Source: Candidatus Poribacteria bacterium
GTDB taxonomy: Bacteria; Poribacteria; WGA-4E; WGA-3G
DNA: 64,000 bases
Reading direction: 5' to 3'
NCBI GenBank assembly: GCA_965261115.1
Contig: OZ253447.1
Coordinates: forward strand, 3,402,011 to 3,466,010
Part shown: positions 1-64,000 of the stretch, piece by piece
How positions within the stretch are numbered: position 1 is the stretch's first letter
Layout of the letters: every line of letters begins with the position of its first letter
Notes under the pieces: model-generated
Databases searched by the model: none
What the model was told of the DNA's origin: nothing
Seen by the model: only the letters and a program-made list of their open reading frames with translations
Translations under genes and position numbers: made by a program

Positions 1-388
1 TGCTGGATTTATGATGGATCGGTTCGGTCGGCGATTTGCGACAGTCCCTGGGATTTGCATTTTTGCGACTGGCATGGTTTTGATGCCGTTTACAGGCTCA
101 TTTACGTGGTTGTTGCTTGCAGCGATCCTAATGCGACTCGGCAACGGTATCGCTTCAGGGACAATGATGACACTCGGTGCCGACTTAGCACCGCGAGAAG
201 GGACGGGTGAGTTCTTAGGTCTGTGGCGGCTCACAGGAGATTTTGGGGGTTCGGCGGGACCGGTTGTCGTCGGGAATCTGGCAGATTTGTTTGGGTTAAG
301 TTATTCCGGTTTCGCGTTGGGCGGTATCGGTTATCTCGCAGTGGGGATTTTCTTGTGGTTGGTCCCCGAAACGTTGCAAAGAGAATGA
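1..388 (+). CDS. MFS transporter, C-terminal fragment (gene starts upstream of window)
   Basis: ORF open to the window edge. Hydrophobic TM segments and a DRFGRR motif like MFS motif A. Stops at 386-388. Confidence 0.6.
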   Translation, partial: AGFMMDRFGRRFATVPGICIFATGMVLMPFTGSFTWLLLAAILMRLGNGIASGTMMTLGADLAPREGTGEFLGLWRLTGDFGGSAGPVVVGNLADLFGLSYSGFALGGIGYLAVGIFLWLVPETLQRE

Positions 389-612
389 CGATCTCTATCT
401 TCGATCTATAGGCAAGAGGATGCCCACACGAAGGATAGTGAACACCTTGTAGGTTTCACCTTCGGGTTAGATACCTTCCGGATAAGTTAAGTGTTCGGTT
501 TCCCTATAGACCTCTGTAGGAGAGACAGCAACATCCTCCATCAAGTTATGATAACCCAAGTTGCTACTAAGGGATTTTGAGCGTTTCAACACAGTTTTTT
601 AGACACTTTCCC

Positions 613-690
613 AACCCCCAGAGGGGTGATATATCTATAGAAACAGTGTATTTAAGCGACCGCACCCCAGAGGGGTGCTATGTCTATAAA
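613..690. repeat. two hairpin-repeat units (CACCCC-AGA-GGGGTG + TATRTCTATA tail), cluster 1 of a window-wide family
   Basis: Perfect palindrome CACCCCAGAGGGGTG at 663-677 followed by CTATGTCTATA. Imperfect copy at 614-640 followed by ATATATCTATA. The same architecture recurs at 58930-59000 and 63421-63590. Confidence 0.6.
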
Positions 691-833
691 TAGGTGGCAA
701 CTTGCGTTATTATAGTAGATCCCGTAATTATTTATACACTTGACATCGGTTCGGTTAGGAAACCGAACTACCGAGGGTTGAAAGTGTGTATTTATTTTTG
801 GGATTTACTATAAAGGTAGGTGACGTTTGAAAC

Positions 834-1670
834 TTACTCATCATTGTTTTCAGGTGGTATGATATCGTCAATATTCACATTCTTGAATGGAATACCGTCG
901 GCTTTTGCCTTTTGGTACCTTTTAAGGAGACGCTTTCCTATCTCATCTTCGGGATCAAGATGGACAACTGCTTCAAGATAGTTGAGGAATTCATCGTCTG
1001 TTATAGGTTGGCCGAGAAGCCATTTTAGATCATAATCGACTTTAGTATGAACTTGTGGGATATCGCCGTGTTCTTGGATGAGTCGTTCACGTTCAAGTTT
1101 TGCCCACAACTGGGGATTTTCCGTTTGGAGTTGATCATTTTTCGATTGGGGGGAGAGTTCTGGCGTGTTTTTTTGGCGGTTTCGAGCGGTTTCGAGGGTG
1201 CGCCGCGTGACATCGCTGGGCCAAAGGTGGAGTTGTGCCTCAAGAAAAGCAATGTATTCATCCAGCGGGACCCGAGTTATTCCCATCGGAACTTTCAGAT
1301 GCCATTCCGCGACGGTGTGAACCTGCGGGATATCGCCAAACTGTTTGACGAGTTGGGCGCGTAAGTATTCGGCGCGTAAAATAGGATCTTCTGTGGTATA
1401 CCAGTCAGGTGGAATTTTTCTTTTTCCGGTGCTGAGTTCGTCTCGAAAATTTTTGGCACGCAGCCGGACAACTTCCATCTCTTGGGTACTTAGATTCGTT
1501 TCATAGGTGGCGAGCGTAGGATCCCAAATTGGTTGGCTTTCCATCTCTACTGTGATTAAATCCAAAGGTGTTACTGTTTCAGGGGCATCCTCCGTGCTTC
1601 CGCAGCCGGTCAAGAGTAAAAAACTGAGAAGGCATTTAAAACAAAAAAGGGAAATCAAAGTCTCTTTCAT
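834..1670 (-). CDS. lipoprotein of unknown function with internal tandem duplication
   Basis: Signal peptide with lipobox LLTGC. Two repeated modules (GDIPQVHT..W..EYIAFLEAQLHLWP and GDIPQVHT..W..EFLNYLEAVVHLDP). Confidence 0.6.
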   Translation of the reverse strand: MKETLISLFCFKCLLSFLLLTGCGSTEDAPETVTPLDLITVEMESQPIWDPTLATYETNLSTQEMEVVRLRAKNFRDELSTGKRKIPPDWYTTEDPILRAEYLRAQLVKQFGDIPQVHTVAEWHLKVPMGITRVPLDEYIAFLEAQLHLWPSDVTRRTLETARNRQKNTPELSPQSKNDQLQTENPQLWAKLERERLIQEHGDIPQVHTKVDYDLKWLLGQPITDDEFLNYLEAVVHLDPEDEIGKRLLKRYQKAKADGIPFKNVNIDDIIPPENNDE

Positions 1671-1783
1671 TTTAAATTCACCTCCATCTGTTGTAGTTGG
1701 TTCTGCTGCCTTGGAACGCGGTTTGACACCATGTGGATCGTTACCGCTATGGCTGTGATGAATATCTTATATTCTTTTGTAGA

Positions 1784-1869
1784 TGCCGGGAAAGGGGCTC
1801 GAACCCTTACGCGCATAATGCACACTAGACCCTGAACCTAGCCTGTCTACCAAATTCCAGCATCCCGGC
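1784..1869 (-). tRNA. tRNA-Leu (anticodon CAG), 86 nt with long variable arm, CCA not encoded
   Basis: Reverse complement folds as a cloverleaf. Acceptor stem GCCGGGA/TCCCGGC. D-loop with GG. Anticodon stem CTAGG/TCTAG with loop TTCAGGG. 16-nt variable arm. T-arm AAGGG-TTCGAGC-CCCTT. Discriminator A. Confidence 0.85.
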
Positions 1870-2072
1870 GAGCAATTATAGTATACCCTAATTTCCGTCC
1901 CTTGTCAAATTATATTTGGTTCCTCAAACTTCAAATACGCTTAGTTCGGAAATCGGATTAAACTTGTAATGCACTTGGCAAGTCTAATGTAATTAATACA
2001 TCAATCACACTTCTGCTAATGGGGCGGTTTGTGGTCGTGACACTTTGTACAGCAAAAAAGGAGTACGAACCT

Positions 2073-2726
2073 ATGAGCGTAAAAATATTGCTATGCGCGA
2101 TACTCGTGCTAAGTCTGGCTGTTAATTACAGTCAAGCCGAGATTGATCCGGACAAGATTGTCGGTGTCTGGTTATTGGACGAAGGCAAGGGGGATACCGC
2201 TGAAGACGCATCCGAAAACGGGCGTAAAGGCACAATTACCAACAGCAAATGGGTGGACGGGAAAGTCGATGGTGCCCTTGAAATCAAGAAGGGTGGAACC
2301 GTTACCATTCCGCTTGGGAAAGGTATAATTGAAGATAAAGTCACCTTCACACTCTGGATAAACTTTACCGACATCGGGGGGCAACAGAACTACTTCTCGA
2401 TATGGGATCAGAGCAACAACCGCTATGTCCCTTACAAGGAGGGGGCAAATGTCCTCCGTAGTTGGACGAACACTTGGAATGTTACCAGTGGTGTGACTGT
2501 TAAGGCGGGGACATGGTATCATGTCGCCAATGTCTACGATGGAGAAACCTGCAAAATCTACGTTGATGGCGAAGAGAAAGTCTCACAAAAGGTGCCGAAG
2601 TTCCAACTTCAAGATCAGGATCAGACGGCGTGGCTCGCTACGGATAAAGGAACCGGTTTCCAATCTGCCACTATTATGGACGAGGTCGGTCTTTTCAACG
2701 ATGGACTCACCGAAGACGAAGTTTAG
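2073..2726 (+). CDS. secreted LamG-like (concanavalin A-like lectin/glucanase) domain protein
   Basis: AAGGAG RBS 8 nt upstream of the ATG at 2073. Signal peptide MSVKILLCAILVLSLAVNYSQA. LamG_3-like motifs (W.H.A.VYDG..IYVDGE). Confidence 0.75.
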   Translation: MSVKILLCAILVLSLAVNYSQAEIDPDKIVGVWLLDEGKGDTAEDASENGRKGTITNSKWVDGKVDGALEIKKGGTVTIPLGKGIIEDKVTFTLWINFTDIGGQQNYFSIWDQSNNRYVPYKEGANVLRSWTNTWNVTSGVTVKAGTWYHVANVYDGETCKIYVDGEEKVSQKVPKFQLQDQDQTAWLATDKGTGFQSATIMDEVGLFNDGLTEDEV

Positions 2727-2878
2727 GGTATTATGAACGACGGTATCCTTTTCACCGCTTTCGCTGTGGATCCGTCGGATAAACTGCCTGTGGTGTGGGG
2801 CAAACTGAAGGCACAATAGCGATAATTTTGCGGTCCCTTTGCTTTACTTGGGACCGCTTTCACAGAAGGAGGGTGCCG

Positions 2879-3367
2879 ATGCAATACTTTGCGTACGGGT
2901 CCAACATGAACGTCTCCCAGACGCAACAACGGTGCCCTGGAATCACTCGTATAGGGACATTTCGACTTGAAGGCTTTCGTCTTATCTTTAACTACCATGC
3001 CGATATTGTTCCCGCGGAGGCGTGTATCGTTCACGGTGGACTCTGGAATATCACAGGAGACCACGAAGTCGCTCTCGATATGTACGAAGGCTACCCTACA
3101 TACTACGGCAAATATTACGAAGACGATGTCATGTTCTATCGCATGAGAGATGCGTCTGAGGATTTACTGCCACCGTCAAAATGGTATCTACAAACCGTCA
3201 TCCAAGGATACAAGGATTTTGGGTTAACACAAGAAAACTTTGAAGAGAGCCTCGGTGTCCAGCAACTTGGGTTAACGCAAACCGACCTTGAAGCGCGGCT
3301 CGGCGTGTCAATGGATGAGCTTGAACAATTATTCTCTCGCGTGGCAACCTCTCCTGTCTATCGGTGA
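2879..3367 (+). CDS. gamma-glutamyl cyclotransferase / AIG2-like family protein
   Basis: N-terminal YFAYGSNM motif typical of GGCT/AIG2-like proteins. AGGAGGG RBS before the ATG at 2879. Confidence 0.7.
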   Translation: MQYFAYGSNMNVSQTQQRCPGITRIGTFRLEGFRLIFNYHADIVPAEACIVHGGLWNITGDHEVALDMYEGYPTYYGKYYEDDVMFYRMRDASEDLLPPSKWYLQTVIQGYKDFGLTQENFEESLGVQQLGLTQTDLEARLGVSMDELEQLFSRVATSPVYR

Positions 3368-3379
3368 ACTCCGCCGTTC

Positions 3380-5110
3380 TTAGATCACCCGTTTCACATA
3401 CACATAATATGCCCCAATAGCCAGTTCACCGGATTCGTCTGTGAACTCGGTGTGCATGCGTGTCTGACCGGCGGTAAGATCGAACGTAAATGTCACACCT
3501 TTCGCATTGGGTGGAATCGCTTGTGTAGCTATCTGCTCTCCAACTCGAATTTGCGCTGTCGTTAACGCTAACGCCTTTCCACCGTTGTAAAGATCGATGT
3601 GCTCACCGGGGATGCCATCCGTTATCGCTCTGTCTTCGGCGAGGGGCCATCGACGCAGTTCAAAACTGTACTGACCATCTTCTGGTACCTCGATCGCCCA
3701 ATAACCGTTGCACTCCATGCCGCGGCGAATCATGCCTTGATTCCACGCGTGTGCTTCCCCGTGCCAATCGTGCGTTGTGATACACGTCACGGGTTCGTTC
3801 TGCGTTCCGATGACAATTGGGCAGTCTTCATCAAATCGCCTTGAAACCAGTTCCCACCACGCTTCATAATGTTCTCGGAGTTCCGCAACGACCTCTGGAT
3901 GTGCGTCGGCAATGTCGTGCTGCTGTCCCGGATCGGCTTGAATATCATAGAGTTCTTTGCCGTTGATGAGTCGCCACTGTTGCGACATCGTCGCGCTGTC
4001 TTTCCACTTGATTGGGTTTTCGACGCGCTGTGAATCGGTAACGATCACCCGTTCTTTCCACACCTCCGTCTCATTCTTCAGCAACGGGGCAATACTGGTG
4101 CCGTGGAAAGTCGTATTTTCGGAGATTTCGAGATCGCAAACGTCTATCAGTGTTGGGAGCAGGTCAATGTTTGCGGTGAGTTCGTGAACCTCTTGCTTTT
4201 CGGTGAACCCGCCGCTGGGCCAATGCATGAACAACGGCACACGATGCCCGCCTTCGTAAGGAGATCCTTTTTTGCCCCGCATCCCTGCGTTATAACCGTC
4301 CCTAACGAACTGTTGAGCATCCAGATTACATCCCATTGCGGAACCGTTATCGGTCATGAAGATAAGGATCGTGTTTTCCTCAAGTCCCAAGACTCGGAGG
4401 TGGTGTCGCAATCGCGCCATATTGTCGTCAATATTGGTTATCATGCCATAGAAATTCGCACGTTCTCCCGGTACGTCTTTCCTTCGGTAAACGTCGCCGT
4501 AAGCATCGGGGACGCGGAACGGACCGTGCGGCGCATTCGTCGAGAGATAGCAAAAAAACGGACGGTTCTGATCGCCTTCAGCCTGACGCTCAATAAACGA
4601 CATTGCTTCCTGAAACCAGACATCGGTGCAGTAACCCTCAAAGGGTTGCTCGGAACCGTTGCGGAAATAGGTGTCGTCGAAATAGTCGTTGCCCCAATAG
4701 TCGGGGGTTTGACTGATACCGCCGCCACCGTGATAGAGTGCCTCATCAAAGCCTCTGTCGTGTGGACGGAAGGGATAATTGTCGCCGAGGTGCCACTTGC
4801 CGAACATAGCCGTCTTATAGCCGTTGCGTCGGAAGATATCTGCCATCGTGACTTCGTCACTGCGGAGAAGCGAACGTCCACCGATGGTATGCCACACGCC
4901 TGTGGAGTTGCAGTAGTGTCCCGTCATGATACCCGCCCGCGTCGGTGAACAGGTGGGCCCGACGTGTAGATTCTGTAGTTGCACACTCTCATTAGCGAGC
5001 GCGTCGAGATTCGGCGTATTGATCACGGGGTTCCCGGTGCATCCTAAATCGCCGTAGCCTTGGTCATCTGTAATGACGAAAACGAGGTTCGGTGTATTCT
5101 GCTGTGCCAC
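3380..5110 (-). CDS. sulfatase (arylsulfatase family, formylglycine-dependent)
   Basis: N-terminal LVFVITDDQGYGDLG. C-x-P-x-R formylglycine motif PTCSPTRAGIMTG. GKWHLG motif. Confidence 0.9.
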   Translation of the reverse strand: MAQQNTPNLVFVITDDQGYGDLGCTGNPVINTPNLDALANESVQLQNLHVGPTCSPTRAGIMTGHYCNSTGVWHTIGGRSLLRSDEVTMADIFRRNGYKTAMFGKWHLGDNYPFRPHDRGFDEALYHGGGGISQTPDYWGNDYFDDTYFRNGSEQPFEGYCTDVWFQEAMSFIERQAEGDQNRPFFCYLSTNAPHGPFRVPDAYGDVYRRKDVPGERANFYGMITNIDDNMARLRHHLRVLGLEENTILIFMTDNGSAMGCNLDAQQFVRDGYNAGMRGKKGSPYEGGHRVPLFMHWPSGGFTEKQEVHELTANIDLLPTLIDVCDLEISENTTFHGTSIAPLLKNETEVWKERVIVTDSQRVENPIKWKDSATMSQQWRLINGKELYDIQADPGQQHDIADAHPEVVAELREHYEAWWELVSRRFDEDCPIVIGTQNEPVTCITTHDWHGEAHAWNQGMIRRGMECNGYWAIEVPEDGQYSFELRRWPLAEDRAITDGIPGEHIDLYNGGKALALTTAQIRVGEQIATQAIPPNAKGVTFTFDLTAGQTRMHTEFTDESGELAIGAYYVYVKRVI

Positions 5111-5217
5111 GATTAGTATCTCCTATATGTGCTTAAAAGGCACGCCTACCAGTGATCTGGCGGCGTGCCTAAACGTATGCAACGTTAACAATGCTATAAG
5201 ACAAGATTGATAAAGCT

Positions 5218-6405
5218 TTAGGCTAATGCCTTTTTGATGCGATCCAATCCGCGATTGATCTCTGTCAATGAGGTAGCAAAAGAGAGTCGTAGATGGTTAT
5301 CGGCCCCGAATCCATTGCCCGGCACAACGCCGACACCTGCCGAATTGAGCAGGTAATCGGTAATATCCATCGAACCTTCAATCTTCTGTCCACCGATTGT
5401 TCTGCCGTAGTGGTCAGAGAAATCGGGGAAGATGTAGAACGCGCCTTGTGGTTTGACATAACTGACACCGTTAATCTCGTCGAAACGCTGACAGATGACG
5501 TCTCGGCGTTCTTCAAACGCTTTCCGCATCTCTTCAACAGCGTCTTGCGGTTCATTCAATGCGACCACCGCAGCTTTCTGTGCAATAGATGTCGGGTTTG
5601 AAGTGCTGTGCGATTGGATACGCGACATCGCTGAGATTGCGTCTTCGGGACCCGCGGTATACCCAATCCGCCACCCCGTCATTGAGTAGGCTTTAGAGAC
5701 ACCGTTGACAACAAAGGTAATCGCTTTTGTCTCTTCGTTGAAGGAAGCCGGACTCTGATGCGTCGCATCGTCATAAAGCAGTGCCTCATAAATTTCATCG
5801 GAGATGAGGTAGACCTGATGTTTAACGGCAAGTGCAGCGATCGCTTTAAGGGTGTCCAGATCGTAGGTGGTACCGGTCGGATTGCTCGGACTGTTAACGA
5901 GGATCGCCTTTGTCTTTGCGGTTATCGCTGCTTCGACTTGATCCGGTGCCATACAGAAGTTCTGCGTCGGTGTCGTCTCGATGACGCGCGGTACTGCGCC
6001 TGCAAGTTTAATCTGTTCTGGATAACTTACCCAATACGGCGCGGCGAAGATGACCTCGTCACCCGGATCGCAGATGGCTTGTAAGATGTTATAGATGGTA
6101 TGCTTGGCACCGCAGGAGACGATAACTTCGGAGGATTGATAACTCAATCCGTTATCCCGTTTGAACTTCTCGGTGATTGCCTCTCGGAGTTCGGGGGTAC
6201 CGGGGACAGGGGTGTATTTCGTGAACCCGGCATCGAGTGCGGCGATTGCGGCGGCTTTGATATAATCGGGTGTATCAAAATCGGGTTCACCAGCCCCGAA
6301 TTTGACGACATCTACGCCATCAGCGATCAACGCATTAATCTTCGCGGTGATCGCCAAAGTGGACGATGGCGTTACATTTTGACTCCGTTGTGATAATGAG
6401 ATCAT
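5218..6405 (-). CDS. PLP-dependent aminotransferase class I (aspartate aminotransferase-like)
   Basis: Fold-type I aminotransferase motifs including the PLP lysine region SKAYSMTGWRIGY. Confidence 0.9.
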   Translation of the reverse strand: MISLSQRSQNVTPSSTLAITAKINALIADGVDVVKFGAGEPDFDTPDYIKAAAIAALDAGFTKYTPVPGTPELREAITEKFKRDNGLSYQSSEVIVSCGAKHTIYNILQAICDPGDEVIFAAPYWVSYPEQIKLAGAVPRVIETTPTQNFCMAPDQVEAAITAKTKAILVNSPSNPTGTTYDLDTLKAIAALAVKHQVYLISDEIYEALLYDDATHQSPASFNEETKAITFVVNGVSKAYSMTGWRIGYTAGPEDAISAMSRIQSHSTSNPTSIAQKAAVVALNEPQDAVEEMRKAFEERRDVICQRFDEINGVSYVKPQGAFYIFPDFSDHYGRTIGGQKIEGSMDITDYLLNSAGVGVVPGNGFGADNHLRLSFATSLTEINRGLDRIKKALA

Positions 6406-6430
6406 TCGTTCTCCTTACTTTTAATAAGTC

Positions 6431-6691
6431 TTATTCGTTTCTTAAATAGTATCGGGCGCGAGACTTAGCGAGACGCATCAGATGTTCAAGTTGTAAACAG
6501 TGATTGAGTTCTGCCGTTTCTTTAGAAGTTAGCCCTATTGTTTTTTCTCGGTGGATGAGATCTGCAATGCGCTCCTTTGCATCCTCGGATGGACAAAAGT
6601 CTATTAAATTTTGAGGGGTCGTTCCCGCTGCAATAAAATCAACAATTTCTTGATATGCAGGTGATGTATACATTCTCTGCTTCCTCATCAA
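6431..6691 (-). CDS. small hypothetical protein, partner of the overlapping DUF433-like gene (possible TA-like pair)
   Basis: 86-aa ORF that overlaps the upstream small gene by about 50 nt on the same strand. No recognisable family. Confidence 0.4.
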   Translation of the reverse strand: MMRKQRMYTSPAYQEIVDFIAAGTTPQNLIDFCPSEDAKERIADLIHREKTIGLTSKETAELNHCLQLEHLMRLAKSRARYYLRNE

Positions 6692-6839
6692 GTTGCCTCA
6701 CACGTTCAAGATACGCCTCCACTTCCTCCGTTTTCGCCAAATAGTAGAGGATAGTTGCGTGTATCTTTTCAAGGCTTAAAGTCGGATAGCATAGCAAAAT
6801 TTCTTCGGGACTCGCGCCCTCCAGATAATCTTCCAACAC
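6639..6839 (-). CDS. DUF433-like small protein (canonical start codon missing; reading frame stays open further upstream)
   Basis: IRIKGNRIDIEIVLEDYLEGASPEEILLCYPTLSLEKIHATILYY matches the DUF433 pattern (GTRI..V..IL..G.s.eeIl..YP.Lt.e.I.aal.Y). The in-frame upstream extension has no ATG/GTG/TTG. Confidence 0.45.
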   Translation of the reverse strand: MLEDYLEGASPEEILLCYPTLSLEKIHATILYYLAKTEEVEAYLERVRQLDEEAENVYITCISRNC

Positions 6840-7004
6840 AATCTCAATATCAATGCGATTTCCTTTAATCCGGATGACATCTTCTTGAACGAAGTCAAAA
6901 TAATCTTCCAGTCCATTGCTACGCTCCGTCGAATTTTTACATCTGCTTGTAGAGAATAGAGAGCGTTCCGTACAAGCAGGGATACATATTTCTCCTACGC
7001 AGAT

Positions 7005-7969
7005 TCAACTCCCATGTGATGCCAAAAGGGTTTTGAATTCATCAAGGCTATTTACCTGCATCGCGGCACGGCGTAAATCTTTGAGGTGCTGTAATTCTTC
7101 AATGGATTCAAGCATCGGTTTTAACGTTTGCCCACCAATCTCGTCGAATTGAATCTCTAATGCCTCAAGAATACCTTCAATGGTACTTTCTCGTGCACCT
7201 TGTTCAATGCCTTGTTCAATGCCTTGTTCAATGCCTTGTTCAATGCCTTGTTCAATGCCTTGCTGTAGGATATATCGGTAAGTCGATGATTCTAACATGG
7301 GGCCCTCCAACAGATGGCGAATTTCGGCAGGATCAACGATCAAACCGCTCAAAATCCATTGCCATATTAGTAAATTATTCTGCAGATCCGGTGTAAGCGG
7401 ACGAGCAAGCGTCATCCGATTACACTGCTCAACCCACTCAACTCTGGATACACCTTCCGGGGGTTGCATCAGCGGCGTAAACGCCATCAGACTGGTCTGA
7501 TCAGTATCAAAAATAGTTTGTCCATCAAACTCACTCAGCCGGATCACCTGATACTCTATTAGCACATTGTGTCCGGGAAAATCTTGGTTATACTCGCCCG
7601 GGTCATTCCCACCGGCATCTGAACGGAGATAGATAGTAAAAGACAGAATCGGCAAGCCATATCTTTCAAAGCACCTTCCGAAATAGCCGACTTTGCGCTT
7701 TAGTATCTCTGGTGTACTCTCACGACTCACTTGGAACTCAATATCACCAAGACTTCTCTACCGTCCACCTCTGCTTTTGACAAAGTATCCATGCGCCGTA
7801 TCTCAACGGTCGGCAGTTCTGTCTCAAGTTGTTCTATGAACTTCAGTCCGGGGATATTGGTCAGTTTCCGCAATAAATCTTCGGTGAAGGTCCCGAAGAT
7901 GTCCTTACTCACAATATCGAATCGGTTGTGCGGTAAGTTTTCAAAGAATTCGTGCAAACTCTTCTGCAT
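7005..7969 (-). pseudogene. Rpn-family recombination-promoting nuclease/putative transposase (PD-(D/E)XK N-domain + DUF4351 C-domain), frameshifted near 7728-7732
   Basis: ORF 7727-7969 encodes the N-terminal Rpn region (..FDIVSKD..GREVLVIL). It continues into ORF 7005-7730 (EFQVSRES..) after a 1-nt shift. The C-terminus has DUF4351-like ..EGILEALEIQFDEIG..LQHLKDL.. Confidence 0.6.
7196..7262. repeat. perfect 12-bp tandem repeat (TTGTTCAATGCC) x5.5 encoding (GIEQ)n inside the Rpn-like gene
   Basis: Direct reading of the sequence. It translates to QQGIEQGIEQGIEQGIEQGIEQG on the minus strand. Confidence 0.9.
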
Positions 7970-8085
7970 ACAAAGATCCTACACCGACTTATTGATGAAT
8001 GTCAACATTTTTATCGCCTGACTCACGATTATGTGGTGTTGAAGGCAAGGAAACTTAACACTGTCTTGGTACTGGTTGGCTTGTG

Positions 8086-8961
8086 TCACAGCGTCTTATC
8101 AAGTTCTTTCAGCAGATTCCGTTGTTTTCGGGATAAAGACTTTGGAATCTCCACGACCAACCGTACCCGCAAATCACCCTTCCGTCCAGAAGCATCTGCA
8201 GCACCTTGCCCACGCAAGCGGAGTTGTTGCCCAGGTTGCGCGCCTGCTGGAACTTTCAGATCCACATCACCCGTTAGGGTTTGGACTCGAATGGAACCGC
8301 CTAATGCCGCCGTTGTCATAGAGATTTTGGCATCTGTCAACAAGTCGGCACCCTCGCGTGTCAATGTCGGATGCGATTGTACAGCGACTGTTACCAGTAG
8401 ATCACCAGAATTGCCGACACCGAGTGTTTCACCGTGCCCACGGATACGCAGGGTTTGCCCGTCTTGAATGCCGGACGGGATAGTAAGGGTAATACGTTTT
8501 CCTTGGACATTGACCTCTTTCTTACAGCCCAACACCGCATCCGCGAACGAGATACTGAGGTCCATCCGGATGTCGCGTCCACGGGTAGGCCCCGTCGTGC
8601 GCCGCTGCCCGAACGCATCGCCGAATGCATCGTCGAATCTACCGAACCCACCGAATCCGCCGAACCCGCGCCCAAAAATATCGTCCAAGTTTATATGCGT
8701 GAAAATATCGTCCATAGTCCGGTAGCCTTCAAACCCCATCCCGTGAACACCCGCATGCCCATGGGTATCATAAGCACGCTTTTTTTCAGGGTCAGAGAGT
8801 ACCGAATAGGCGTTTGATGCCTCTTTGAACTTCTCTTCTGCCGCTTTGTCGCCAGGATTCTTGTCTGGATGGTACTGGACTGCGAGTTTGCGATAGGCTT
8901 TCTTGATTTCTTCAGGAGTAGCACCCCGATCTACGCCGAGGATTTCATAGTAGTCTCTCAT
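8086..8961 (-). CDS. J-domain chaperone, DnaJ class II / CbpA-like (no zinc-finger CxxCxGxG)
   Basis: N-terminal J domain with HPD ([20 protein letters not shown]). G/F-rich linker. DnaJ C-terminal domains. Confidence 0.85.
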
Positions 8962-9002
8962 GGTATTTTCTGAAGTCGGTACGATGTATACTTATTTTTT
9001 AA

Positions 9003-10139
9003 TTACAGCATCGCAATGACTGACGCGATATCACGTAAAAACTGGTGCTGTTTGACAAGTGTTGTTCCGAATTGGAGTGCTGCCTTTTCTACGCTTAATT
9101 TCCGAGAAAGATCAACAATACCTTCTATATCTTTGACGTGTGCGGCACCGATGAGACGGCGTAGCATTTCCAGTCCGGCAAATCCGATAGCATCTCGGAA
9201 GATGTTTTGTAATGTCTGCGCTTTCAATTCGCTATCAACTAATTTGAATTCAACCGTATAAGTCTGCCATGTTTGCACAATCGCTGTTTTAAGTGCGGAT
9301 TGCACATGTGAAGTCCCTTGATGCGAAAAAAAGGACAAGAGATAGTTTGCCCAATATAATCCGAGGTCAAATCCTACGGGACCATAAAAGGCAAATTCGG
9401 CATCAATAACTTTGGCTGTGTTGTCTTGGACGAGAACACTGCCTGTATGTAGGTCACCGTGGGTTACGCCTTGCTGTGCCGTTAGAAAAATGTGCTTGAG
9501 ATGCGCCGCTTGCTGCAAAAAGTCGGTATCCGCTTTTAACTGCCGGACATCGGGTTCTAATCCGGAGGTACAGAAGTTTGTCTCATGCTCGGTAAACGGG
9601 AAGGTGAACACATAATCGGCGGTTATCGACTGCATAGTCGTGTTCGCAAATTGCTGGCTATAGTGTTGGGCAGTCGCTTTTGGAACGTTATCAACATAGG
9701 TTTGACTATGTACGATACCCATAAACCGCCCAACCTGTTCAGCGATAGAGGGGTCTACTTTGCCAGCAATCAGATCATCCCGTAGCACGCTTGCATCTCG
9801 GAGGTCCTCCATCGCTATGACTGACATCGCCGCATCAAAATCGTATTGTGCAGGCACGGTACCGCTTACCAATTGATTGTAAATCTCAAGGGCACGAGAT
9901 TCATAAGTCAAGCGTTCCGTGGACAGCGGATAATCGGGACCCAATATCTTAATGTACGGCGGGGCATGCTTCAAGACAAGCGAACGCTCTGGATGTGCCG
10001 CATCCAAGACACGATACACCGTATTGAGGTTCCCATCGCCAATTTCTTCTATACGGAGGGGAACCTCCGGCTCAAATATACGGATTTTTTCGTGTCGTTG
10101 ATGCAGGTAGTCCGGCAGCGTGGCAAGATTGAGTTCCAT
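9003..10139 (-). CDS. mtnK: S-methyl-5-thioribose kinase
   Basis: EIGDGNLNTVYRV motif characteristic of MtnK. APH-like kinase fold motifs (HGDLHTGSV, DAEFA). Confidence 0.8.
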   Translation of the reverse strand: MELNLATLPDYLHQRHEKIRIFEPEVPLRIEEIGDGNLNTVYRVLDAAHPERSLVLKHAPPYIKILGPDYPLSTERLTYESRALEIYNQLVSGTVPAQYDFDAAMSVIAMEDLRDASVLRDDLIAGKVDPSIAEQVGRFMGIVHSQTYVDNVPKATAQHYSQQFANTTMQSITADYVFTFPFTEHETNFCTSGLEPDVRQLKADTDFLQQAAHLKHIFLTAQQGVTHGDLHTGSVLVQDNTAKVIDAEFAFYGPVGFDLGLYWANYLLSFFSHQGTSHVQSALKTAIVQTWQTYTVEFKLVDSELKAQTLQNIFRDAIGFAGLEMLRRLIGAAHVKDIEGIVDLSRKLSVEKAALQFGTTLVKQHQFLRDIASVIAML

Positions 10140-10154
10140 ATATCGTTAGCAGCG

Positions 10155-11153
10155 TTACAGCAGGTTTTCGGCTATCTGGATAGCATTCAAGGCAGCACCT
10201 TTGCGGAGATTATCCGCGACGACCCAGAGATTCAAACCGTTTTCTATGGACGCATCATCTCGAATCCGACCTACGTAAACATCATCTTTACCAGCGACAT
10301 CGACAGCGAGCGGATACTGCTGATTGCTCGGATCGTCCACAAGCGTTACACCCGGTGCATCAGCGAGGCACTCTCTGGCTTCTGCTGCGGTGAGTTTCTT
10401 GTGGGTTTCAACGTTTATTGATTCGGAATGCGCGAAAAAGACAGGAACTCGAACGGTTGTCGCGGAAACTCCGATTGTATCGTCGTTGAGTATTTTCCGC
10501 GTCTCATTGATCATTTTGACTTCTTCTTCGTTGTCGCCACTGTCTAAGAAGGGCCAATCAAATGCGACATTGAACGCCATCTGGTGTGGGAATTTATCCA
10601 AGGTGATCGGTTTGCCTTCGAGGGCTTCGGTTGTTTGTTGGACGAGTTCCAAGACAGCCCGTCCACTCTTACCAGAGACACTCTGATAGGTGGAAACAAC
10701 GATCCGTTTGATGCCAGCTGTATCGTAAATTGGTTTAAGTGCCACCATCATTTGGATAGTGGAGCAATTCGGATTAGCGATGAGCCCATTGTGGGTACGT
10801 GCGGCATCCATATTGACTTCTGGAACAACTAAGGGTGTGTTCGCGTCCATACGGAATGCACTGGTATTGTCAATGACAAGTGCCCCTTTTTCTACAGCTG
10901 TGGGGATGAATTCGCGGCTGACGGATGCACCCGCTGATGAAAACACAACATCCACATCTTCAAAGGAGTCGTGTGTTAATTCCTCAACGACAACGGGATC
11001 ATTTTTAAACGACAGGATTTCACCAGCAGAGCGGTGCGATGCCAGAAGTTTCAAGGAAGCAACAGGAAACGATCGCTCTTCGAGAAGTTGCAACATAGTA
11101 TTTCCAACAGCACCGGTCGCGCCGACAACCGCTACACGATAACTCTCACGCAT
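10155..11153 (-). CDS. asd: aspartate-semialdehyde dehydrogenase
   Basis: VAVVGATGAVG Rossmann motif. Catalytic NCSTIQMM. Overall ASD architecture. Confidence 0.9.
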   Translation of the reverse strand: MRESYRVAVVGATGAVGNTMLQLLEERSFPVASLKLLASHRSAGEILSFKNDPVVVEELTHDSFEDVDVVFSSAGASVSREFIPTAVEKGALVIDNTSAFRMDANTPLVVPEVNMDAARTHNGLIANPNCSTIQMMVALKPIYDTAGIKRIVVSTYQSVSGKSGRAVLELVQQTTEALEGKPITLDKFPHQMAFNVAFDWPFLDSGDNEEEVKMINETRKILNDDTIGVSATTVRVPVFFAHSESINVETHKKLTAAEARECLADAPGVTLVDDPSNQQYPLAVDVAGKDDVYVGRIRDDASIENGLNLWVVADNLRKGAALNAIQIAENLL

Positions 11154-11303
11154 TTCTGATATTTTCCTCTATTCTGCTATTCAAGCAGAATTGTTTCTAA
11201 GATTTAATTTATAATTTTACCACAAACATACCCTTTAAAGCAAATATTTCGGTGGAGCCCGACATTATGTAAGGAAAAAGTCACTATTTTGCAAGAAAAA
11301 ACT

Positions 11304-11332
11304 TGACAAATTGCGTGATCTATGGTATTAAT
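11304..11332 (+). promoter_or_regulatory. sigma70-like promoter (TTGACA-17-TATTAA)
   Basis: TTGACA at 11304-11309, 17-nt spacer, TATTAA at 11327-11332. No obvious protein gene downstream for about 650 bp. Confidence 0.35.
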
Positions 11333-11844
11333 TTTAAACGCCCTTCTGTCAAATCTCCATGCTTCAGTTTGCGGGATGTAGACGACATAGGGGTTGATAG
11401 TCCAAATAACCTAAACTGTTTTCAAAACAAATCGTCGGTTGTGATTGATGTGTTGTCGGAACGCTCGTCAATTGAGACGATCACGTAAAAGCCCGCACAC
11501 CTCTTCGGGCATCCGTTGCATGTATAGGGTAGCAGGTGTAAAAACGGCACCCCTTGATAAATCACATGTTGCATAAGATCAAGCACTTCGGGACATAGCT
11601 GGCTTGGCAGCTATTGTGGAGCGACACTAAGACGGTGGACTCTCAGAGAAAACCGCATGCCTCGCAATGAGAGTATGAAGCACAAGTCCTAACCTTCAGG
11701 TTGTGGGTGCCTTGACAAAATAGACGTATTATGTCAGGGAACCTTTATTGGATATACTTCTGTTTCTGGTAGAGCAGTGTAGGTTGAACTGATGCCTATA
11801 TTTAATAATTTTAGGCTAATTTTTTAGTATGAGTCAGATTTTTC

Positions 11845-11873
11845 TTGACATATCTATATCTGTGTAGTATAAT
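11845..11873 (+). promoter_or_regulatory. consensus sigma70 promoter (TTGACA-17-TATAAT) upstream of HU gene
   Basis: TTGACA 11845-11850, 17-nt spacer, TATAAT 11868-11873. About 120 nt upstream of the HU start. Confidence 0.55.
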
Positions 11874-11995
11874 ATAATTACTATTAGTTTTTTGTTAAAT
11901 CCATTTTATGTCTGAGGTTAGGGACTGCAATTTCCAGATTGCCGAGAAAAAGCGGTATTTTCTTACTCAGACAAAAAATTAGAGGAACATTTGAC

Positions 11996-12283
11996 ATGGC
12001 AAAATTAATGAAGAACGATGTCGTCAGCAGTATCGTTGATGCAACAGACCTCAGCAAGAAAGAGGCGAACGCCGCTGTTGACGCTTTTGCTGCGACTATT
12101 TGCGAAGCTTTGAGTAACGGCGACTCCGTTGGTTTAATCGGTTTTGGAACGTTTGAAGCCAAACTCCGTCCTGCCCGTACAGGGCGCAACCCGCAGACTG
12201 GCGATCCGATTGACATTCCGGAGAAAACGGTTCCTGTTTTCAAAGCTGGCAAGAAACTTCGCGATGCCGCCGCCTCGGATTAG
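11996..12283 (+). CDS. hup: DNA-binding protein HU
   Basis: MAKLMKNDVVSS..GFGTFEAKLRPARTGRNPQTGDPIDIPEKTVPVFKAGKKL is the classic HU/IHF fold sequence. Start chosen at the internal ATG that has an AGAGGA RBS. Confidence 0.9.
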   Translation: MAKLMKNDVVSSIVDATDLSKKEANAAVDAFAATICEALSNGDSVGLIGFGTFEAKLRPARTGRNPQTGDPIDIPEKTVPVFKAGKKLRDAAASD

Positions 12284-12305
12284 CGGTTATTTCGCTCAGT
12301 TTCTC

Positions 12306-12360
12306 GGAAAAGCCGCGAGGCTATGTCTCGTTTTGAATCGGGGGTAGCTGCGGCTTTTCC
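12306..12360 (+). terminator. long inverted repeat downstream of HU (GAAAAGCCGC ... GCGGCTTTTC), terminator-like
   Basis: 10-bp perfect inverted repeat arms at 12307-12316 and 12350-12359 with an internal small hairpin. No clear U-tract. Confidence 0.3.
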
Positions 12361-12655
12361 ACATTTACACCTACTCATTAGGGTGTGCTGGTGCTGACAA
12401 TTCGGTGCGTATTGTCTATTATAATTATATCATACACGCACAGAAGGATCGTATTTTGCATGAGGCGCAATCCATGCTCTAATATGCGTGCGATCCGATA
12501 TTATCCTCGCCATCGGTTCGGTGGAGAGGTAAAACGCCTGCGGAGTCCGCGCGAGACCCTGCACGCGGGGGCAGTGGACGATGAAACAGGAACACTAAAA
12601 CAAGATATGTCCACTTTTATAGAGATGTATCAAGTTTTGAAGGAACAGACGCGTC

Positions 12656-13714
12656 ATGTTAATCCGCACGAGAGCCCCAGTCCGCATCGATTTTGCTGGT
12701 GGGTGGAGTGATGTTGCCCTCTTCACCGAAGATTCGAAGGGTCTCGTCGTTAATGGGGCTATTAACCGATACGCTTATGCAACGCTCCGCTGTGAACGCC
12801 AGATCGCACAAGATAAATCCGTTGAACTGCAACGGATTTTGGATAAAAGCATACGTATCTACTCTGCGGATTTCGACACCTTTATTGAAGCAGACGATGT
12901 ACGTCAACTCGAATATGACGGGAACATTGACTTGGTAAAGGCGGCTGTGCGGCAAATGTCGATACAGATTGGCGGGTTCGACCTGATTACGCAGTCCACC
13001 GCACCGCCAGGTAGCGGATTAGGGACTTCGGCATCAATGGGTGTAGCACTTGTCGGTGCGCTTGGCACGCTTAAGGACGCTACCTATCTTCCATACGAGT
13101 ATGCTGAACTCGCGAGTACTATTGAACGTCATGAACTCGGAATACTCGGCGGAAAACAGGACCATTACGCAAGCGCAATCGGTGGCATCCACTTTATGGA
13201 ATTTCAGGGAGAAGAGGTGAAAACTTCACCCTTGAGATTTCCACCACACATCCGCTATGAACTTGAAAAGAACCTTGTCCTCTGTTACACAGGAAAGTCC
13301 CGTCTCTCTGGCAATATACATCAAAATGTTACCGATGCCTATAAAAGTGGTCAACCGAGTGTTCGTGAAGCATTAGAATCCCTCAAAGCGACCGCCGAAG
13401 CAACAAAAACCGCGTTGATGCGTGGCCGTCTGACTGAATTCGGTGAACTCCTCACCCAAAATTGGCATAATCAGAAAAAGTTGCATCCCTCTGTTACAAA
13501 TGAGCAGATCGAATCGCTCTTTAAAATCGCAACGGCTCATGGCGCGATTGGCGGGAAAGCTTGTGGCGCAGGCGGCGGCGGATGTCTCCTGTTTTACTGC
13601 GAACCGACACGCGAACACAACGTCCGCCAAAAACTCGAAGACGCAGGGGCTCACGTTATTGATGTCAACTTCGATTTTGATGGACTTCAAATGTGGAAAA
13701 TTTCAAACGATTAA
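12656..13714 (+). CDS. GHMP-family sugar kinase (heptose-7-phosphate kinase / fucokinase-like)
   Basis: N-terminal RAPVRIDFAGGWSDV. GHMP ATP-binding PPGSGLGTSASMGVALVGAL motif. Confidence 0.8.
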   Translation: MLIRTRAPVRIDFAGGWSDVALFTEDSKGLVVNGAINRYAYATLRCERQIAQDKSVELQRILDKSIRIYSADFDTFIEADDVRQLEYDGNIDLVKAAVRQMSIQIGGFDLITQSTAPPGSGLGTSASMGVALVGALGTLKDATYLPYEYAELASTIERHELGILGGKQDHYASAIGGIHFMEFQGEEVKTSPLRFPPHIRYELEKNLVLCYTGKSRLSGNIHQNVTDAYKSGQPSVREALESLKATAEATKTALMRGRLTEFGELLTQNWHNQKKLHPSVTNEQIESLFKIATAHGAIGGKACGAGGGGCLLFYCEPTREHNVRQKLEDAGAHVIDVNFDFDGLQMWKISND

Positions 13715-13722
13715 AGTAAAAT

Positions 13723-14742
13723 ATGGAAAATAATACGCAAACCCCGGAAGTCATCACTGATATGGAAGCCGCTGAAACTCTGAAAACGGCAAGAGAAAAT
13801 ATTTTAGGAGAACTCAAAAAGCGCATCATCGGGCAAAACGAGGTAATAGAACAACTCCTCATTGCCCTTTTCTCACAGGGACACTGCTTACTGGTGGGTG
13901 TGCCTGGGTTAGCGAAAACACTACTAATTAGCACGTTTGCGCAGATCCTCGAACTCCCTTTCAACCGCATTCAATTTACACCAGACCTAATGCCATCTGA
14001 CATCATCGGTACTGACATTATTGAAGAAGGCGAGGCTGGAAAACGCGCCTTTCGATTTATCAAGGGACCGGTCTTCGCGAATATTGTTCTCGCCGATGAG
14101 ATCAATCGAACACCGCCTAAAACACAAGCCGCACTTTTACAAGCCATGCAGGAATATAAGGTCACGGCAGGCGGTAGAACTTATGCATTGGAACGTCCTT
14201 TTTTTGTCTTAGCGACACAGAATCCCATTGAGCAGGAGGGGACATATCCGCTACCTGAAGCACAACTCGACCGGTTTATGTTCCACATCACAATTGATTA
14301 TCCCGATAAAGATGCCGAAAAAGAGATCGTGATGACGACCACCGCGGCTTATGAACCGGAGATAAAAGCCGTTATCACAGGCGAAGAGGTGCTACAAATA
14401 CAACAGACAGTCCGGAAAGTTCCTATTGCAGAGGCGATTGTAGACTATGCCGTGGAATTGAACCGACAGACACGTCCTACAACCGATGCGCTTGATTTTA
14501 TCCAAGATTGGGTACAATGGGGCGCCGGCCCCAGAGCATCACAGTATCTTGTGCTCGGCGCAAAGGCACGTGCGATTCTCCACGGACGCTATCATGTCTC
14601 ATACGAAGATATCAAGGCGGTCGCTATACCGGTACTACGGCACCGGATTTTGACCAATTTCAATGCGGAAGCCGACGGTATCACCAGTTTGGATATTATC
14701 AGTAGATTGTTGGAAAGGGTTGAACCGCCTGCGGTGCAATAA
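13723..14742 (+). CDS. MoxR-family AAA+ ATPase
   Basis: IIGQNEVIEQLLIALFSQGHCLLVGVPGLAKT Walker A region. MoxR-type C-terminal region. The gene follows the GHMP kinase by 9 nt. Confidence 0.9.
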   Translation: MENNTQTPEVITDMEAAETLKTARENILGELKKRIIGQNEVIEQLLIALFSQGHCLLVGVPGLAKTLLISTFAQILELPFNRIQFTPDLMPSDIIGTDIIEEGEAGKRAFRFIKGPVFANIVLADEINRTPPKTQAALLQAMQEYKVTAGGRTYALERPFFVLATQNPIEQEGTYPLPEAQLDRFMFHITIDYPDKDAEKEIVMTTTAAYEPEIKAVITGEEVLQIQQTVRKVPIAEAIVDYAVELNRQTRPTTDALDFIQDWVQWGAGPRASQYLVLGAKARAILHGRYHVSYEDIKAVAIPVLRHRILTNFNAEADGITSLDIISRLLERVEPPAVQ

Positions 14743-14759
14743 ACACAGTCATCCAACCG

Positions 14760-14784
14760 CAGGCGAGGTTTGAAACCTCGCCTG
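14760..14784 (+). terminator. perfect 10-bp stem / 5-nt loop hairpin (CAGGCGAGGT-TTGAA-ACCTCGCCTG) after MoxR stop
   Basis: Seen directly in the sequence. No U-tract follows, so its function as an intrinsic terminator is uncertain. Confidence 0.35.
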
Positions 14785-14803
14785 GTGAACCCTCAGCCAC
14801 TCA

Positions 14804-15046
14804 ATGGACAAGGGGTGTATAAAAACAATGCGTGCAATTGACACCTTTAAAGTGGATAAGGAAGAGTTCTCTGTACTCTCCTCTTTTGAAGAAGCCGATG
14901 CAGCTGACAAAGCATATTGGCATTCTAAAACGCCGCAAGAACGCATGGCAGCCCTCGAATTGATGCGGCAGATTAATTATGGCTACGATCCAACTACCGA
15001 ACGACTTCAAAGAGTTCTTGAAGTTGCTGAATTCACACCGAGTTGA
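14804..15046 (+). CDS. small hypothetical protein
   Basis: 80-aa ORF between MoxR and ugd on the same strand. No family recognised. Confidence 0.35.
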   Translation: MDKGCIKTMRAIDTFKVDKEEFSVLSSFEEADAADKAYWHSKTPQERMAALELMRQINYGYDPTTERLQRVLEVAEFTPS

Positions 15047-15143
15047 GTATCTTCTCATTTGAAACTTAAATCCTGAAAGTGAACCACGGAAGGAGTATGG
15101 CTCGTTTTCCCTTGTTTTAAGACTTGGTGTTCGCGGGCCATTT

Positions 15144-16523
15144 TTGATGAAAATCGCAATTATAGGGACAGGATACGTCGGTTTAACCACAGCGGTGGTA
15201 CTCTCTTATCTCAACCACGATGTCGCCGCAGTGGATAAAGATGAGAGCAAATTAGACCTTTTGCACGAAGGGAAAAGCCCGATCCATGAACCCGGCATCC
15301 AGAACCTCCTTGATGAAGTTTGGCACACGATCCGTTTCACACCCAGCGTGGCTGAAGTCGTCCCAGAAGCAGAATTAATTCTGATTGCTGTCGGAACTCC
15401 ACCGAAGCAGAACGGTGAAGCAGATACGCGACATGTTGAACAAGCCGCGAGGGAAGTTGCACAGGTCTGCCTGCCCGATAGACATTACACGCTCGTTGTC
15501 AAATCCACGGTTCCAATAGGCACGAACCAGCGTGTTGTTGAAGTTGTGGAAGATGTCTTTTCGGCGCGTGGAATTCGCGGGAACATCTCCGTTGCTTCAA
15601 ATCCTGAGTTCTTGCAGGAGGGATTGGCACTACAAGGTGCATTCTACCCCGATCGGATTGTCGTCGGTGCAAACAGTGATGAAGCGATTGATACATTACG
15701 CCGTCTCTATCAACCGATCCTCGAACAGACATTTGACCCGCCAAGCGAGTTTCCACGTCCGTCCGCTTACCATCTACCCCCAATGATGACAACGGATCCG
15801 AACAGTGCTGAGATGATTAAATACGCAGCAAACACCTTTCTCGCGCTTAAGATCAGTTTTATTAATGAAATTGCTGGACTTTGTGAGGAAGTTGATGCAG
15901 ACGTGACAGAAGTCGCACGCGGGATTGGGCTTGACGCGCGTATCGGACCCCAATTTCTCCGTGCGGGCCTCGGCTGGGGTGGCAGCTGCTATCCTAAAGA
16001 CACTGCGGCACTGTTAGGCGTCGCAGCGCAATCAGGATACAAGATGCCGATCACGGAAGCCGCACGGACCGTTAACTTCCGTCAACGCGAACGTATCGTT
16101 GAAAAGTTACGAGATACATTGGGGAGGCTCAAAGGCAAAAGCATCGGTATCCTGGGGCTTGCCTTCAAGCCAAACACAGATGATGTTCGCGAAGCACCAG
16201 CACTCGACATTATCCGAGAATTGCTTGCCGAGGGTGCCGTTGTCCGCGCACACGATCCGATTGCGATTGCAAACGCACGTCGTGCTTTAAATGAAACGCA
16301 CGAAATTGACAACAGACTGCACTTTATCGAAGATGTATACGAACTTTCGTACGACACAGACGCATTGGTGCTTGTCACCGAATGGGAACCCTATCACAAA
16401 CTCGAACTCCGTAGACTCGCCAAACAGATGAAAACCCCTATTCTTATTGACGGTCGTAACGTCTATTCGCCAGAAGAAGCGAGAATCGCCGGTTTTCATT
16501 ACATCGGGGTCGGCAGAGTGTAA
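15144..16523 (+). CDS. UDP-glucose/GDP-mannose dehydrogenase family (likely UDP-glucose 6-dehydrogenase)
   Basis: MKIAIIGTGYVGL NAD-binding motif. Catalytic GGSCYPKD motif. Confidence 0.9.
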   Translation: MMKIAIIGTGYVGLTTAVVLSYLNHDVAAVDKDESKLDLLHEGKSPIHEPGIQNLLDEVWHTIRFTPSVAEVVPEAELILIAVGTPPKQNGEADTRHVEQAAREVAQVCLPDRHYTLVVKSTVPIGTNQRVVEVVEDVFSARGIRGNISVASNPEFLQEGLALQGAFYPDRIVVGANSDEAIDTLRRLYQPILEQTFDPPSEFPRPSAYHLPPMMTTDPNSAEMIKYAANTFLALKISFINEIAGLCEEVDADVTEVARGIGLDARIGPQFLRAGLGWGGSCYPKDTAALLGVAAQSGYKMPITEAARTVNFRQRERIVEKLRDTLGRLKGKSIGILGLAFKPNTDDVREAPALDIIRELLAEGAVVRAHDPIAIANARRALNETHEIDNRLHFIEDVYELSYDTDALVLVTEWEPYHKLELRRLAKQMKTPILIDGRNVYSPEEARIAGFHYIGVGRV

Positions 16524-16535
16524 CCCGTTAACAAT

Positions 16536-17105
16536 ATGGACACTTTTAAACAACCCAAACCCTTTGATGTAAAATGGCAACGATATTTGACACAAAAGCC
16601 GTTTCCACCGTACCGCCATATACCGGGTGTTACGCCGCATCCGATTCGTGACCCGCTCGGACACAGTTACGGGATGGAAGAGACACACGATGCCGAACCG
16701 CTGCCCCCGGAACTCTGGCGACAAAACGAGGATTATCTCTACGGTGTGGATCTCTACAATTTCGCTTATTGGTGGGAGGCACATGAGGCGTGGGAAGGGT
16801 TGTGGCATCAAGCAGAAGATACGTACCGCCTCTTTCTCCAAGGATTAATTCAGGTGTCAGCATCCCTTATCAAGTATCACATGCGAATGCTACGTCCACT
16901 GCGTACGCTTTCCACCGCCGGACGCGATAAATTACGGCAGGTTGTGGCTGAATGCGAGGATACAGATGGGAATTACATGGGGCTGAATCTACCAGCCTTT
17001 TTGAGTGCTGCTGATACATTTTTTGCCCCTTTTTTTGCCGACGTGGTTCCAGAGAGCACCTATTGTGAAGTATCAGTTAAACCACTAATACTGCTGGAAA
17101 ATTGA
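16536..17105 (+). CDS. DUF309 domain protein
   Basis: YNFAYWWEAHEAWEGLW matches the DUF309 signature (..EAHE.wE.lW). Confidence 0.7.
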   Translation: MDTFKQPKPFDVKWQRYLTQKPFPPYRHIPGVTPHPIRDPLGHSYGMEETHDAEPLPPELWRQNEDYLYGVDLYNFAYWWEAHEAWEGLWHQAEDTYRLFLQGLIQVSASLIKYHMRMLRPLRTLSTAGRDKLRQVVAECEDTDGNYMGLNLPAFLSAADTFFAPFFADVVPESTYCEVSVKPLILLEN

Positions 17106-17141
17106 CGTAGATTATCGCCTATCTATTTTGAGGAAAGCAAC

Positions 17142-17432
17142 ATGCCAGCATTCCTGCCTTTTCTCATCTTTAGTTGTGTATGTGTTTTCATTATAGTGCT
17201 GTTGTTTGTCCTGTTTAAGATAGGCGCGTATTTTGGCAGAAGCGATGTTGATGAATTTCGAGCTGTTCGGTGTCCGCAATGTCAAACCCGACGGAAACCC
17301 GAAAAAACAGGCAAAATTAGAAATCTCGTCGAACTCGAATTACGTTGTCCGCGTTGCGGGTACATCTCATGGGATATACCGCCGAAAACAAACCTATCTA
17401 CACGTCCCACTGACCGCAATAACATGCCATAA
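17142..17432 (+). CDS. small membrane protein with C-terminal zinc-ribbon (CPQC..CPRC)
   Basis: N-terminal hydrophobic helix and two CxxC pairs. No family assigned. Confidence 0.45.
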   Translation: MPAFLPFLIFSCVCVFIIVLLFVLFKIGAYFGRSDVDEFRAVRCPQCQTRRKPEKTGKIRNLVELELRCPRCGYISWDIPPKTNLSTRPTDRNNMP

Positions 17433-17439
17433 GAATTCA

Positions 17440-18564
17440 TCAAAAATCAGCAAAAGCCCCGTCGTCCGAATGCCAGAACATCCCACGCAACCGAAAGGTC
17501 TCATCTCGCACGGATTCGATAGCAGCGTCGTCCATATCCACACCGAGTCCGGGAGCCGTCGGCAGTTCGATAAACCCGTCTTTGAATACCAGCGGCGTTG
17601 AAAATAGTCCTTCGCCTCGTCGGTGTCCACCCTCGCAGATTAGCAAGTTCGGCACAGTTGCCATGACATGTACCGATGCTGCGACCCCGATGGGACCCGC
17701 AGCGTTGTGCGGTGCGATTGCCATATTGTGGATTTCCGCCATCGCCGAAATCTTTTTCAGTTCCAATATCCCGCCGCAGTGTCGGATGTCCGGTTGTAAA
17801 ATCGCGCACATCTCACGCTCAATTATCTCTCGGAACCCCCATCGTGTCAAATGCCGTTCACCCGTCGCGATCGGCACCGTCGTTGATTGAGATAAAGTCA
17901 GCAGGGGTTCGTTGTTTTCCGGATGGCACGGCTCTTCGGCAAACAGGAGTCGGAACGGTTCTAATGCTTTCACGAGGATTACCGCCATCGTCGGACTTAA
18001 TCGCCGGTGCAAATCAACCGCAATATCTATCTCGTCCCCAACTGCTTCGCGTACTGCTGCGACGCGTGCCACCATTGCCTCAATTACCTTCGGTGTGTCC
18101 ACAAATCGCACAGGTTGCGGTGAGGCTCCCATTTTCACTGCACGGAATCCCGCTGCGACCGCTTTTTTAGCACTCCCCGCACACTCGTCAGGCGTTGTGC
18201 CGCCTATCCCTGTATAGACGCGAATCCGGTTTCGCACCGAACCGCCCAGCAACTTCCAGACGGGTAGACCGACAACTTTACCGAATACATCCCACATTGC
18301 CATCTCAATGCCGCTTAGGGCACCCACCAACACAGGCATACTCCGGCTATAACTTGACCTGTACATCGCCTGCCAGTGGTCTTCAATCTGTAGCGGGTCT
18401 TTGCCGACCAAATATTCCGCCATGTCATCCACGGCTTGGGCAACGACACGCCAATGCTCGTAGTTCATCGGTTCGCCGTAGCCGATAATCCCTTCGTCGG
18501 TGAACATTTTTAGGACCATTGCGCGTCCTTGGATGGGTATCGTCTCGAATCCAGTAATTTTCAT
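17440..18564 (-). CDS. enolase-superfamily mandelate racemase/muconate lactonizing enzyme (sugar-acid dehydratase-like)
   Basis: MKITGFETIP..GYGE..KDP..IE..W N-terminal capping domain and a barrel domain. Start at the internal ATG 18564, which has an AGGA RBS and avoids overlap with the upstream gene. Confidence 0.85.
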   Translation of the reverse strand: MKITGFETIPIQGRAMVLKMFTDEGIIGYGEPMNYEHWRVVAQAVDDMAEYLVGKDPLQIEDHWQAMYRSSYSRSMPVLVGALSGIEMAMWDVFGKVVGLPVWKLLGGSVRNRIRVYTGIGGTTPDECAGSAKKAVAAGFRAVKMGASPQPVRFVDTPKVIEAMVARVAAVREAVGDEIDIAVDLHRRLSPTMAVILVKALEPFRLLFAEEPCHPENNEPLLTLSQSTTVPIATGERHLTRWGFREIIEREMCAILQPDIRHCGGILELKKISAMAEIHNMAIAPHNAAGPIGVAASVHVMATVPNLLICEGGHRRGEGLFSTPLVFKDGFIELPTAPGLGVDMDDAAIESVRDETFRLRGMFWHSDDGAFADF

Positions 18565-18577
18565 AGTGTTTTGTGTC

Positions 18578-19705
18578 CTAAATCGGTCGCCACCGGATGA
18601 TACAGAAATGTGAGTTCCCTGTAGCGTTCTCCCATTTGCTGACATCACCATAGCAGGAACCGATGAAAGTCAATATCTCTTCACCGTCTAAACTGACGTG
18701 TCGCGGGAAACCTGCGACGTGTCCGTGACAGAGATAGTAGATTTCATCTGACCAAGTTTTGCCGTTATCGTCGCTTACCATCGCACGACCGCTGCCGAGT
18801 TCGCGTGGATAACGGTGGTCGTACGCTACGACAGCACGGTTATTAGAAAGCCCAACAGCAGCACCGTGGCATTGTCCGTGTACACTCGTCAATTGACGCA
18901 GATCCGTCCATGTAGCACCGTTGTCTACTGAGTCAGCAAGAAAAACAGTTTTGTTCGTGTGGGGTTGGTCTGGCGGTCCAGGTTGGTAACGAATGACACC
19001 GAGCAGCTGCCTTGGGAAAAGTTCTGCGATGTTGACCTCATTGCCGTAGTCCGACAGCAAAAAGCGGGTTGAGAAGGTGTAGCCGTCATCGTCAGAAACG
19101 AAGACGTAAGTCGGATTCGTGCCTTCCTCAAACGGATCATCACGTCTTTTGATCGGGAGGAGAAGCGTTCCATCGCTGAGACGGGTTAGGCTTGAACCCG
19201 CAACAGTTTTCTGAAACGGTGCGACATCTATCTCGCTCGTCTGTTCCCATGTTTCACCTTCATCATCGGACATCCAGACAGTGGGCGGTTGTTCTTCACC
19301 CTGTTGACTTACGTTAATCAGGTGCCCGTGACGATTGGCTTGCAGCAACCATCCGTTGAAACCGAACGCAGAAGGATCTCTATTGAGGTGTTCCCAAGTT
19401 TTACCACCATCCGTGGATTTAGAGATGATAGTGTGCTGGACTGCATAGATAGTGTTATCGGGAGCCAACACAAGATTTAATCCCTGATAATGCGCTTGTG
19501 GGTCCAAAGGCATGCGGGTTTTCTCTACTGCTATCTTGTTCAGAACACCATCGCGGGCATGGAGAATATAATCATCCGCTTGCATATCGCTCAATTGGTT
19601 TGGGGTGACGACAGCACCGCCCATGTTTTCGGTTGACAGCATTAGTGGTTCCTCCTGGGCTATCCCAATTGCGGAAGTAATAGAAAATGGCACAGATTTA
19701 CTCAT
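18578..19705 (-). CDS. BNR/Asp-box repeat glycoside hydrolase (sialidase-like)
   Basis: Five Asp-box motifs (STDGGKTW, SDDEGETW, SDDDGYTF, SVDNGATW, SDDNGKTW). The ATG at 19705 overlaps the upstream TGA (ATGA coupling). Confidence 0.8.
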   Translation of the reverse strand: MSKSVPFSITSAIGIAQEEPLMLSTENMGGAVVTPNQLSDMQADDYILHARDGVLNKIAVEKTRMPLDPQAHYQGLNLVLAPDNTIYAVQHTIISKSTDGGKTWEHLNRDPSAFGFNGWLLQANRHGHLINVSQQGEEQPPTVWMSDDEGETWEQTSEIDVAPFQKTVAGSSLTRLSDGTLLLPIKRRDDPFEEGTNPTYVFVSDDDGYTFSTRFLLSDYGNEVNIAELFPRQLLGVIRYQPGPPDQPHTNKTVFLADSVDNGATWTDLRQLTSVHGQCHGAAVGLSNNRAVVAYDHRYPRELGSGRAMVSDDNGKTWSDEIYYLCHGHVAGFPRHVSLDGEEILTFIGSCYGDVSKWENATGNSHFCIIRWRPI

Positions 19706-21312
19706 TGATTTGCCGTCTCGGGATCTTCCGTTGAAATGTAATAATAACCCTGCATGATGCACATTTCATCCTCAGATGTTAATCCGAATCGAAGCGGTAC
19801 ATCCGTATCGTAGTTGCTGTGAGTGCACTGAAAACGGAGGCCATCGTTGTGATCCAGTATTAAGGGCGGATCGAATAGATTTGGAAACGAGGTGTCGTAA
19901 GAAATGCTCCGATGCAGCAATTCCCCTGTGAATAGCCGATTGATTTCAAAGAGTTCTCCGTGCCGATGCATGTGAGAACTCACGGAGATCAGATGCAAAC
20001 GCGCATTAGGTGGAAATCCGTGTTGAGCGAGTTCATTTTTAACGTGCCAGTCTGCTCCTGTCACACGAGTTGTTCCAGGTGGAACGTTAATATTATAATT
20101 ATGGACAAGGAAAACCTTCGCTTCATACTTTACCTCTTCGGGCGGAATCGTATAGATATTCACATAGACCTCACCGTGCATCGTTTCAGTGCCAAGTAAA
20201 TTGATGTAATGTGAGTTGAGGTCGTAGACAGCATTCCCCGGAAGCCGAAGCGCTACACCTTTTGGAAATCGGAAACTTGTGTCAGTCGTTTGCGACCCCG
20301 CGATGAGAAAACGCTCAACACCGATTATTCCGAACGTTCCGATATGCGCGAGGTCGAATAGCCTGAAGGTATCGTTTGGGTCAACACCGATCCCTGGTGT
20401 CGCTCCAATCTCTAATAAACCTCTTTCAATAGCGGCATCCGTCAGATAAAATATAGCGAAGTGGTGGCTCCCGACGGGATAGTATATTTCTACACCGTTC
20501 ACGAAAATATCTTCCTGAATGGGTTGCCCGTTTTCGTCAACGATTTGTGTTGCATAGTAAACCTCGCGCTCTGTTCCGGGTTCAATCTTGAAAGATGGTA
20601 AATGGAGTTGATAGCCTTGCCCCGGTGGTGGCCGTACTGGCGGTTCAAATACCTCAAGTGGATCGCGTAGGACGGAAAGATCGCCAATCCCGTCCAGTAT
20701 CCCTTCTTGTGGGGCACCTGCGGTAATCCAAGTCCGAATTGCATCTATCTTGCCAGAATGAAGTGTTCCAGCGTTGAAAGGCATTCGCGCCCCTTGTTCA
20801 GGTGTAGGATCCATCAGTTTTTTCAAAAGAAAGCTATTCTCTGGGTTGCCCGGATCTATCAACTTCATACCCGCCGCAACGGCTGCAGGGTTCTGTGGAA
20901 CGCGACCGACCAAATCTTGATACGAAAGTTCATAAGTGAGGTTCAAATTACCGGCATTTGCAGGGGCAGCATGGCAAGCACTATTCGCACAACTCTTATC
21001 GAAGATGTAGTCCTGAATTTCGTGATATGTTGAATTGTCATTTACCTCTGTTTTACCGAAACTGTTACTTACCCGAACCAGATCCAGCACGTTGACTATT
21101 CCGTCCCGATTGACATCGGGACTCTGTAAAGCGTTTCGATCTCCGGGTTGCCCGAGGGCAGCAGCGACGAGTACTAACTCTTGGATATTCACGGTCCCGT
21201 CTTTGTTGACATCCTCTAACAGGGTAGAAGTATCGTCGTGCGCGAACGCAAAGAAGGATACTCCACTCAGAAATAAAAAGAGCAGCATGGAATGAATCGT
21301 TTGTTTCAACAT
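19702..21312 (-). CDS. secreted copper type II ascorbate-dependent monooxygenase-like protein (PHM/DBH-like N and C domains) with two N-terminal dockerin-type repeats and a C..CH cytochrome-like motif
   Basis: Signal peptide. DVNKDGTVNIQELVLVA and DVNRDGIVNVLDLVRV dockerin repeats. HHF and SHMHRHGE histidine motifs. C-terminal SEDEMCIMQGYYY typical of Cu2_monoox_C. An alternative start lies at 21351. Confidence 0.7.
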   Translation of the reverse strand: MLKQTIHSMLLFLFLSGVSFFAFAHDDTSTLLEDVNKDGTVNIQELVLVAAALGQPGDRNALQSPDVNRDGIVNVLDLVRVSNSFGKTEVNDNSTYHEIQDYIFDKSCANSACHAAPANAGNLNLTYELSYQDLVGRVPQNPAAVAAGMKLIDPGNPENSFLLKKLMDPTPEQGARMPFNAGTLHSGKIDAIRTWITAGAPQEGILDGIGDLSVLRDPLEVFEPPVRPPPGQGYQLHLPSFKIEPGTEREVYYATQIVDENGQPIQEDIFVNGVEIYYPVGSHHFAIFYLTDAAIERGLLEIGATPGIGVDPNDTFRLFDLAHIGTFGIIGVERFLIAGSQTTDTSFRFPKGVALRLPGNAVYDLNSHYINLLGTETMHGEVYVNIYTIPPEEVKYEAKVFLVHNYNINVPPGTTRVTGADWHVKNELAQHGFPPNARLHLISVSSHMHRHGELFEINRLFTGELLHRSISYDTSFPNLFDPPLILDHNDGLRFQCTHSNYDTDVPLRFGLTSEDEMCIMQGYYYISTEDPETANQ

Positions 21313-21468
21313 GATTAACAACCCCCAATTCTTTAGCGTATAAACAGACAAGTCAGAAACTTTCTCTTGTCTGATATGATGAATTATGGCAAAATGTTTG
21401 ATGCCTCTTATTCGATTAGTTTACACGATGGAACCGTACAAAGCAAGCGATTTTAAAGAAAAACAGAT

Positions 21469-22146
21469 ATGAATATATTTGATGCGACTCAAAAACATTA
21501 CAACGCGGCGGGTGTTCACCCGACAACCGATCCTGATGACCCGAGATCACAATTTGCTGTTGACAGATACAAAGACCATTTACCGAAACTCATAAAACCC
21601 GGCATGCGTGCATTAGACTTAGGCTGCAATGCAGGACGGTTCACTTTTGCTATGGAAGACATGGGTGCCATAGCAACAGGTATTGACTTCGCAGAAATTC
21701 CACTCCGCCACGCCAAAAAGGTCGCAGAAAAAAGAAAGAGTCAATGCCAGTTTAATATCGGGGATATGGCTGCGCTACCTTACAAAGCGAATTCTTTCGA
21801 CCTCGCGTTCCTCCCTCAAAATAATGGCTACTTATCATATCAAATGCTGGAGAATTTAACCGTTCAACTTAAAGATATCCTATCGGACAACGGTATTTTC
21901 GTGGTAATTATGCATGATGAATTGGTCAAGAGAACGGGAGAGGAAACCCTTCCAGAGCGATACGATGTCCAGAGCGGTTTGATAGGAGGAAGGCGTACAA
22001 TTCCAGACAAAGGAACGTACGCGTCGCCATGGTACTTTTGGACAGTCGCTTTTGCCAAGTACATTGTTGAGAAGCATCTCCCTTTAGAACAGGTCGAGCA
22101 GATAGAAGAAAATAGATTTATGTTGGTATTCTGTAATAAAAAGTGA
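21469..22146 (+). CDS. class I SAM-dependent methyltransferase
   Basis: Motif I ALDLGCNAGRFT. Motif post-I acidic residue. Confidence 0.8.
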   Translation: MNIFDATQKHYNAAGVHPTTDPDDPRSQFAVDRYKDHLPKLIKPGMRALDLGCNAGRFTFAMEDMGAIATGIDFAEIPLRHAKKVAEKRKSQCQFNIGDMAALPYKANSFDLAFLPQNNGYLSYQMLENLTVQLKDILSDNGIFVVIMHDELVKRTGEETLPERYDVQSGLIGGRRTIPDKGTYASPWYFWTVAFAKYIVEKHLPLEQVEQIEENRFMLVFCNKK

Positions 22147-22161
22147 AGAGGAGTTCAGTAA

Positions 22162-22914
22162 ATGGCAGAAAAAAACGCAATAGAACATCTCGAAACATTC
22201 GGATATTGCTTAATTGAAGATGCGATTCCTGCAGCGCAAGCAGATGCGATGGCGGAGAAGTATTTTCAACTTCATCAAGACCCAACGAATCAACAGGCTT
22301 TTCAGGATCCGAATGCCGAACTGTATCAAACCCTTTTCGGTGTGGTCAACCTTGATGAGATGTGTTGGGAATGTATCGCACATCCACAAGTATTAGGGGT
22401 TGTCCGTCATTTTCTCGGCGACAGCGCACGGTTGGGTGAGGCGTGTACGAAATGGGTCAAGCCGCGTGCACCGCAGGGCGGTATCCATTCCGATTCGACG
22501 CATGATCTACCCGCGCGTTTGCCCGAAACACCGTGGATGATTAATTCCATCTGGATGATAACGGATTTTACGGTTGAGAACGGGGCAACGATTGTTGTAC
22601 CGTTTAGCCATCGCGCACGGCGTAGACCTTCGCAGTCCGATATTGCAGAGAGTCATCCAGTATCGGTCTGTGGAAAACGTGGTTCTGTGCTATTATGGCA
22701 TGGTGGTACATGGCACGGGCAAGGCGCGAACACAACGGACGATCAACATCGTATGGCGTTGAATATCGCTTACTATCCGGCTTGGTGGAACCTGATGCGT
22801 GAGGGTGGACACCAACCCGTTTTTCCCGAAACCTTCGCAAAAATGCCGGAAGACCTACAAGCACTCGTTCGACATAAGGTCGCAAAACGGCGTGCAGATA
22901 TCTATGAGTTTTGA
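22162..22914 (+). CDS. phytanoyl-CoA dioxygenase (PhyH) family Fe(II)/2OG oxygenase
   Basis: HxD..H facial triad context (GGIHSDSTHD, WHGQGANT). PhyH-like length. Confidence 0.8.
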   Translation: MAEKNAIEHLETFGYCLIEDAIPAAQADAMAEKYFQLHQDPTNQQAFQDPNAELYQTLFGVVNLDEMCWECIAHPQVLGVVRHFLGDSARLGEACTKWVKPRAPQGGIHSDSTHDLPARLPETPWMINSIWMITDFTVENGATIVVPFSHRARRRPSQSDIAESHPVSVCGKRGSVLLWHGGTWHGQGANTTDDQHRMALNIAYYPAWWNLMREGGHQPVFPETFAKMPEDLQALVRHKVAKRRADIYEF

Positions 22915-22935
22915 TCTGACTAAGTGTTTACGTTA

Positions 22936-23397
22936 TTATTGCGATACAGTCTTGAGAACCGCCTTGGTAGCGTCTGAGATGTTAAGCGTTGTGAATGCTG
23001 CATCGGACAACGCAACCCAATAGTATGCTTGATGTTCACTGGGACTGAGTTTGATCTCACCCGCCTTGACCTCAACAAAAAAATTGAAATGTCTCGTTTT
23101 TTTGCCCGAACTGGATATCCAATCAAAGGATCCGAGATATTCGAGGACTAATGTTACGAGAAGTCCCGTCTCTTCTTGGACTTCTCGAGCGAGTGCTGTA
23201 AGTAGACCTTCCCCCACCTCCACGGTGCCACTCGGAATTCCAACAAACCCACCCATAGAGTCAGATGGAACTCGCTCCAGAAGCAAGAACTTGTTATTTT
23301 TACAGATGACAGCACCCACAACCAGTTTTTGGATGCCATCTTTTTGAGAATCGGTGTGCAATTGCTGAATGATAGTAGGCGCGATGTTTGACTGCAT
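22936..23397 (-). CDS. NUDIX hydrolase
   Basis: Nudix box GIPSGTVEVGEGLLTALAREVQEETGL. Confidence 0.85.
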   Translation of the reverse strand: MQSNIAPTIIQQLHTDSQKDGIQKLVVGAVICKNNKFLLLERVPSDSMGGFVGIPSGTVEVGEGLLTALAREVQEETGLLVTLVLEYLGSFDWISSSGKKTRHFNFFVEVKAGEIKLSPSEHQAYYWVALSDAAFTTLNISDATKAVLKTVSQ

Positions 23398-23405
23398 AGT
23401 GTGGT

Positions 23406-24659
23406 TTATTTCACGCGTTGCCCTGCTTGAAAGACTGCGGTTACTCGGCTAACGGCATCTACATCCTTGGTTGGATCGCTCTCAAAAGCGACGAGATCCG
23501 CGATTTTGCCCGGTGCAATGGTCCCAATGTCATCTGCCATTCCGATCGCCTCCGCGGAAATACGGGTCGCTGAGATGAGTGCCTCTGCAGGTGTAAATCC
23601 GACTTGGACAAGCAGTTGCAAATCGTAGTCGAGATGCCCAAACGCGAGATTGCCAACGCCTGAATCGGTGCCGGGGACAATCCGATCCCGAAGATCGTAG
23701 TCGAGCATACGGCGCATCACATCTAAGCGGGTTTCTGCGCGTGCCTCAAGTTGTTGCAATTCGGTTGTTTCATCAGCAGAAATCACCCCGCTATCACGTT
23801 TCGCACGGAGTTCAACGATGCGTGGATAGCCTGTCCACGCTTGGAGGGTCGGACTAATCCAGATGCCAGATTCCGCCATCATCTCGGCAATTTTAGGGTC
23901 AAACCGGAGTTCGCCATCTGGGTCGAGAAACTCTGCATGTTCCATCAAGTCGATGCCAGCTTCAACAGCGCGTACCATTGATTCTTTCGCTCGGCAGTGC
24001 GCTACCGTGAGCCGATGAAAGTGGTGTGCCTCGTGGACAGCGGCGTGCAATTCAGCGACGGAATAACTGGCGCGTCCTGGAATCGTTCCAGCAGTACCAC
24101 CCCCTGATGCCATAATCTTGATGTAGTCTGCACCTTCGTGAACCAACCGACGGACCGAGCGTCGCATCTCAGCCTCACCGTCTGCTGTTTCGTTACACAT
24201 GTGGAAATGTCCACCCGTGCAAGTGATGGGGCGTCCACTCACTAAAGCGCGGGGACCGGGAATGTAACCGCGTTCAAGTCCTTCCTTGAGCGTAAATCCT
24301 ACCTTATTTCTCGCGCCATGTTCACGGATCGTCGTAATCCCTGCGGCGAGATGGCGTTGCAGATTCATCGCACCGGTTAGCACCATCATCTCATCGGTTT
24401 CAGAGAACATCTGGACGTAGTTCCGTCCATCACCTGCAAGACTCAGATGCGTGTGTCCGTCAATGAGCCCTGGTGCGAGGCACGCATCGTCGAGATCGAT
24501 AAACTGCGCGTCAGGCGGTACCTGTTTCGCAATCTCTTTTTGATGCCCGACAGCATCAATCCGTCCGTTGGTTACGAGAATCGCCTGATCGGTTTTAGCG
24601 GACGTGCTTATCCCGTCAACAAGCAGTGCTGCGCAGATGTGAACGGTTTTACTTGTCAT
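23406..24659 (-). CDS. amidohydrolase-family metal-dependent hydrolase
   Basis: HTHLS metal-binding motif and an amidohydrolase barrel. Start moved to the ATG at 24659, which has an AAAGGAG RBS. The 15-codon upstream extension is a translated repeat element. Confidence 0.8.
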   Translation of the reverse strand: MTSKTVHICAALLVDGISTSAKTDQAILVTNGRIDAVGHQKEIAKQVPPDAQFIDLDDACLAPGLIDGHTHLSLAGDGRNYVQMFSETDEMMVLTGAMNLQRHLAAGITTIREHGARNKVGFTLKEGLERGYIPGPRALVSGRPITCTGGHFHMCNETADGEAEMRRSVRRLVHEGADYIKIMASGGGTAGTIPGRASYSVAELHAAVHEAHHFHRLTVAHCRAKESMVRAVEAGIDLMEHAEFLDPDGELRFDPKIAEMMAESGIWISPTLQAWTGYPRIVELRAKRDSGVISADETTELQQLEARAETRLDVMRRMLDYDLRDRIVPGTDSGVGNLAFGHLDYDLQLLVQVGFTPAEALISATRISAEAIGMADDIGTIAPGKIADLVAFESDPTKDVDAVSRVTAVFQAGQRVK

Positions 24660-24678
24660 GAATTCAACTCCTTTAATG

Positions 24679-24770
24679 GCTATCGGCTGTCGGCTATCAG
24701 CCATCAGTGGAAAAGACGTTCGGTTAACCGAGAACCTCTTTGCTGACCGCTGATAACTGACGGCTGATTT
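24679..24770. repeat. inverted tandem-heptad element (CTATCGG/CTGTCGG/CTATCAG/CCATCAG ... CTGACCG/CTGATAA/CTGACGG/CTGATTT)
   Basis: Heptad arrays in inverted orientation flank a roughly 30-bp core. The core is related to that of the copy at 30602-30709. Confidence 0.5.
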
Positions 24771-25612
24771 CAGACTTTCACAACAAATTCACACCCTTGA
24801 CGAAACCATTCTCGAAGGATGGTGTCTTCGTTGTAAGTCCGTTTCGCTTGCGAACCTGATGCCTTTGAGAGGTCTATTGTTGCCGAAACGATGTCGTCCC
24901 CGAAAAATCCAGCCTCTGTGATAACGTTGCCATCCGGATGCACAATCTTCGAGTTTCCGTGTGATGATCCGGGTGACCGAAAATCATCTGGGTTTGCTGG
25001 CGTATTCGCCATTGCAAGGTAAATCCCGTTCTCCGTCGCGCGTGAGATCGGCATCGCACGATACGCCGACAACTTATATTCCGATAACAAACCTGCCTCA
25101 CACGAGCAGAAAATGCAGAGTTGCGCGCCCATCGCTGCGGGTAACTTGACCAATTCTGGATAGCGCACATCGTGGCAGATGATAAAACAACAGTCAATAC
25201 CTGCCAGTTTCACGATAGGTAGTTTACCACGATTGTTGATACACCATTTCTCCCCCGCGAGAAAGGTCTTGCCGTACCGGTATTTAAGGCTCCCTTGTTG
25301 ATCGAAGATCGCTAAATCGTTGTGCCAGTTTTCGCCATCGTGGTGTGCAGAACCGACGACAACAGCCATGGAGTGCCGGCGCGCAGCCTCGGCAATCTTC
25401 GCTTCGCCTTCTTTAAAAACTTGTGGCGAGATGCGTTCCCAATAATCTGTCCGACAACAATAGCCGAACAGACACCCTTCCGGGAATACTGCAATCTGGA
25501 TCCCCATCTCCGCACACGCTTCAATCTGTTGCAGGACTTTCGCGGTACTTGCGGAAACATCTTCGCTTGTGAGCAATTGACACGCTGCTATTTTAATCTG
25601 GTTTTCAGCCAT
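24770..25612 (-). CDS. carbon-nitrogen hydrolase (nitrilase superfamily)
   Basis: IKIAACQL, VFPEG (Glu), CHDVRYPE (Cys) motifs. Confidence 0.85.
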   Translation of the reverse strand: MAENQIKIAACQLLTSEDVSASTAKVLQQIEACAEMGIQIAVFPEGCLFGYCCRTDYWERISPQVFKEGEAKIAEAARRHSMAVVVGSAHHDGENWHNDLAIFDQQGSLKYRYGKTFLAGEKWCINNRGKLPIVKLAGIDCCFIICHDVRYPELVKLPAAMGAQLCIFCSCEAGLLSEYKLSAYRAMPISRATENGIYLAMANTPANPDDFRSPGSSHGNSKIVHPDGNVITEAGFFGDDIVSATIDLSKASGSQAKRTYNEDTILREWFRQGCEFVVKV

Positions 25613-25702
25613 CTGAATGTCCCCCTTTGCGTTTTTGGCATTGTATCACATCCGCCTATTTGATTCAAGCGTTGAAGGTATTTGGTAACATGCAGAAACC
25701 TG

Positions 25703-25731
25703 TTGACATGCGCCGCGCAATTTGATATAAG
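25703..25731 (+). promoter_or_regulatory. sigma70-like promoter (TTGACA-17-TATAAG) upstream of enolase gene
   Basis: TTGACA 25703-25708, 17-nt spacer, TATAAG 25726-25731. The gene starts at 25774. Confidence 0.4.
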
Positions 25732-25773
25732 AGTTAGGTATTCACTACAAAGTCAGCACAGGAGAAATGGATT

Positions 25774-26937
25774 ATGAAAATTACCGACATCAAACCGTAT
25801 CCCGTTTGGGTGGGACACAGAAATCAACACATTGTTAAAGTAGAGACCGATGAAGGCATTTATGGTTGGGGTGAATCCGGGCTTTCGAGCCGAGAATTAG
25901 CAGTGGTGGGTGCAGTTAAGCACTATCGAGAATTCTTGATTGGGCGCGATCCGATGCAGATCAGCGGGTTGTGGCAGGAGATGTACCGGAGTCAGTATTT
26001 TGAGGGCGGTCGTGCGTTAACAGGCGCGATCTCAGCGATTGACATTGCCCTCCACGATATTGTAGGAAAGGCGTTGAACGTACCGGTTTACCAGTTACTC
26101 GGTGGAAAGTTACGTGATGCTGTTCCGTGCTTCGCAACAACGGGTGCAGGGACAGTTGAGCAATTAATCGAAAACGCCCAATTATTGCTGGATAACGGCT
26201 GGAACGTCATCCGCACAAACGTGTTGTATCGTGCCAAACCGGGTGATGCGGAAAACATCTTTGAGCCACGTGAGTCTATCAGTCTTGCAGCGGAGTGGTT
26301 GACGGCACTTCGGGAAGCCATCGGATCCGAACCTGTGCTTGGCATTGATTACCATCACCGACTCAGCGTCGCGGAAGCCGCATCGTTCTGCCAGCGTATG
26401 CCCTCCGGCACACTCGACTTTTTGGAAGAGCCGATCCGAGATGAGACCCCAGAGGCGTATGAATCACTACGGACGATGGTGGATGTGCCGTTTGCTATTG
26501 GCGAGGAGTTCTCCAGCAAATGGCAGTTTCTACCCTATCTGGAGCGTGGGATCACGAACTTCGCCCGGCTTGACGTATGCAATGTCGGTGGATTGACGGA
26601 ATCGATGAAGGTTGCTGGCTTGGCAGAGGCGCACTATATTGACCTAATGCCACACAATCCGTTAGGTCCCATCTGCACGGCTGCGACGGTTCATCTGGCA
26701 GCGGCGGTTACGAACTTCGCATGGTTAGAAATCCGCGTTTCCCCAACAGAAAAATCTGGACATTATGATGACGATCTGTTTCCTGTGCAACATAGACTTG
26801 AAGGTGCATCTATACCAGTACCGGACGGTCCCGGCTTGGGGGTCGAAGTTAATGAAGAACTGGTCACGTCCCAGACATTCAAATTCGCGGAACCGCCACA
26901 TTTGCGTCGACGCGACGGTTCACATACGAATTGGTAG
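25774..26937 (+). CDS. enolase-superfamily mandelate racemase/muconate lactonizing enzyme (galactonate dehydratase-like)
   Basis: MKITDIKPYPV..GIYGWGE..GRDP..IS..W N-domain and a metal-binding barrel. Confidence 0.85.
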   Translation: MKITDIKPYPVWVGHRNQHIVKVETDEGIYGWGESGLSSRELAVVGAVKHYREFLIGRDPMQISGLWQEMYRSQYFEGGRALTGAISAIDIALHDIVGKALNVPVYQLLGGKLRDAVPCFATTGAGTVEQLIENAQLLLDNGWNVIRTNVLYRAKPGDAENIFEPRESISLAAEWLTALREAIGSEPVLGIDYHHRLSVAEAASFCQRMPSGTLDFLEEPIRDETPEAYESLRTMVDVPFAIGEEFSSKWQFLPYLERGITNFARLDVCNVGGLTESMKVAGLAEAHYIDLMPHNPLGPICTAATVHLAAAVTNFAWLEIRVSPTEKSGHYDDDLFPVQHRLEGASIPVPDGPGLGVEVNEELVTSQTFKFAEPPHLRRRDGSHTNW

Positions 26938-27141
26938 TATGCCGTCCGAGAAGCTGCGTGAAGTGCTGCAAGTTAATGATGCGTTATCAAAACTCCGAGA
27001 CTAAAACTCCCGTGCTTTAGCAGGGAGATACAGTCTCGCCCTCGTTAATTAGACCACGGGTCTACATTGAAAATAAATTTGATCTTCTAACCTTTTTGTG
27101 GTATAATACCTGTATAATCTAACATAAAAAAGGTTTTTAGA

Positions 27142-27555
27142 ATGAGATTAGAAACACCAGATTTAGTATATCAAACAACCAGATATTCTACATACGCCTG
27201 TGAGTATCATATCATTTGGTGTACGAAATATAGACGATCTGCTCTGTCTGATGAAATTCAAGCACGTTTCAAAGAACTTGTATTAGAATCAGAAGAGAAA
27301 TACGGATTCATTGTTCGTGCTATAGAGACAATGGCTGACCACGTGCATTTGTTGATGAGTATTCCACCAACCGAAAATGTAAGTATCATGGTTGGCAAAA
27401 TAAAAAGCATGACAGCCAAAGTATTGCGTGAAGAGTTTCCTCACCTAAAGTCAAGGTTGCCTAACCTGTGGACGCGTTCCTATTTTGTAGCCTCTACCGG
27501 GGGCGTGACATTAGAAGCTTTAAAGCAATATGTAGCATCTCAAAAAGGTGTCTAA
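27142..27555 (+). CDS. tnpA: IS200-type HuH Y1 transposase TnpA
   Basis: 137 aa. HVHLL HuH motif and a C-terminal Y (YFVASTGG). Classic IS200 length. Confidence 0.9.
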   Translation: MRLETPDLVYQTTRYSTYACEYHIIWCTKYRRSALSDEIQARFKELVLESEEKYGFIVRAIETMADHVHLLMSIPPTENVSIMVGKIKSMTAKVLREEFPHLKSRLPNLWTRSYFVASTGGVTLEALKQYVASQKGV

Positions 27556-28320
27556 TGCCAAGTTTCTACCGAACAAAAACACTGAAAATAGAAGAACAAC
27601 CGATATTCTCTGAAGTGAACGCTGCGTCTGCTAACATTAACGGGACAAGAAGTCGTAGGCGTTGATATAGGCGAAATACACCCGATTGTCTCTCACGACG
27701 GGCAAGACACACATATCTACAATGGACGGTATATTAGATCACTATACCGCTATAGAAATAAAGTGCTTGCCGAGTTTAGTCAGACGATCCGTCGGTGTAA
27801 ACGCCATTCAAAACGCTGGTGGAGATTGACGCGTCGGAAGTGGAAACGCATACGAAAGATTGATAACCAAATCAAAGACGCACTCCATAAACAGACGACA
27901 AAGTTTGTGAAATACTGCGAAGTGAAAGGTATTGGTACGATAATACTCGGCGACCTCACAGGTATCCGAAACACTATCAACTATGGCAAACGTGCGAATC
28001 AGAAACTCCACCAGTGGGCTTTCAGTAAGATAGGGGAGTTGATAACCTACAAAGCAAAATGTTTAGGTATCAAAGTCAAAACGATTGACGAATCCTATAC
28101 TTCGCAAACTTGTCCAAAATGCGGTAACCGAAAGAAACCAACACATAGAAACTATACCTGCACATGCGGATTTGAATATCACCGCGACGGTGTAGGTGCG
28201 CTGAATATCAGACGAAAGTATCTGGGCCACTTCGGTGTCCCCGTAGTGGCGGAAATGGGATTTTCCCGCATGACACCGCCCTTGGGCTTTCGCTTGGAAG
28301 TCCCTGTTGCCTCGTCTTAA
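27555..28320 (+). pseudogene. tnpB: TnpB (IS605 OrfB) remnant: internally deleted and frameshifted
   Basis: A TnpB-like N-terminus (YRTKTLKIEEQ) runs straight into the RuvC-I region (GVDIGEIHPIV) in another frame. The C-terminal zinc finger CPKCG..CTCG and RuvC-III (HRDGVGALNI) are retained. Total coding is about 250 aa, against about 400 aa expected. Confidence 0.65.
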
Positions 28321-28416
28321 ACACGAGGAATGTTTCTAAAAGGAACAAAAGAACCACCCTTGTTTTAGCTGGGTGAGTATGTCAGTGAACTGATGTAAGA
28401 AGAGGTATATCAAAAG

Positions 28417-29346
28417 ATGAAAACGCAAACGATTAGGTATGGAGAAAACGGTGGGGTCGAAATCATTGATATTGATGTATCCGATCCGCAGGCGGGTGAA
28501 GTGCAGGTTCGGCATGCCGCGTGTGGGGTCTGTGCATGGGATTTAGCGACCTTTCAGGAGGGTGGTTATGCCCCTCCAGGTCATGAAGGTGTCGGTTATG
28601 TCACAAAAGTTGGGAGCGGTGTCCGAGATATTGCAGAAGGAATGCGCGTTGCGAGTGTAGAATTAGGGTTCGATGGTATTAAGAATTGCTCGACCGACGA
28701 CGTATATGTACTTCCAGAATCGGACATTGCAGACGAATACTGGCTTGTTGAACCGGTCTCATGTGTCGTAACGGGTCTTGACAACGCACCCTTACGACCT
28801 GCCGACAACGTCGCAGTTATCGGATGCGGTTTTATGGGGCTTATGTTCGTCCAAGCACTGAGTCGATTCTACACGAATGACCTTATCGCTATTGATCTCG
28901 TTGCGGAACGTCTGAAACTGGCAAAATCGCAGGGTGCTCAACGCACGTATAATCCCAAAGAAATTGATGCCTCCGAGTTGGTATCGGAGCTAAGGGCACG
29001 TTCAATTGACGTGGTGTTTGACTGCTCTGGTAAGGCTGCAGGCTTAAATCTCGCGACGAAGATTGTTCGTCAAGGTGGACATATTAATCTTTTCGGTTGT
29101 ATTCGCGAGGAAGTGACGTTCAACGGTGCCGAATGGCACGGCGGCGCGTTTAACTTAGTAAGTTCATCGCCGGGTGCAAAGCTTCGGGATCCGTTTCCGC
29201 CAGCGATCCGATTCCTCGAACGCGGCCACATTGACCTCAGACCGCTTATAACACACATCGTTCCGCTTGAGGACTATCCTGCACTTCTTAAAGAAGCGAC
29301 AAGTGGCAGCGGAAGCTACATCAAAGGGGTCGTGACAGCAGTGTAG
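28417..29346 (+). CDS. zinc-dependent alcohol dehydrogenase (MDR family; sorbitol/threonine dehydrogenase-like)
   Basis: GHEGVGYV zinc-ligand motif. Rossmann VIGCGFMG. Confidence 0.85.
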   Translation: MKTQTIRYGENGGVEIIDIDVSDPQAGEVQVRHAACGVCAWDLATFQEGGYAPPGHEGVGYVTKVGSGVRDIAEGMRVASVELGFDGIKNCSTDDVYVLPESDIADEYWLVEPVSCVVTGLDNAPLRPADNVAVIGCGFMGLMFVQALSRFYTNDLIAIDLVAERLKLAKSQGAQRTYNPKEIDASELVSELRARSIDVVFDCSGKAAGLNLATKIVRQGGHINLFGCIREEVTFNGAEWHGGAFNLVSSSPGAKLRDPFPPAIRFLERGHIDLRPLITHIVPLEDYPALLKEATSGSGSYIKGVVTAV

Positions 29347-29444
29347 AGGTATGGATACTGAGCGATAATTGATAAGGCATCACGCGGGCTTACCCATACA
29401 CAAAGGTCTCCGCCGTCACTTGTGCTTTTGTTGTAGTTACACGC

Positions 29445-30572
29445 CTATCCAAATAGATATTTCTCCACAATATCTTCCCGGACCGTGACACCCAGTCCTG
29501 GAACGTCGCGGACAGCAACATAACCGTCCTCTTGTATCCATGGGTCGCTGACCAATTCATGCTGCATTGGGGATTCGTGGGGCTTAAAATCCGTGCAATC
29601 GGCATGCGTCGAGCTTGCCAACATGTGCAGACTCGCAGCAGTGTTTAAGGCACTGCTCCATGAATGCGCACTGAACTGAAGACCCTCCGCCTCAACCAGT
29701 TTGATGACATGTCGGCTGCCGGTGAGTCCGTGGCAACGTCCCGGATCAATCTGTACGATATCAACGCCGCCGGACTGGATGAGCCGTTTGTAACTTTCGA
29801 CGTTCCACTCATCTTCACCTGTACCGATGGGAGTCATGATCGCTGATCGCAATTGGGCATAAGCTTCAAAGTTTTCAGGCGGAAGCGGTTGCTCAATCCA
29901 TTTGAGCCGATAGGGTTCAAAATCTCGGATGCGTCGAATGGCTGTTGGGACATCCCAAATACGATGATGCCCAGGCGTGTCAACGACCAACTCAAGTTCG
30001 TCTCCGATGACATCACGCAAGCGACGAATCAACGCAACATCACGCTGGCGATCAAGACCAAATACCGCCTCTGGTCGCATCCCCCAACCCCCTTTCACAA
30101 CGCGGTAGTTCTGCTCTCGCAACCACCGAAATTCGTTGAGTGTCCAGTCGAAGTCTTCCATATCGAAGATGATGGATGCCATCGCTACGATTTTATCGTG
30201 TATTTGACCGCCAAGGAGTTGGCAAACAGGTAAACCGAGTGCATGTCCCTTTAAGTCCCATAACGCCATATCCACAGCACTGACAGCGAATGCTGCGATG
30301 CCTTCAGGACCATACCACCAGATACGGTCAAGCATTTTTTGCCAGTGCCGTTCCACATCTAAACCATTTTCACCGATAAGCAGCGGTGCAAATCCCTGCT
30401 CAATAATGATCTTTGTCGCGAGTGTGGCTTCTCGAAATTGTGAGATACATTCCCCCCAACCCACAAGACCATCATCAGTCTCCACGCGAGCGAGCGTGAT
30501 GTAGCGTTCGATACCTTTGTAGTGTGGCTCCGGATAGGCGAGCGGAAACGCCTGAATTTTTTGTATCTTCAT
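29445..30572 (-). CDS. enolase-superfamily mandelate racemase/muconate lactonizing enzyme
   Basis: MKIQKIQAF..GWGE N-domain. Start moved to the ATG at 30572, which has an AAGGAG RBS. The upstream 13 codons overlap the repeat element. Confidence 0.85.
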   Translation of the reverse strand: MKIQKIQAFPLAYPEPHYKGIERYITLARVETDDGLVGWGECISQFREATLATKIIIEQGFAPLLIGENGLDVERHWQKMLDRIWWYGPEGIAAFAVSAVDMALWDLKGHALGLPVCQLLGGQIHDKIVAMASIIFDMEDFDWTLNEFRWLREQNYRVVKGGWGMRPEAVFGLDRQRDVALIRRLRDVIGDELELVVDTPGHHRIWDVPTAIRRIRDFEPYRLKWIEQPLPPENFEAYAQLRSAIMTPIGTGEDEWNVESYKRLIQSGGVDIVQIDPGRCHGLTGSRHVIKLVEAEGLQFSAHSWSSALNTAASLHMLASSTHADCTDFKPHESPMQHELVSDPWIQEDGYVAVRDVPGLGVTVREDIVEKYLFG

Positions 30573-30601
30573 ATTGCTTTTATCTCCTTTCAGAGTATTA
30601 G

Positions 30602-30709
30602 CCATCAGCAATCAGCAATCGGCAATCAGTAGGCGTTGTCAACACCGAAACCCTTTTCGAGAAAGAAAAACCGTCGTCTACGGAGACTGACTGCTGACTG
30701 CTGACCGCC
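30602..30709. repeat. inverted tandem-heptad element (ATCAGCA x3-4 ... GACTGAC/TGCTGAC x3), second copy of family
   Basis: Left arm 30602-30630, right arm 30685-30709. The core CGTTGTCAACACCGAAACCC resembles the core of the 24679-24770 copy. Confidence 0.5.
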
Positions 30710-30723
30710 ATTTACCTATTATA

Positions 30724-32676
30724 CTACGGCCAAATCCCATAAGTCGGTATATTAAACAGCATGCCCAATATTGTCCACAGACTCCCGACGGTAAATTGTC
30801 CTAATATCAACCCAAGAAAAAACGGCATCGCCTTTCGATGGGCGTTTCTCCCGCCGTATTTCAGCAGAATCAGTTTCAGTCCCCACGCCACAAACAGCGT
30901 AAACCAAATATAATTGACCGCCCAACTCCCACACACGGCGGCGTAGGCTGCCGGATGAAAAGGGAACCAGAAAAACTTCATCCGCATCAACATAAGGAAC
31001 AGCGAGAAGAGTAGGCCGATGCCGGTAAATCCTAACGCCCAATAGTCTGGATCCAGCGGATGTGCTAACCAGTTCTGCAGCTGCCGCCACGGTTCAGCAC
31101 CGTATATCAATGGGACGTGGGACATCTGGTGTATGGCACCGAGTCGATAGGGTATAGATATCAGTGCCCAAAATTGTGAGAGGATGCCGACGAACAGTGC
31201 CGCAAGGATCGCAAATAACATGAAACGACTTCGGATGCCTGACGTTGAGGCAAGTTTGAAGCCTTCGAGTTGATGCGGCATCGGATGCGAATCGAAGGTA
31301 CGCGTAAAAAACCAGAAAAAAGAGAACATCGAAAGATTATTCGGTCCCAATGAACGAGTGCCGACAGCGGCGACCATGACCCGTTCGGGGCCGGTATAGT
31401 GCAAGTCGTGCATCGGCGATCCGAGTTCGGCGCGCATCCGGGAAACCGCTGTTGAAAAAGCAAAATAGAGTCCGAAGAAGACCAGAATCGCCCAAAGCGA
31501 CATACCCGCTTTCAAACAAAAAAAGATTAGAAACGCAACGCCAGCAATCAATGCGAGAATAAGAGTCCGATGCGATACCGGTTCATCCCGCGCGGACGTA
31601 GCACTAACTTTCGTTCCCGATAAATTATGCAGGTATTTTCTGCCCCTCCAAACCGCAATCAGAAAAATACCCATATATGCCCCAAATCCCTGATAGTTGA
31701 TATAAGGATAGCCTGTTCCTTCTAAGCCTGCAACACTTCCCATGAGTTGTTGCATCTTCCACAGCCAAAAGAAAAACCAGCTCGAAAACAACAGATCCAA
31801 CGGAATTAGAAATCCGATGCCTAAAACAAAAGGGTAAATCCCCAATCTCAGCCACCCCATTGCAGAGAAGGGTTTCTCTGTGAATCTGAAGCGGTATTCT
31901 TTCTCGAATACGGAGGGTATTGCGGGAAAGATGTGGTGCAAGCCGTTAATGGTATCGAAAGCCACCATCAGTCCGAAAGCGATCCACATCAGTCGATTCG
32001 TGAAGAAACCTTCGGTCGTCATTCGTGCCGGAAGTTGGATAATCGGATACGCCAGTTTCTCATCTTCCGTCCACGGTTTCCGCACAATAAGCGTGATGCA
32101 AACCATAACGAAAAGCATTGCAAAAAGGAAGCCAAACCAACTCATCACAGGCGTTAACCAACCCGACAGATGCTGCTTTGTGTAGAGTGTAGAATCTCCC
32201 TCGTAGTACCCCGAAAGAACGTCCTTGTCTGCCACCGCAAGCCATCTCGGAATATACCGCCAAAACAGATCTTTCCAATCGTTCTCTGGTGTCGCGAACC
32301 AGAAAGCGTGTCCCAACGTGGAAACCAGAATCTCCATCATGCTGTGTCCTGCGGTCGCTGAGGCGACAGATAACATGACATAGATGACCAAGAGTTCACC
32401 TTGAGATAGTGCCAACCGTGGCAGGAATCGCTTCAATATTCGGTTGAATCCTATCAACACAAGGACGTTGAAAACAACCGTGAAAATAAGCGAGACGATG
32501 GTGGGCTGCGCGGAATATTGGACGAGTTCAATATAGGTAATCCAATAACAATTGATAGGGATTAGAAGAAGTCCAATTGCTATAGACCACCAGCGGATTG
32601 ACGGACGCGGTTTCGATGGGTATAGGGTCGGTTTTGTGTGCGGCATTTCGGATCTGTTTTGGAAATTCTGACCCAC
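30724..32676 (-). CDS. large polytopic integral membrane protein of unknown function
   Basis: 650 aa with more than 12 predicted hydrophobic helices. No enzymatic motif recognised. Confidence 0.6.
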   Translation of the reverse strand: MGQNFQNRSEMPHTKPTLYPSKPRPSIRWWSIAIGLLLIPINCYWITYIELVQYSAQPTIVSLIFTVVFNVLVLIGFNRILKRFLPRLALSQGELLVIYVMLSVASATAGHSMMEILVSTLGHAFWFATPENDWKDLFWRYIPRWLAVADKDVLSGYYEGDSTLYTKQHLSGWLTPVMSWFGFLFAMLFVMVCITLIVRKPWTEDEKLAYPIIQLPARMTTEGFFTNRLMWIAFGLMVAFDTINGLHHIFPAIPSVFEKEYRFRFTEKPFSAMGWLRLGIYPFVLGIGFLIPLDLLFSSWFFFWLWKMQQLMGSVAGLEGTGYPYINYQGFGAYMGIFLIAVWRGRKYLHNLSGTKVSATSARDEPVSHRTLILALIAGVAFLIFFCLKAGMSLWAILVFFGLYFAFSTAVSRMRAELGSPMHDLHYTGPERVMVAAVGTRSLGPNNLSMFSFFWFFTRTFDSHPMPHQLEGFKLASTSGIRSRFMLFAILAALFVGILSQFWALISIPYRLGAIHQMSHVPLIYGAEPWRQLQNWLAHPLDPDYWALGFTGIGLLFSLFLMLMRMKFFWFPFHPAAYAAVCGSWAVNYIWFTLFVAWGLKLILLKYGGRNAHRKAMPFFLGLILGQFTVGSLWTILGMLFNIPTYGIWP

Positions 32677-32749
32677 AAATTAGAAAAATTATGACGCCTC
32701 TTAGATGGACGCGCATTCGGCAAACACGCCATCCGTCGTCCCTAACGCC

Positions 32750-33160
32750 TTATAAATTCTTGTTATATTTGATAAAAATCGCTTTAACCTGTAATACGCT
32801 TTTGGTGTCCGTGTTGACGATCTCTACGTCCCCTATGTCATTGACTATGGTTTGTTCTCCGGTCTTTACCCGATCAAATCCTTCAAATATGATTCCATCA
32901 GCACCGCTCTCGCGTGCCTTCTCTATTAACGTTTCTTGTAACGCCTCTGTGTCACCTCCGTCTGCAGCAGCGTGTCCCATCACCAGATAGCCTTCGGTTA
33001 CATCATCTTCTGAAAAGTAAACATCTACATGAGAAGTAGGCGTATAGGAATCTCCAAGATAATCGACATCAATATCATCACCACCGCAAGCGGTAAGAAA
33101 TAAGTTTAATACCACCATAAGCAAAACGATGATTTTTCCATTCACGCTTGCATTCAACAT
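32750..33160 (-). CDS. lipoprotein of unknown function
   Basis: Start at the ATG at 33160, which has a GGAG RBS. Signal peptide with lipobox LTAC-G. The longer annotated ORF overlaps the neighbouring gene. Confidence 0.55.
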   Translation of the reverse strand: MLNASVNGKIIVLLMVVLNLFLTACGGDDIDVDYLGDSYTPTSHVDVYFSEDDVTEGYLVMGHAAADGGDTEALQETLIEKARESGADGIIFEGFDRVKTGEQTIVNDIGDVEIVNTDTKSVLQVKAIFIKYNKNL

Positions 33161-33188
33161 GAGGAACTCCTTATATTTGATTTTCGGT

Positions 33189-34013
33189 TTAAGACTTATC
33201 TGACAATGGACCCCCATCTCCGTATGAAAAAACCAATGGTAGGTGCGCATCATCTGCCAACACGTCACCGGCTTTCAACTTCGCGTACACTTCATCAGGC
33301 AACGCGCTTTTTTTACCATTGAATGTAGCATCCTCCGGCATAAAGAGCATCGCAAACGCACGACGGGGGTATGTCGTCATATTCGGTCCCGCCGCATGCG
33401 CGACCATCCCACTGATGAATACGCCGTCTCCGGCTCTCATCTCAGCTGGATATGGTTCAATCTCTGCCCACTCTGGATATTCGCGGAACAACTCACCGAT
33501 GCCGACTTCTCCGAGACTGCCACCAACCTCAAAACCGCTCGTCTTGTGTGTACCGGGTAGAAAATACAGACAGCCGTTCTGAATCGTTGCATCGTCAAGT
33601 GCTACCCAGAACATGATTGCCTGATGCGAATAAAATGGATCGTAGGGATTATCGACATGGAAATTCGTCGGGTTTGCCCACGGTTGCTTAAACATGGCGT
33701 GGTCGTGATACAATCGCACACCTGAAGTGCCAGCGAGATCTGCCGCCATCCTACCCAACTCTGGCGCGAGAATCAACGCTTTAACCTTCTCGCTCATCTT
33801 CCACAAATTGACGCATTGAACGAAGACGTTCCCGTAGTAACTGTCTCCTTTCTGATTGTGATACATATCATCGCGCTTCATAAACTGTGCGACAGCCGCG
33901 TCAACAGCATCCTGCCACGATGACAATTCTGATCCTTTCAGAAAATCGTCAATAACCAGAAATCCGTTTTCACGGTAAGATTCAACCTGATCGCTCGTAA
34001 GTTGTGTATTCAT
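33189..34013 (-). CDS. phytanoyl-CoA dioxygenase (PhyH) family oxygenase
   Basis: HVDNPYD HxD motif. PhyH-like N-terminal LTSDQVESYRENGFLVIDDFL. Confidence 0.8.
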   Translation of the reverse strand: MNTQLTSDQVESYRENGFLVIDDFLKGSELSSWQDAVDAAVAQFMKRDDMYHNQKGDSYYGNVFVQCVNLWKMSEKVKALILAPELGRMAADLAGTSGVRLYHDHAMFKQPWANPTNFHVDNPYDPFYSHQAIMFWVALDDATIQNGCLYFLPGTHKTSGFEVGGSLGEVGIGELFREYPEWAEIEPYPAEMRAGDGVFISGMVAHAAGPNMTTYPRRAFAMLFMPEDATFNGKKSALPDEVYAKLKAGDVLADDAHLPLVFSYGDGGPLSDKS

Positions 34014-34107
34014 AGCATGTTAGGTGATCGGAAAATCGAAGGATTCTTCAAAGTTAAGTTGGGATATAAGTAGTTTCTATAGGAACTGTCCCTGACGCGG
34101 TCCTTGG

Positions 34108-34716
34108 TCAAAGTGTCTCCATGTCATACAATCCAATAGAGGATGGTCTATTTTTAAGCCATTCAATTACTTTATCAGCGGAACACCTAAAAAATTCCCT
34201 ATGTTCATTAATCCGGTATTGTTTAAACTTTTTATGTAATATATCTTCAAGAATTTCAGGGTATTGAGACGGAATTGAGTAGGCGATCGAAAAGGGTTCT
34301 GGAACCCCCGTTGTATAAAGTTCCTCCGCCCGTTCATGAGCAGTTTTTTCTGTCTTTCCTATTTTTATTAAACCCGGCATGGATGGGTTTGTTAAGATAT
34401 ATACACAATTCCTTTGGTCGTTTTTGTTTGTTCCAAACCTTTCCCTAATCAGACGCTTGCGCTGATTCCAGACGATAGTTTTCCCGCCGTCATTGGGATT
34501 AGGTATACCTAACATCTCTGCCAGTTGCCTATCAGGAATATGGTTAAACAGGAATAGATTGTTTTCATCCTTTTTCAGATTCATGCGTCCTAGAACATGA
34601 TATGCCGCATCAGCATTTTTATCTTGTTTTACCATGAGCTTTGCTTCTTCAAGCAGTTTTCTAAACTCTGGATTCTTGAGATTAGCTTCAATTTGGCGGT
34701 TAGTGTCTCTTGCCAT
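34108..34716 (-). CDS. T5orf172 (GIY-YIG-like) domain protein
   Basis: C-terminal CVYILTNPSMPGLIKIGKTEKTAHERAEELYTTGVPEPFSIAY matches the T5orf172/MUG113 GIY-YIG-like pattern. Confidence 0.6.
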   Translation of the reverse strand: MARDTNRQIEANLKNPEFRKLLEEAKLMVKQDKNADAAYHVLGRMNLKKDENNLFLFNHIPDRQLAEMLGIPNPNDGGKTIVWNQRKRLIRERFGTNKNDQRNCVYILTNPSMPGLIKIGKTEKTAHERAEELYTTGVPEPFSIAYSIPSQYPEILEDILHKKFKQYRINEHREFFRCSADKVIEWLKNRPSSIGLYDMETL

Positions 34717-35223
34717 AATTCTCCTTACCAGGCAGAATTTAAAGATATTACTAATGGGCGCGCAACTCGTAGAAATAGCGAGTTGGAGCTCATTCCTACA
34801 AGAAAGGGGTCTGTAATTTAAACCATTTTACTCACAATTTATTTTACTCACAATTTAAAAGTTGACAAAGCACTATTTATAGTTTGTATCAAATGACCCC
34901 ATGAGTTACACTAAAAGTAACCCAAGTTGCCACTTGCAACATGTTCACCGAGTTGATTCCTGCCATCCCAATATGCGGCACGGCTACGACGTTAGTCTCC
35001 TTAATGCTTTTTGCAATGGGTCCGTTTGGGGACCCGTTGAGTTTTGCGTGAAAGTTACTGGTCATTGATCCCATCTTTGATAGCTTGGAGTTCATCAGAA
35101 AGGTGCCATGATAAATCAGAGATCAACGGTGTTTTCGCCATAGAATCCAGCGTAAAAGAGAACTCAGGATTGCAGGCGTGCAATATTGAATACGTGACGG
35201 AAATTTCTGCTAATCTGGCGGAT

Positions 35224-35922
35224 CTAGCCTAGCAGCCTGGATATGCTCACAGGGAAGTTAAATCCATATTTGTGTACAACCGATTTAACAGTTTCTGTTA
35301 TCCATTTCTCCTTCCTAGTATATGGGGATGTGACCACTTCGTTAATTAATGTCTTAAGATCAAATTTATGGTACTGACCAATTTCACAAATATCTTGAGG
35401 GGAATGATCAGATATAAATTGGTGAGTGTCAACGATGATACGTACCTCGCGTTCAGCTCTATATACCTCTCTTTTATAGAAATACCTATGGAAATTCCGC
35501 GTATACATCTTGTTTATCTCTGATATATCTTGTGGAACTTCAAATTCATATTGATCAGTGTAATTGACTCTGCCTATAAACACGTGAGGGGATTTGGGCA
35601 GACTTTTCTTCAAATTGCCCATAGTCGTTTTTATTGCTATACCACCATTATGCAGCCTATACCGCTCCCACATTAACATTGCTTTTGGCTCACTGTGATG
35701 CCAACAATTACACAGGATGTATCTGCCGAAGTTATTAACTCGCTCTACTACCGGCTCTACTTGCGGAGGTATAGATCCTTCAAATGGATCTTCAAACTTA
35801 TCAGATCTTGTGAAAAATAAAGATTCTTTTGCTAAAATATTGACGAATTTTTCAAAACTCATGAATCTCCATAAAACATCACGGTCTTCAGGCAATTCTA
35901 TACCTGGGAGTTCTTTATGCAT
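35224..35922 (-). CDS. DUF2971 family protein
   Basis: LWRFMSFEKFVNILAKESLFFTRSDKFEDPFEG matches the DUF2971 N-terminal signature. Start at the ATG at 35922, which has an AAGGA RBS. Confidence 0.65.
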   Translation of the reverse strand: MHKELPGIELPEDRDVLWRFMSFEKFVNILAKESLFFTRSDKFEDPFEGSIPPQVEPVVERVNNFGRYILCNCWHHSEPKAMLMWERYRLHNGGIAIKTTMGNLKKSLPKSPHVFIGRVNYTDQYEFEVPQDISEINKMYTRNFHRYFYKREVYRAEREVRIIVDTHQFISDHSPQDICEIGQYHKFDLKTLINEVVTSPYTRKEKWITETVKSVVHKYGFNFPVSISRLLG

Positions 35923-35981
35923 GTAATATCCTTTCGCAACGTAATAAAAACCGTTAACTGAAAATGAATCTATCCGCAAAA

Positions 35982-36200
35982 CTACTTATTGGGTAATTGT
36001 ATGAGTCGTCGCGCGTGGGCGTTTCGCGGGCGTGCCATCATTGCAGGTCGCTGGATAGTCAGACCTGTCAACTCTTGGAGTTGGTCTACAGTTAGGTTCT
36101 TGCCGTCTCGCCATCGGAGCATCTTCTGCACCCCCTGTTGATTTTCGGTATGGTATATTTTGGCTGTCAACCTGACAACTGCCGTCACTTCATGACCCAC
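35982..36200 (-). CDS. small hypothetical protein (may be spurious)
   Basis: 72-aa ORF between the DUF2971 gene and the lipoprotein gene on the same strand. Confidence 0.25.
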   Translation of the reverse strand: MGHEVTAVVRLTAKIYHTENQQGVQKMLRWRDGKNLTVDQLQELTGLTIQRPAMMARPRNAHARRLIQLPNK

Positions 36201-36245
36201 CTTGTAGTGCGATAAACGCGGGGTCTATGATTTTCATAAGGTCTC

Positions 36246-36665
36246 CTACTTGATATTGTCGTCAAAGACACCCCCGAAATCGCCCAAGTAGGCATTCACG
36301 CGAAGGGTATACGTTGACGGTGGGTCAAACTCCATTCTCGCACCACGTAGATAAATTTTTTCATTGAGTGGTGTGAGTGTATGACGATAAACTTCCTTAT
36401 CACGATTGTAAACTACAAAATCTTTACCCTCTACATCAACTATTACGTGCGTTGGGTCAAGCGTTCCCTTTTGCCACGTAAAATAGAGATAATGTGCACC
36501 ACGTGTTTGATTGGTAAGGTTTTTAGAGAGTGCAACAGTGAATACGGACAAGGTGTCAACTTCGGGCTGTTCTTTCACGGTTTGGGCTACAGATTCTTTG
36601 ACGGGTTGATTATCTTGACAACCTAAAACTATTATCACGAGCATCAAAACGAAAATCGTTCTCAT
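36246..36665 (-). CDS. lipoprotein of unknown function
   Basis: Signal peptide with lipobox VLGC. Confidence 0.55.
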   Translation of the reverse strand: MRTIFVLMLVIIVLGCQDNQPVKESVAQTVKEQPEVDTLSVFTVALSKNLTNQTRGAHYLYFTWQKGTLDPTHVIVDVEGKDFVVYNRDKEVYRHTLTPLNEKIYLRGARMEFDPPSTYTLRVNAYLGDFGGVFDDNIK

Positions 36666-36865
36666 AATATCACCTCTAAAGCAATTTTTTTTGCTAAAAT
36701 AATTTCTAAATCAGGCGGGTCTTTCCGCCTGTTCTCCCTGCCCTAAAAATCAGTAGAATACAATATGTTACCTTATTCCCTCCTTTTGGGAGCATCTATC
36801 CATTGATAACCGCGTGATGAAATATTCCTATCCGCGGATTGCCTTTGATCAGGAAAGAGCGCAAT

Positions 36866-37054
36866 TTATTGATCGGTAGCGGTATCGTGAATCCAAACGC
36901 CGAGAGTACCGGCACCGGCAAGCCGTGTGCTATCCAGCGAGTATTGAATTTCAAATAGCCAGCCTTTACCGAGCCGTGCTATCGCGCCTTCGGGGAGATG
37001 CCATTGTAGTGAATCTTCAGCGATACTATCGTTCGAGAAAAAGAGAACCGGCAA
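36866..37054 (-). pseudogene. WD40-repeat protein fragment (single blade remnant)
   Basis: ..IQYSLDSTRLAGAGTLGVWIHD resembles one WD40 blade (FSPDGTRLASGSDGTVRLWD). Only 62 codons remain. Confidence 0.3.
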
Positions 37055-37226
37055 ACAGAGAACGGTGAATGTGAAAAAAATGTAGTTTTCATTGTTATTC
37101 TCCTTTGAAATTTATATATCCCACTGAATATACTTTTTTGACAAAATAGAAATGCTGGTCCCCATTAAGGATAGACCGGGAAGCCAATAAACATCGGATC
37201 TCCAGCCATCCTATGGTCATTTGATA

Positions 37227-39740
37227 CTATTTCAAGATTAACATCTTCCGCGTTGCGGTGAAATCGCCTGCAGTGAGGGTATAAAAATAGACACCGCTCG
37301 CGACCCTTTCACCAAATGCGTTTTTACCATCCCAATACGCTGCACGACTTCGGTGCTGATACATACCCGCTGGTTGATACCCAAGTGCCAATGCTCGCAC
37401 CAATACTCCATTTACCGAATAGATGTGCAATGTGACATCGACGGGCTTCGCCAACTGATACGGTATCCATGTTTCTGGATTAAACGGGTTCGGATAATTC
37501 GCAAGTAGTGCCGTCTCTTTCGGTATCAACGTCACGAGGAGTTTTTGTAAAAACAGGATCCCGCGTAGTGATGTTGTATCCATGAGATTCAATTGCTGTG
37601 CAGCGGAAAGCCACTGTTTGACGTCTGTAGCAGCGAGCATTTCTGAGGCTTGAGGATTTAGAGAAGGTGCGGCGGCATTATTGCCTAATGCTCCAGCAAC
37701 CAAGACGAGATCCGCAATGTTGACCTGTCCATCGCCATTGACATCTGCAGTATTCTGTCCTGTCTCGCCGAGATTTGAAGCGACTAATACCAAATCCGCA
37801 ATGTTGACAGTCCCATCACCGTTAACATCTCCTTTGAGTTTAGTGGGTTCAGTTATCTCTGCGTTTTCAATCTGAGGGAGAAATGTCTCGCCTGCTCTGT
37901 TTGAAAGCAGCACATCAGATAAGGTTAGAGTGGATGCTTTCGCTGTGATAACCTCAAAGGTAAGAGTAGCGAGGGGACCATCTCCATCACTTTCTCCGGC
38001 GAGCGATGCAGCGTTGAGTTTTACGAGATTGCCCTCCACTTTCGGCTCTACAAAGAACGCATCCGCTGGTAAAAAATCACCATTCATACCTGAAACAAAT
38101 CGGAGGGCTGTATCATCAAACTGCACGGTTGCCTGATAGCCTGCGACATTTTCGCCGTTAGCAATTTTCAGGGACAATTTGAGTTGTTGACCGATATTAG
38201 GGGACTGCACACTTGCAGGCGAGAGACTCACCGTATCTGATCGGTCCCCTGTATTGTAATCAGTAATTGATTCAACAGACGGCAACGAAACTTTGTCGTT
38301 ATTTCCTAAAAGGAAGTTAGCGATTAGTTCAGCAGCAACCTTGCCTTTAGGGTTTACCTCGTTAAAGGTTTGATAGACAATACCAATCCTTCCACGATTA
38401 CCATCCCGGACAATAACCGGATCCGCTCTGGTGGCTTGTGAGGTACCTGTATCACTCGCAAGAACCTTTTCAGCAAACCAGTCCCCGGTAAGTTCATCAA
38501 GGTGAAAGGCCCTATCGGATTTAAAATTCATAAGGCTTGGAGTAACCTCTTTGCCATCTTTCGTTACTACCATTGGGGTATTATTTTCCACCCCGAAGTC
38601 CCACATTGTGATATGTGGAATATCCATAATGGCTTGTAAAGCTTGGACATCATTATGCACGTTGCCACTGGACACATAACCAAAGTAATCACCATGGTTA
38701 AGAATAGTATTTCCGTCAGTTGATTCAATCCAATTTTCTGCCACAGAACCGTCCGGTTGACTATTAGGAGACGGGTAAATAGAAGTTGGTAGGGTCCCGT
38801 AGAGGATTAAAACATCTACGTTACCATCTGAAGTTGTTTGAAGCATCCAGTCTCTAACAGAATCTTCGGTTTGAACAATTTCGGCTTGAATACCTTCTGA
38901 AGAAAGCAATTGCTTTGTGATTTGAGATTGCCGATTGGCATCATCATGGCTTATCCAACTAACAGTCCCTGTATACATCAGAACGTTTATGTTTTCATAA
39001 GGTTTTGGAGGATCTTCTTGCAGATTGATTTTTCTGAAAATTGGACGGCTATCTAACACAATTGCGTCTTCTTTTGTCATTCGCATTCTATCACCCCAAT
39101 CTTCAGTAGTATCTCCCCAAGCTTGGACAGTTCCATTTAAAGATTCACCATTATTATAGTTGTTATGTCCCGGGTCCAGTCCGAAAGCGTGGCCCAATTC
39201 GTGTGCTACTACACTAAGATAGTGATGCGGGAAATCATCTATCATATCCATAGTTACTATTGCATTACCGCCCCATCTATCACCGTGCCATGTATGCCCC
39301 CAAGCAAAACCTCGTCCCCATTGACCATGCATTTGTAAACCGCCCAAGATAATTAAATGCACATTATCACGAGAATCCCAATTGAGATCATTGTTGAATT
39401 TGTATGGGAGTTCGGATCTAACTGAATTCCAATTGTCGTTGGCATTCGTATCATAGTGATCAGTGTTGTGTTTAGCGTTAATTGTATGTATAACAAGTTT
39501 TCCATTTTCATCTGTTTCTAATGGAAATGTTTTATCAGTAAAATCGTGTCGCGTCATTTCTGACTGATAATATTTCTGAATATCTTTCATTATTTTATCA
39601 TGGTATTCATGATCTATGTCTGGAGCATCTATTGGTTTAAAATACAGAACATGAACATCGAATTTAGCAATGGATGACAGAGACGATACTGAAATTAATA
39701 TTAGGATCAAAAACGTTAGTAGAAGTCGGAAGTGTTTCAT
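37227..39740 (-). CDS. secreted zinc metalloprotease (HEXXH zincin) with two dockerin-type repeats and T9SS-type C-terminal sorting domain
   Basis: Signal peptide from the ATG at 39740. VVAHELGHAFGLDPGH zincin motif. DVNGDGTVNIADLVLVA and DVNGDGQVNIADLVLVA dockerin repeats. C-terminal NYPNPFNPET..IYSVNGVLV..GVYFYTL matches the Por/T9SS CTD. Confidence 0.75.
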   Translation of the reverse strand: MKHFRLLLTFLILILISVSSLSSIAKFDVHVLYFKPIDAPDIDHEYHDKIMKDIQKYYQSEMTRHDFTDKTFPLETDENGKLVIHTINAKHNTDHYDTNANDNWNSVRSELPYKFNNDLNWDSRDNVHLIILGGLQMHGQWGRGFAWGHTWHGDRWGGNAIVTMDMIDDFPHHYLSVVAHELGHAFGLDPGHNNYNNGESLNGTVQAWGDTTEDWGDRMRMTKEDAIVLDSRPIFRKINLQEDPPKPYENINVLMYTGTVSWISHDDANRQSQITKQLLSSEGIQAEIVQTEDSVRDWMLQTTSDGNVDVLILYGTLPTSIYPSPNSQPDGSVAENWIESTDGNTILNHGDYFGYVSSGNVHNDVQALQAIMDIPHITMWDFGVENNTPMVVTKDGKEVTPSLMNFKSDRAFHLDELTGDWFAEKVLASDTGTSQATRADPVIVRDGNRGRIGIVYQTFNEVNPKGKVAAELIANFLLGNNDKVSLPSVESITDYNTGDRSDTVSLSPASVQSPNIGQQLKLSLKIANGENVAGYQATVQFDDTALRFVSGMNGDFLPADAFFVEPKVEGNLVKLNAASLAGESDGDGPLATLTFEVITAKASTLTLSDVLLSNRAGETFLPQIENAEITEPTKLKGDVNGDGTVNIADLVLVASNLGETGQNTADVNGDGQVNIADLVLVAGALGNNAAAPSLNPQASEMLAATDVKQWLSAAQQLNLMDTTSLRGILFLQKLLVTLIPKETALLANYPNPFNPETWIPYQLAKPVDVTLHIYSVNGVLVRALALGYQPAGMYQHRSRAAYWDGKNAFGERVASGVYFYTLTAGDFTATRKMLILK

Positions 39741-39790
39741 GAGGGTTCCGTCTGTTACATACTTAGAGTCTATCATGATTGTAAAAAACC

Positions 39791-40594
39791 TTAATCATAA
39801 TTGCTTGGTCGATGATCGCCGAGGAGTCGTCTCTGCCGAGGGCTCGCTTGGGCGAGAATGGATGCATCAAACTGAAACTTATTCAGATAGGGCGGATATT
39901 TCTGTGTAATCATCCGCATGGCATAGTGGACTTGCATGAGATAGCGGACTTCATTACTCGTATTGGCAGAGCCGCGATGCCAGACTTCGCTGCGGAAAAG
40001 CACGACATCCCCGGCATTACATAAGATACTCTCTTCTCCGCGGTTATTCCACTCGGTTGCACCGTTTGGGGAACACCCAGAGAAATGGCTGCCCGGAACA
40101 AACTTCGTCGGTCCCAATTCTTCATACATATCGTTGAGATAGTAATGGGCAGTGGTGATGAAGATTGGGATTTTGACGCGCGGATCAGAACGAACGTCTG
40201 CCGGTAGAGAGATTGGCAGCCAATCGGTATGTAATCCCTGATCTGGACGGTCGGGTCCTGTCAGCCACGAATGCATACCGATGCAGTGGCAATCCTCGCC
40301 GTGCGCCGCCTCGGCAACTTCAATAACAGGCGATCTGTCAAGGTATTGGAGATACAACGGATCCCGATTAAACGAGTTGCTGATGAGCTTGTGAAGGAAT
40401 GCGTTGCCATTTTGCGGGGTTTCATCCCGGTCATGAGATTCTGGGATCGCCTCTAATCGATCCATAGTCGCTCGTAATTCAGCGATTTCATCGGCGTCAA
40501 GCACGCTGGGGAAATAGACATAACCATCCCTTTCGAGTGCTTCAACTTGACTTTCTAAGTCGTCGTATGCAACGAGTGAAAGAGCTTTCGCCAC
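39791..40594 (-). CDS. PhyH-family Fe(II)/2OG dioxygenase (tandem paralog 1)
   Basis: GLHTDWLP HxD motif. GTG start at 40594 with an AAGGAG RBS. Highly similar to the adjacent gene. Confidence 0.8.
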   Translation of the reverse strand: MAKALSLVAYDDLESQVEALERDGYVYFPSVLDADEIAELRATMDRLEAIPESHDRDETPQNGNAFLHKLISNSFNRDPLYLQYLDRSPVIEVAEAAHGEDCHCIGMHSWLTGPDRPDQGLHTDWLPISLPADVRSDPRVKIPIFITTAHYYLNDMYEELGPTKFVPGSHFSGCSPNGATEWNNRGEESILCNAGDVVLFRSEVWHRGSANTSNEVRYLMQVHYAMRMITQKYPPYLNKFQFDASILAQASPRQRRLLGDHRPSNYD

Positions 40595-40662
40595 TTTTGG
40601 TACTCCTTTCAGATAGCTGACAACCAAGCCCACAAGGACACACCTCAAATTATGTGTCACCT

Positions 40663-41466
40663 TTAATCATAATTGCTTGGCCGATGATCGCCGAGGAGCC
40701 GTCGCTGTTGAGGATTCGCTTGGGCAAGGATCGATGCGTCAAACTGAAACTTATTCAGGTAAGGCGGGTATTTCTGTGTAATCATCCGTTGTGCATAATG
40801 GACTTGCAAGAGGTAACGGGTTTCGTCAGCCGTATTGGCGGAACCCCGGTGCCAGACTTCACTGCGGAAAAGCACCACGTCCCCAGCATTGCATAAGATA
40901 CTTTCTTCCGTTCTGCCTTTCCACTCGGTTTGCCCGTTCGGAGAACACCCAGAGTAATGACTACCTGGGACAAACTTCGTCGGTCCCAGTGCTTCATACA
41001 TATCGTTGAGATAGTAGTGGGCAGTGGTGATGAAGATTGGGACTTTGACGCGTGGGGCAGAACGGATATCTGCTGGCAGCGCAATTGGTAGCCAATCGGT
41101 ATGTAACCCCTGATCCGGACGTCCCGGTCCTGTCAACCACGATTGCATCCCGATACAATGACAATCCTCGCCGTGCGTCGCTTCAGCAACTTCAATAATC
41201 GGTGATTTGTCAAGGAATTCGAGATAGAGTGGATCTCGATTAAACGAGTTGTTGATGATTTTATTGAGGAATCCGCCGCCATTTTGAGGCGTTTGGTGTC
41301 GATCCAAGCACTCTGGGATCGTTTCTAATCGATCCATAGTCGCTCGCAACTCAGCGACTTCCTCAGCATCAAGCACGTTGGGGAAATAGACATAACCATC
41401 TCTTTCCAGTGCTTCCACTTGGCTTTCTAAATCGTTGTATGCAATAAGTGAAAGGGCTTTCGCCAT
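40663..41466 (-). CDS. PhyH-family Fe(II)/2OG dioxygenase (tandem paralog 2)
   Basis: Same motifs. ATG at 41466 with an AAGGAG RBS. Near-identical length (267 aa) and sequence to paralog 1. Confidence 0.8.
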   Translation of the reverse strand: MAKALSLIAYNDLESQVEALERDGYVYFPNVLDAEEVAELRATMDRLETIPECLDRHQTPQNGGGFLNKIINNSFNRDPLYLEFLDKSPIIEVAEATHGEDCHCIGMQSWLTGPGRPDQGLHTDWLPIALPADIRSAPRVKVPIFITTAHYYLNDMYEALGPTKFVPGSHYSGCSPNGQTEWKGRTEESILCNAGDVVLFRSEVWHRGSANTADETRYLLQVHYAQRMITQKYPPYLNKFQFDASILAQANPQQRRLLGDHRPSNYD

Positions 41467-41625
41467 TTTTGGTACTCCTTTCGGACGATAGCAATAGGTC
41501 AACGCTTCTCGCTATGATATGTTAACCGCAACGAAGTTGTCAATGAAAAAATATGTCGGAGTTGGATTTCAAGCGTCCGGATTTCCTTTAAGCTCCACCA
41601 CAAAGCGATTGCCTCAATACCTCAG

Positions 41626-43792
41626 TTATACTGCCTTGAGTTTTCGCCATAGAGTTGTACGACTGATCCCCAAACGTTGTGCAGCGAGCTGTGGCTTCCC
41701 ATCAGACGCCTCCAAAACTCTTTGAACCAATTCACGTTCCAATGCGGCAAGTGGGTTGCTTTCCCTGAGTGCCTGCGTAACAATATCATCTCTCGACGAA
41801 ATAAGGTCGAGCGGTAAATGTTGCTTTTCAATGCTTCCACCCTGACATTTGACGAATGCATGCTCTATAATATTTTCCAACTCTCGCACATTGCCGGGGT
41901 AGGTATAATCCATTAAGATTTCAAGGGCATCGGGTGCGATCCGATGAATAGATTTTTGGGTCTGTTGACTGAATTTTTCAATGAAGTGTTCAATGAGGAG
42001 TGGAATGTCATCTCGTCTTTCACGGAGTGGCGGCGGCGTAATCGGGACGACGTTGAGCCTGTAGTATAAATCCTCGCGGAAACGTCCAGCATCAATTTCT
42101 GTTTTCAGGATTCGATTTGTCGCTGCAATGACGCGGACATCTACTTGCTTTGTATCAGTTGAACCAACCATTTCATATTCGCCTTCTTGCAAGACGCGAA
42201 GCAACTTTGCTTGTGTACTGAGACTTAACTCGCCGATTTCATCAAGAAAAAGGGTACCACCGTCCGCAGCTGCAAATCGTCCTTCACGCGTTGTGATGGC
42301 ATCGGTAAACGCACCTTTGACATGTCCAAAGAGTTCACTCTCCAGCAGATTATCAACTAAGCCTGCGCAATTGACGCGAATGAAGGGCTTTTTTGCCCGA
42401 TCGCTATTGTAGTGGATCGCGTGAGCAATCGGTTCTTTGCCGGTACCCGCTTTCGCCTTGAATCAGGACAGTTGTTTTCATGGGGGCGACGAGTTGAATC
42501 AACTCGAAAATCTCCTGCATTTTCCGATTTTTTCCGATGAGATTCCCAAACGAATGGCGCGCCTTGAGTTGGGCACTGAGTGCCTTTACCTCCGAAAGAT
42601 CACGGGCGAATCCCTGGATAAATTCCCGCTCGTCATGCACAATTGGGACCGCGCGAATTTCCAATGGTAAGCGGCTTTTATTTTTATGCGACAGCTCCGT
42701 TTGGAAAGTAATCGGGTTCTGTTGACCGAGGCCTTTAAGCATTTCGTCGGTGTTTTGAAATTCATCGGGAGGCATTAGGTCGCGCAGCGACAGATTGACG
42801 AGTTCTTGGTGTGTGTAACCAAGCCAGGCACAGAAATTTTCGTTTACGGTAACAAATGCTTCTGTCAGTGATGGACAAATGAAGATTGCGTCATTGGACA
42901 TCTCAAAGAGTGTGCGGTATCGTTTGTTGTTTTCGGCGAGTTTGTCTGTCCAATTCCCTTTTTCAATCAGAATTGAGAGTTGCCCAGCAATCGGTTTCAG
43001 TCGTCTAATATGTGCCTCGGAGAATGCTCGGGGTTGTTCACTGGTGAAAAAGACGACCCCAATCGGTTTACCTTGCACCTTGAGCGGAAGTGTTAGATTT
43101 GAGCGCATCCCTTCTTGAACCATGAGTCTTGTCCAGTGCGTCGGTCTTTTTGCGAGAGTTTCCTTAAAATCGTCGATAATTCGTGCTTCGCCTGAATTGA
43201 GAATAGGTTCAAGACTTGACCCTTTGATTTTTGCTGAGAACCCGTTGTCCAGCAAGATTTTTCTGTTGGATTTCGTTTTGCACTGCACTAAGTCACCGGA
43301 GAATTCGTCAATGAGTGCGATGCCTAACCGGTTATGTGGCACTATGCGCTGAAGTCCAGCGTGGATATTCTCAAAGACTTCATCGAGCGTCTTTCCAAGT
43401 TGAATCTGCTCAAGGATTCCATAGATATGATCAGCTTCAACAGTTTGGTTAAAAACAGTATCTTCGAGTCTATCACTCATTGGTGCTTCAGGAGTGACTG
43501 CGATCTGAAGGGTATCTCCATCAAGCCGGAGCGGATAGGTTCGGACATTCGGCGTCGTAATAGGGCATCCACTTTTCAGATCGTATTGCCAACCGTGCCA
43601 GGGGCAGGTAACAACTTCACCCTCCAGTGTTCCTTCGTTGAGTGGTCCTCCCAGATGTGGACAGGCATTATTGATAGCATAAAATCTTTTACCCGTGTTG
43701 AAGATTGCGATGCTTTTATTGTCTAATTTGATGACAATGCTCTGTCCCGGTTCGATTGCAGATGTTTTAACGACATTCATCCACTTCACCAT
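41626..43792 (-). pseudogene. sigma54-dependent transcriptional activator with N-terminal Rieske [2Fe-2S] domain (Rieske-GAF-PAS-AAA+-HTH), +1 frameshift inside Walker A near 42444
   Basis: Rieske CPHLGG..CPWHGW. GAF and PAS regions. The Walker A reads GESG then shifts frame to [12 protein letters not shown].. (expected GESGTGKE). The downstream frame carries GAFTDA, the ESELFGH-type motif, RVIAATN, a Fis-type HTH ([14 protein letters not shown]). Confidence 0.75.
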
Positions 43793-43872
43793 CTTTCCTC
43801 CACGCGTTAGCAGGATTTGTTACCTATAGGTCATAGATTATCACATGATGGAGCAAATGTCAAGAATTTTGT

Positions 43873-43902
43873 TTCATTTATGAACATTGTTTCATTTATG
43901 AA
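43873..43902. promoter_or_regulatory. two copies of the palindrome TTTCATTTATGAA 17 bp apart; candidate enhancer (UAS) sites
   Basis: Direct reading of the sequence. They lie about 150 bp upstream of the -24/-12 promoter. Confidence 0.4.
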
Positions 43903-43946
43903 GTAATCTTTATTTTTGTGATTCTTGGGCAATTCGTTTAGATTTT

Positions 43947-43982
43947 GTTTCAGATTTGAAATGCGGCAGTAAAATCTGAAAC
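43947..43982. promoter_or_regulatory. 11-bp inverted repeat GTTTCAGATTT-N14-AAATCTGAAAC; candidate activator binding site
   Basis: Direct reading of the sequence. It is centred about 85 bp upstream of the -24 element. Confidence 0.35.
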
Positions 43983-44039
43983 TTCACTTTAACCCATAAA
44001 ACACTGATATATTTCAATTGTATATAGGTTCTGAATGTT

Positions 44040-44055
44040 TGGCACGAAACTTGCA
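44040..44055 (+). promoter_or_regulatory. sigma54 (-24/-12) promoter TGGCACGAAACTTGCA
   Basis: Exact match to the TGGCAC-N5-TTGCA consensus, about 78 nt upstream of the cupin gene start. Confidence 0.6.
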
Positions 44056-44132
44056 ATGCAATAATGTGTAAGCAGGACTTAATTGCTAAACACTTGGCTT
44101 CTAAACACTTCTAACCTACGAAAGGGATTATA

Positions 44133-44522
44133 ATGAACACAGCATTTGACAGACCTTACAGACCTGTGGATCTGAACACATCACTCACCGAGGCATTTTC
44201 ACTTACCTCTATGGCTGAACAGTTGATGGAAGAAGCTACATCTGCCACTTCTGGTAGAGCTTCGTTGACATTAGCCCGTGGAGATGAAATGACTGTTATC
44301 CTGATTACCTTAAAAGCAGAATACACGCTTGACGAACATCCAGCGCCTGCCGCTGCGACGGTTGTTATGCTTAGTGGCAGCATTATCTTTAAAACCAGTA
44401 CTAAAAATATCACGATCGTCCAAGGTGAATCGGTGACCTTTACGGCTGACATTCTTCACTCAGTTCACGCGAACGAGGATAGTACATTTCTTGTCATTAT
44501 CGGTGGCAAGCATGCTGAGTGA
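44133..44522 (+). CDS. cupin-domain protein
   Basis: Small beta-barrel protein with a cupin-like pattern (..LSGSIIFKT..TIVQGESVTF..HSVHANED). First gene downstream of the sigma54 promoter. Confidence 0.55.
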   Translation: MNTAFDRPYRPVDLNTSLTEAFSLTSMAEQLMEEATSATSGRASLTLARGDEMTVILITLKAEYTLDEHPAPAAATVVMLSGSIIFKTSTKNITIVQGESVTFTADILHSVHANEDSTFLVIIGGKHAE

Positions 44523-44618
44523 GTATTGAAAACGGTAAGCACGAAGCACTGTCATCCAGATTCTCCTAATGTTGTTTGATAAGACTCAATTTTAGTTGAC
44601 TAATTGGAGGATTAAAAA

Positions 44619-45029
44619 ATGAACCGTTATCTTGAACACGCCAATATGACCGTGAATGACCTTGAAAAAGCGATCGATTTTCTAACAACTGCCTTTCCAG
44701 ATTTTCGAGTCAGGGGCGGTGGCGATAACGCCAATGGAACGAAATGGTGTCATCTTGGGACTGACGATTTTTATATTGCGCTCTCAGATCGGAAGCATCC
44801 CTTCACGGGTGACCGTAAGGGGAGTTACGTAAACCATCTCGGTTTTGCTGTTGATGACGCTGAAGGTATCCGAGAACGCTTGCTCGCTGCGGGATATAAA
44901 GAAGGGTATAAGGTTGGACCGCATCCCCACCGAAAACGAATCTATTTCGTTTATGCGGACGGTTTTGAATGGGAGTTCGTCGAATACTTCACGGATGACC
45001 CAGCAAAACGGAACGACTATTCACAATGA
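44619..45029 (+). CDS. VOC-family (glyoxalase/bleomycin resistance/dioxygenase) protein
   Basis: LEHANMTVNDLEKAIDFL and HLGFAVDD motifs typical of the VOC fold. Confidence 0.75.
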   Translation: MNRYLEHANMTVNDLEKAIDFLTTAFPDFRVRGGGDNANGTKWCHLGTDDFYIALSDRKHPFTGDRKGSYVNHLGFAVDDAEGIRERLLAAGYKEGYKVGPHPHRKRIYFVYADGFEWEFVEYFTDDPAKRNDYSQ

Positions 45030-45131
45030 AAATAACTTTCGTTCGGGACGCAATGCTTGTTAAAACAAAACTTGTAGGGTTAAGACATGGTGCTTGCCCT
45101 ACAAGTTTTTGGTGCCTTGCTAGATGTTTCA

Positions 45132-46949
45132 TCAATCTTCATCAATAGACCAGGTGCAGTTGATATGACTGTCCTTGTAAAATTGCTTGAGTGCTGGCTT
45201 ATCAAACCACAGTTGAATTTCTTTACCCACAATATGTCCAACGCTGCTCACCTTGAGGTAAAGACCACCCGCTGTCCACTCAGGCATGATGTTATATTGT
45301 CCGGTCTGTGCGGCGTAGAGGCTGAGCAGTGCCAACGGCTCCATCGCGTCGAGATTCGCGGTTCTATGGGTATCCTGCAGAAGTTCAGCCACACTTCTCC
45401 CTTCATGTCCCTCTTGTAGTTCCGGTTTATCCATGACCTTGCTGTGGAGGATAAAGTCATCTTCAAGCGTGAAAAGACCGCTATCGGGGTGTTGTCTACC
45501 TTGCAGCAGATTATCGCCTATCCGTTCCGCCATCGCCAGAAATTCTGCCTTCGGTTCTATTCGGTACAGATCCACCAATGCGAAGATATAAGCAGGTTCC
45601 AAGGTGGTTGTGTCAAAATTCAAGGACGGCGGCGAGTTTTTATCGGTACCGATGTCTCCGATCCCAAAGGCTTTAAACATCATGCGTAGATAGTCCCTAA
45701 ACGCACTTTTGCCACCAGAAACCCTATACCCACGGGCACAGACGGAAGTAAAGAGCGGCGTAATGTTTTGTGGTAAGAATGCGCCGCCTTCTTTCGCACC
45801 AAAGTATAACTTTGCATCTCTGAAAGGTCCCTTTATCCGAAAGCCTGTGAGATCCGTCCCATCAATAACGATGCTTTTCAATGTATTGTTTTTCGGATCG
45901 TAGGAAGCGTCTAAGAAATCGATGATGTGTTGTTCAACCGCTGCTTTGATGTGCGCCATTTCGCCGATACGTCCGTATTTTTCGGCGTTTTCTACGATGG
46001 TCAGCATCCCCATCATCTGCGTAATGGTGTGGTTCAACTGGTTGCCGACATAGACCCTCGGTTCGGTCGCTTGCGGATATTTTCTGCCGAAGACGTTCAA
46101 CCCGCGTTTGCCACTTTGCGGATGCACCAGATTGGGCCAGATCCCAGTCTCTGGAGCTCGCTGCTTTATAATCAGATTTAAAAGGCGTTCCGCCCAGATT
46201 CGCGGTGCCTCTTCCTGCTTTTGGTAGCCCAAGCTGTAACCTGCGTAAGCGAGATCCAATGCCACACTGATGAACGAGAGATCGCCACTGATTACAGGGT
46301 CTTTGTATCCATTCCAAGGTCTGTTCCAAGTATTAGCATGATCAACCTGCTTTTTGAAATCACCGTGTCGGTTGTAGTGTAAGGCATCCCAATCCTTGAT
46401 ATTCGCTTCCCAAATCCCTTTCATCAGCATCTCACCGCGATCGGGATTCACGGCTCTCAGCAATTCCCAGTACGGATATACATCCTCTATTTCGTGGACA
46501 ACGCCTTTCATGCCGTACCGATTACCAGTCACCAAATCTACATAGCCGTGTCCACCCCAATGCAGAACGCCACTCTCTGGATACCAGTAGTGGTTGAACA
46601 TATATTCGGCGGCTTCTCCCGCGGCATGGACGTATTTGCCGTCCCCAGTGAACTGACTTAAAGAGGCAAGCAACCGCATCAAGTTCTGCTGATTCTGAAA
46701 GAAACTCCAGACCGCTGGTTTCGGTTCGGTGCCTGTGCGGTGAGATGTCATAGATCTGGGTGCTTTCACATGGTCGGTATGGAGGCAATCCGCAAAGAGC
46801 GGCATCTCTTTGCCACTATATCTATCTCTCCCGTATTGGATAGCTGTCCCTGCGAAGAGACTGGCAGCTTTTAAGAAGCGGTTATTCTCTATTTCGTCCA
46901 GATGCAATCGGTTTCTGCCAATCCATCGATCCAATCGATTCATGCTCAT
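45132..46949 (-). CDS. hypothetical protein (605 aa), possibly a carbohydrate-active alpha/alpha-barrel enzyme
   Basis: Long ORF in which I recognise no family. The 4-nt overlap with the following membrane-protein gene suggests co-transcription. Confidence 0.6.
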   Translation of the reverse strand: MSMNRLDRWIGRNRLHLDEIENNRFLKAASLFAGTAIQYGRDRYSGKEMPLFADCLHTDHVKAPRSMTSHRTGTEPKPAVWSFFQNQQNLMRLLASLSQFTGDGKYVHAAGEAAEYMFNHYWYPESGVLHWGGHGYVDLVTGNRYGMKGVVHEIEDVYPYWELLRAVNPDRGEMLMKGIWEANIKDWDALHYNRHGDFKKQVDHANTWNRPWNGYKDPVISGDLSFISVALDLAYAGYSLGYQKQEEAPRIWAERLLNLIIKQRAPETGIWPNLVHPQSGKRGLNVFGRKYPQATEPRVYVGNQLNHTITQMMGMLTIVENAEKYGRIGEMAHIKAAVEQHIIDFLDASYDPKNNTLKSIVIDGTDLTGFRIKGPFRDAKLYFGAKEGGAFLPQNITPLFTSVCARGYRVSGGKSAFRDYLRMMFKAFGIGDIGTDKNSPPSLNFDTTTLEPAYIFALVDLYRIEPKAEFLAMAERIGDNLLQGRQHPDSGLFTLEDDFILHSKVMDKPELQEGHEGRSVAELLQDTHRTANLDAMEPLALLSLYAAQTGQYNIMPEWTAGGLYLKVSSVGHIVGKEIQLWFDKPALKQFYKDSHINCTWSIDED

Positions 46950-48322
46950 AGTCCCTCCATGCTATTTTTTGTTTGTTTTTTTCTCCACGCGATGACTGCA
47001 GATCCAAACACGGCGAAGCCGAAGAGCGTAAACGGCATCTGCCACAGCAGAAAACTCATGTGTGTATGGATGTACGAGTGTGCCTTGAAGATGACATGCC
47101 ACGATAGAGGTGCCAGAATTGAGAACCACGTCGTCCAGACTAAGGCGATATAATGGTGTCGTCGTTCTGCATTACCACGCCACAACAGCAGCGCAGACAT
47201 CGCGATAAAAAGGACTATCAGATAATAATAGCGGATTTTCAATAGGAGGTTAGAGACGAAGGCGTTCAGGTCAGGTAGATAGTTATTGAGATCAAAGAAA
47301 ATACCGTTCATGTAAGTGATAACTACGCCTATCGTTCCTGCTTCGAGGCTGGCAGCATATACGGGTGGAAAGTCCGCCGCCTCTCCATACGTGCGCTTAC
47401 CAAAAGACCAGATGATATGTTCAACCCCATCCATAAACCCGTCCTTGGCAGCACCAATCTGGAAACACAGCATGATAAAACTCAAAAAAATTGCTACGCC
47501 TGATCCGAGTCCGGCTGCAAGCGTCCACTTCACGCATTGGCGGCGGCTCCATTTGTCGAGAATAACATAATAGACGAACGGCACCATCATCATGACCAGC
47601 GTAGTTGTAATATACTCATAGCCGTTGATGAAACACTTGATGGAAACCGCGATGAAGATAACAATGCCAAACCGGATGAGTTGTCGGTCCAATGTTTCTC
47701 TGTAGCGTTTAAGGAAGTACATGACGACAATCATCGGCAGATAGAATGCCCACAGACTCCACCAAAGATTCTTACCAAAGACCGTCAACCATTGAGACAA
47801 CACAGCCGAAACGATAACGCATATCGCCACCCACCCACCAAATTCCTCATAGAACCAACCTACGATGCATGTCAACGCGCCTGCAGAAAGTAAAGCCGTC
47901 AATATATAGAATAACGTTAATTTGATTTGCGACGATAATGGAATGAGTCTATCCAGTACGCTAAAGACCATCCCTTGACCGCCAGGTTGTGAATTGTACG
48001 TTGAAAATTTATCGAAGGAGAGGTTGTAAAGATAAGCCGTATATTGGGGTCCCCGTTCTATTGGAGGTATCCATTCCGCATCCGTACTTTTCGCGGTTCC
48101 CCAACCATTCAGACCCCCCGCTGAGAAGATACCATCTTGGCGAGATTTGACCATTCTTCCCATGACATGCGCTTCGGTGTCTTTCTGATGTTTGGCGAAC
48201 CAATTCTGATCAGCGACGCGCCATGTGTTAGCGAAAAACCCGAAAAACAAGAGTCCGATTGATAGTGCCCATAAGGCTATCTTCCTTACGAGTTCCGATT
48301 GACTGAGATGTTTAAGTTGCAT
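46946..48322 (-). CDS. polytopic membrane protein of unknown function
   Basis: 458 aa with multiple hydrophobic helices. Confidence 0.6.
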   Translation of the reverse strand: MQLKHLSQSELVRKIALWALSIGLLFFGFFANTWRVADQNWFAKHQKDTEAHVMGRMVKSRQDGIFSAGGLNGWGTAKSTDAEWIPPIERGPQYTAYLYNLSFDKFSTYNSQPGGQGMVFSVLDRLIPLSSQIKLTLFYILTALLSAGALTCIVGWFYEEFGGWVAICVIVSAVLSQWLTVFGKNLWWSLWAFYLPMIVVMYFLKRYRETLDRQLIRFGIVIFIAVSIKCFINGYEYITTTLVMMMVPFVYYVILDKWSRRQCVKWTLAAGLGSGVAIFLSFIMLCFQIGAAKDGFMDGVEHIIWSFGKRTYGEAADFPPVYAASLEAGTIGVVITYMNGIFFDLNNYLPDLNAFVSNLLLKIRYYYLIVLFIAMSALLLWRGNAERRHHYIALVWTTWFSILAPLSWHVIFKAHSYIHTHMSFLLWQMPFTLFGFAVFGSAVIAWRKKQTKNSMEGL

Positions 48323-48498
48323 ATTGACATACGTCCCTGCTTTGGTGGGTGGAATAAGTTAAATTGGACTTACGCATAATGGAGATATTGAGAGGGAAGT
48401 ATGGAAGGAGCGGAAGGATGGTGGGATGTTCGCCCAGCCTTCCAATCTTCCAGTCTTCCAAGTCCACAAACAAATGATTGGATTTTACGTAAGTTCTA

Positions 48499-49395
48499 TT
48501 AAAGTATCCGCCCTTTCTTAGGCACTTGCGAGTTAGGATACCAGCGAGAATCGGAGGGCGGCACCGGCTCAGGGGGTTGTACGGAAGCGAATTCAGACAA
48601 CTTAGGTCGGATCTCGTCTTCCCAAATCCCTTCCACATCATCAAACGTCAAGGGTGTGTGGTTAGACACTTCCGCTTCATAAGCCGATAGCAACTCCTTT
48701 GTTTTTTCACCGAAATGCGCCACAATATCCGCCACCATCTGTTCCCCGACTTGACGACTGGAGGATTCGTTGAAAGACCCCATTGCGAAATGAGGTGCGC
48801 GTGTGTCATCCGTCGGCATCCGCGACATATCCACACAATCGGGTGCCACTGCCCAAAGCACGGACGTTTCACCGCGCCCAGCGTGCCCACCCAATCCTTT
48901 ACCGTCCTCGAAACGTTCGATATCCGCGCCGATGCTCATCGTCGAATACATCCGAACCCCGACGTGTGCCTGCATAATTTCAATCACCACCGGCACGTCT
49001 AACCGATGCGGACCCGAATGCCCCGAAAACAGAATCGCGCCGTGAAAACCGAGCGCATCCACTGCCCGAATGTGATAACACATATTCTTCAAAAACATCC
49101 AAGGCGGTATCGCTGTCAGCCAGGGTCGTTCTTGGTTCACTTGGTTGTGTCCCCATGAACCGTAGCCGCCAATTTCATGGCAGTGCCAATAAAACGGCGG
49201 TGCGACGATCCCACCGTGCGCTTGCGCCGCCTGACACGAGCATTCGTGCGCCCGAATCGCATCCATCCCAACCGCATTGTGCCAACCGTGCGGTTCACAC
49301 AACCCATAAGGCAGATACACCATCGAACACGCCTCGAACGCCGCTTCTAATTCATCGGGAAACATCCGTTCCCATCGCACCTCATTGTGTCCCAT
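48499..49395 (-). CDS. creatininase (creatinine amidohydrolase) family protein
   Basis: LPYGLCEPHGWH resembles the creatininase LPvGS.EQHGpH motif, and the size matches. Confidence 0.7.
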   Translation of the reverse strand: MGHNEVRWERMFPDELEAAFEACSMVYLPYGLCEPHGWHNAVGMDAIRAHECSCQAAQAHGGIVAPPFYWHCHEIGGYGSWGHNQVNQERPWLTAIPPWMFLKNMCYHIRAVDALGFHGAILFSGHSGPHRLDVPVVIEIMQAHVGVRMYSTMSIGADIERFEDGKGLGGHAGRGETSVLWAVAPDCVDMSRMPTDDTRAPHFAMGSFNESSSRQVGEQMVADIVAHFGEKTKELLSAYEAEVSNHTPLTFDDVEGIWEDEIRPKLSEFASVQPPEPVPPSDSRWYPNSQVPKKGRIL

Positions 49396-49413
49396 TATGA
49401 TATTCCCTTCCGA

Positions 49414-51243
49414 TTATTCGCGTTTTTCACCGGGTTTTCGTCGAAGTTTTGAGGCATAACTATCGCCTTCAGGATCGTAGGAAACGAACACTTGTCCGTC
49501 TTCTACAACCAGTCGCGGTACAGTCCGATGACGACCATCGCGTTCGGGACCTCGCATGACAGCAAACTGTGCCTCGGTCATATCTTCAACCATATCACCC
49601 CATCGGTCCTGAGGATCAAGCACACCACCGCCCCAATTTACGTTTTTCGATTGATACTTAATCAGGACCCCGCGTCTGGGGATCGGATTCTTCCACACCA
49701 AGGCACCGTGCGTGCAACCGCCGTCCATAAAGAAAAGCACATCCCCTGCCTTCATAACGGGTTGTACCACCAAGCCCATCGTGTCGTCACACGTCCGAAT
49801 CCCGCGTGGCATAGAGTACTGCGTCTTATGGGAACCGGGTACACACGCGAAGCCGCCGAGTCCGGGTTCGACATCGCGCAATTGCCATGTAATCGTGACA
49901 GTCTCAGCATAACTGCGTCCGTTCTTAAAAGCATAACCGCGTGAGGGTGTCATCGGTTCATTTCCATCGTGCAGTGAGTGTCCCGATGTGCCTTGAACGG
50001 CGCAGAATACGGTCGCGCCCCCCATGCGATAGCCGCTACCGCCCATCCAATTCATTCGCTGCACAACCTCAGGATGCGCAATCATGCGTCGAAATGGCGC
50101 GTTATAAGGATCCGGTAGGTCTAACAAGCCCGGCAGGAGCGGACGACCTGTTCCTGCTTGGCTGATTGATCCGCGCGCCAGTTCCTCGCCTACGACGATA
50201 CGATCTTGGAATTTATCCACAGCCTCATTGGCTTCTGCCAGCCACTGCTCGTCCATCAGACCGCGCACCACCAGATACCCGTTTAGGTCCCAAAAATAGA
50301 ACTCTTTCTCATCAATGCCTGAATTCGGGTCGCGCATATAAATTGATGGATGAACGATGGACGAATCTTCCTCTACCCACGTCTCTTCGCCATCTGTGTT
50401 TAGTACAGGTGGCGGACTCGAACCCTTATATCCGGGAACATACATGACCGCCTTTTGTGCAGGTGTCGCTTCGTCCGCCCATCTGGGTAAAGATTCAGTT
50501 TCCGAGTAAGGTCCAGGTGGATTGGATTGAACCGCTGCACGCGCGGCATACCAATAACTCAACAATCTTTTCGGTTCGTTTTTCCAGGGGCGAACGCCTT
50601 GGAGCGTAGGTACCGCGACCAAAAATAGATCGCCTGCCTTGAGTTCTGGCTGCACCAGTACCCCCATATCATCAACGCCGGTTGCCAAATCGTCGGGTGT
50701 TTCAACGTTGCTCTTGTGGCTCGCCTGAACAACAACGAATCCACCGTCGCCTTCGGAAACATCTTCCAATGCCCAGACCGCTTTCACACCTTGGCAACGC
50801 CTCTGACCGTTTTGTTGGCGATATGCCAAGGACGGATTCCTCGGTTCATCGCCGCCGACGAGCGGTGCCTCTACTTCACCTTCCCGCTGCCCTAACAACC
50901 GTGGTGCCTGATCGAGCCGGAAACCATGTCCCACAATCTGGTTCAAATACCAGACTAATTTGGGTTGTACCAGTAGGTCGCGGAACAATTCGCGGTGCGG
51001 ACTGTCCCCGCCTAACAGCATCTCACTATCTTCAATTGCATCTAATGCCTCATTGAGTGCTGCGACCTCTTCTTGACTGAGAACACCTGGGATGTGTAGG
51101 TAGCCTGCTACATCAAAAGCGTAATTCTCTTCGTTGGTCATAAGTTCATTATCCATTTGTTCCTCCTTTTCATCATTCATTGAAGTTCTTCGTGCTGTGA
51201 ATAGATCTAACAATTCCTTTACCGAGATGTGTTTATCCAACAA
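49414..51243 (-). CDS. protein with two PhyH-like dioxygenase domains
   Basis: Two similar motifs, GGFVVVQASHKSN and GGFACVPGSHKTQ, each in a PhyH-like context. 609 aa is about twice the PhyH length. Confidence 0.6.
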   Translation of the reverse strand: MLDKHISVKELLDLFTARRTSMNDEKEEQMDNELMTNEENYAFDVAGYLHIPGVLSQEEVAALNEALDAIEDSEMLLGGDSPHRELFRDLLVQPKLVWYLNQIVGHGFRLDQAPRLLGQREGEVEAPLVGGDEPRNPSLAYRQQNGQRRCQGVKAVWALEDVSEGDGGFVVVQASHKSNVETPDDLATGVDDMGVLVQPELKAGDLFLVAVPTLQGVRPWKNEPKRLLSYWYAARAAVQSNPPGPYSETESLPRWADEATPAQKAVMYVPGYKGSSPPPVLNTDGEETWVEEDSSIVHPSIYMRDPNSGIDEKEFYFWDLNGYLVVRGLMDEQWLAEANEAVDKFQDRIVVGEELARGSISQAGTGRPLLPGLLDLPDPYNAPFRRMIAHPEVVQRMNWMGGSGYRMGGATVFCAVQGTSGHSLHDGNEPMTPSRGYAFKNGRSYAETVTITWQLRDVEPGLGGFACVPGSHKTQYSMPRGIRTCDDTMGLVVQPVMKAGDVLFFMDGGCTHGALVWKNPIPRRGVLIKYQSKNVNWGGGVLDPQDRWGDMVEDMTEAQFAVMRGPERDGRHRTVPRLVVEDGQVFVSYDPEGDSYASKLRRKPGEKRE

Positions 51244-51371
51244 AATCGTATTTATGAGATATGCTATAGTGATTCTGACAAAAGGTCTGTTTCGTCAAGT
51301 CTACCCCAGAAGCACAGCCGCTAAGAGTATGAATAGAATACATATAATAAAACAACTAAGGAAGCCGTTTA

Positions 51372-52172
51372 TTACAATGCAAGAGTGAGAACCTGTCTGA
51401 TTTTACTATGACTCTCTTCTAACGGATAACAGTCGTCAGCGACGGTTCGGAAGTAATCTATTGACTTCCGACTGACTTTTGTTCGATCTCGTATGATCCC
51501 AACAGAGCGAAAATCAGGGAGCTTCCATGCTTTAAATTCATAGAGAGCGATTGTTGCTTGATTGACTTTTCTATCCGTGGGCAGGGCGTAGACGAAAAGC
51601 GGCGTTCTCATCCCGTTTATTCGGCAGTCTACTTTATATCTACCATCAGGGTCATGTTCTTTGTGAAACCAGTCCAATTCAATACGATCTTTTGAAACGA
51701 CGCTATACATCATCTTTTTAAACTCACTCATGAATGTTTTTCCATGGGCATTTTTCCAAGGTATAGATGTCACGCTCGTTATCTTCAGCAGTGACTGCGC
51801 AAATGCGTATAGGGCATCTCCATAATCGGTGCCCCTAATTTCAAGTATCAATTCGCCGTCTCGATCCTTAACTCCGAACGCAGAAAGGGCTCTTGATATA
51901 ATATCTTGACGGATACCTCTAAAGAGTTGCTGCTCATCTATGTCATAGGTCAGATGCATGTAGGTATGCCCTTCATCAGAAAGTATCCACCCTTCAGATT
52001 CTTTCTTTAAAATAATAGAGATGTGGTCCCCGTCGTTGAATCTGAACGGCGTATACACGTAGAAACGGTCTTTCCCATCAGGGACAAGTTCTATCTCTGT
52101 TGAAATGCTATCAATAAAATCCTTCTCTATAGTCCCAATAGACATGATTTTACCTCCTGTGATACTACCCAA
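51372..52172 (-). CDS. hypothetical protein adjacent to TnpB right end
   Basis: 266-aa ORF in which I recognise no family. Its start lies 119 bp downstream of the tnpB stop. Confidence 0.55.
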   Translation of the reverse strand: MGSITGGKIMSIGTIEKDFIDSISTEIELVPDGKDRFYVYTPFRFNDGDHISIILKKESEGWILSDEGHTYMHLTYDIDEQQLFRGIRQDIISRALSAFGVKDRDGELILEIRGTDYGDALYAFAQSLLKITSVTSIPWKNAHGKTFMSEFKKMMYSVVSKDRIELDWFHKEHDPDGRYKVDCRINGMRTPLFVYALPTDRKVNQATIALYEFKAWKLPDFRSVGIIRDRTKVSRKSIDYFRTVADDCYPLEESHSKIRQVLTLAL

Positions 52173-52174
52173 CG

Positions 52175-52400
52175 CTTAAAGGCGTGGGCTTCGGTTTCAT
52201 AGCGACTGCGGTTTTCGCTCAAGCGTCCACCGTCTTATTATCGCTCCACCAGCAGGCGATTAGTCCGAATCAGATCGGCATTATCGTGGCTTAGGTCACG
52301 GGTATCCCCGCCCGCAAGATATTTTTAGCAGCGTTTATGTCTCTGTCGTGGTGTGAACCACATTCGGGGCATGTCCACTGCCTATCAGAAAGCGTTAGGT
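52175..52400 (-). ncRNA. candidate TnpB-associated omega-RNA (right-end element RNA)
   Basis: Inference from the general IS605 architecture, in which the omega-RNA overlaps the tnpB 3' end and extends past the stop to the RE boundary. Not validated by structure. Confidence 0.3.
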
Positions 52401-53403
52401 TTTCGTTGTGGTAGCCACAATCAGAGCAAGGCTTCGTTGTCGCTGTCCACTGTCCCGCTTTCAATAATGTTTTGCCATATTTGGCACAGGTCCATTGAAG
52501 TATTGATGAGAACTCACCGAAGGCAAGGTCAGATGTTTTGCGTCCCCAAAGCTTTTTCATGCCTTCAAGGTTGAGCGTCTCTATCGCGATTCTATCGTAT
52601 CTACGGACAAGACGAAGTGCGAGTTTGAAAAACCAGTCCCGTCTTTTTTCTCTGATTTTTTTATGCAGACGGGCAAGGTGTCGTTTCGCACGATACCACG
52701 CATTTGAACCTTTTTGCTTTCGGGAGAGTGCTTTATTTGCTGAACGGATAGCATTTAGCATGCGTTTATAGAACTCTGGCGACTCTATTTTAATGCCGTC
52801 TGAAAGTGTGAGAAATGTTTTCATACCGAAATCTGCCCCTGCCTCATGACTGGTCAGTGGGAGTTTTTCGGAAGTCTCACAATCTTCACACGATAGATAT
52901 AAATAGTAATCTCCTACATTATCACGTTTGATCGTTATAGTTTTGATAGTGCCAGTCCACTTACGGTGTTTCCAAAATGTAAAGGATTTGTCTAAACAGT
53001 TGATTTTTATACGATTGCCTTCAATCTCATATCCTGCTTGTGTGAACGTCAATGAGTTATATTTGTGGCTCGGTTTGATTTTAGGCTTGCCTACTTTGCG
53101 AGGGGACAATCCTTTCTTTTTCGCTTTAAGATAATCAAAAAACTTTTCATAACCGAGGTGAATACGTTTGGCAACTTGTTGTATCACTTGACTCGGCAGT
53201 TGATTCCAATGCGGTTTTGTTGTTCGCTTCAACTTCGTTATATGACGGCAGATACGACCAAAACCGGCATACTTGCCATACATACGATAATAACGCCTCT
53301 GCAATAAAATCAAGTGAACATGCACGTCATGCAAATCGTCAAGCAGATTGCCAATCTGTATCATATTAGACTGATGATAAAACTCATATTCATAGGTTGT
53401 CAT
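52291..53403 (-). CDS. tnpB: full-length TnpB (IS605 OrfB / IS1341-type RNA-guided nuclease), no adjacent TnpA
   Basis: 370 aa. RuvC-I ADFGMKTF, RuvC-II IETLNLEGM, zinc finger CSDCG..CPECG, RuvC-III HHDRDINAAKNI. Confidence 0.9.
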   Translation of the reverse strand: MTTYEYEFYHQSNMIQIGNLLDDLHDVHVHLILLQRRYYRMYGKYAGFGRICRHITKLKRTTKPHWNQLPSQVIQQVAKRIHLGYEKFFDYLKAKKKGLSPRKVGKPKIKPSHKYNSLTFTQAGYEIEGNRIKINCLDKSFTFWKHRKWTGTIKTITIKRDNVGDYYLYLSCEDCETSEKLPLTSHEAGADFGMKTFLTLSDGIKIESPEFYKRMLNAIRSANKALSRKQKGSNAWYRAKRHLARLHKKIREKRRDWFFKLALRLVRRYDRIAIETLNLEGMKKLWGRKTSDLAFGEFSSILQWTCAKYGKTLLKAGQWTATTKPCSDCGYHNENLTLSDRQWTCPECGSHHDRDINAAKNILRAGIPVT

Positions 53404-53500
53404 GGTATATCAAGTATCAAGTCCTTAACCCCTTCACAGTGGGTAGGCAGACACGTAACCTTGCGATTACGCTGTGAATGTCTGCCAACTTGATACTATA
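53404..53500. repeat. IS605-type left-end subterminal hairpins upstream of tnpB
   Basis: Nested inverted repeats TCAAGTATCAAGT..ACTTGATACT and GGCAGACA-N25-TGTCTGCC immediately upstream of the tnpB start. Confidence 0.45.
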
Positions 53501-53922
53501 ATTAGACTACACTTCGTAGGTGAATATCAAATTTATTTTTTAACATTTACACAATTAGCGGGAAACCTATATCACAAAGCTAAAGCATTGGGCTTTACGC
53601 CCGAATGCCCGTAAAAACCACTGAAGAAAAACACATATTCTGATTAGGGTCAAACAAATTCTTAAGCACGATTTACCTAATGTCTTTCATTTTTTAAGTT
53701 CTTCCGATGTCCCAGTCCGTTTTATCCCCTGCAAAGCTGAGAGGGTAGCAGACGCACCGTGCGGTATGCTTCGCAGTGCCACCCGAACTGGTTTAAACGG
53801 TATAACACAAAAGCAAAAGATTGCCAATTTAGGTTATGCATGGTTCATATAAAAATAGTATTTACAATCAGGAATATCGTCAAATGGGAGATGGACACAA
53901 CTAACCCTTGGTGAGCTTGTGG

Positions 53923-55350
53923 CTACAAACACCATTCGTAAGGACCGGGACCTGTCCGGCAAACCATCTCGCTAATTTGCTGTCGCATCTGCGCGATGCG
54001 GTTCTGGTGTTCCGGACGATCTGAAACGTTTCGCATTTCGTCCGGGTCTGTCTTTAAGTCGTACAGTTCATCAATATCAAAACGGTTCCGAATATATTTC
54101 CAGTGTCCATCTTTTACCATCACACACGCTGCCAGTTCTTCGGGTGCATCGGCATTGTGATAGATCGCATCGAGGCTGGCGATTTCAGCGAAGATCGGTT
54201 GACGTTCCGGTTGTTGTCCGTTCAAAATTGCCTCCGCAACGGATCGCCCATCAATTGGCGTTTCCGGCACCTGATCCGCGAAACGCAACAACGTCGGCAT
54301 CAGATCCACACCCGCCAGCGGAGTTGTGACTCGAAAGCCGGACGGCAAATGGTGCTGCCATGAGAGCAGACACGGCACCCGCACCGAACCTTCATACATC
54401 AGACACTTCTCGGTAAAGCCGTGGTCGCCGAGCAACTCACCGTGATCACTCATAAAGGCGACAACCGTATTCGTTCCCTCAAGCGCATTCAGCAAACGAC
54501 CGACTTGATTGTCAATGTGCGTAATTAGGGCATAATAGTAAGTCATCATTCTCTGGAATTCAGCGTCAGTGACCGTTGAAGGGATACGAAATTTGCCTCG
54601 CGTTTGGAATTCGGGTTTCCCATCAAGTGGATCGCGCAACGAAGGGGATAGCGGCACCTCTTCTTCTCGATAGCGTGCCGGCAGGTCCGACGGCACGAGA
54701 ATACGAGGGTGCGGGTCTTTGATACTGGCAAATAGGAAGAACGGAACATCATCATCTTGTTGCTGAATGAATTCGAGTGAACGGTCGATTGTCCAAGTGG
54801 TGCGTTGCTGTCGAGGATCGGTGATTGTCCCAAATTCCAAGATATTTCCGTACTGTGTCATTCCGGGTGCCTTTGAACGATAGAGGTTTTCAACACCTTC
54901 TGTTTCAAAATAATCAAAGAGTGGGTCTGGATGGTCTCCAAGATAACGATAGGTACACCAGAAATCAGAAAACCCGTGTTGTGGACGATGGTCGTCCCCC
55001 AGATGCCACGGTCCAACGATACCACAGCGATAGCCAGCACGTTTAAGCACATCCCCGATAGTGATGCGGTCATGCGGCAGGTAGCCGCCGAATTCACCCA
55101 TCCTTTGGGTCCCATAGTTTCGCAGTTGCAAATGGGCATGTGGATAGAGTCCAGTCAACCAACTTGCCCGTGCCGGTGAGCAGACCGGTGACGCACAGTA
55201 AGCATTTTCAAAACAGACCCCGCCCGCTGCCAACCGATCCAGATGTGGCGTTTGAACGATCGAACTACCAGCGAACCCAGCGGCATCCCACCGCATCTGA
55301 TCACACATAATGAGTACGATATTGGGTCGAGAGGTCGTCGTGCTGTCCAT
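53923..55350 (-). CDS. sulfatase (formylglycine-dependent)
   Basis: C-x-P-x-R motif PVCSPARASWLTG. N-terminal IVLIMCDQMRWD. Confidence 0.9.
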   Translation of the reverse strand: MDSTTTSRPNIVLIMCDQMRWDAAGFAGSSIVQTPHLDRLAAGGVCFENAYCASPVCSPARASWLTGLYPHAHLQLRNYGTQRMGEFGGYLPHDRITIGDVLKRAGYRCGIVGPWHLGDDHRPQHGFSDFWCTYRYLGDHPDPLFDYFETEGVENLYRSKAPGMTQYGNILEFGTITDPRQQRTTWTIDRSLEFIQQQDDDVPFFLFASIKDPHPRILVPSDLPARYREEEVPLSPSLRDPLDGKPEFQTRGKFRIPSTVTDAEFQRMMTYYYALITHIDNQVGRLLNALEGTNTVVAFMSDHGELLGDHGFTEKCLMYEGSVRVPCLLSWQHHLPSGFRVTTPLAGVDLMPTLLRFADQVPETPIDGRSVAEAILNGQQPERQPIFAEIASLDAIYHNADAPEELAACVMVKDGHWKYIRNRFDIDELYDLKTDPDEMRNVSDRPEHQNRIAQMRQQISEMVCRTGPGPYEWCL

Positions 55351-55472
55351 TTTTTGTTAAATTTCCCTATAGTTGCGTATACGGGTTGTATTCTTTACCG
55401 ACAATATGGTAGCATTATACTATATTTTGACATCCAAACCAACAAAAAAGAGGTAGGGGTTTCAGCCCAAGA

Positions 55473-56843
55473 GTGATGAACATCGTCTTTCTATTTTCAG
55501 ATGAACACGCCGGGCCTGTGATGCGGAATAGCGGGCATCCAGTCGTCCAAACGCCGCATCTTGACCGCCTTTCGGAGCAGAGTTACACCTTCGATAACGC
55601 CTATTGCAATAGCCCAATCTGTACGCCTTCACGCTTGTCGCTGCTCACGGGACGCTATCCGCATCAGATTGAAGCATGGGATTTAGGGGCAATTTTGGAG
55701 CGGCAGCACCAGACCTGGGGCGATTATTTAACGGAAGCGGGTTATGAAACCGTGTTGTGTGGACGGACGCATTTCAACGGGACTGACCGCCTTCTCGGCT
55801 TTTCGGATCGTCTACTGGATGACCTACCTCGGTGGAGGCACACAACCGGTCGTCCGCCACGGCGTACGCCGGACGCGCGTCGAGGCTCCAATTCACACGT
55901 CACCGAATGCGGACCGGGGGACCACGAACACACGAGATATGACCGAAACGTTACAGACTTGGCAGTTGACTTCCTTCACGAAAAAGCAGCTGCATCAGAC
56001 GACAAACCATTTCTGCTGTATTGCGGGTTCATGCATCCACATTTCCCGCTGATCGCACCGCCCGAATTCTATTCACAGTACGACCCGGACACCCTTGTGC
56101 TGCCTGATACATGGAACGAACCGCTTGAATCTCAACACCCTATAATCCAGCACCACCGTTGGGCGTGGCGGAACGACATCCCACCGCCAGAAGCCACTGT
56201 GCGTTGTGCATTAGCCTCGTACTACGCGCTCATTTCGTCACTCGATGCTCAGATTGGGCGGATACTTGAGGCGATTGACACATCTCCGTTGGTGGAAGAT
56301 ACAGTTGTCATCTATACCAGCGATCACGGTGAGATGGCAGGACACCACGGAAATTGGCAGAAGCAGTGCTTCTATGAACCGGCAGTAAAAGTGCCGTTAA
56401 TGCTGCGACTACCGTCAGGTGAGACTTGTCGCGTGGCACAAAACGTCTCTTTGGTGGATGTCTTGCCGACTTTGTTGGAAATCGCTGATTTGGAAACGCC
56501 GTCTGATTTACCCGGCGATAGTCTGTTGGAGATCGCCCGAAACCAACCGGATGAAACAACGCGCCCTGTCTTCTCAGAGTACCATCACATGGGGATGTGC
56601 AACGCCGGTTTTATGCTCAAGCGTGGAGATTACAAATTGTGCCATTACGTCGACAACGAGCCGCAATTGTTCAATGTGAAGATTGACCCGTTGGAGGACG
56701 ACGATTTGGCACCAAAACCTGAGTATGCGGCAAGACGTAGCGAATTGGAAGTTGCCTTGCGCGCGATTGTCGATCCAGAGCTGACAGACGCGCGGGCAAA
56801 AGAGAACCAAAGAATGCGTAGAGCCAAAGGTAGAAATACCTAA
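55473..56843 (+). CDS. sulfatase (formylglycine-dependent)
   Basis: C-x-P-x-R motif PICTPSRLSLLTGRY. Divergent from the neighbouring sulfatase. Confidence 0.9.
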   Translation: MMNIVFLFSDEHAGPVMRNSGHPVVQTPHLDRLSEQSYTFDNAYCNSPICTPSRLSLLTGRYPHQIEAWDLGAILERQHQTWGDYLTEAGYETVLCGRTHFNGTDRLLGFSDRLLDDLPRWRHTTGRPPRRTPDARRGSNSHVTECGPGDHEHTRYDRNVTDLAVDFLHEKAAASDDKPFLLYCGFMHPHFPLIAPPEFYSQYDPDTLVLPDTWNEPLESQHPIIQHHRWAWRNDIPPPEATVRCALASYYALISSLDAQIGRILEAIDTSPLVEDTVVIYTSDHGEMAGHHGNWQKQCFYEPAVKVPLMLRLPSGETCRVAQNVSLVDVLPTLLEIADLETPSDLPGDSLLEIARNQPDETTRPVFSEYHHMGMCNAGFMLKRGDYKLCHYVDNEPQLFNVKIDPLEDDDLAPKPEYAARRSELEVALRAIVDPELTDARAKENQRMRRAKGRNT

Positions 56844-56846
56844 CTA

Positions 56847-57908
56847 TTAGACCTCGCCATCCCAATAACTCAGACTTGGATCTTTACGGTAAATCTTTCC
56901 GACGACATAAGGCAACACTTTGTTAGAATCTGGGTATTCACTCACATCGTGTGGTGTAGTAGTTCCGAGAATGAAGAACACAACGGGCGCATCGGTATTA
57001 TTTACGAACTTATGCGCGCCGATGGTGCCGGGCGGAAACGCGATGAAATCCCCTTCCGTTACTTCCACATCGCCGCGTGGGGTTTTAAGCGTACAACTCC
57101 CTTCCATCACGTAGCACATCTCCTCACCGAAGTTGTGAAAATGCATCGGAAAACTCATCTTACCGGCTTGAAGACGGATAATACGGTATCCCAAATTCTT
57201 TCCACCGATGAGTGGGTCAATGTCTTTGTCCTCAAAATCATAGGGGGGTGGCGCGTTTTTATACTGCCATTCAATTTCGTCAATATGGATTCGGTTGATA
57301 TAGATATCGCGCCGTGCCTGTAGACAATCAAGGAGGTGTTGACGTGCATCCTTGAAGATGGAGTGTCCATCACCGACGAGGATCGTGTTGAAGCGGAGTG
57401 CTAAAATTTTGCGGAGTTCAAGTGCCGCTTTCGGAGGGTCGCTGAGTTTAGTATCAGCCAGTAAAGTCAATGCCCCCATCGGTTCGCCTACCACCAAATC
57501 CCCAAAGAGGACGGTCTGTTTTTCTGGAAAATAGAGTGCGATTTCACCCAGACTTTTCCCGTGGCTGAGATGGATCGCATGTAAGCCCGGCACAATCGCC
57601 TCACGGTCTTGAACTGTTCGGGTCGGTGTGATGTTCAATGCGTCGGCATCGGCTTCATGCACAATTACGTCAGCACCCGTCCATTCTTGAAAAATAGCGG
57701 CTTCGCGTTCGTGATCAGCATTCGTCAGCACAATGGACTTCGCGCCGCCGAGTGCTGTCAAGTGTTCCTGATCGGCATCGGACATCGGGACTGGATCTAT
57801 CAAAATGTTTCCGTCCGGACGCACCCACAAATGTCCGTTAAAATCTATCTGTCGCTCCGGACTAAAGACACTCCAACTGTACATATCTTCAAAAATCAGA
57901 CGTTTCAT
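56847..57908 (-). CDS. MBL-fold metallo-hydrolase fused to C-terminal cupin domain
   Basis: TNADHEREA..H..D pattern in the N-terminal half. Cupin-like C-terminal half (..GEEMCYVMEGS..GDFIAFPPG..H). Confidence 0.65.
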   Translation of the reverse strand: MKRLIFEDMYSWSVFSPERQIDFNGHLWVRPDGNILIDPVPMSDADQEHLTALGGAKSIVLTNADHEREAAIFQEWTGADVIVHEADADALNITPTRTVQDREAIVPGLHAIHLSHGKSLGEIALYFPEKQTVLFGDLVVGEPMGALTLLADTKLSDPPKAALELRKILALRFNTILVGDGHSIFKDARQHLLDCLQARRDIYINRIHIDEIEWQYKNAPPPYDFEDKDIDPLIGGKNLGYRIIRLQAGKMSFPMHFHNFGEEMCYVMEGSCTLKTPRGDVEVTEGDFIAFPPGTIGAHKFVNNTDAPVVFFILGTTTPHDVSEYPDSNKVLPYVVGKIYRKDPSLSYWDGEV

Positions 57909-58438
57909 TCTTGTTTTTCCTTCGAGACAAGTCCGTAGACCTCAAGTTCGTGTATGAAGGCTCTCCCTAACTTTATTTGCGGGACGATTGTGCCACGCCT
58001 CGGATCAAACCGATTGGCTGCTTTTTTATCATCGGTGGTGCCGCTGATGTAGATGCGGATGGCATCTGTCACAACAGCATTGACGCGCATTTTAATAACC
58101 GGACTTTCATTGTTCTGAATCTGCATAATTGCACGCCAACGTCCTTCACCTTCCATTTTCTCGTATATCATGGCGTTTATAATATTTGTCCCGTTGATGG
58201 TAATCCGATGAATCGCCTTTTGTGTAGGCAGATTTAGGTGAATCCACCTGCCATCAGCGTATCCTCTTGTCTTTAAATCGCCGTCTATCATTCCGGGTGA
58301 CGTACAGGTGACACCTTCCGTGACGGCGTAGTTGTACAGTTCCTGCGGTTCAAACACCATTTGCAGCACCTTGGATTGGCATCCTGAAAGGAGTACAATT
58401 GCAAGGAACATTATAGAAATAGAAAAGTAACGTCGCAT
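57905..58438 (-). CDS. lipoprotein of unknown function
   Basis: Signal peptide with lipobox LLSGC. ATGA overlap with the upstream gene. Confidence 0.55.
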   Translation of the reverse strand: MRRYFSISIMFLAIVLLSGCQSKVLQMVFEPQELYNYAVTEGVTCTSPGMIDGDLKTRGYADGRWIHLNLPTQKAIHRITINGTNIINAMIYEKMEGEGRWRAIMQIQNNESPVIKMRVNAVVTDAIRIYISGTTDDKKAANRFDPRRGTIVPQIKLGRAFIHELEVYGLVSKEKQE

Positions 58439-58835
58439 CTTTTCTTCCTCCTCTCTGTCTCCGCTTTTCAGGATATTATATCACATTTCCGATTTTCTTC
58501 TAAAGCGGAATTCTATAGGGCTATTTAGTTTTCGGTTTTTCGTCCAATTTTGGCCCCCCAGGACCGGTAGGTGCGTGTTTCTAACCGCACCGGATCTGTA
58601 ACAGAAAACATAAAACCCGAGAATTTCTTAAAACTAAATCACCCTGTGGAATTCTACGAAAAGTGTTGCTTTAAAACCGAACGCCACATATAATGCATTA
58701 TCTGTATTCAGAAGGACTTACGCATTTTTCTATGATAACTATGTATTACGCACTGCAGGGTTTTTGCTTGGGTATTTCTTCGAGGGTTTTAAACCCCGCC
58801 TGCAAGGGGGCTGCGTAAGTCCTATTCAGACTCAA

Positions 58836-59063
58836 GTTTGGACAATTCTTATACCGTGAGCATTGAGTTTCCAAAGGAGTGCCTATTTTTCGCTAAGTTT
58901 CTCATGTTCACGGAACTCGTCCAAAAATCCCTCACTCCGTAAGAGTATAATGTCTATAAAAAACGGGCCCCGCGGCACCCCTCACTCCGTAGGAGTGCTA
59001 TGTGTTTTTCGTTGGGAGCGGGTTTCAAATTTCTCCACTGAAAATTGTCCAAAGTTTAGTATA
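58836..59063. repeat. MITE-like segment bracketed by IS4-type IR-like sequences, containing hairpin-repeat cluster 2
   Basis: AAGTTTGGACAATTC (58836-58850) and AATTGTCCAAAGTTTAG (59043-59059) resemble the termini of the adjacent IS. Interior 58930-58997 carries CACTCC-GTA-RGAGTG hairpins. Confidence 0.4.
58930..58997. repeat. hairpin-repeat cluster 2 (CACTCCGTAAGAGT.. and CACTCCGTAGGAGTG + CTATGTGT tail)
   Basis: Perfect palindrome at 58983-58997. Degenerate copy at 58932-58950 followed by ATAATGTCTATAAA. Confidence 0.55.
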
Positions 59064-59067
59064 TAAA

Positions 59068-60468
59068 CTAAAGTTTGGACGATATTGTAAAGTTTATGCT
59101 GCCTTGTCGAAAGGCAGGGGCGTATCGGGTTGAAAATCGGTGCTAATATTCTGCGAGTTTGTTTTTCGCTTGAACTTGGCAGAAAATGATGCCACCGCCA
59201 TTTGCGAGCGGAGATAAGCCACCCGTAAGCCTTGTGTAAGTTTTTCAGGACGATACCAATGAATGTTGAGATGTTCACAGACCTTCTCAACACTTATCTC
59301 TTTGCACATAACAGTGCGCGTCGTGAATACCAACTTCGTCAGACTTGCTGCAACGAAACTCAGTTGGACGAACCGGTTGATGCTTTTCCGAGATTTCAAG
59401 CGATAGGCATCGAAACCGAAGTGCTGTTTGACGTCCCGAAAAGCTGTTTCTATTTGCCACCTTTGTCGATAATACGCAACGATCTTCGGTATCTCAAGCG
59501 TCAAGTCTGTTGTAAAGACGCAGAAATACCGATACGGTTTTGAGGCTTTCGGACGGTTGCGGATGACGACGATCCGAACCTGTGCGTCACACATTTTCGT
59601 CCGCACAACTTTTGAGGCGATTGAATAACTTTTTGCGTCTATGTCTATCGTCTCATACCGCAACCTGCGAATATCAAGCCGGTCTCCGTATTTCCGGGGT
59701 CTCCCGCGTTGCCGGCGTTTCGGTTGCTTCGGTAAACGATAGAAGACGGCATTAGATTTGGCGCGACATAAAATATGATGTCCAAAACTCAGTGCCATTG
59801 TAAAGACTTTTCGCCGTGCGAAGCCACGATCAAAGATGATAAGTCCCGGGAGGATCTTTGAACAGATGCGCTTTAGAACCGCTTGACTCTTATCGCGAAT
59901 CGTCTGTGGAACAATGAGTTTCACCCATACTGGGAAAAACTGCCACTCCGTGGGTGTCGGACACAGCAAACCGAGTGCGCCAAACTCGTGTCCGAAGTGA
60001 AACTTTGATTGATTCACGCGATGCTTTTGATAACCGCAGTTGCGAAAAAAATGTAAACCCCATTGGGTTTTGCCAGTCTTCAAGGCTTTGGTTTCGTCAT
60101 AGACATAAACCCAATCCTCAAAGACATCTTGGAGGCGTTTGATGAGCCGTGCAGCAACGGCATCCGCATTCCATCGCCCCCGGGAAAGGAACTTCGGAAA
60201 TGACCAATACTTCGTTTCTGAAGCACTACATTGATAAAGATCCGTCAGCGTTCCACTGCCTCTATTGGCGATGAATCCGAAGATAAACGCTTCAAAGAGT
60301 GCGAAGTTTTGTTGATTGAATAAAAGTCGAAAATCCGATAGAATATCTCCTAAGCAGAAAAGGAGGTTCATTTTTACGTTCCTTTCAAAACAGTGGTATG
60401 TTTTTATGAAAGGATACCTACTTTTCTGCTTTTTCGCATTATAATTCTAAAAATTGTCCAAACTATAG
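59068..60468 (-). mobile_element. IS4-family insertion sequence (approximate ends)
   Basis: Terminal inverted repeats ACTAAAGTTTGGACGATATT (59073-59092) and AATTGTCCAAACTATAGT (60451-60468) flank a DDE transposase gene. Confidence 0.7.
59094..60371 (-). CDS. IS4-family DDE transposase
   Basis: 425 aa. YRQRWQIETAFRDVKQHFG C-terminal signature of IS4/IS701-group transposases. Confidence 0.85.
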   Translation of the reverse strand: MNLLFCLGDILSDFRLLFNQQNFALFEAFIFGFIANRGSGTLTDLYQCSASETKYWSFPKFLSRGRWNADAVAARLIKRLQDVFEDWVYVYDETKALKTGKTQWGLHFFRNCGYQKHRVNQSKFHFGHEFGALGLLCPTPTEWQFFPVWVKLIVPQTIRDKSQAVLKRICSKILPGLIIFDRGFARRKVFTMALSFGHHILCRAKSNAVFYRLPKQPKRRQRGRPRKYGDRLDIRRLRYETIDIDAKSYSIASKVVRTKMCDAQVRIVVIRNRPKASKPYRYFCVFTTDLTLEIPKIVAYYRQRWQIETAFRDVKQHFGFDAYRLKSRKSINRFVQLSFVAASLTKLVFTTRTVMCKEISVEKVCEHLNIHWYRPEKLTQGLRVAYLRSQMAVASFSAKFKRKTNSQNISTDFQPDTPLPFDKAA

Positions 60469-60493
60469 TATTCAGAAGGAGAAGGAGAAAAAT

Positions 60494-61531
60494 ATGTACA
60501 AAAGTGCGATTTTAGGGTGTCGGGGACGTGCGCGCGGGCACGCCCGTGCCTACGAACACGTCAAAGGCGGGAAACTGTCCGCTATCTGTGATATGAAGGA
60601 AGATCTGCTTAACGATTTCGGGGACGAATTCGGGATTGATGCCCGCTACACTGATCTTGATGAGATGCTCTCCAAAGAGAAACCGGATCTGCTACACATC
60701 GTTACCGCACCTGTGCTACGCGGCAGCAATGAACGTATCCGCTACCCGCTGATGAACCAAGCCTCTGAACACGGTGTGCCTGCAGCAATCGTCGAAAAAC
60801 CGATCGCCGTTGAAAGCGAAGACTGGCGGCAAATCTCCGAGCTTGCAGAACGCACTAAAACCAAATTCGTCGTCAACACACAACTCAATTTCCATCCGGA
60901 GAACCTCACACTCAAGCAGGATGTCGCTGAAGGCAAAATCGGTGCGATCAAATTTATTGAGGCAAGCGCGCGTAACCCACCCGTAGACCAAGCACCGCAC
61001 GTCCTACAACTCGTGTCCTCTTATATCGATAACTCGCGACCCGCAAAGGTACATGGACAAATATCAGGCGCAGGGCAGCTGGATTCTGCACAACCTTCAC
61101 CCGCAAACGCCACAGCACTTGTGACTTACGCAAACGGCGTGCAAGCCTCGGTCGCATTCGGTCCCGAAATGGCGCCACGTGTACTCCCGGATACCGGAAA
61201 CAACCGACACAAACGCGTCTGCGTGTTCGGTGAAACAGGATTCGTCCACTGGCGATTTGAAAGTTGGGAACGGAATCTACCCGGCAGCGGTTATGAAGGT
61301 GGGGACATGAGCTACGGCGGACAAGATGTCATCGCCCAAGGCGGACTCACCGATGCTGTGTTTGAATGGCTTGATGATGAAAGCAAAGTCCATCCGACGC
61401 ATCTCAAGCAATCTCTCGCCGAATTCAACCTGCTTTTGGGAATTTATTATAGCGGTCTGACAAACACCGTCGTCGAATTACCGTTTGATCCACCTGATGG
61501 CATGATGGATATGTTCAGAGAACGGCTTTAA
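60494..61531 (+). CDS. Gfo/Idh/MocA-family oxidoreductase
   Basis: N-terminal Rossmann ILGCRGRARGHARAY. EKP motif (VEKPIAV). Confidence 0.85.
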   Translation: MYKSAILGCRGRARGHARAYEHVKGGKLSAICDMKEDLLNDFGDEFGIDARYTDLDEMLSKEKPDLLHIVTAPVLRGSNERIRYPLMNQASEHGVPAAIVEKPIAVESEDWRQISELAERTKTKFVVNTQLNFHPENLTLKQDVAEGKIGAIKFIEASARNPPVDQAPHVLQLVSSYIDNSRPAKVHGQISGAGQLDSAQPSPANATALVTYANGVQASVAFGPEMAPRVLPDTGNNRHKRVCVFGETGFVHWRFESWERNLPGSGYEGGDMSYGGQDVIAQGGLTDAVFEWLDDESKVHPTHLKQSLAEFNLLLGIYYSGLTNTVVELPFDPPDGMMDMFRERL

Positions 61532-61608
61532 AGGTAGTAGGCACGCGCCGTGTGCCGTCCACTGTTTTCTTCGGATGCCTTTCACGTGTCCTAAAACGGA
61601 TAACCCTC

Positions 61609-62760
61609 ATGAACAATATCATCTACATGGACAACCATGCCACAACGCCGATTGCGCCTGAAGTGTTAGAGACGATGATGCCTTATCTAACGACGCATTT
61701 CGGGAACGCTTCCAGCACGCACCCATTTGGCATCACCGCGAAGGATGCTGTGGAAAAAGCACGCTACCAAGTCGCCGACTTGCTCGGTTGTTCAGTAGAA
61801 GAGATTATCTTCACGAGTGGCGCGACGGAATCGGACAATCTTGCCATCAGAGGGATCGCTTACGCTTGTCGCGAAAAGGGAAACCACATCATCACAAGCA
61901 CCGCAGAGCATCACGCGATCCTTGATGCATGCCACGCTTTGGAAACAGAAGGATTTGAGACCACATACCTTCCAGTGGACACGTATGGAAGGGTGAGTCC
62001 TGACGATGTAGAAGCTGCTATTACGCCGAAAACCGTTCTGATGAGTTTCATGTATGCGAATAACGAAGTGGGTACGATAAATCCGATCACCGATATTGCC
62101 ACTGTTGCTGCTAAACACGGTGTGCTTTTCCACTCGGATGCGGTGCAGGGGATCGGGCAGCTGCCTTCAAATATGGAGATGCTCGGTGTAGATCTCGCTT
62201 CTCTGACGGCGCACAAAATTTACGGTCCGAAGGGGATCGGCGCGCTTTATATCCGTCGGGATACCTCTCAACCCCATTCGCTTTTCCACGGCGGTGGGCA
62301 GGAAGCAGGGGTTCGCCCGGGGACTTTGAACGTCGCCGGGATTGTCGGCTTAGGTGCGGCGTGTGAACGCTCTAAAAATTACATGGAGTCGGCGAAAAAT
62401 CGCGTCGCAAATTTACGCGACGCGCTGCATCAGAAGTTAAACGCGTGTTTGGCGGAGCTTCATCTCAATGGACATCCTGAACAGCGACTACCGGGCAATC
62501 TGAATCTCTGTTTTGCGGGTGTGCAAAGCCACGCTCTACTGACGGGACTTAAGAGTGTCGCGGTTTCCACGGGGTCGGCATGCGATTCTGAATCGGTGAA
62601 GGCATCGCATGTCTTGGTTGCAATGGGGGTTCCGAATGAACTGGCATTGACTGCCGTCCGTTTCGGTTTAGGACGCTACAACACAGCGGAGGAGGTTGAC
62701 ATCGTCGCTGATGAAGTCGTAAAGGTCGTTAATCGGTTGCGAGCATTGGCACCTGAATAG
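61609..62760 (+). CDS. cysteine desulfurase (NifS/IscS family)
   Basis: IYMDNHATTP N-terminus. PLP lysine HKIYGPKGIGALYIR. Active-site SGSACDS. Start at the internal ATG at 61609. Confidence 0.85.
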   Translation: MNNIIYMDNHATTPIAPEVLETMMPYLTTHFGNASSTHPFGITAKDAVEKARYQVADLLGCSVEEIIFTSGATESDNLAIRGIAYACREKGNHIITSTAEHHAILDACHALETEGFETTYLPVDTYGRVSPDDVEAAITPKTVLMSFMYANNEVGTINPITDIATVAAKHGVLFHSDAVQGIGQLPSNMEMLGVDLASLTAHKIYGPKGIGALYIRRDTSQPHSLFHGGGQEAGVRPGTLNVAGIVGLGAACERSKNYMESAKNRVANLRDALHQKLNACLAELHLNGHPEQRLPGNLNLCFAGVQSHALLTGLKSVAVSTGSACDSESVKASHVLVAMGVPNELALTAVRFGLGRYNTAEEVDIVADEVVKVVNRLRALAPE

Positions 62761-62767
62761 TAATATT

Positions 62768-62998
62768 TTAAGTCCGTTGCTCCGCTTTCGGGTGATTTTG
62801 GGCTGCATGTTTGGCAATCAATTCACGCACCGCTGGCACCAATTCTATGGGCACTTCTATCAGCATGCTGGGTTCGTCCTCAAATGCCGCTTCATCTTCG
62901 ACAACAGCTTCATCCTCCGTCTGTTGCTCGTAGTGGGCAATAACGCTCTGGACACGTTCTTCATCCCAACCAGGGGGAAATTCATTCTGTTTTTTCAT
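62768..62998 (-). CDS. small acidic hypothetical protein
   Basis: 76-aa ORF. The opposite-strand ORF over the same region has implausible composition. Confidence 0.4.
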   Translation of the reverse strand: MKKQNEFPPGWDEERVQSVIAHYEQQTEDEAVVEDEAAFEDEPSMLIEVPIELVPAVRELIAKHAAQNHPKAEQRT

Positions 62999-63117
62999 CG
63001 TCTGCCTTTCCTTCGTCGTCGCCGACGGTATGCTGTCAAAGGTTTTCCGCTCAATTGCTACCTAACTATTTAATTGATAATTGAAATAAAATTATAGCAT
63101 AGATTAGATTCAATTGC

Positions 63118-63285
63118 CAAGTGTTTTTGCTTAGGGGTCAGAGCCATTCAATTCTCTGAAAAAACCATTAGATCCTGAATCAGTTTCGGATAGCGAATAT
63201 CTTAAAATCCGCGTCCTCCGCGTCCTCCGCGTCCTCCGTGATTCAGACAATTTAACAATTGAATGGTTCTGCTTAGGGGGTTCTT
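63118..63285. repeat. inverted repeat (TGCTTAGGGGTCAGAGCCATTCAATTC / GAATTGAATGGTTCTGCTTAGGGGG) enclosing a (CCGCGTCCT)x3 tandem
   Basis: Direct reading of the sequence. Intergenic position. Confidence 0.4.
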
Positions 63286-63358
63286 ATCGCTCGCGATCTT
63301 TTGAAAAAACGTTAACACCTATAAACGAAAACCAAAGTCAAAACCGAAAACTAAATCG

Positions 63359-63631
63359 GGGTGTGTAAAGTTTTTGACAGCATATTGATTTTTTCAAAGC
63401 GGACAGGTTTGCGGACATAGCACTCCGCTGGAGTGCGAGAGAAGCGAGCTATCGGTTTCTATAGATATATTGCTCCGCTGGAGCAAAGAGAGTTCTCGGA
63501 GGCCGGTTTCTCCTCACGCCAGAGGCGTGATATATCTATAGGGGTAGAAGTCAGCGATAAATGCACTCCAGCGGAGTGCTATGTCTTGGATCACTCCGAT
63601 ATGGTAACGTTGCCAGAATATTTACACACCC
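63359..63631. mobile_element. 273-bp MITE-like element with 11-bp TIRs (GGGGTGTGTAAA / TTTACACACCC) and 9-bp flanking direct repeat ACTAAATCG, carrying hairpin-repeat cluster 3
   Basis: TIRs at 63359-63370 and 63621-63631. Identical 9-mers at 63350-63358 and 63632-63640. Interior holds four covarying palindromes (63421-63435, 63471-63484 inverted, 63515-63529, 63563-63579). Confidence 0.6.
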
Positions 63632-63878
63632 ACTAAATCGTCCTGGTATAATTTGCTTTTCCCCTGAAAGTATACTATAATTTATAGTTACTATAGGTTT
63701 TTTTATTTTTTATTTGAAAAAAAATAAGATTTGACCTATTATAACTGGATAAGTGTGTCAATTGCTACGCGATGCGCAGTGCGAAGCGGATATCAAACAT
63801 TTGTCCTACAGGTTAACGGTTGACTACGGTTTATTCTCAAACTCACGTTTCTAATCACACTAAACTTGGAGAAGAGTG

Positions 63879-64000
63879 ATGAAGAAAATTAAGAATGTGC
63901 CAGCCGTGGAAAGAATCAATAACTTTCTCACCAAAGCCGGTGAGAGCTGGACGACAACCCTGCTGGCTATGCTCCTCATCTGTGGAGGGATAATTGGCTG
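63879..64000 (+). CDS. hypothetical protein, N-terminal fragment (continues past window end)
   Basis: ATG at 63879 with an upstream GGAG. The ORF is open to the window edge. A hydrophobic segment near the end suggests a membrane or secreted protein. Confidence 0.4.
   Translation, partial: MKKIKNVPAVERINNFLTKAGESWTTTLLAMLLICGGIIG

Follow-up and report, generated by a model that had tools for sequence, protein, structure and literature searches.

A small family of predicted sigma-54 activators with a Rieske–GAF–PAS sensor region in Candidatus Poribacteria, represented here by a gene frameshifted at Walker A

The locus described here was found in a window of 64 kb, i.e., the whole stretch of DNA that was analyzed. 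It comprises a gene on the minus strand, with its ATG start codon at positions 43792–43790 and its stop codon at 41628–41626, and a divergent predicted operon preceded by a promoter and candidate binding sites (Table 1). The gene is split between two frames. The upstream ORF ends with 14 out-of-frame residues followed by a stop, and the remainder in the shifted frame contains no usable start codon ahead of a TTG at 42204. When one base is deleted, a 721-aa protein is obtained, read on the minus strand from 43792 to 41626. At the break, the minus strand reads GAAAGCGGGTACCGGCAAAGAA (window positions 42440–42448), where GCGGTACC corresponds to the form without the indel and GCGGGTACC to the frameshifted form; GESG and TGKE lie in separate frames, and the Walker A motif (GxxGxGKE) is restored only by the removal of one base. 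An initial annotation of this DNA had described a frame broken by a single base within the Walker A codons, which is what is seen here, and had taken the extra base to be a T (AGC GGG T ACC). However, the DNA of five of the six nearest relatives, including L004, reads AGC GGT ACC GGC at Walker A, and L007 is the only one of the six with GGG ACC. An additional G within the GG run is therefore the more parsimonious and, as judged from the sequence, the more likely assignment. The repaired protein is identical whether G or T is taken as the extra base.

Table 1. Features of the activator locus and of the divergent predicted operon (positions in the 64-kb window)
Feature	Position	Strand	Details
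Sigma-54 activator gene (Rieske-GAF-PAS-AAA+-HTH), frameshifted, whole	41626..43792	-	ORF list, translation, Pfam, homologues
Upstream ORF, 462 aa	42404..43792	-	Rieske, GAF, PAS and ~30 initial AAA+ residues
Rieske [2Fe-2S] domain, residues 3-85	43535..43786	-	predicted ligands C44, H46, C63, H66
1-nt insertion in Walker A codons	42440..42448	-	GGGTACCGG; relatives GGTACCGG
Gene remainder, shifted frame	41626..42445	-	TGKE of Walker A, GAFTDA loop, Walker B, AAA lid, Fis-type HTH
UAS 1 and 2, candidate	43870..43902	+	adjacent palindromes TGTTTCATTTATGAA, 18 bp apart
UAS 3, candidate	43946..43982	+	TGTTTCAGATTTGAA and 11-nt inverted repeat GTTTCAGATTT / AAATCTGAAAC
Sigma-54 promoter, -24/-12 elements	44040..44055	+	TGGCACGAAACTTGCA; 78 nt upstream of ATG 44133
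Predicted operon gene 1, 129 aa	44133..44522	+	weak cupin match
Predicted operon gene 2, 136 aa	44619..45029	+	VOC (glyoxalase/bleomycin-resistance/dioxygenase superfamily)

All domain matches of the 721-aa protein lie above the curated Pfam cut-offs. These include Rieske (residues 3–85, E 3.5e-19), GAF_2 (134–277), PAS_9 (301–401), Sigma54_activat (418–584, E 2.8e-70, covering profile positions 1–167 of 168), AAA_lid_14 (590–668), and the Fis-type HTH_8 (681–720, E 1.9e-11). Walker B is present as FLDEIGE, and the GAFTGA-type loop occurs as the variant GAFTDA, which is compatible with activity since the working activator OrpR (DVU2106) carries the same variant. The domain order Rieske-GAF-PAS-AAA+-HTH, proposed earlier from the letters of this stretch, is borne out by these matches and by the intact homologues described below, and the motifs on which it was based (CPHLGG...CPWHGW, GESG|TGKE, GAFTDA, and RVIAATN) were all found in the repaired translation.

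The N-terminal domain displays the ligand motifs CxH...CxxH as C44-P-H46 and C63-P-W-H66. Since it lacks the disulfide cysteine pair of high-potential Rieske proteins, it is classified by its sequence as a Rieske domain of the ferredoxin type, closest to the low-potential Rieske ferredoxins of ring-hydroxylating dioxygenase systems. The best matches to residues 1–100 in both sequence and fold are the NDO (2QPZ), CarAc (1VCK), and BphF (1FQT) ferredoxins, which are also the best solved relatives (E 1.9e-13); the AlphaFold model of the domain has the Rieske beta-sandwich fold and superimposes on Rieske ferredoxins with a TM score of 0.75–0.81 and an rmsd of ~2.6 Å in the best Foldseek matches. 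These ferredoxins share the CxH...CxxH ligands and likewise lack the disulfide cysteine pair; however, they are free-standing electron carriers of ~105 aa, whereas the domain is fused here to a signaling and transcription protein. The single domains were modeled with pLDDT values mostly between 70 and 93. The linkers are disordered, and with a pLDDT of ~30 for linker 102–120 and a full-length pTM of 0.42, the model contains no confident contact of the Rieske domain with GAF or AAA+.

Among the matches listed, 54 homologues carry the same domain set, with identities from 95% down to 51%. About 50 of them are intact (712–743 aa), and nearly all belong to Candidatus Poribacteria; the four that are not intact are P0020, P0030, and P0051, which are truncated or disrupted, and P0054, whose Rieske domain is degenerate. 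In the homologues, Walker A is intact as GESGTGKE or GDSGTGKE. Conservation of the N-terminal cysteines and histidines, named in the initial annotation as a check, holds across the family: no aligned member lacks C44 or C63, and 37/38 have kept H46 and H66. The surrounding CPHxGGPL...CPWHxW is conserved in the same proportion (37/38) over ~50% sequence divergence, which argues for a cluster-bearing domain under selection. P0054 has lost both histidine ligands and retained the rest of the protein.

The family is narrowly distributed. In a set of 185,579 species, each represented by a single genome, Rieske and GAF were matched together at only 7 loci, all from Poribacteria, and a further 73 loci matched Rieske alone; among 1.84 billion representatives, the two domains occurred in one stretch only in P0047 and some fragments. 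When the Rieske domain by itself was used as the query to find further activators of this kind, the matches were confined to fragments and short, free-standing Rieske proteins. Members are labeled in public databases with the generic term “sigma 54-interacting transcriptional regulator”, and NCBIfam holds no curated model or equivalog that the protein matches at cut-off, NorR being the second-best match, below cut-off and from residue ~384 onward. A description of a Rieske-containing enhancer-binding protein was not found in the literature searched. The initial statement that the architecture could not be placed among characterized regulators thus stands with respect to NCBIfam and the literature; however, the architecture is not unique to the window, and the family is already present in public databases. 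Taken together, the predicted domain combination is real and conserved across a protein family from sponge-associated Poribacteria.

The divergent side of the gene bears the hallmarks of sigma-54 control. The exact pattern TGGCAC-N5-TTGCW occurs once in 64 kb, compared with 0.05 expected occurrences, and the promoter on the divergent strand is conserved in each of the nine additional Poribacteria loci that were studied in detail. The divergent intergenic region contains three palindromes of the form TGTTTCA-N4-TGAA, 80–170 bp upstream of the sigma-54 promoter; the motif has 4 matches in the window, compared with 0.06 expected, 3 of which cluster at 43870–43960. At the thresholds used, 2 or 3 UAS-like sites per locus were found at comparable positions in all loci examined, and one relative has retained them even though 170 bp have been inserted between them. 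In the window, the promoter and the three candidate sites are all intact. No RpoN box or rpoN gene was found within the 64 kb, and for the downstream PhyH gene, a sigma-54 promoter was sought and only a sigma-70-like match was found.

The content of the operon facing these sites varies. The VOC gene is the most recurrent operon gene across relatives; one close relative has an M24 peptidase/creatinase and VOC, while the operon of L010 encodes a Rieske protein of ~600 aa, an FMN reductase, and VOC. A ~600-aa Rieske protein is likewise found on the divergent side in other distant relatives, in which this neighbor is 29% identical in the Rieske domain. In the clade of the window, the activator has kept its Rieske domain although this partner gene no longer lies next to it; control of the ~600-aa protein in trans was considered for this clade, and in the one genome concerned (L089), its gene has a sigma-70-like promoter and no UAS. 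Since the operon content differs between clades, it does not point to one physiological role. Nevertheless, a recognizable regulon is predicted for the family, in which a sigma-54 promoter and palindromes face a short operon.

The best explanation of the region as a whole, to which we assign a probability of roughly 80%, is that it encodes a member of a small uncharacterized family of sigma-54 activators with a Rieske-GAF-PAS sensor region, frameshifted here at Walker A. As suggested by the position and conservation of the palindromes, an oligomer of the activator would bind them and, through ATP hydrolysis, open the sigma-54 promoter. As in NorR, NifA, XylR, and OrpR, AAA+ would be gated by the N-terminal sensor module; one input would be the state of the Rieske cluster, to which GAF and PAS may add ligand inputs. 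Oxidation of the cluster by O2, redox-cycling compounds, or quinones, as in SoxR or OrpR, is a candidate trigger. The frameshifted allele would yield a sensor-only fragment of 462 aa with neither the ATPase nor the DNA-binding domain; thus, the cupin-VOC operon would be left without its activator.

Of the known systems, OrpR, a sigma-54 activator from Desulfovibrio vulgaris whose Fe-S cluster serves to sense the redox potential, is similar in several respects: it is a single-component enhancer-binding protein with an N-terminal Fe-S input (predicted in our case), it serves divergent sigma-54 operons through dedicated binding sites (candidate sites here), and it shares the GAFTDA loop. However, the OrpR cluster is a [4Fe-4S] center on cysteines of the PAS domain, whereas the cluster predicted for the Poribacteria proteins is of the [2Fe-2S] type, with 2 Cys and 2 His as ligands, and is located in a Rieske domain of its own that precedes GAF and PAS. 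The PAS-domain cysteines (FICPS and NFCAW) are replaced in several members, and the pattern expected of an OrpR-type PAS cluster is absent. In NorR, the metal-based sensor region, which contains a GAF domain, keeps AAA+ repressed as long as no signal is received (PMC2941729). A GAF-containing sensor region also precedes AAA+ in the present family; in contrast, NorR senses NO at a mononuclear non-heme iron inside GAF, lacks Rieske and PAS domains, and targets NO-detoxification genes. SoxR may be a functional analogue: its low-potential [2Fe-2S] cluster, when oxidized, turns on genes of the detoxification type, with which the FMN reductase and VOC proteins of the Rieske-activator target operons may be compared. 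SoxR is, however, a sigma-70-dependent protein of the MerR family with an all-cysteine cluster, and there is no sequence relationship.

With regard to its function, the Rieske domain may sense redox state or oxygen, as the initial annotation had suggested. In its full form, Rieske-GAF-PAS would define a new class of Fe-S sigma-54 regulators, in which the cluster is reduced by a cellular reductase, is oxidized by O2, quinones, or redox-cyclers of the sponge host, and switches operons for VOC, cupin, FMN reductase, and ~600-aa Rieske proteins; this proposal is tentative, and we would put it at somewhat below even odds. A role of the Rieske domain as a docking or decoy module for a partner, e.g., a reductase or the ~600-aa Rieske protein, or as a vestigial fusion, with sensing left to GAF and PAS, is regarded as unlikely. 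It is in keeping with the divergent neighbor of the distant relatives, itself a Rieske protein, which together with the FMN reductase of one locus suggests a shared electron-transfer partner, and with P0054, where the loss of both histidine ligands in an otherwise retained protein implies that the Rieske input may be dispensable. However, the near-invariant ligands and their surrounding motif speak against it, as does the persistence of the domain in the window’s clade, where the partner gene is no longer a neighbor.

The origin of the frameshift is a separate question. When compared with the Walker A DNA of nine further loci, the frameshift is seen in the window only. L004 is ~98% identical within the gene and 93.7% over the region; the two differ at 46 of 2166 nt in the gene, and dN/dS amounts to 0.070 for the part upstream of the break and to 0.078 for the part downstream. 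With a single lesion, so few differences, and a dN/dS of ~0.07 on both sides, there is no signal of decay; thus, the break must be very recent if it is genuine, the alternative being an error of assembly or sequencing. The initial annotation had listed a recent pseudogene, a sequence error, and a frameshift-regulated gene, which is a reasonable list except that its last member is very unlikely. We give about an even chance to a genuine frameshift, i.e., a young pseudogene in a lineage that is losing the regulator. The same gene has been disrupted independently in two other Poribacteria genomes, by an IS630-family insertion after residue 167 in L084 (contig coverage 29.9x) and by a ~3-kb insertion with a DDE transposase in L087, and such cuts by mobile elements cannot be base-calling errors. 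Moreover, the window is without general signs of assembly error. All stop-to-stop ORFs were scanned for adjacent overlapping pairs, and ten ORFs of the clearest groups were compared with Pfam; none of the candidate pairs checked in the 64 kb turned out to be another split gene. GGTACC, which may be a methylation motif, was also considered as a place of systematic error; of its 11 sites in the window, only this one has an associated lesion, the 10 others being unharmed. However, the lone lesion, the closeness to L004, and the constraint on both sides of the break speak against a gene in decay, as do the intact promoter and three candidate sites.

These selection signatures fit a working gene, and the chance that the extra base is an assembly or sequencing artifact, with GG read as GGG and the gene intact in the organism, falls only slightly short of even. 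The change lengthens a homopolymer by one base, and the relatives are in frame at the break site. In low-coverage long-read assemblies of related genomes, the same gene is frameshifted at two different positions, and in one of these, L085 (6x coverage), the neighboring pectate lyase is split as well, which shows that such artifacts occur in data of that kind. Nevertheless, a two-base run is an unusual spot for a homopolymer error, and the ORF pairs checked in the window revealed no other frameshift. Production of the full-length activator by +1 ribosomal frameshifting or transcriptional slippage is highly improbable. The sole observation in its favor is that the shift restores a complete, well-conserved protein. 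The extra base is found in 0/9 further loci, and Walker A is read without a frame break in the ~50 intact homologues; therefore, the shift is not conserved. Neither a slippery run at the site nor a Shine-Dalgarno-like or other known stimulator upstream is present. The known +1 shift sites do not include GGG ahead of a common Tyr codon, and, as is known from recoding of the prfB and dnaX types, transcriptional slippage requires a much longer run than three G.

Enhancer-binding proteins serve as a model for the gating of an AAA+ motor by sensory domains, and few metal-based inputs have been characterized among them, such as the iron center of NorR and the [4Fe-4S] cluster of OrpR. Rieske centers are known from electron transfer and as parts of oxygenases, and are not known to act as sensors; if the proposed function is true, this would be the first Rieske center used as a signaling cofactor in transcription control. 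The frameshift is of lesser weight; if real, it would be one of several independent losses of the regulator in sponge-associated Poribacteria. Above all, the conserved Rieske activator, with its identifiable promoter, candidate sites, and small operons, constitutes a compact and testable system from an uncultivated symbiont phylum, for which intact orthologues such as P0001 exist.

The ORF layout and the Pfam domains, every one of which lies above its curated cut-off on the repaired protein, confirm what the initial annotation had read from the sequence, i.e., a Rieske-GAF-PAS-AAA+-HTH sigma-54 activator gene with a broken frame. After the break, a second frame takes over and runs to the stop at 41626; removal of one base yields a 721-aa protein.

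Features of the activator gene, its neighborhood, and related loci (window coordinates unless a related locus, L, or protein residues are named)
Feature	Position	Strand	Remarks
Activator gene	43792 (ATG) to 41626	minus	GGAGGAAAG precedes ATG
Upstream ORF as the sequence stands	42404..43792	minus	462 aa
Frame break	42440-42448	minus	GAAAGCGGGTACCGGCAAAGAA
Rieske	residues 3-85		Pfam E 3.5e-19
GAF_2	residues 134-277		Pfam E 4.7e-13
PAS_9	residues 301-401		Pfam E 4e-14
Sigma54_activat	residues 418-584		Pfam E 2.8e-70
AAA_lid_14	residues 590-668		Pfam E 4e-28
HTH_8	residues 681-720		Pfam E 1.9e-11
Contact loop GAFTDA	42298-42315; residues 494-499	minus
Sigma-54 promoter match	44040-44055		TGGCAC-N5-TTGCW
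Candidate activator-binding sites (UAS)	43870, 43888, 43946		TGTTTCA-N4-TGAA
Fourth exact UAS motif	38083-38097	minus	TGTTTCAGGTATGAA
13-nt direct repeat	43806-43818, 44068-44080	plus	GTTAGCAGGATTT / GTAAGCAGGACTT
PhyH tandem pair	39791-41502	minus	~85% identical
Third PhyH paralog	33189-34013	minus	6 kb off
Dockerin/cohesin proteins	37227-39776, 19702-21420	minus	large, secreted-type
~590-614-aa Rieske protein genes	L008:3229-5007, L010:3652-5496, L088:5007-6824	minus
Activator gene cut by IS630-family element	L084:6001-9074
Activator gene cut by ~3-kb insertion	L087:1384-6668

The initial annotation had made its sensor domain depend on conservation of the N-terminal cysteines and histidines. 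In a 38-sequence alignment of the family, C44 and C63 are invariant, and 37 of the sequences also have H46 and H66, the Rieske domain being degenerate in the homologous protein P0054 alone. A second cysteine pair, which forms a disulfide in high-potential Rieske proteins, is absent from the domain in this alignment. Among solved structures, the closest in sequence are the naphthalene dioxygenase ferredoxin 2QPZ (E 1.9e-13), CarAc, and BphF, all of them Rieske ferredoxins that occur as free-standing proteins in ring-hydroxylating dioxygenase systems. An AlphaFold model of residues 1-285 matches them with a target TM of ~0.8 and an rmsd of 2.6 Å, its GAF part matching generic GAF domains. The full-length model has a pTM of 0.42, with linkers 102-120, 282-299, and 408-412 at pLDDT <50, and the domain arrangement, Rieske-GAF contacts included, carries no confidence in either model.

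The database search proposed in the initial annotation, performed with the repaired protein, returned 54 homologs with the identical Pfam domain set at 95% to 51% identity. Most are 712-743 aa long and intact; the four exceptions are P0054 and the truncated or disrupted P0020, P0030, and P0051. Below these 54, scores fall steeply to ordinary PAS-AAA+ or GAF-AAA+ activators. The sources, where named, are ‘Candidatus Poribacteria bacterium’ and one ‘Acidobacteriota’ MAG. With the Rieske+GAF part as the query against 185,579 species, each represented by one genome, both domains were matched at only seven loci, all from Poribacteria, the match at the remaining 73 being confined to the ~100-residue Rieske domain; among 1.84 billion 50%-identity representatives, the two domains occurred in one stretch only in P0047 and a few fragments. 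These searches show a family that, judged by its sequences, is narrow in range. No NCBIfam model reached its cut-off for the repaired protein, every match starting near residue 400, and the family's proteins have already been deposited in public databases with generic annotations.

Between the activator gene and the divergent gene at 44133 lie 340 bp that contain the window's sole exact promoter match (0.05 expected by chance), and three UAS copies lie upstream of it (four matches in the whole window vs. 0.06 expected), the third belonging to a perfect 11-nt inverted repeat. The promoter is kept on the divergent strand in 9/9 further Poribacteria loci first examined, to 66% protein identity, all with UAS-like sites at comparable positions (two or three each at the thresholds used) that persist even when a ~170-bp insertion parts them; promoter and sites are also retained in 4/4 disrupted loci examined later. 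With a putative promoter and palindromes placed between divergent genes, the locus has the arrangement classically seen for enhancer-binding proteins and their targets. The fourth UAS copy, inside an 849-aa dockerin/cohesin gene, is probably a chance match. The ~170-bp insertions, with internal palindromes (e.g., GATGCGATAAATCGCATC, CCGGTAGGTGCGGTTTGTAACCGCACCGG), lie upstream of the activator gene in L007, L084, and L085, either between its start and the UAS or between UAS sites, leave UAS and promoter in place, and look like small MITE-like elements. The direct repeat flanking the UAS-promoter region may be a second regulator's site or a leader element. L004 has two copies of the AAGCAGGACTTAATTG segment downstream of the promoter.

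The genes downstream of the promoter vary between relatives, with the VOC gene the most recurrent. A 129-aa cupin-like protein and a 136-aa VOC/glyoxalase-superfamily protein face it in the window, L001, L003, and L004, an M24 peptidase/creatinase and a VOC protein in L005, and a ~614-aa protein with an N-terminal Rieske domain, an FMN reductase, and a VOC protein in L010. In L008, L088, and the contig of P0049, the divergent side carries a ~590-605-aa Rieske protein. This ~600-aa protein is apparently the older neighbor of the activator. The ~590-614-aa proteins form a large family, adjoin the activator divergently in distant relatives, and combine an N-terminal Rieske domain with a ~480-aa C-terminal region for which Pfam, NCBIfam, and PDB sequence searches gave no match; in L089, a 5.29-Mb Poribacteria genome, such a gene is found on its own, preceded by a sigma-70-like promoter. 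The activator is followed immediately by the tandem PhyH (phytanoyl-CoA dioxygenase family) pair, and the only promoter match for the PhyH gene downstream of it is sigma-70-like; in related genomes, as many as three PhyH genes, together with a Cu/Zn superoxide dismutase gene, occupy this position. The two dockerin/cohesin proteins differ in their further domains: an M12-like metallopeptidase region plus a FlgD Ig-like domain in one, and a copper monooxygenase C-terminal domain in the other.

The initial annotation took the T as the extra base of the frame break, which the relatives do not bear out. At this position, L001 and L003-L006 read AGC GGT ACC GG, L007 AGC GGG ACC, and L008-L010 GGC or GGA ACC. 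Since GGT ACC is found in L004, the closest relative (46/2166 positions differ), an extra G in the GG run is the best account of GGGTACC in the window; the repaired protein is the same in either case.

Among the loci compared, this frameshift is confined to the window, and against L004 the part upstream of the break has a dN/dS of 0.070 and the part downstream one of 0.078; the lesion, showing no sign of decay, is thus either very recent or not real. We put the probability of a real lesion, the recent pseudogene of the initial annotation, at about 0.5. In its favor, orthologous activator genes are cut by transposable elements in L084 (a 29.9x contig) and L087 (DDE_Tnp_1 transposase), which are independent natural disruptions of one regulator; loss of the activator thus recurs in nature. 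A sequence error is only slightly less probable: in low-coverage long-read assemblies of a related species, the gene is frameshifted at two different positions, and in one of them, at 6x coverage, a neighboring gene is split as well. The window itself is not generally error-ridden; a scan of all its stop-to-stop ORFs for adjacent overlapping pairs revealed no other split gene among ten ORFs from the clearest groups (Pfam), and no lesion was found at its 10 other GGTACC sites. Frameshift regulation, also offered in the initial annotation, is highly improbable since the site is unconserved, a slippery sequence is absent, and the three-G run is too short for transcriptional slippage. A real lesion would leave a 462-aa sensor-only fragment and a sigma-54 operon without its activator; no active ATPase would be possible because the first start codon of the downstream frame, TTG at 42204, lies past Walker B.

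Comparison across relatives shows the domain set, predicted cluster ligands, candidate promoter, and palindromes to be conserved. The sigma-54 contact loop, canonically GAFTGA, is GAFTDA throughout the window clade (at least 80% identity) and GAFTGA, GAYTGA, GAFSGA, or GSYTGA elsewhere in the family. By analogy, GAFTDA is compatible with function, as the same variant occurs in OrpR (DVU2106) of D. vulgaris, an experimentally characterized activator that senses redox potential via an Fe-S cluster. OrpR and NorR are the closest characterized systems; however, OrpR holds a [4Fe-4S] cluster in its own PAS domain and NorR a non-heme iron in its own GAF domain, whereas the site here lies in a separate Rieske domain with other ligands, and the PAS cysteines vary in the 38-sequence alignment. 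Thus, the family is alike in outline and a member of neither. The initial annotation could not place this architecture among characterized regulators, and full-text literature searches likewise found no paper on a sigma-54 activator, or any other transcription factor, containing a Rieske domain, nor did they turn up any work on sigma-54 regulation in Poribacteria.

This frameshift is ordinary in itself; the gene is that of an enhancer-binding protein whose type of sensory module had not been described before. The AAA+ domain is under the control of the N-terminal module in NorR, NifA, XylR, and OrpR, and would be gated likewise here, with the state of the predicted Rieske cluster as one input. 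Gene content, namely the FMN reductase, VOC, and cupin genes of the target operons, suggests that the signal answered may be redox-active or electrophilic compounds, as for SoxR.

What the first reader, a model, noticed from the sequence alone, without database searches (positions are those of the whole stretch)
43868..44133. Complete sigma54 regulatory module: palindromic UAS sites + perfect -24/-12 promoter driving a cupin-VOC operon, divergent from the Rieske-bEBP gene
TGGCACGAAACTTGCA (44040-44055) matches the sigma54 consensus exactly. 85-170 bp upstream lie two copies of the palindrome TTTCATTTATGAA (43873-43885 and 43890-43902) and an 11-bp inverted repeat GTTTCAGATTT/AAATCTGAAAC (43947-43982). 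That is the expected geometry for enhancer-bound bEBP hexamers. The adjacent bEBP gene starts 80 bp to the left on the opposite strand. The likely regulon is the cupin (44133-44522) and VOC/glyoxalase-like (44619-45029) genes, small enzymes often involved in aromatic or toxic-metabolite handling. Together with the Rieske sensor this forms a testable regulator-sensor-target unit.
Basis: seen in the sequence. Interest (0 to 1): 0.55.

Follow-up and report, generated by a model that had tools for sequence, protein, structure and literature searches.

The report
Sigma-54 promoter with three-site enhancer
This is a genuine sigma-54 on-switch in a sponge-symbiont (Poribacteria) genome, a promoter plus three conserved binding boxes that always accompany a neighbouring activator gene carrying an unusual iron-sulfur sensor domain, but in this particular sequence the activator gene is broken by a one-base insertion.

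Summary
TGGCACGAAACTTGCA (44040-44055) is the only exact -24/-12 match in the window. The upstream repeats are real but are better described as three copies of one 18-bp dyad box, TGTTTCA-N4-TGAAACA (43870, 43888, 43946), plus a half-site.

In 13 orthologous Poribacteria loci (regulator identity 94% down to 43%) the same layout recurs. Box 1 and box 2 are 18 bp apart, and box 3 lies 85-88 bp (sometimes 98-112 bp) upstream of the GG of the promoter. This holds whatever the downstream gene is. The boxes therefore belong to the Rieske-GAF-PAS-AAA+-HTH activator, much like the three enhancer sites of NorR.

Three corrections apply:
- In this window the activator gene carries a +1 frameshift (GG to GGG) in Walker A. 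Four near-identical assemblies have it intact.
- The cupin is a lineage-specific insertion. VOC is the conserved target in close relatives, and a ~600-aa Rieske protein is the ancestral target.
- The activator's sigma-54 contact loop reads GAFTDA, the change that makes NorR constitutive.

I could not check rpoN directly. Overall this is a classical system type with an undescribed Rieske-type input domain, of moderate interest.

The parts
41626..43792 (-). Rieske-GAF-PAS-AAA+(Sigma54_activat)-lid-HTH_8 enhancer-binding protein gene, split into two ORFs in this window (43792-42404 and 42204-41626)
   Evidence: Pfam domains on the two ORFs. Three-frame translation shows one continuous protein across a single frame change. 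Intact 720-721-aa orthologues exist in L001-L004. tblastn gives aa 1-449 in frame -1 and aa 444-721 in frame -2.
42446..42448 (-). Frameshift site: GGG run on the coding strand where four relatives have GG, inside the Walker A codons (GESG|TGKE)
   Evidence: DNA alignment shows window AGCGGGTACC against AGC-GGTACC in L001, L002, L003 and L006.
43837..43845 (-). Inferred extended -10 (TGTGATAAT on the - strand) of the bEBP gene's own sigma-70-type promoter
   Evidence: Sequence. ATTATCA is conserved in the clade at 80% identity and above. The consensus scanner did not call it because the spacer is 15 nt. Inferred only.
43858..43863 (-). Inferred -35 (TTGACA on the - strand) of the bEBP promoter, always 6-9 bp from box 1
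   Evidence: GTCAA is conserved at this position in 10 orthologous loci and moves together with boxes 1-2 when insertions occur.
43870..43887 (.). Box 1 (TGTTTCATTTATGAACAT), distal enhancer site, centred about -187 from the predicted start
43888..43905 (.). Box 2 (TGTTTCATTTATGAAGTA), 18 bp from box 1, centred about -169
   Evidence: The 18-bp box 1 to box 2 spacing holds in 12 of 13 loci.
43946..43963 (.). Box 3 (TGTTTCAGATTTGAAATG), promoter-proximal enhancer site, centred 87 bp upstream of the GG of the -24 element (about -111)
   Evidence: It is a perfect palindrome TGTTTCA-N4-TGAAACA in L085, L086 and L093.
43972..43982 (.).
   Evidence: It is conserved only within the clade at 88% identity and above and shows no compensatory changes.
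43996..44020 (.). Block ATAAAACACTGATATATTTCAATTG between box 3 and the promoter, conserved in lineages at 80% identity and above. It is a possible architectural-protein site of unknown role.
   Evidence: Alignments. I found no convincing IHF consensus by eye. It is not conserved in distant orthologues.
44040..44055 (+). Sigma-54 promoter TGGCACGAAACTTGCA (GG 44041-42, GC 44053-54). The predicted start is near 44066.
   Evidence: GG and GC are invariant in 14 aligned orthologous regions.
44066..44132 (+). Predicted ~67-nt leader, unstructured and indel-prone
   Evidence: RNA fold z = -0.24. No credible Rfam hit. Strain-specific indels and a 20-bp duplication lie just after the -12 element.
44133..44522 (+). 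Small single-domain cupin (129 aa), first gene of the sigma-54 unit in this lineage only
   Evidence: Cupin_2 at E 5e-4, below the Pfam cut-off. AlphaFold model pLDDT 82. Foldseek top hits are uncharacterised cupins 1yhf and 5j4f. The gene is lineage-specific at this position.
44619..45029 (+). VOC/glyoxalase-fold protein (136 aa), the conserved target gene in the clade at 88% identity and above
   Evidence: Pfam Glyoxalase at 2e-9. Weak match to GloA. VOC is present beside the regulator in L085, L170 and L171, with a conserved ribosome-binding site CAGGAGGATT-AAAAATG. No promoter or terminator was called between cupin and VOC.

Best explanation
The 43,8xx-44,0xx intergenic region is a divergent control region of the classical bEBP/sigma-54 type.

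Proposed mechanism:
- RNA polymerase carrying sigma-54 binds TGGCAC-N5-TTGCA (44040-44055) as a closed complex.
- Dimers of the neighbouring Rieske-GAF-PAS-AAA+-HTH_8 activator bind three 18-bp dyad boxes, consensus TGTTTCA-N4-TGAAACA, at 43870, 43888 and 43946.
- Three dimers supply the six subunits of the AAA+ ring.
- The ring loops to the promoter about 87 bp downstream of box 3 and uses ATP to open it.
- This transcribes cupin plus VOC.

Boxes 1-2 sit immediately upstream of the activator's own inferred sigma-70 promoter (TTGACA / TGtGATAAT on the other strand), so the same sites probably also autoregulate the activator.

The input is presumably the redox or ligand state of the N-terminal ferredoxin-like Rieske [2Fe-2S] domain, relayed through GAF and PAS.

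What is shown: the sequence elements, their conservation, their fixed geometry, and their co-inheritance with the regulator gene regardless of target gene.

What is inferred: binding, hexamer assembly, looping, autoregulation, and the nature of the signal.

In this window the activator ORF is interrupted by a +1 G in Walker A. If that base is real, the switch is dead in this strain and the operon should be silent.
For: - Exact -24/-12 element, unique in the window.
- Three clustered boxes (7 hits against 2.1 expected, 0 of 100 shuffles).
- In 13 orthologous loci (regulator 94% to 43% identical) boxes and promoter recur with fixed geometry. Box 1 to box 2 is 18 bp in 12 of 13 loci. Box 3 centre to GG is 85-88 bp in 10 of the 14 regions compared (the window plus 13 loci), 98.5-100 bp in 3 and 112 bp in 1. 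The downstream gene varies between cupin, M24 peptidase, VOC, a Rieske ~600-aa protein, an SDR and a secreted protein.
- Of 28 box matches (2 mismatches or fewer) in 1.11 Mb of Poribacteria DNA, 22 lie in these intergenic regions.
- Footprint: 49 of 70 columns are invariant inside the elements against 40 of 188 outside, Fisher p = 1e-12. Across the full range only the box half-sites, GG/GC and GTCAA stay conserved.
- Natural insertions of 177-320 bp fall between box 2 and box 3, or between the bEBP ATG and its promoter. None falls within the box 1-2 pair or between box 3 and the promoter.
- Cupin homologues located elsewhere lack both the regulator and a sigma-54 promoter.
- The regulator has Sigma54_activat, AAA lid and HTH_8 domains, and its HTH helix is at least 90% conserved among orthologues.
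- Sigma-54-type promoters are enriched in unrelated Poribacteria DNA, 6 against about 0.85 expected, three of them beside other bEBP genes.
- Precedent: NorR uses three dyad sites, a divergent regulator gene, and three dimers forming a hexamer (PMC2831303).
Against: - In this window the activator gene is frameshifted in Walker A.
- rpoN was not found in any fetched DNA and was not checked genome-wide.
- The sigma-54 contact loop is GAFTDA rather than GAFTGA, although the same change in NorR is competent for open-complex formation (PMC2941729).
- In distant orthologues the promoter match degrades to GG-N10-GC with TCGC at -12 (L174, L091, L175). One locus, L092, does not fit the geometry.
- I refined the box extents on the same alignments used for the footprint statistic.
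- There is no expression or binding data of any kind.
Confidence: 0.8

Rival explanations
1. Division of labour. Only box 3, with its half-site, is the enhancer for the sigma-54 promoter. Boxes 1-2 are mainly an operator through which the regulator controls its own sigma-70 promoter.
For: GTCAA, the -35 on the bEBP strand, is always 6-9 bp from box 1. Boxes 1-2 stay with it when 177-bp and 286-bp insertions separate them from box 3 (L170, L086). They also stay with it when about 320 bp is inserted between the bEBP ATG and its promoter (L171, L087). Box 3 keeps a fixed distance to the -24 element throughout.
Against: Enhancers work at variable distance, so separation does not exclude a role for boxes 1-2. 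Three dimer sites match the hexamer stoichiometry shown for NorR. Box 2 to box 3 spacing falls into discrete classes of 58, 67-70, 80 and 91 bp, roughly one helical turn apart, which suggests the three sites cooperate. This reading is not exclusive of the main explanation.
Confidence: 0.3
2. In this particular strain the module is a recent relic. The +1 G is a real mutation, no functional activator is made, and the sigma-54 promoter is silent, so cupin and VOC are effectively switched off.
For: The single-base insertion is absent from four relatives. All 13 other genes shared with L002 are intact in the window, so the assembly is not generally indel-ridden. The lesion hits the essential Walker A motif.
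Against: The insertion lies in a G run, a typical base-calling error site. Both halves remain 97-99% identical to intact orthologues with no further damage. The cis elements and the cupin are perfectly preserved. No read-level data are available.
Confidence: 0.35
3. The boxes are bound by some other transcription factor, for example a global regulator, and merely coincide with the bEBP locus.
For: There is no binding data. The HTH_8 recognition helix resembles that of unrelated bEBPs, so specificity cannot be read from sequence.
Against: The boxes are essentially confined to regulator-adjacent regions, 22 of 28 matches in 1.11 Mb. Three of the six others are one conserved coding site inside the bEBP gene itself. 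The boxes follow the regulator across changes of target gene and across GC content (L088).
Confidence: 0.07
4. The promoter match and the repeats are chance features of an AT-rich spacer.
For: The spacer is 32-37% GC. At 3 mismatches or fewer the full 18-bp pattern is not significantly enriched window-wide, 9 against 4.7 expected. An exact -24/-12 match occurs in 15% of shuffled windows.
Against: The elements and their spacings are conserved across 13 loci down to 43% regulator identity, including a high-GC genome.
Confidence: 0.01

Closest known systems
NorR-norVW of Escherichia coli (sigma-54 activator with three enhancer sites)
   Same: The bEBP gene is divergently transcribed. There are three dyad-symmetric sites upstream of a -24/-12 promoter, matching three dimers forming one hexamer. 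The regulator has an N-terminal metal-centre sensor that includes a GAF domain. The target is a small detoxification-type operon (PMC2831303).
   Different: The site consensus is TGT-N12-ACA (TGTTTCA-N4-TGAAACA), not GT-N7-AC. The input module is Rieske+GAF+PAS, not a single non-haem-iron GAF. The NCBIfam NorR score of 344 is below the 476 cut-off. No IHF site was identified. The natural loop is GAFTDA, the equivalent of the constitutive NorR G266D.
NifA and its UAS TGT-N10-ACA
   Same: It is a GAF-containing bEBP, and its dyad site begins with TGT and ends with ACA. NifA is the best-scoring NCBIfam model.
   Different: The spacing is N12, not N10. The NifA score of 383 is below the 528.85 cut-off. 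There are no nif genes nearby, and a Rieske domain is present.
NtrC-glnAp2 type enhancers
   Same: Fis-type HTH dimers bind 17-18-bp inverted repeats about 100-190 bp upstream, and activation works by looping.
   Different: There is no receiver domain or partner kinase. There are three sites rather than two strong sites plus weak ones.
ThnA3 / ThnY / ThnR of Sphingopyxis granuli (a Rieske-type ferredoxin used as a regulatory redox signal)
   Same: A ferredoxin-type Rieske module reports electron flow to a transcriptional activator (PMC4814904). The sensor domain here is most similar to the same class of dioxygenase ferredoxins.
   Different: There the Rieske protein is a separate polypeptide acting through ThnY on a LysR-type activator at sigma-70 promoters. 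Here the domain is fused to a sigma-54 activator. The function here is not shown.

Membership tests
Sigma-54 (-24/-12) promoter | GG and GC dinucleotides separated by 10 bp within TGGCAC-N5-TTGCW | tested here: met
   TGGCACGAAACTTGCA at 44040-44055, an exact match.
Sigma-54 (-24/-12) promoter | Correct orientation and distance upstream of a gene, conserved in orthologous regions | tested here: met
   It lies 77 nt before the cupin ATG. GG and GC are invariant in 14 aligned regions.
Sigma-54 (-24/-12) promoter | rpoN encoded in the same genome | not tested
   No RpoN-box peptide was found in the window or in about 1.7 Mb of fetched loci. Only indirect support exists: multiple bEBP genes and an excess of -24/-12 motifs in Poribacteria DNA.
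Sigma-54 (-24/-12) promoter | Transcription start about 12 nt after the GC, dependent on the activator | not testable with these tools
   This needs 5'-end mapping or reconstitution.
Bacterial enhancer-binding protein (bEBP) | AAA+ Sigma54_activat domain with an intact Walker A | tested here: not met
   In the window the domain is split by a +1 frameshift at GESG|TGKE. The feature is met in the intact 720-721-aa orthologues in L001-L004.
Bacterial enhancer-binding protein (bEBP) | GAFTGA sigma-54 contact loop | tested here: inconclusive
   The loop is GAFTDA in the window protein and in all listed orthologues at 80% identity and above. It is GAFTGA, GAYTGA, GAFSGA, GSYTGA or GAFTSA in more distant ones. 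The identical change in NorR (G266D) still forms open complexes.
Bacterial enhancer-binding protein (bEBP) | C-terminal Fis-type HTH (HTH_8) | tested here: met
   PF02954 at E 7e-12. The helix [13 protein letters not shown] is at least 90% conserved.
Upstream activator sequence (enhancer) of a bEBP | Dyad-symmetric sites about 80-200 bp upstream of the -24/-12 element | tested here: met
   Box centres lie at about -111, -169 and -187, with 7-bp arms and a 4-bp spacer.
Upstream activator sequence (enhancer) of a bEBP | Sites co-occur with the regulator gene across orthologues, independent of the target gene | tested here: met
   This holds in 13 loci with at least six different downstream genes. 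22 of 28 motif matches in 1.11 Mb are beside the regulator.
Upstream activator sequence (enhancer) of a bEBP | Physical binding by the regulator and a requirement for activation | not testable with these tools
   This needs EMSA or footprinting and reporter mutagenesis.
NorR (equivalog NF003451) | Whole-protein score above the curated cut-off, and GT-N7-AC sites | tested here: not met
   The score of 344.4 is below 476. The boxes are TGT-N12-ACA.
NifA (TIGR01817) | Whole-protein score above the curated cut-off, and a TGT-N10-ACA UAS | tested here: not met
   The score of 383.1 is below 528.85. The spacing is N12, not N10. The NifA UAS consensus is from my own knowledge.
Rieske [2Fe-2S] domain | Pfam match and CxH...CxxH ligand set | tested here: met
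   PF00355 at E 1.6e-19. C44, H46, C63 and H66 are invariant in 11 orthologues at 100-47% identity. The closest solved relatives are dioxygenase ferredoxins. Cluster binding itself is untested.
Cupin superfamily (metal-dependent) | Cupin beta-barrel fold | tested here: met
   Model pLDDT 82.3. Foldseek E 1.5e-8 to 1yhf. Profile hit to 5j4g at 1.3e-8.
Cupin superfamily (metal-dependent) | Canonical HxH...E / ...H metal-binding motifs | tested here: not met
   Motif 1 reads E68-H69-P-A, with a single His. Only H69 and H109 are invariant (and the sequence). The motif definition is from my own knowledge.
Glyoxalase I (GloA equivalog NF050074) | Score above the curated cut-off | tested here: not met
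   The score of 20.8 is below 165. Only general VOC-fold membership holds (PF00903 at 2e-9).

The most novel reading that the evidence does not exclude
The N-terminal ferredoxin-like Rieske [2Fe-2S] domain is a genuine redox or electron-flow sensor fused to a sigma-54 activator. This input type is not described in any paper I could search.

The family originally controlled a partner protein that carries a homologous Rieske domain (36% identity), a fused analogue of the ThnA3-ThnY feedback circuit.

In the clade containing this window, the target was swapped for VOC, cupin or M24 genes. At the same time the sigma-54 contact loop changed to GAFTDA. In NorR this substitution abolishes GAF-mediated repression, which implies that control in this clade has moved to another step, such as assembly on the three boxes or regulator abundance.
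Probability: 0.35. Interest if true: 0.6.

Novelty: new variant of a known kind. Interest (0 to 1): 0.4.

Why it matters
The cis-regulatory logic is textbook: a sigma-54 promoter, an enhancer and a divergent activator gene. Its value lies in being an unusually clean, phylogenetically footprinted example in an uncultivated sponge-symbiont phylum, with a defined 18-bp operator, fixed geometry and natural insertion 'experiments'.

The less ordinary part is the regulator. Its Rieske-type ferredoxin domain is fused to GAF-PAS-AAA+-HTH. The family is confined to a few dozen Poribacteria-type sequence clusters. It has no counterpart in the searchable literature. In this clade it also naturally carries the GAFTDA loop that makes NorR constitutive.

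If the Rieske domain senses redox state, it adds a new Fe-S input class to sigma-54 signalling. It would also provide a compact, reconstitutable part set (regulator, three boxes, promoter) for testing that idea in E. coli.

Tried and rejected
1. I used the cupin as an anchor for orthologous promoters. 74 of 80 loci turned out to be non-syntenic cupins with no regulator and no sigma-54 promoter.
2. The metagenome scan with the sensor-region alignment returned only 4 full-length relatives. The rest were small stand-alone Rieske proteins.
3. My first promoter scan returned nothing because of an indexing bug in my own script. It was fixed.
4. I rejected a hairpin or cruciform reading of the 11-bp inverted repeat. 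The arms change without compensation in L085, L170 and L086.
5. I looked by eye for an IHF site between box 3 and the promoter. A block is conserved in close lineages (43996-44020) but has no convincing WATCAANNNNTTR match, so I make no claim.
6. I rejected a leader RNA element. Rfam hits were only noise and the fold z-score is -0.24.
7. I rejected a defence-system association. The PADLOC hits are generic AAA+ similarity.
8. Functional naming of the targets failed. The cupin gets no NCBIfam hit and only uncharacterised structural neighbours. The VOC is only weakly GloA-like. The cupin has no conserved neighbours elsewhere.
9. For the ancestral ~600-aa Rieske target, only the N-terminal domain is recognisable.
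10. For rpoN, a regex search for the RpoN box in all fetched DNA found nothing, and two literature searches found nothing usable.
11. The sigma-70 scanner did not call the inferred bEBP promoter because of its 15-nt spacer. That promoter rests on conservation only.
Full report
**1. What is in the sequence**

The region 43793-44132 is a 340-bp AT-rich spacer (32-37% GC). It lies between a minus-strand regulator gene (ATG at 43792) and a plus-strand cupin ORF (44133-44522). A VOC/glyoxalase-fold ORF follows at 44619-45029.

TGGCACGAAACTTGCA is at 44040-44055 as reported. It is the only match in the 64-kb window to TGGCAC-N5-TTGCW, even with one mismatch allowed. An exact TGGCAC-N5-TTGC is expected 0.18 times per window.

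The repeats are better described differently. The repeating unit is TGTTTCA-N4-TGAA, with three exact copies at 43870, 43888 and 43946. With up to one mismatch there are 7 hits against 2.1 expected, and 0 of 100 shuffles reach that. Extended to 18 bp, these are imperfect versions of the palindrome TGTTTCA-N4-TGAAACA. The '11-bp inverted repeat' is the left half of box 3 paired with a downstream half-site (43972-43982).

**2. The regulator gene is broken in this window**

Pfam places Rieske, GAF, PAS and the first 32 residues of Sigma54_activat on ORF 43792-42404. The rest of Sigma54_activat, the AAA lid and HTH_8 fall on ORF 42204-41626.

Three-frame translation shows one protein interrupted by a single frame change inside Walker A: GESG | [11 protein letters not shown]. 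Alignment with four relatives shows the cause. The window has AGCGGGTACC where the others have AGC-GGTACC.

The same gene is an intact 721-aa ORF in four assemblies that encode an identical cupin. The window is about 94% identical to those assemblies at the DNA level, so it is a distinct strain. All 13 other genes shared with L002 read through in one frame in the window.

The lesion is therefore isolated. It is either a very recent inactivating mutation or a single homopolymer miscall. I cannot tell which.

**3. Host and relatives**

Homologues of the cupin and the regulator carry Candidatus Poribacteria labels. Full-length Rieske-GAF-PAS-AAA+-HTH orthologues run from 95% to about 51% identity.

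An exhaustive HMMER pass over 1.84 billion cluster representatives, using the 462-aa N-terminal ORF, returned only one representative in the best 150 that matched across residues 2-450 in a single stretch (P0167, 51% identity). The others listed were short N-terminal fragments and unrelated multi-PAS/GAF proteins. The family is narrow.

**4. Comparative test of the cis elements**

*Negative control.* Eighty loci anchored on cupin homologues showed that cupins at 60-77% identity in other Poribacteria species have no Rieske-bEBP, no VOC neighbour and no sigma-54 promoter. Only the near-identical lineage (L001-L006) has them.

*Positive test.* I fetched loci anchored on the regulator and oriented them like the window. 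The table gives regulator identity and the divergent gene at each locus.

| Locus | Regulator identity | Divergent gene(s) |
|---|---|---|
| L085 | 93% | M24/creatinase-type peptidase + VOC |
| L170 | 91% | VOC + 161-aa protein |
| L171 | 88% | VOC |
| L086 | 80% | ~600-aa Rieske protein |
| L172 | 72% | ~600-aa Rieske protein |
| L173 | 68% | ~600-aa Rieske protein |
| L087 | 67% | 86-aa ORF + ~600-aa Rieske protein |
| L174 | 64% | SDR |
| L091 | 58% (N-terminal region) | secreted protein of unknown function |
| L175 | 57% | ~600-aa Rieske protein |
| L088/L089 | 53% | 319-aa protein + ~600-aa Rieske protein |
| L092 | 51% (N-terminal region) | Rieske protein |
| L093 | 43% (N-terminal region) | SDR |

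Thirteen orthologous loci keep the same architecture despite these different targets:
- Box 1 and box 2 are 18 bp apart centre to centre (19 bp in one locus).
- Box 3 is a perfect TGTTTCA-N4-TGAAACA in L085, L086 and L093.
- A GG-N10-GC promoter has its GG 85-88 bp from the centre of box 3 in 10 of the 14 regions compared (the window plus 13 loci), 98.5-100 bp in 3 and 112 bp in 1.
- Box 2 to box 3 spacing falls into classes of 58, 67-70, 80 and 91 bp. The steps are about one helical turn.
- Two loci carry large insertions at that position (177 bp in L170, 286 bp in L086).
- L171 and L087 carry insertions between the regulator's ATG and its promoter.
- No locus has an insertion inside the box 1-2 pair or between box 3 and the promoter.

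L092 has one good box but does not fit the geometry.

*Statistics.*
- In 1.11 Mb of Poribacteria DNA, 22 of 28 matches to the 18-bp box (2 mismatches or fewer) lie in these regulator-adjacent spacers. Three of the remaining six are one conserved coding site inside the regulator gene.
- In five lineages at 80% identity and above, 49 of 70 alignment columns inside the elements are invariant against 40 of 188 outside (odds ratio 8.6, Fisher p = 1e-12). One caveat is that I refined the box extents on these same alignments.
- Across the whole 43-100% range, the only conserved columns are the box half-sites, the GG and GC of the promoter, and a GTCAA next to box 1.

**5. The regulator's own promoter**

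GTCAA reads TTGAC(A) on the regulator strand (43858-63). It is always 6-9 bp from box 1 and travels with boxes 1-2. With TGtGATAAT (43837-45) it forms a plausible extended -10 promoter with a 15-nt spacer. The consensus scanner did not call it.

This places boxes 1-2 at about -49 and -67 of the regulator's own promoter, which suggests autoregulation. That is inference. It also motivates the rival reading in which boxes 1-2 and box 3 divide the labour.

**6. The transcription unit**

No sigma-70-like promoter was called on the plus strand, and no terminator was called between the sigma-54 promoter and the end of VOC. The next gene, a Pectate_lyase_2 family protein, is convergent. The unit is therefore most likely cupin plus VOC.

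The ~67-nt leader is unstructured. It has no credible Rfam hit and is indel-prone between strains, including a 20-bp tandem duplication in L002 and L004.

VOC keeps its own strong ribosome-binding site, CAGGAGGATT-AAAAATG, in the window, L085, L170 and L171. VOC is therefore the conserved target of the clade at 88% identity and above. The cupin (this lineage) and the M24 peptidase (L085) are later insertions between promoter and VOC.

The ~600-aa Rieske protein that partners most more distant orthologues is absent from the window. Its Rieske domain is 36% identical to the regulator's own. Its C-terminal ~480 residues match nothing.

**7. The proteins**

*Sensor domain.* The Rieske domain has all four cluster ligands (C44, H46, C63, H66) invariant across orthologues. 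It most resembles soluble Rieske ferredoxins of ring-hydroxylating dioxygenases, such as NahAb (E 2e-14), CarAc and BphF.

*Family placement.* The regulator scores below every NCBIfam equivalog cut-off. NifA scores 383 against a cut-off of 529, and NorR 344 against 476.

*Sigma-54 contact loop.* The loop is GAFTDA in the window protein and in every listed orthologue at 80% identity and above. More distant members have GAFTGA, GAYTGA, GAFSGA, GSYTGA or GAFTSA. In NorR the same change (G266D) retains sigma-54 contact and open-complex formation but fully escapes repression by the GAF domain (PMC2941729). The loop therefore does not argue against sigma-54 dependence, and perfect -24/-12 elements are retained in exactly this clade. 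It does imply that N-terminal control may work differently here.

*Targets.* The cupin folds confidently (pLDDT 82). Its closest structures are uncharacterised, and it lacks the canonical HxH motif. VOC is only weakly GloA-like. No specific chemistry can be assigned to either target.

**8. Does the host use sigma-54?**

The support is indirect:
- Several unrelated bEBP genes occur in the fetched Poribacteria loci.
- Source annotations call homologues 'sigma 54-interacting'.
- There are six perfect TGGCAC-N5-TTGCW motifs in 0.89 Mb of unrelated Poribacteria DNA, against about 0.85 expected and 1 for a reversed control. Three of them are beside other bEBP genes.

**9. Comparison with known systems**

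The closest working analogue is NorR-norVW. It has a divergent regulator gene and three dyad sites, all required, interpreted as three dimers templating one hexamer (PMC2831303). This regulator is not a NorR or a NifA by score or by site. The site here is TGT-N12-ACA, against GT-N7-AC for NorR and TGT-N10-ACA for NifA.

I found no paper describing a bEBP with a Rieske domain. The nearest concept is ThnA3, a stand-alone Rieske ferredoxin that passes a redox signal to the ThnY/ThnR regulators (PMC4814904).

**10. Verdict**

The cis-regulatory module is an ordinary kind of thing, documented here unusually well by comparative evidence. The regulator's input domain, and its natural GAFTDA loop, are what make it a new variant rather than simply another member.

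Noticed in passing
window 42446-42448 (- strand GGG), within the bEBP gene 41626-43792: A single extra G in the Walker A codons splits the activator gene. Four relatives have GG. All 13 other genes shared with L002 are intact in the window.
   Followed up: yes
window about 42310-42293 (- strand, codons for GAFTDA); proteins P0121-P0138: The sigma-54 contact loop is GAFTDA in this clade and GAFTGA-like in more distant orthologues. The same substitution in NorR (G266D) gives signal-independent activity.
   Followed up: partly
L086 (between box 2 and box 3, ~286 bp), L170 (~177 bp), L171 (~320 bp between the bEBP ATG and its promoter): Independent insertions lie inside the control region. The L171 insert carries a long inverted repeat (GGAACCGAGTGAAACCCAAC ... 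GTTGGGTTTCACTCGGTTC) and looks like a miniature transposable element. All three insertions spare the box 1-2 pair and the interval from box 3 to the promoter.
   Followed up: partly
L071 (VXZK01000256.1), about 5443-6270: Regulator residues 538-721 directly abut cupin residues 40-129. This is either a deletion removing the whole control region and both gene starts, or a misassembly.
   Followed up: no
L002 and L004, immediately downstream of the -12 element (aligned to window ~44056-44075): A 20-bp tandem duplication (TGTATAAGCAGGACTTAAT) sits at the predicted transcription start region in some strains.
   Followed up: no
L086 3576-5417, L172 467-2311, L173 1559-3406, L087 3386-5233, L175 2007-3824, L088 2619-4388: A conserved ~590-615-aa protein with an N-terminal ferredoxin-like Rieske domain and a ~480-aa C-terminal region matches no Pfam, NCBIfam or PDB sequence. 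It is the usual divergent partner of this regulator outside the VOC clade.
   Followed up: partly
L034 ~1431, L044 ~780, L063 ~1102 (all - strand): The identical perfect sigma-54 motif TGGCACGGGGCTTGCT recurs in three different Poribacteria genomes near other bEBP genes. This suggests a second conserved sigma-54 regulon in the phylum.
   Followed up: no
window 39791-41502 (-) and 45132-46949 (-): Two tandem PhyH-family dioxygenase paralogues lie just downstream of the regulator gene, and a Pectate_lyase_2 gene lies convergent to VOC. PhyH copies flank the regulator in L001-L003, L085 and L170 as well. Co-regulation was not examined.
   Followed up: no
window 34014-39790: A stretch of about 5.8 kb, including an 849-aa dockerin-type protein (37227-39776), is present in the window but not colinear with L001 or L002. 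This is a strain-specific insertion or rearrangement next to the PhyH genes.
   Followed up: no
window 43996-44020: The block ATAAAACACTGATATATTTCAATTG between box 3 and the promoter is conserved in lineages at 80% identity and above but not beyond. It may be an architectural-protein site, but no clear IHF consensus is present.
   Followed up: partly

What the first reader, a model, noticed from the sequence alone, without database searches (positions are those of the whole stretch)
51372..53520. Solo full-length TnpB (OMEGA nuclease) with left-end hairpins, presumptive omega-RNA region, and a 266-aa protein of unknown function immediately downstream
tnpB (52291-53403) is intact with all RuvC and zinc-finger motifs. 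No tnpA is nearby, so this is an IS1341-like solo element. Nested inverted repeats upstream (53404-53500) look like the LE. The region 52175-52330 should encode the omega-RNA scaffold, and its 3' guide would derive from DNA right after the RE. The RE is squeezed to 119 bp before the next gene (51372-52172), an unrecognised protein. That gene's promoter must lie inside or read through the element, so the element may be domesticated or co-transcribed with a cargo-like gene.
Basis: partly seen in the sequence, partly recalled or inferred. Interest (0 to 1): 0.5.

Follow-up and report, generated by a model that had tools for sequence, protein, structure and literature searches.

The report
Ordinary TnpB insertion sequence, displaced gene
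This is an ordinary mobile element that carries only an RNA-guided nuclease gene (TnpB) and its guide RNA; it sits where the first gene of a widespread two-gene cassette should be, so the gene downstream is a leftover host gene, not cargo.

Summary
The features are real. The minus strand at 53610..52159 holds a 1,452-bp tnpB-only IS200/IS605-family element in a Candidatus Poribacteria genome. TnpB (370 aa) keeps the RuvC triad and the zinc finger. The last 159 nt (52317..52159) form a structured guide RNA (omega-RNA) supported by covariation across 12 sequences. The element starts right after a TTAC and ends in ...TATCAC.

The nested inverted repeats at 53404-53500 are real and covary. They lie in the tnpB leader; the terminal hairpin is at 53573-53592.

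The downstream protein is not unrecognised and not cargo. It is 257 aa (ATG 52145) with a DUF1828 domain and a restriction-endonuclease-like C-terminal fold. In 66 of 81 related loci from many phyla a ~160-aa DUF6978 gene lies directly upstream, and none has TnpB. The closest TnpB copies (95% and 91%) sit elsewhere without DUF1828.

In the five nearest relatives, 473 bp holding the DUF6978 gene fills the space between two TTAC sites that the element fills here. The predicted guide covers the ribosome-binding site and start codon of the DUF1828 gene and matches the intact allele.

A tnpA gene lies 24 kb away in the window. This is a new member of a known kind, of low interest.

The parts
52159..53610 (-). 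Whole tnpB-only IS200/IS605-family element (1,452 bp)
   Evidence: Alignment with the 95% and 91% TnpB copies in other contexts shows where similarity starts and stops. Comparison with the element-free allele in L001 and L005-L008 gives the same ends.
53611..53614 (-). TTAC target motif (TAM) abutting the left end
   Evidence: The left flank ends ...GGTTTTTAC in the window and in the relatives L001, L005, L007 and L008. L002 and L085 also have TTAC| at the left end.
53573..53592 (-). Left-end subterminal imperfect hairpin CCCAATGC-TTTA-GCTTTGTG, preceded by the 4-nt DNA guide AAAG (53593-53596), 18 nt from the cleavage site
   Evidence: The hairpin is conserved across the family and matches the right-end hairpin in design. 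The guide covaries with the target motif: TTAC/AAAG, TTAA/AAAT, TTAG/AAAC. The window copy has one more mismatch (G to T) than L002.
53501..53530 (-). Promoter-like site for tnpB (TTGATA, 18 nt, TCTAAT; family consensus TTGACA, 17 nt, TATAAT)
   Evidence: Conserved block in the left-end alignment. The scan reports an overlapping site at 53524-53495. It is a consensus match only.
53414..53496 (-).
   Evidence: RNAalifold on 7 family members gives 31 pairs, 10 with compensatory changes.
52291..53403 (-). tnpB, 370 aa, RuvC D191/E275/D355 and zinc finger C326/C329/C345/C348
52159..52317 (-). Omega-RNA scaffold (159 nt, starting 27 nt inside the tnpB reading frame, stop codon included)
   Evidence: 35 consensus pairs, 14 with compensatory changes; 96% of cells paired; 0 of 500 shuffles reach this; slid controls give 29-44%. 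The covariance model R1 scores 178 bits here.
52168..52188 (-). Right-end hairpin CCCACGCC-TTTA-AGCGTTGGG, followed by TAGTATCAC; the terminal TCAC is at 52159-52162
   Evidence: Helix 7 has 4 of 8 pairs with compensatory changes. All family members end in ...TATCAC and then diverge.
52139..52158 (-). Predicted guide segment AGGAGGTAAAATCATGTCTA, which is the ribosome-binding site plus start codon of the DUF1828 gene
   Evidence: It is the first unconserved sequence after the right end. TTAC plus this sequence matches the intact allele in L001 and L005-L008 exactly. In the window it is preceded by TCAC. The guide length is assumed.
51372..52145 (-). DUF1828 gene, 257 aa (host gene, the second gene of a DUF6978-DUF1828 cassette)
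53611..53836 (-). Retained leader and promoter region of the cassette, now upstream of the element
   Evidence: 89% identical to L001 5290-5514. nhmmer finds it only in L001, L005, L007 and L008. No covariation could be shown.

Best explanation
The locus is a non-autonomous, tnpB-only insertion sequence of the IS200/IS605 family (IS1341-type organisation). It belongs to a large family found in Candidatus Poribacteria.

Shown:
- It spans 53610..52159 on the minus strand and begins immediately 3' of a TTAC.
- It has matching imperfect hairpins with TTTA loops near both ends.
- It encodes a TnpB with a complete RuvC triad and zinc finger.
- Its last 159 nt fold into a conserved, covarying omega-RNA scaffold that ends exactly at the right end.

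Inferred from the established IS605/TnpB mechanism (PMC8612924, PMC10055086):
- A TnpA supplied in trans would excise the element as single-stranded DNA and reinsert it 3' of TTAC. An intact tnpA exists at 27142-27555.
- TnpB loaded with the omega-RNA, whose guide is the flank AGGAGGUAAAAUCAUG..., would cut the element-free allele (TTAC plus that sequence). That forces repair from an element-bearing copy.
- The occupied site is protected because TCAC replaces TTAC.

Shown for the surroundings:
- The downstream DUF1828 gene is the second gene of a two-gene cassette (DUF6978, then DUF1828) that is conserved across phyla and resembles the PADLOC candidate defence system PDC-M24.
- In the five nearest relatives, a 473-bp segment with the DUF6978 gene lies between two TTTTAC repeats. 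In the window the element occupies exactly that interval.

Inferred for the surroundings:
- The DUF6978 gene was lost by a deletion between the two TTTTAC sites. The cause could be microhomology, TnpA chemistry or recombination between two copies, before or after insertion. The order cannot be told.
- The DUF1828 gene is now transcribed by read-through from the cassette promoter and the element's own promoter.
For: - TnpB identity and intact motifs.
- Mobility and boundaries: copies at 95% and 91% identity in unrelated contexts share sequence from the left end to ...TATCAC and nothing beyond.
- Target motif: TTAC abuts the left end, and the element-free alleles carry TTAC at both junctions. 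The target motif covaries with the left-end guide across the family.
- Omega-RNA: 35 pairs, 14 compensatory, 96% paired, 0 of 500 shuffles reach this, slid controls 29-44%. Model R1 finds an independent second copy at 11593-11716, E 8e-15.
- The guide plus TTAC matches the intact allele in L001 and L005-L008, and matches the window only with TCAC.
- Not cargo: 66 of 81 DUF1828 loci have the DUF6978 gene directly upstream, none has TnpB or the omega-RNA, and TnpB relatives lack DUF1828.
- tnpA in the window: Y1_Tnp 6.2e-38.
- No terminator-like site on the minus strand between tnpB and the DUF1828 gene.
Against: - There are no expression or activity data.
- The folding energy of the single sequence is not unusual (z -0.86), so the RNA rests on covariation alone.
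- Helix 7 could be conserved as a DNA hairpin for TnpA rather than as RNA.
- The window's left-end hairpin has one extra mismatch compared with L002, which might impair excision.
- Compatibility of the tnpA at 27 kb with these ends is untested. Their left ends share only short motifs.
- Only one full copy is visible in 64 kb, and identical TnpB proteins in other samples sit at orthologous sites. Recent transposition is therefore not shown.
- Whether the element caused the loss of the DUF6978 gene or landed in an allele already deleted cannot be decided.
Confidence: 0.88

Rival explanations
1. The TnpB element is domesticated, or it carries the downstream 266-aa gene as cargo, and the two work as a unit.
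For: The two genes have the same orientation. The ribosome-binding site starts 1 nt after the right end and no terminator is predicted between them. Both lie in one low-GC island.
Against: None of 81 DUF1828 loci has TnpB or the omega-RNA nearby, and 66 of them have a DUF6978 gene upstream instead. The TnpB copies at 95% and 91% identity lie in other contexts without DUF1828. The right-end boundary lies upstream of the gene. The catalytic residues, both ends and TTAC are intact. Syntenic relatives have the same DUF1828 gene without the element.
Confidence: 0.03
2. The element is a stranded fossil. It still codes for TnpB but can no longer move, for example because the left-end hairpin is damaged or no compatible TnpA exists. 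TnpB and the omega-RNA would then have no current role.
For: The window's left-end hairpin has an extra G-to-T mismatch compared with L002. Identical TnpB proteins found in several samples sit at orthologous sites. Family members differ by 5-28%, so there has been no recent burst. The nearest tnpA-bearing element has a truncated tnpB and only loosely similar ends.
Against: The TnpB reading frame and all catalytic and zinc ligands are intact. The omega-RNA matches the family model over its full length at 178 bits. Copies at 95% identity in different sites show fairly recent movement within the lineage.
Confidence: 0.3
3. Regulatory coupling. The guide segment of the omega-RNA is the Shine-Dalgarno sequence and AUG of the DUF1828 gene on a read-through transcript. 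TnpB binding or processing of that transcript would then control translation of the orphaned DUF1828 protein.
For: The guide positions 52158-52139 are AGGAGGUAAAAUCAUGUCUA. No terminator is predicted between the genes. The DUF1828 gene is still under purifying selection on average.
Against: The arrangement follows automatically from insertion at the TTAC next to the ribosome-binding site. It is seen in one genome only. There are no expression data, and dN/dS cannot isolate the period since the insertion.
Confidence: 0.05
4. The protein is a type V-F CRISPR effector (Cas12f/Cas14) rather than a transposon TnpB.
For: PADLOC Cas12f models score up to 3.7e-48.
Against: No CRISPR-like repeat family occurs in 51000-54000. 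NCBIfam places the protein in guided_TnpB. It is bounded by IS605-type ends and a TTAC. Its best solved relative from a natural source is ISDra2 TnpB.
Confidence: 0.01

Closest known systems
ISDra2 TnpB with its right-end-derived guide RNA (Deinococcus radiodurans; PMC8612924; PDB 8exa/8h1j)
   Same: The proteins align over their full length (7e-49) and the RuvC residues and zinc finger coincide. The guide RNA scaffold overlaps the 3' end of tnpB and ends at the right end, and the guide comes from the flank.
   Different: ISDra2 carries tnpA and uses TTGAT (from my own knowledge). This element has no tnpA and uses TTAC. No Rfam family matches the RNA, and its activity is untested.
IS608 of Helicobacter pylori (IS200/IS605 family, TnpA mechanism)
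   Same: It inserts 3' of TTAC. It has imperfect subterminal hairpins with a T-rich loop at both ends. A 4-nt guide (AAAG) lies 5' of the left-end hairpin, and the fourth base of the guide pairs with the fourth base of the target. The IS608 details are from memory; the covariation here is.
   Different: IS608 carries its own tnpA. Here TnpA must come in trans, and the right end finishes in TCAC rather than TCAA (the IS608 value is from memory).
Geobacillus stearothermophilus ISGst tnpB-only elements and palindrome-associated miniature elements (PMC10055086)
   Same: Most tnpB genes lack an adjacent tnpA and are thought to be moved in trans. Gene-free miniature elements that still encode guide RNAs coexist with them. 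The window shows the same trio: the full element, a 379-bp miniature element at 11338-11716, and a tnpA-bearing element at about 27 kb.
   Different: The host phylum and sequence family differ, and nothing has been tested experimentally here.
TldR (nuclease-dead TnpB-like repressors)
   Same: An RNA-guided TnpB-family protein lies next to a host gene whose ribosome-binding site region is complementary to the guide.
   Different: Here the RuvC triad is intact, the transposon ends and target motif are present, and the link to the neighbouring gene is not conserved. It is not a member.
PADLOC candidate defence system PDC-M24 (components A and B, not validated)
   Same: The DUF1828 protein matches PDC-M24B (5.4e-12). 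Four of 15 DUF6978 partner proteins from relatives match PDC-M24A weakly (best 1.8e-4). Other family members sit next to type I restriction specificity genes and Uma2 endonuclease genes.
   Different: The matches are distant. Component A is missing in the window. No defence function has been shown for either family, and no paper in the library mentions PDC-M24.

Membership tests
TnpB RNA-guided endonuclease (NCBIfam NF040570; Pfam PF01385 + PF07282) | Sequence match above the curated cutoffs | tested here: met
   NF040570 scores 240 bits against a cutoff of 100. PF01385 scores 86 against 30.5 and PF07282 scores 73 against 26.3. The narrower model NF038281 (IS200_TnpB) scores 225, below its cutoff of 425.
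TnpB RNA-guided endonuclease | RuvC D-E-D triad and CxxC...CxxC zinc finger | tested here: met
   D191, E275, D355, C326, C329, C345 and C348 are invariant in a 12-sequence family alignment and align to the ISDra2-type motifs.
TnpB RNA-guided endonuclease | Structured guide RNA encoded at the 3' end of tnpB and the right end | tested here: met
   Covariation: 14 of 35 pairs have compensatory changes and 0 of 500 shuffles reach the observed values. The covariance model scores 178 bits. RNA expression was not tested.
TnpB RNA-guided endonuclease | RNA-guided, target-motif-dependent DNA cleavage | not testable with these tools
   This needs an interference or in vitro cleavage assay.
IS200/IS605 family, tnpB-only (IS1341-type) organisation | Subterminal imperfect hairpins at both ends and no terminal inverted repeats | tested here: met
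   The left-end hairpin CCCAATGC-TTTA-GCTTTGTG and the right-end hairpin CCCACGCC-TTTA-AGCGTTGGG are conserved and covary.
IS200/IS605 family, tnpB-only (IS1341-type) organisation | Insertion 3' of a specific tetranucleotide without target duplication | tested here: met
   TTAC abuts the left end. The element-free alleles read TTAC|AGGAGG..., and no duplication flanks the element.
IS200/IS605 family, tnpB-only (IS1341-type) organisation | No tnpA inside the element | tested here: met
   The 1,452 bp hold only tnpB. The nearest Y1 transposase gene is at 27142-27555.
IS200/IS605 family, tnpB-only (IS1341-type) organisation | Mobilisation by a Y1 TnpA in trans | not testable with these tools
   Copies at 95% and 91% identity in other contexts imply past movement. 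Compatibility with the window's TnpA is unknown.
TldR / domesticated TnpB | Inactivated RuvC site, loss of transposon ends, conserved link to the target gene | tested here: not met
   The triad is intact, both ends and the target motif are present, and none of 81 DUF1828 loci has TnpB or the omega-RNA.
Type V-F CRISPR-Cas (Cas12f) | Adjacent CRISPR array | tested here: not met
   No repeat-spacer family occurs in 51000-54000.
DUF1828 (PF08861) / PADLOC PDC-M24B | Sequence match | tested here: met
   PF08861 scores 83 bits against a cutoff of 22. PDC-M24B gives 5.4e-12 and 4.6e-10. PADLOC has no curated cutoff, and the match is distant.
PDC-M24-like two-gene cassette | Presence of component A next to component B | tested here: not met
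   The DUF6978 gene is absent from the window. It is present in 66 of 81 related loci and in four of the five nearest relatives; L006 keeps only the 3' half.
PD-(D/E)xK nuclease fold (C-terminal half of the DUF1828 protein) | Fold similarity and catalytic motif | tested here: inconclusive
   [not shown]

The most novel reading that the evidence does not exclude
Elements of this IS605 family may repeatedly remove gene A (DUF6978) of a candidate defence cassette while sparing gene B. This is seen here and, independently, in L006. In the window the orphaned nuclease-like DUF1828 gene would depend on read-through of the tnpB and omega-RNA transcript. Its Shine-Dalgarno sequence and AUG form the guide segment, so TnpB loading could gate its translation. 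That would be an accidental rewiring of a defence-like effector under transposon control.
Probability: 0.05. Interest if true: 0.5.

Novelty: new member of a known kind. Interest (0 to 1): 0.2.

Why it matters
For TnpB biology this adds little. It is one more well-delimited tnpB-only element, with a defined TTAC target motif, both ends, a covariance-supported guide RNA and a natural element-free allele. It could serve as a clean test case, or as a compact nuclease candidate from an uncultured phylum.

The side result is more useful. The 'unknown' neighbour belongs to a two-gene cassette, DUF6978 then DUF1828, that has spread across phyla. The DUF1828 protein has a type III secretion chaperone-like N-terminal domain and a restriction-endonuclease-like C-terminal domain, and it matches an unvalidated PADLOC candidate defence system. 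The window holds a natural knockout of gene A.

Tried and rejected
- Rfam on 50500-54500 at E up to 1 gave no match.
- The metagenome scan for TnpB relatives returned only 11 loci. Look-ups of TnpB proteins seen on several contigs returned the same orthologous site from different samples, not new insertion sites.
- The look-up of the 100%-identical TnpB (P0121) found no record.
- The conserved 225-nt leader upstream of the element gave no compensatory pairs in five close sequences, and nhmmer found it only in the nearest relatives. A structured RNA there is neither shown nor excluded.
- Literature searches for DUF1828, DUF6978 and PDC-M24 found nothing functional.
- The third protein search, with the DUF6978 protein, returned only 20 hits.
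- My first guess for the left-end hairpin (GGGC-GTAAA-GCCC at the very tip) was dropped once the family alignment showed the conserved hairpin 18 nt inside.
- The cargo, domestication and CRISPR readings were rejected as set out under the rival explanations.
Full report
**Observation**

Both ORFs exist as described: 52291..53403(-), 370 aa, and 51372..52172(-), 266 aa from a TTG. The 370-aa protein is a TnpB:
- It matches Pfam OrfB_IS605 and Cas12f1-like_TNB, and scores 240 bits on NCBIfam guided_TnpB against a cutoff of 100.
- It aligns over almost its whole length to ISDra2 TnpB (8exa, 7e-49).
- In an alignment with 11 relatives at 72-95% identity, D191, E275, D355 and the four zinc-finger cysteines are invariant.

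The region 51100-53950 is a low-GC island, 0.37-0.45 against 0.50-0.57 in the flanks. Relatives of both proteins come mainly from Candidatus Poribacteria.

**Boundaries of the element**

The closest TnpB copies, at 95% (L002, L003) and 91% (L004), lie in unrelated gene contexts. Aligned to the window, similarity runs from about 207 bp upstream of the ATG to ...GGGTAGTATCAC, 131 nt past the stop codon, and then ends abruptly. Nine further family members show the same right end...TATCAC, followed by unrelated sequence. The right end is therefore at window 52159.

On the left, the flank ends in TTAC (53614-53611) and the element starts at 53610. The element is 1,452 bp.

Each end has an imperfect hairpin with a TTTA loop:
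- Left: CCCAATGC-TTTA-GCTTTGTG at 53573-53592, 18 nt from the end.
- Right: CCCACGCC-TTTA-AGCGTTGGG at 52168-52188, 9 nt from the end.

Across the family, the four bases 5' of the left hairpin covary with the flanking tetranucleotide:
- AAAG with TTAC (window, L002).
- AAAT with TTAA (L086, L096, L102, L105).
- AAAC with TTAG (L089).

This is the rule by which IS605-family TnpA reads its target through a DNA guide in the left end, as summarised in PMC10055086.

They form a conserved structure of 31 pairs, 10 with compensatory changes. They lie between a promoter-like site (53530-53501) and the ATG, so they belong to the tnpB leader, not to the terminus.

**Omega-RNA**

I aligned the last ~220 nt of 11 elements plus a second window sequence.
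- RNAalifold predicts seven helices with 35 pairs, 14 of them with changes on both sides.
- 96% of cells are paired. None of 500 column shuffles reaches any of the five measures, and sliding the 3' partners gives 29-44% pairing.
- The folding energy of the single sequence is unremarkable (z -0.86), so the evidence is comparative.
- Rfam has no matching family.

A covariance model built without the second window sequence recovers that sequence at 11593-11716(+), 57.5 bits, E 8e-15. Upstream of it, 11332-11398 matches the left ends of L105, L086 and L102 at 80-82%. The window therefore also holds a miniature element of about 379 bp without tnpB, of a sister subfamily.

**The downstream gene**

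All homologues start at the Met encoded by ATG 52145. The TTG at 52172 lies in the right-end hairpin. The AGGAGG ribosome-binding site (52158-52153) begins one base after the right end.

The 257-aa protein has a Pfam DUF1828 domain (1.6e-23) and matches the PADLOC candidate PDC-M24B (5.4e-12). It has 552 relatives in the species-representative genome collection, at about 50% identity across many phyla.

An AlphaFold2 model (pLDDT 85) shows two domains:

A catalytic motif could not be assigned, and Foldseek gave only weak hits.

**Not cargo**

- None of 81 related DUF1828 loci has TnpB next to it. The only TnpB signal is one weak fragment about 2 kb upstream in L017. None has the omega-RNA (0 hits in 784 kb).
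- In 66 of the 81, an ORF of about 160 aa lies directly upstream on the same strand, often overlapping or within 13 nt.
- That protein matches Pfam DUF6978 weakly (best 30.7 bits against a cutoff of 29.6). Four of 15 members match PDC-M24A (best 1.8e-4).
- Its model (pLDDT 89) has no informative fold match.
- Several of the loci without it place DUF1828 after type I restriction specificity genes, Uma2 endonuclease genes or helicase genes.
- The ancestral unit is therefore a two-gene cassette, plausibly defence-related but unvalidated.

**What happened at this site**

L001 carries the 95% orthologue and the same downstream genes, a PhyH-family gene and a creatininase gene. Its homology to the window stops at ...GGTTTTTAC (window 53611) and resumes at AGGAGGTAAAATCATG. 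Between these points L001, L005, L007 and L008 hold 473 bp with the DUF6978 gene. That segment begins right after one TTTTAC and ends with a second TTTTAC. The window holds the element instead.

TTAC occurs only 5 times in 1,491 nt of that region, so the coincidence of both junctions with TTAC is not accidental. TTAC plus the sequence after the right end matches all five relatives exactly. In the window the only match is the junction itself, with TCAC in place of TTAC. The predicted guide would therefore target the element-free allele and spare the occupied one, as the homing model expects (PMC8612924, PMC10055086).

The DUF6978 gene was lost by a deletion between the two TTTTAC repeats. Three routes give the same product:
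- Microhomology slippage, before or after the insertion.
- TnpA-type strand exchange with the second TTAC.
- Recombination between two inserted copies.

I cannot order the events.

In L006 the leader and the 5' half of the DUF6978 gene are independently replaced by a ~115-bp left-end remnant of the same family.

The DUF1828 gene keeps every invariant residue of its family. Its dN/dS against relatives is 0.18-0.35, although this does not isolate the time since the insertion.

**Expression (inferred)**

The cassette's conserved leader (53611-53836), the element's promoter-like site, tnpB, the omega-RNA and the DUF1828 gene all point the same way. No terminator-like site is predicted on that strand between tnpB and the DUF1828 gene. 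Read-through transcription is the simplest way the gene is expressed.

**tnpA**

No tnpA is adjacent. The window does hold an IS605-type element at about 27.0-28.4 kb. It has an intact Y1 transposase gene (27142-27555; Pfam Y1_Tnp 6.2e-38) followed by a tnpB that lacks its N-terminal half. Its end hairpins follow the same CCC...TTTAG...GGG design, but only short motifs are shared. Supply of TnpA in trans is possible but unproven. None of the fetched loci of close family members (L002-L004, L085-L092, L096-L110) has a tnpA.

**Verdict**

This is a textbook tnpB-only IS200/IS605 element with its guide RNA, a new member of a known kind. The suggestions of cargo or domestication are not supported.

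Two points go modestly beyond routine. The element sits exactly in place of gene A of a widespread, uncharacterised two-gene cassette. The predicted guide is the ribosome-binding site and start codon of the surviving gene B. Both follow from insertion at a TTAC next to that ribosome-binding site and need no special function. Interest is low.

Noticed in passing
window 11338-11716 (+): A miniature IS200/IS605 element of about 379 bp without tnpB. It has a left-end-like segment (80-82% to the left ends of L105, L086 and L102) after TTAA, and an omega-RNA-like right end at 11593-11716 (model R1 57.5 bits, E 8e-15) that ends ...CCTTGAC. It lies between an aspartate-semialdehyde dehydrogenase-like gene and an HU-like gene (gene names from my reading of the translations, not tested) and resembles the L092 subfamily.
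   Followed up: partly
window ~27000-28390 (+): An IS605-type element with an intact tnpA (27142-27555, Y1_Tnp 6.2e-38). The tnpB after it lacks its N-terminal half: the ORF is 27763-28320 and homology starts at 27664. It is a possible source of TnpA in trans for the other two elements. That makes three IS200/IS605-family elements in 64 kb.
   Followed up: partly
window 53611-53836 (-); L001 5290-5514: The ~225-nt leader and promoter region of the DUF6978-DUF1828 cassette is 89% identical to L001, more than the neighbouring coding regions (~85%). It is strongly conserved in L005, L007 and L008 as well. It folds into long helices but shows no compensatory changes in five sequences, and it was found only in the nearest relatives.
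   Followed up: partly
L006 4640-4745: In another Poribacteria genome, the cassette leader and the 5' half of the DUF6978 gene are replaced by a ~115-bp left-end remnant, including the promoter-like site, of the same IS family. The remnant is fused in frame-independent fashion to codon ~57. The DUF1828 gene is intact. This is a second, independent loss of gene A linked to this IS family.
   Followed up: partly
L087 / L088 2735-2790: The right-end terminus plus flank, TATCAC-TTACGTTAAGT, occurs twice 21 nt apart. This looks like a short duplication of the right-end junction.
   Followed up: no
L005-L084 (DUF1828 loci): 15 of 81 DUF1828 genes lack the DUF6978 partner upstream. In three of these the gene follows a type I restriction specificity gene (Methylase_S), in two a Uma2 endonuclease gene and in two a helicase gene. 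This is a defence-island-like context.
   Followed up: partly
[not shown]
   Followed up: partly
window 51372-52145 vs L001 and neighbours: The DUF1828 gene is 95% identical in DNA to L001, whereas the flanking PhyH-family, creatininase and membrane-protein genes are 85-89% identical. This suggests stronger constraint on the cassette or more recent exchange.
   Followed up: no
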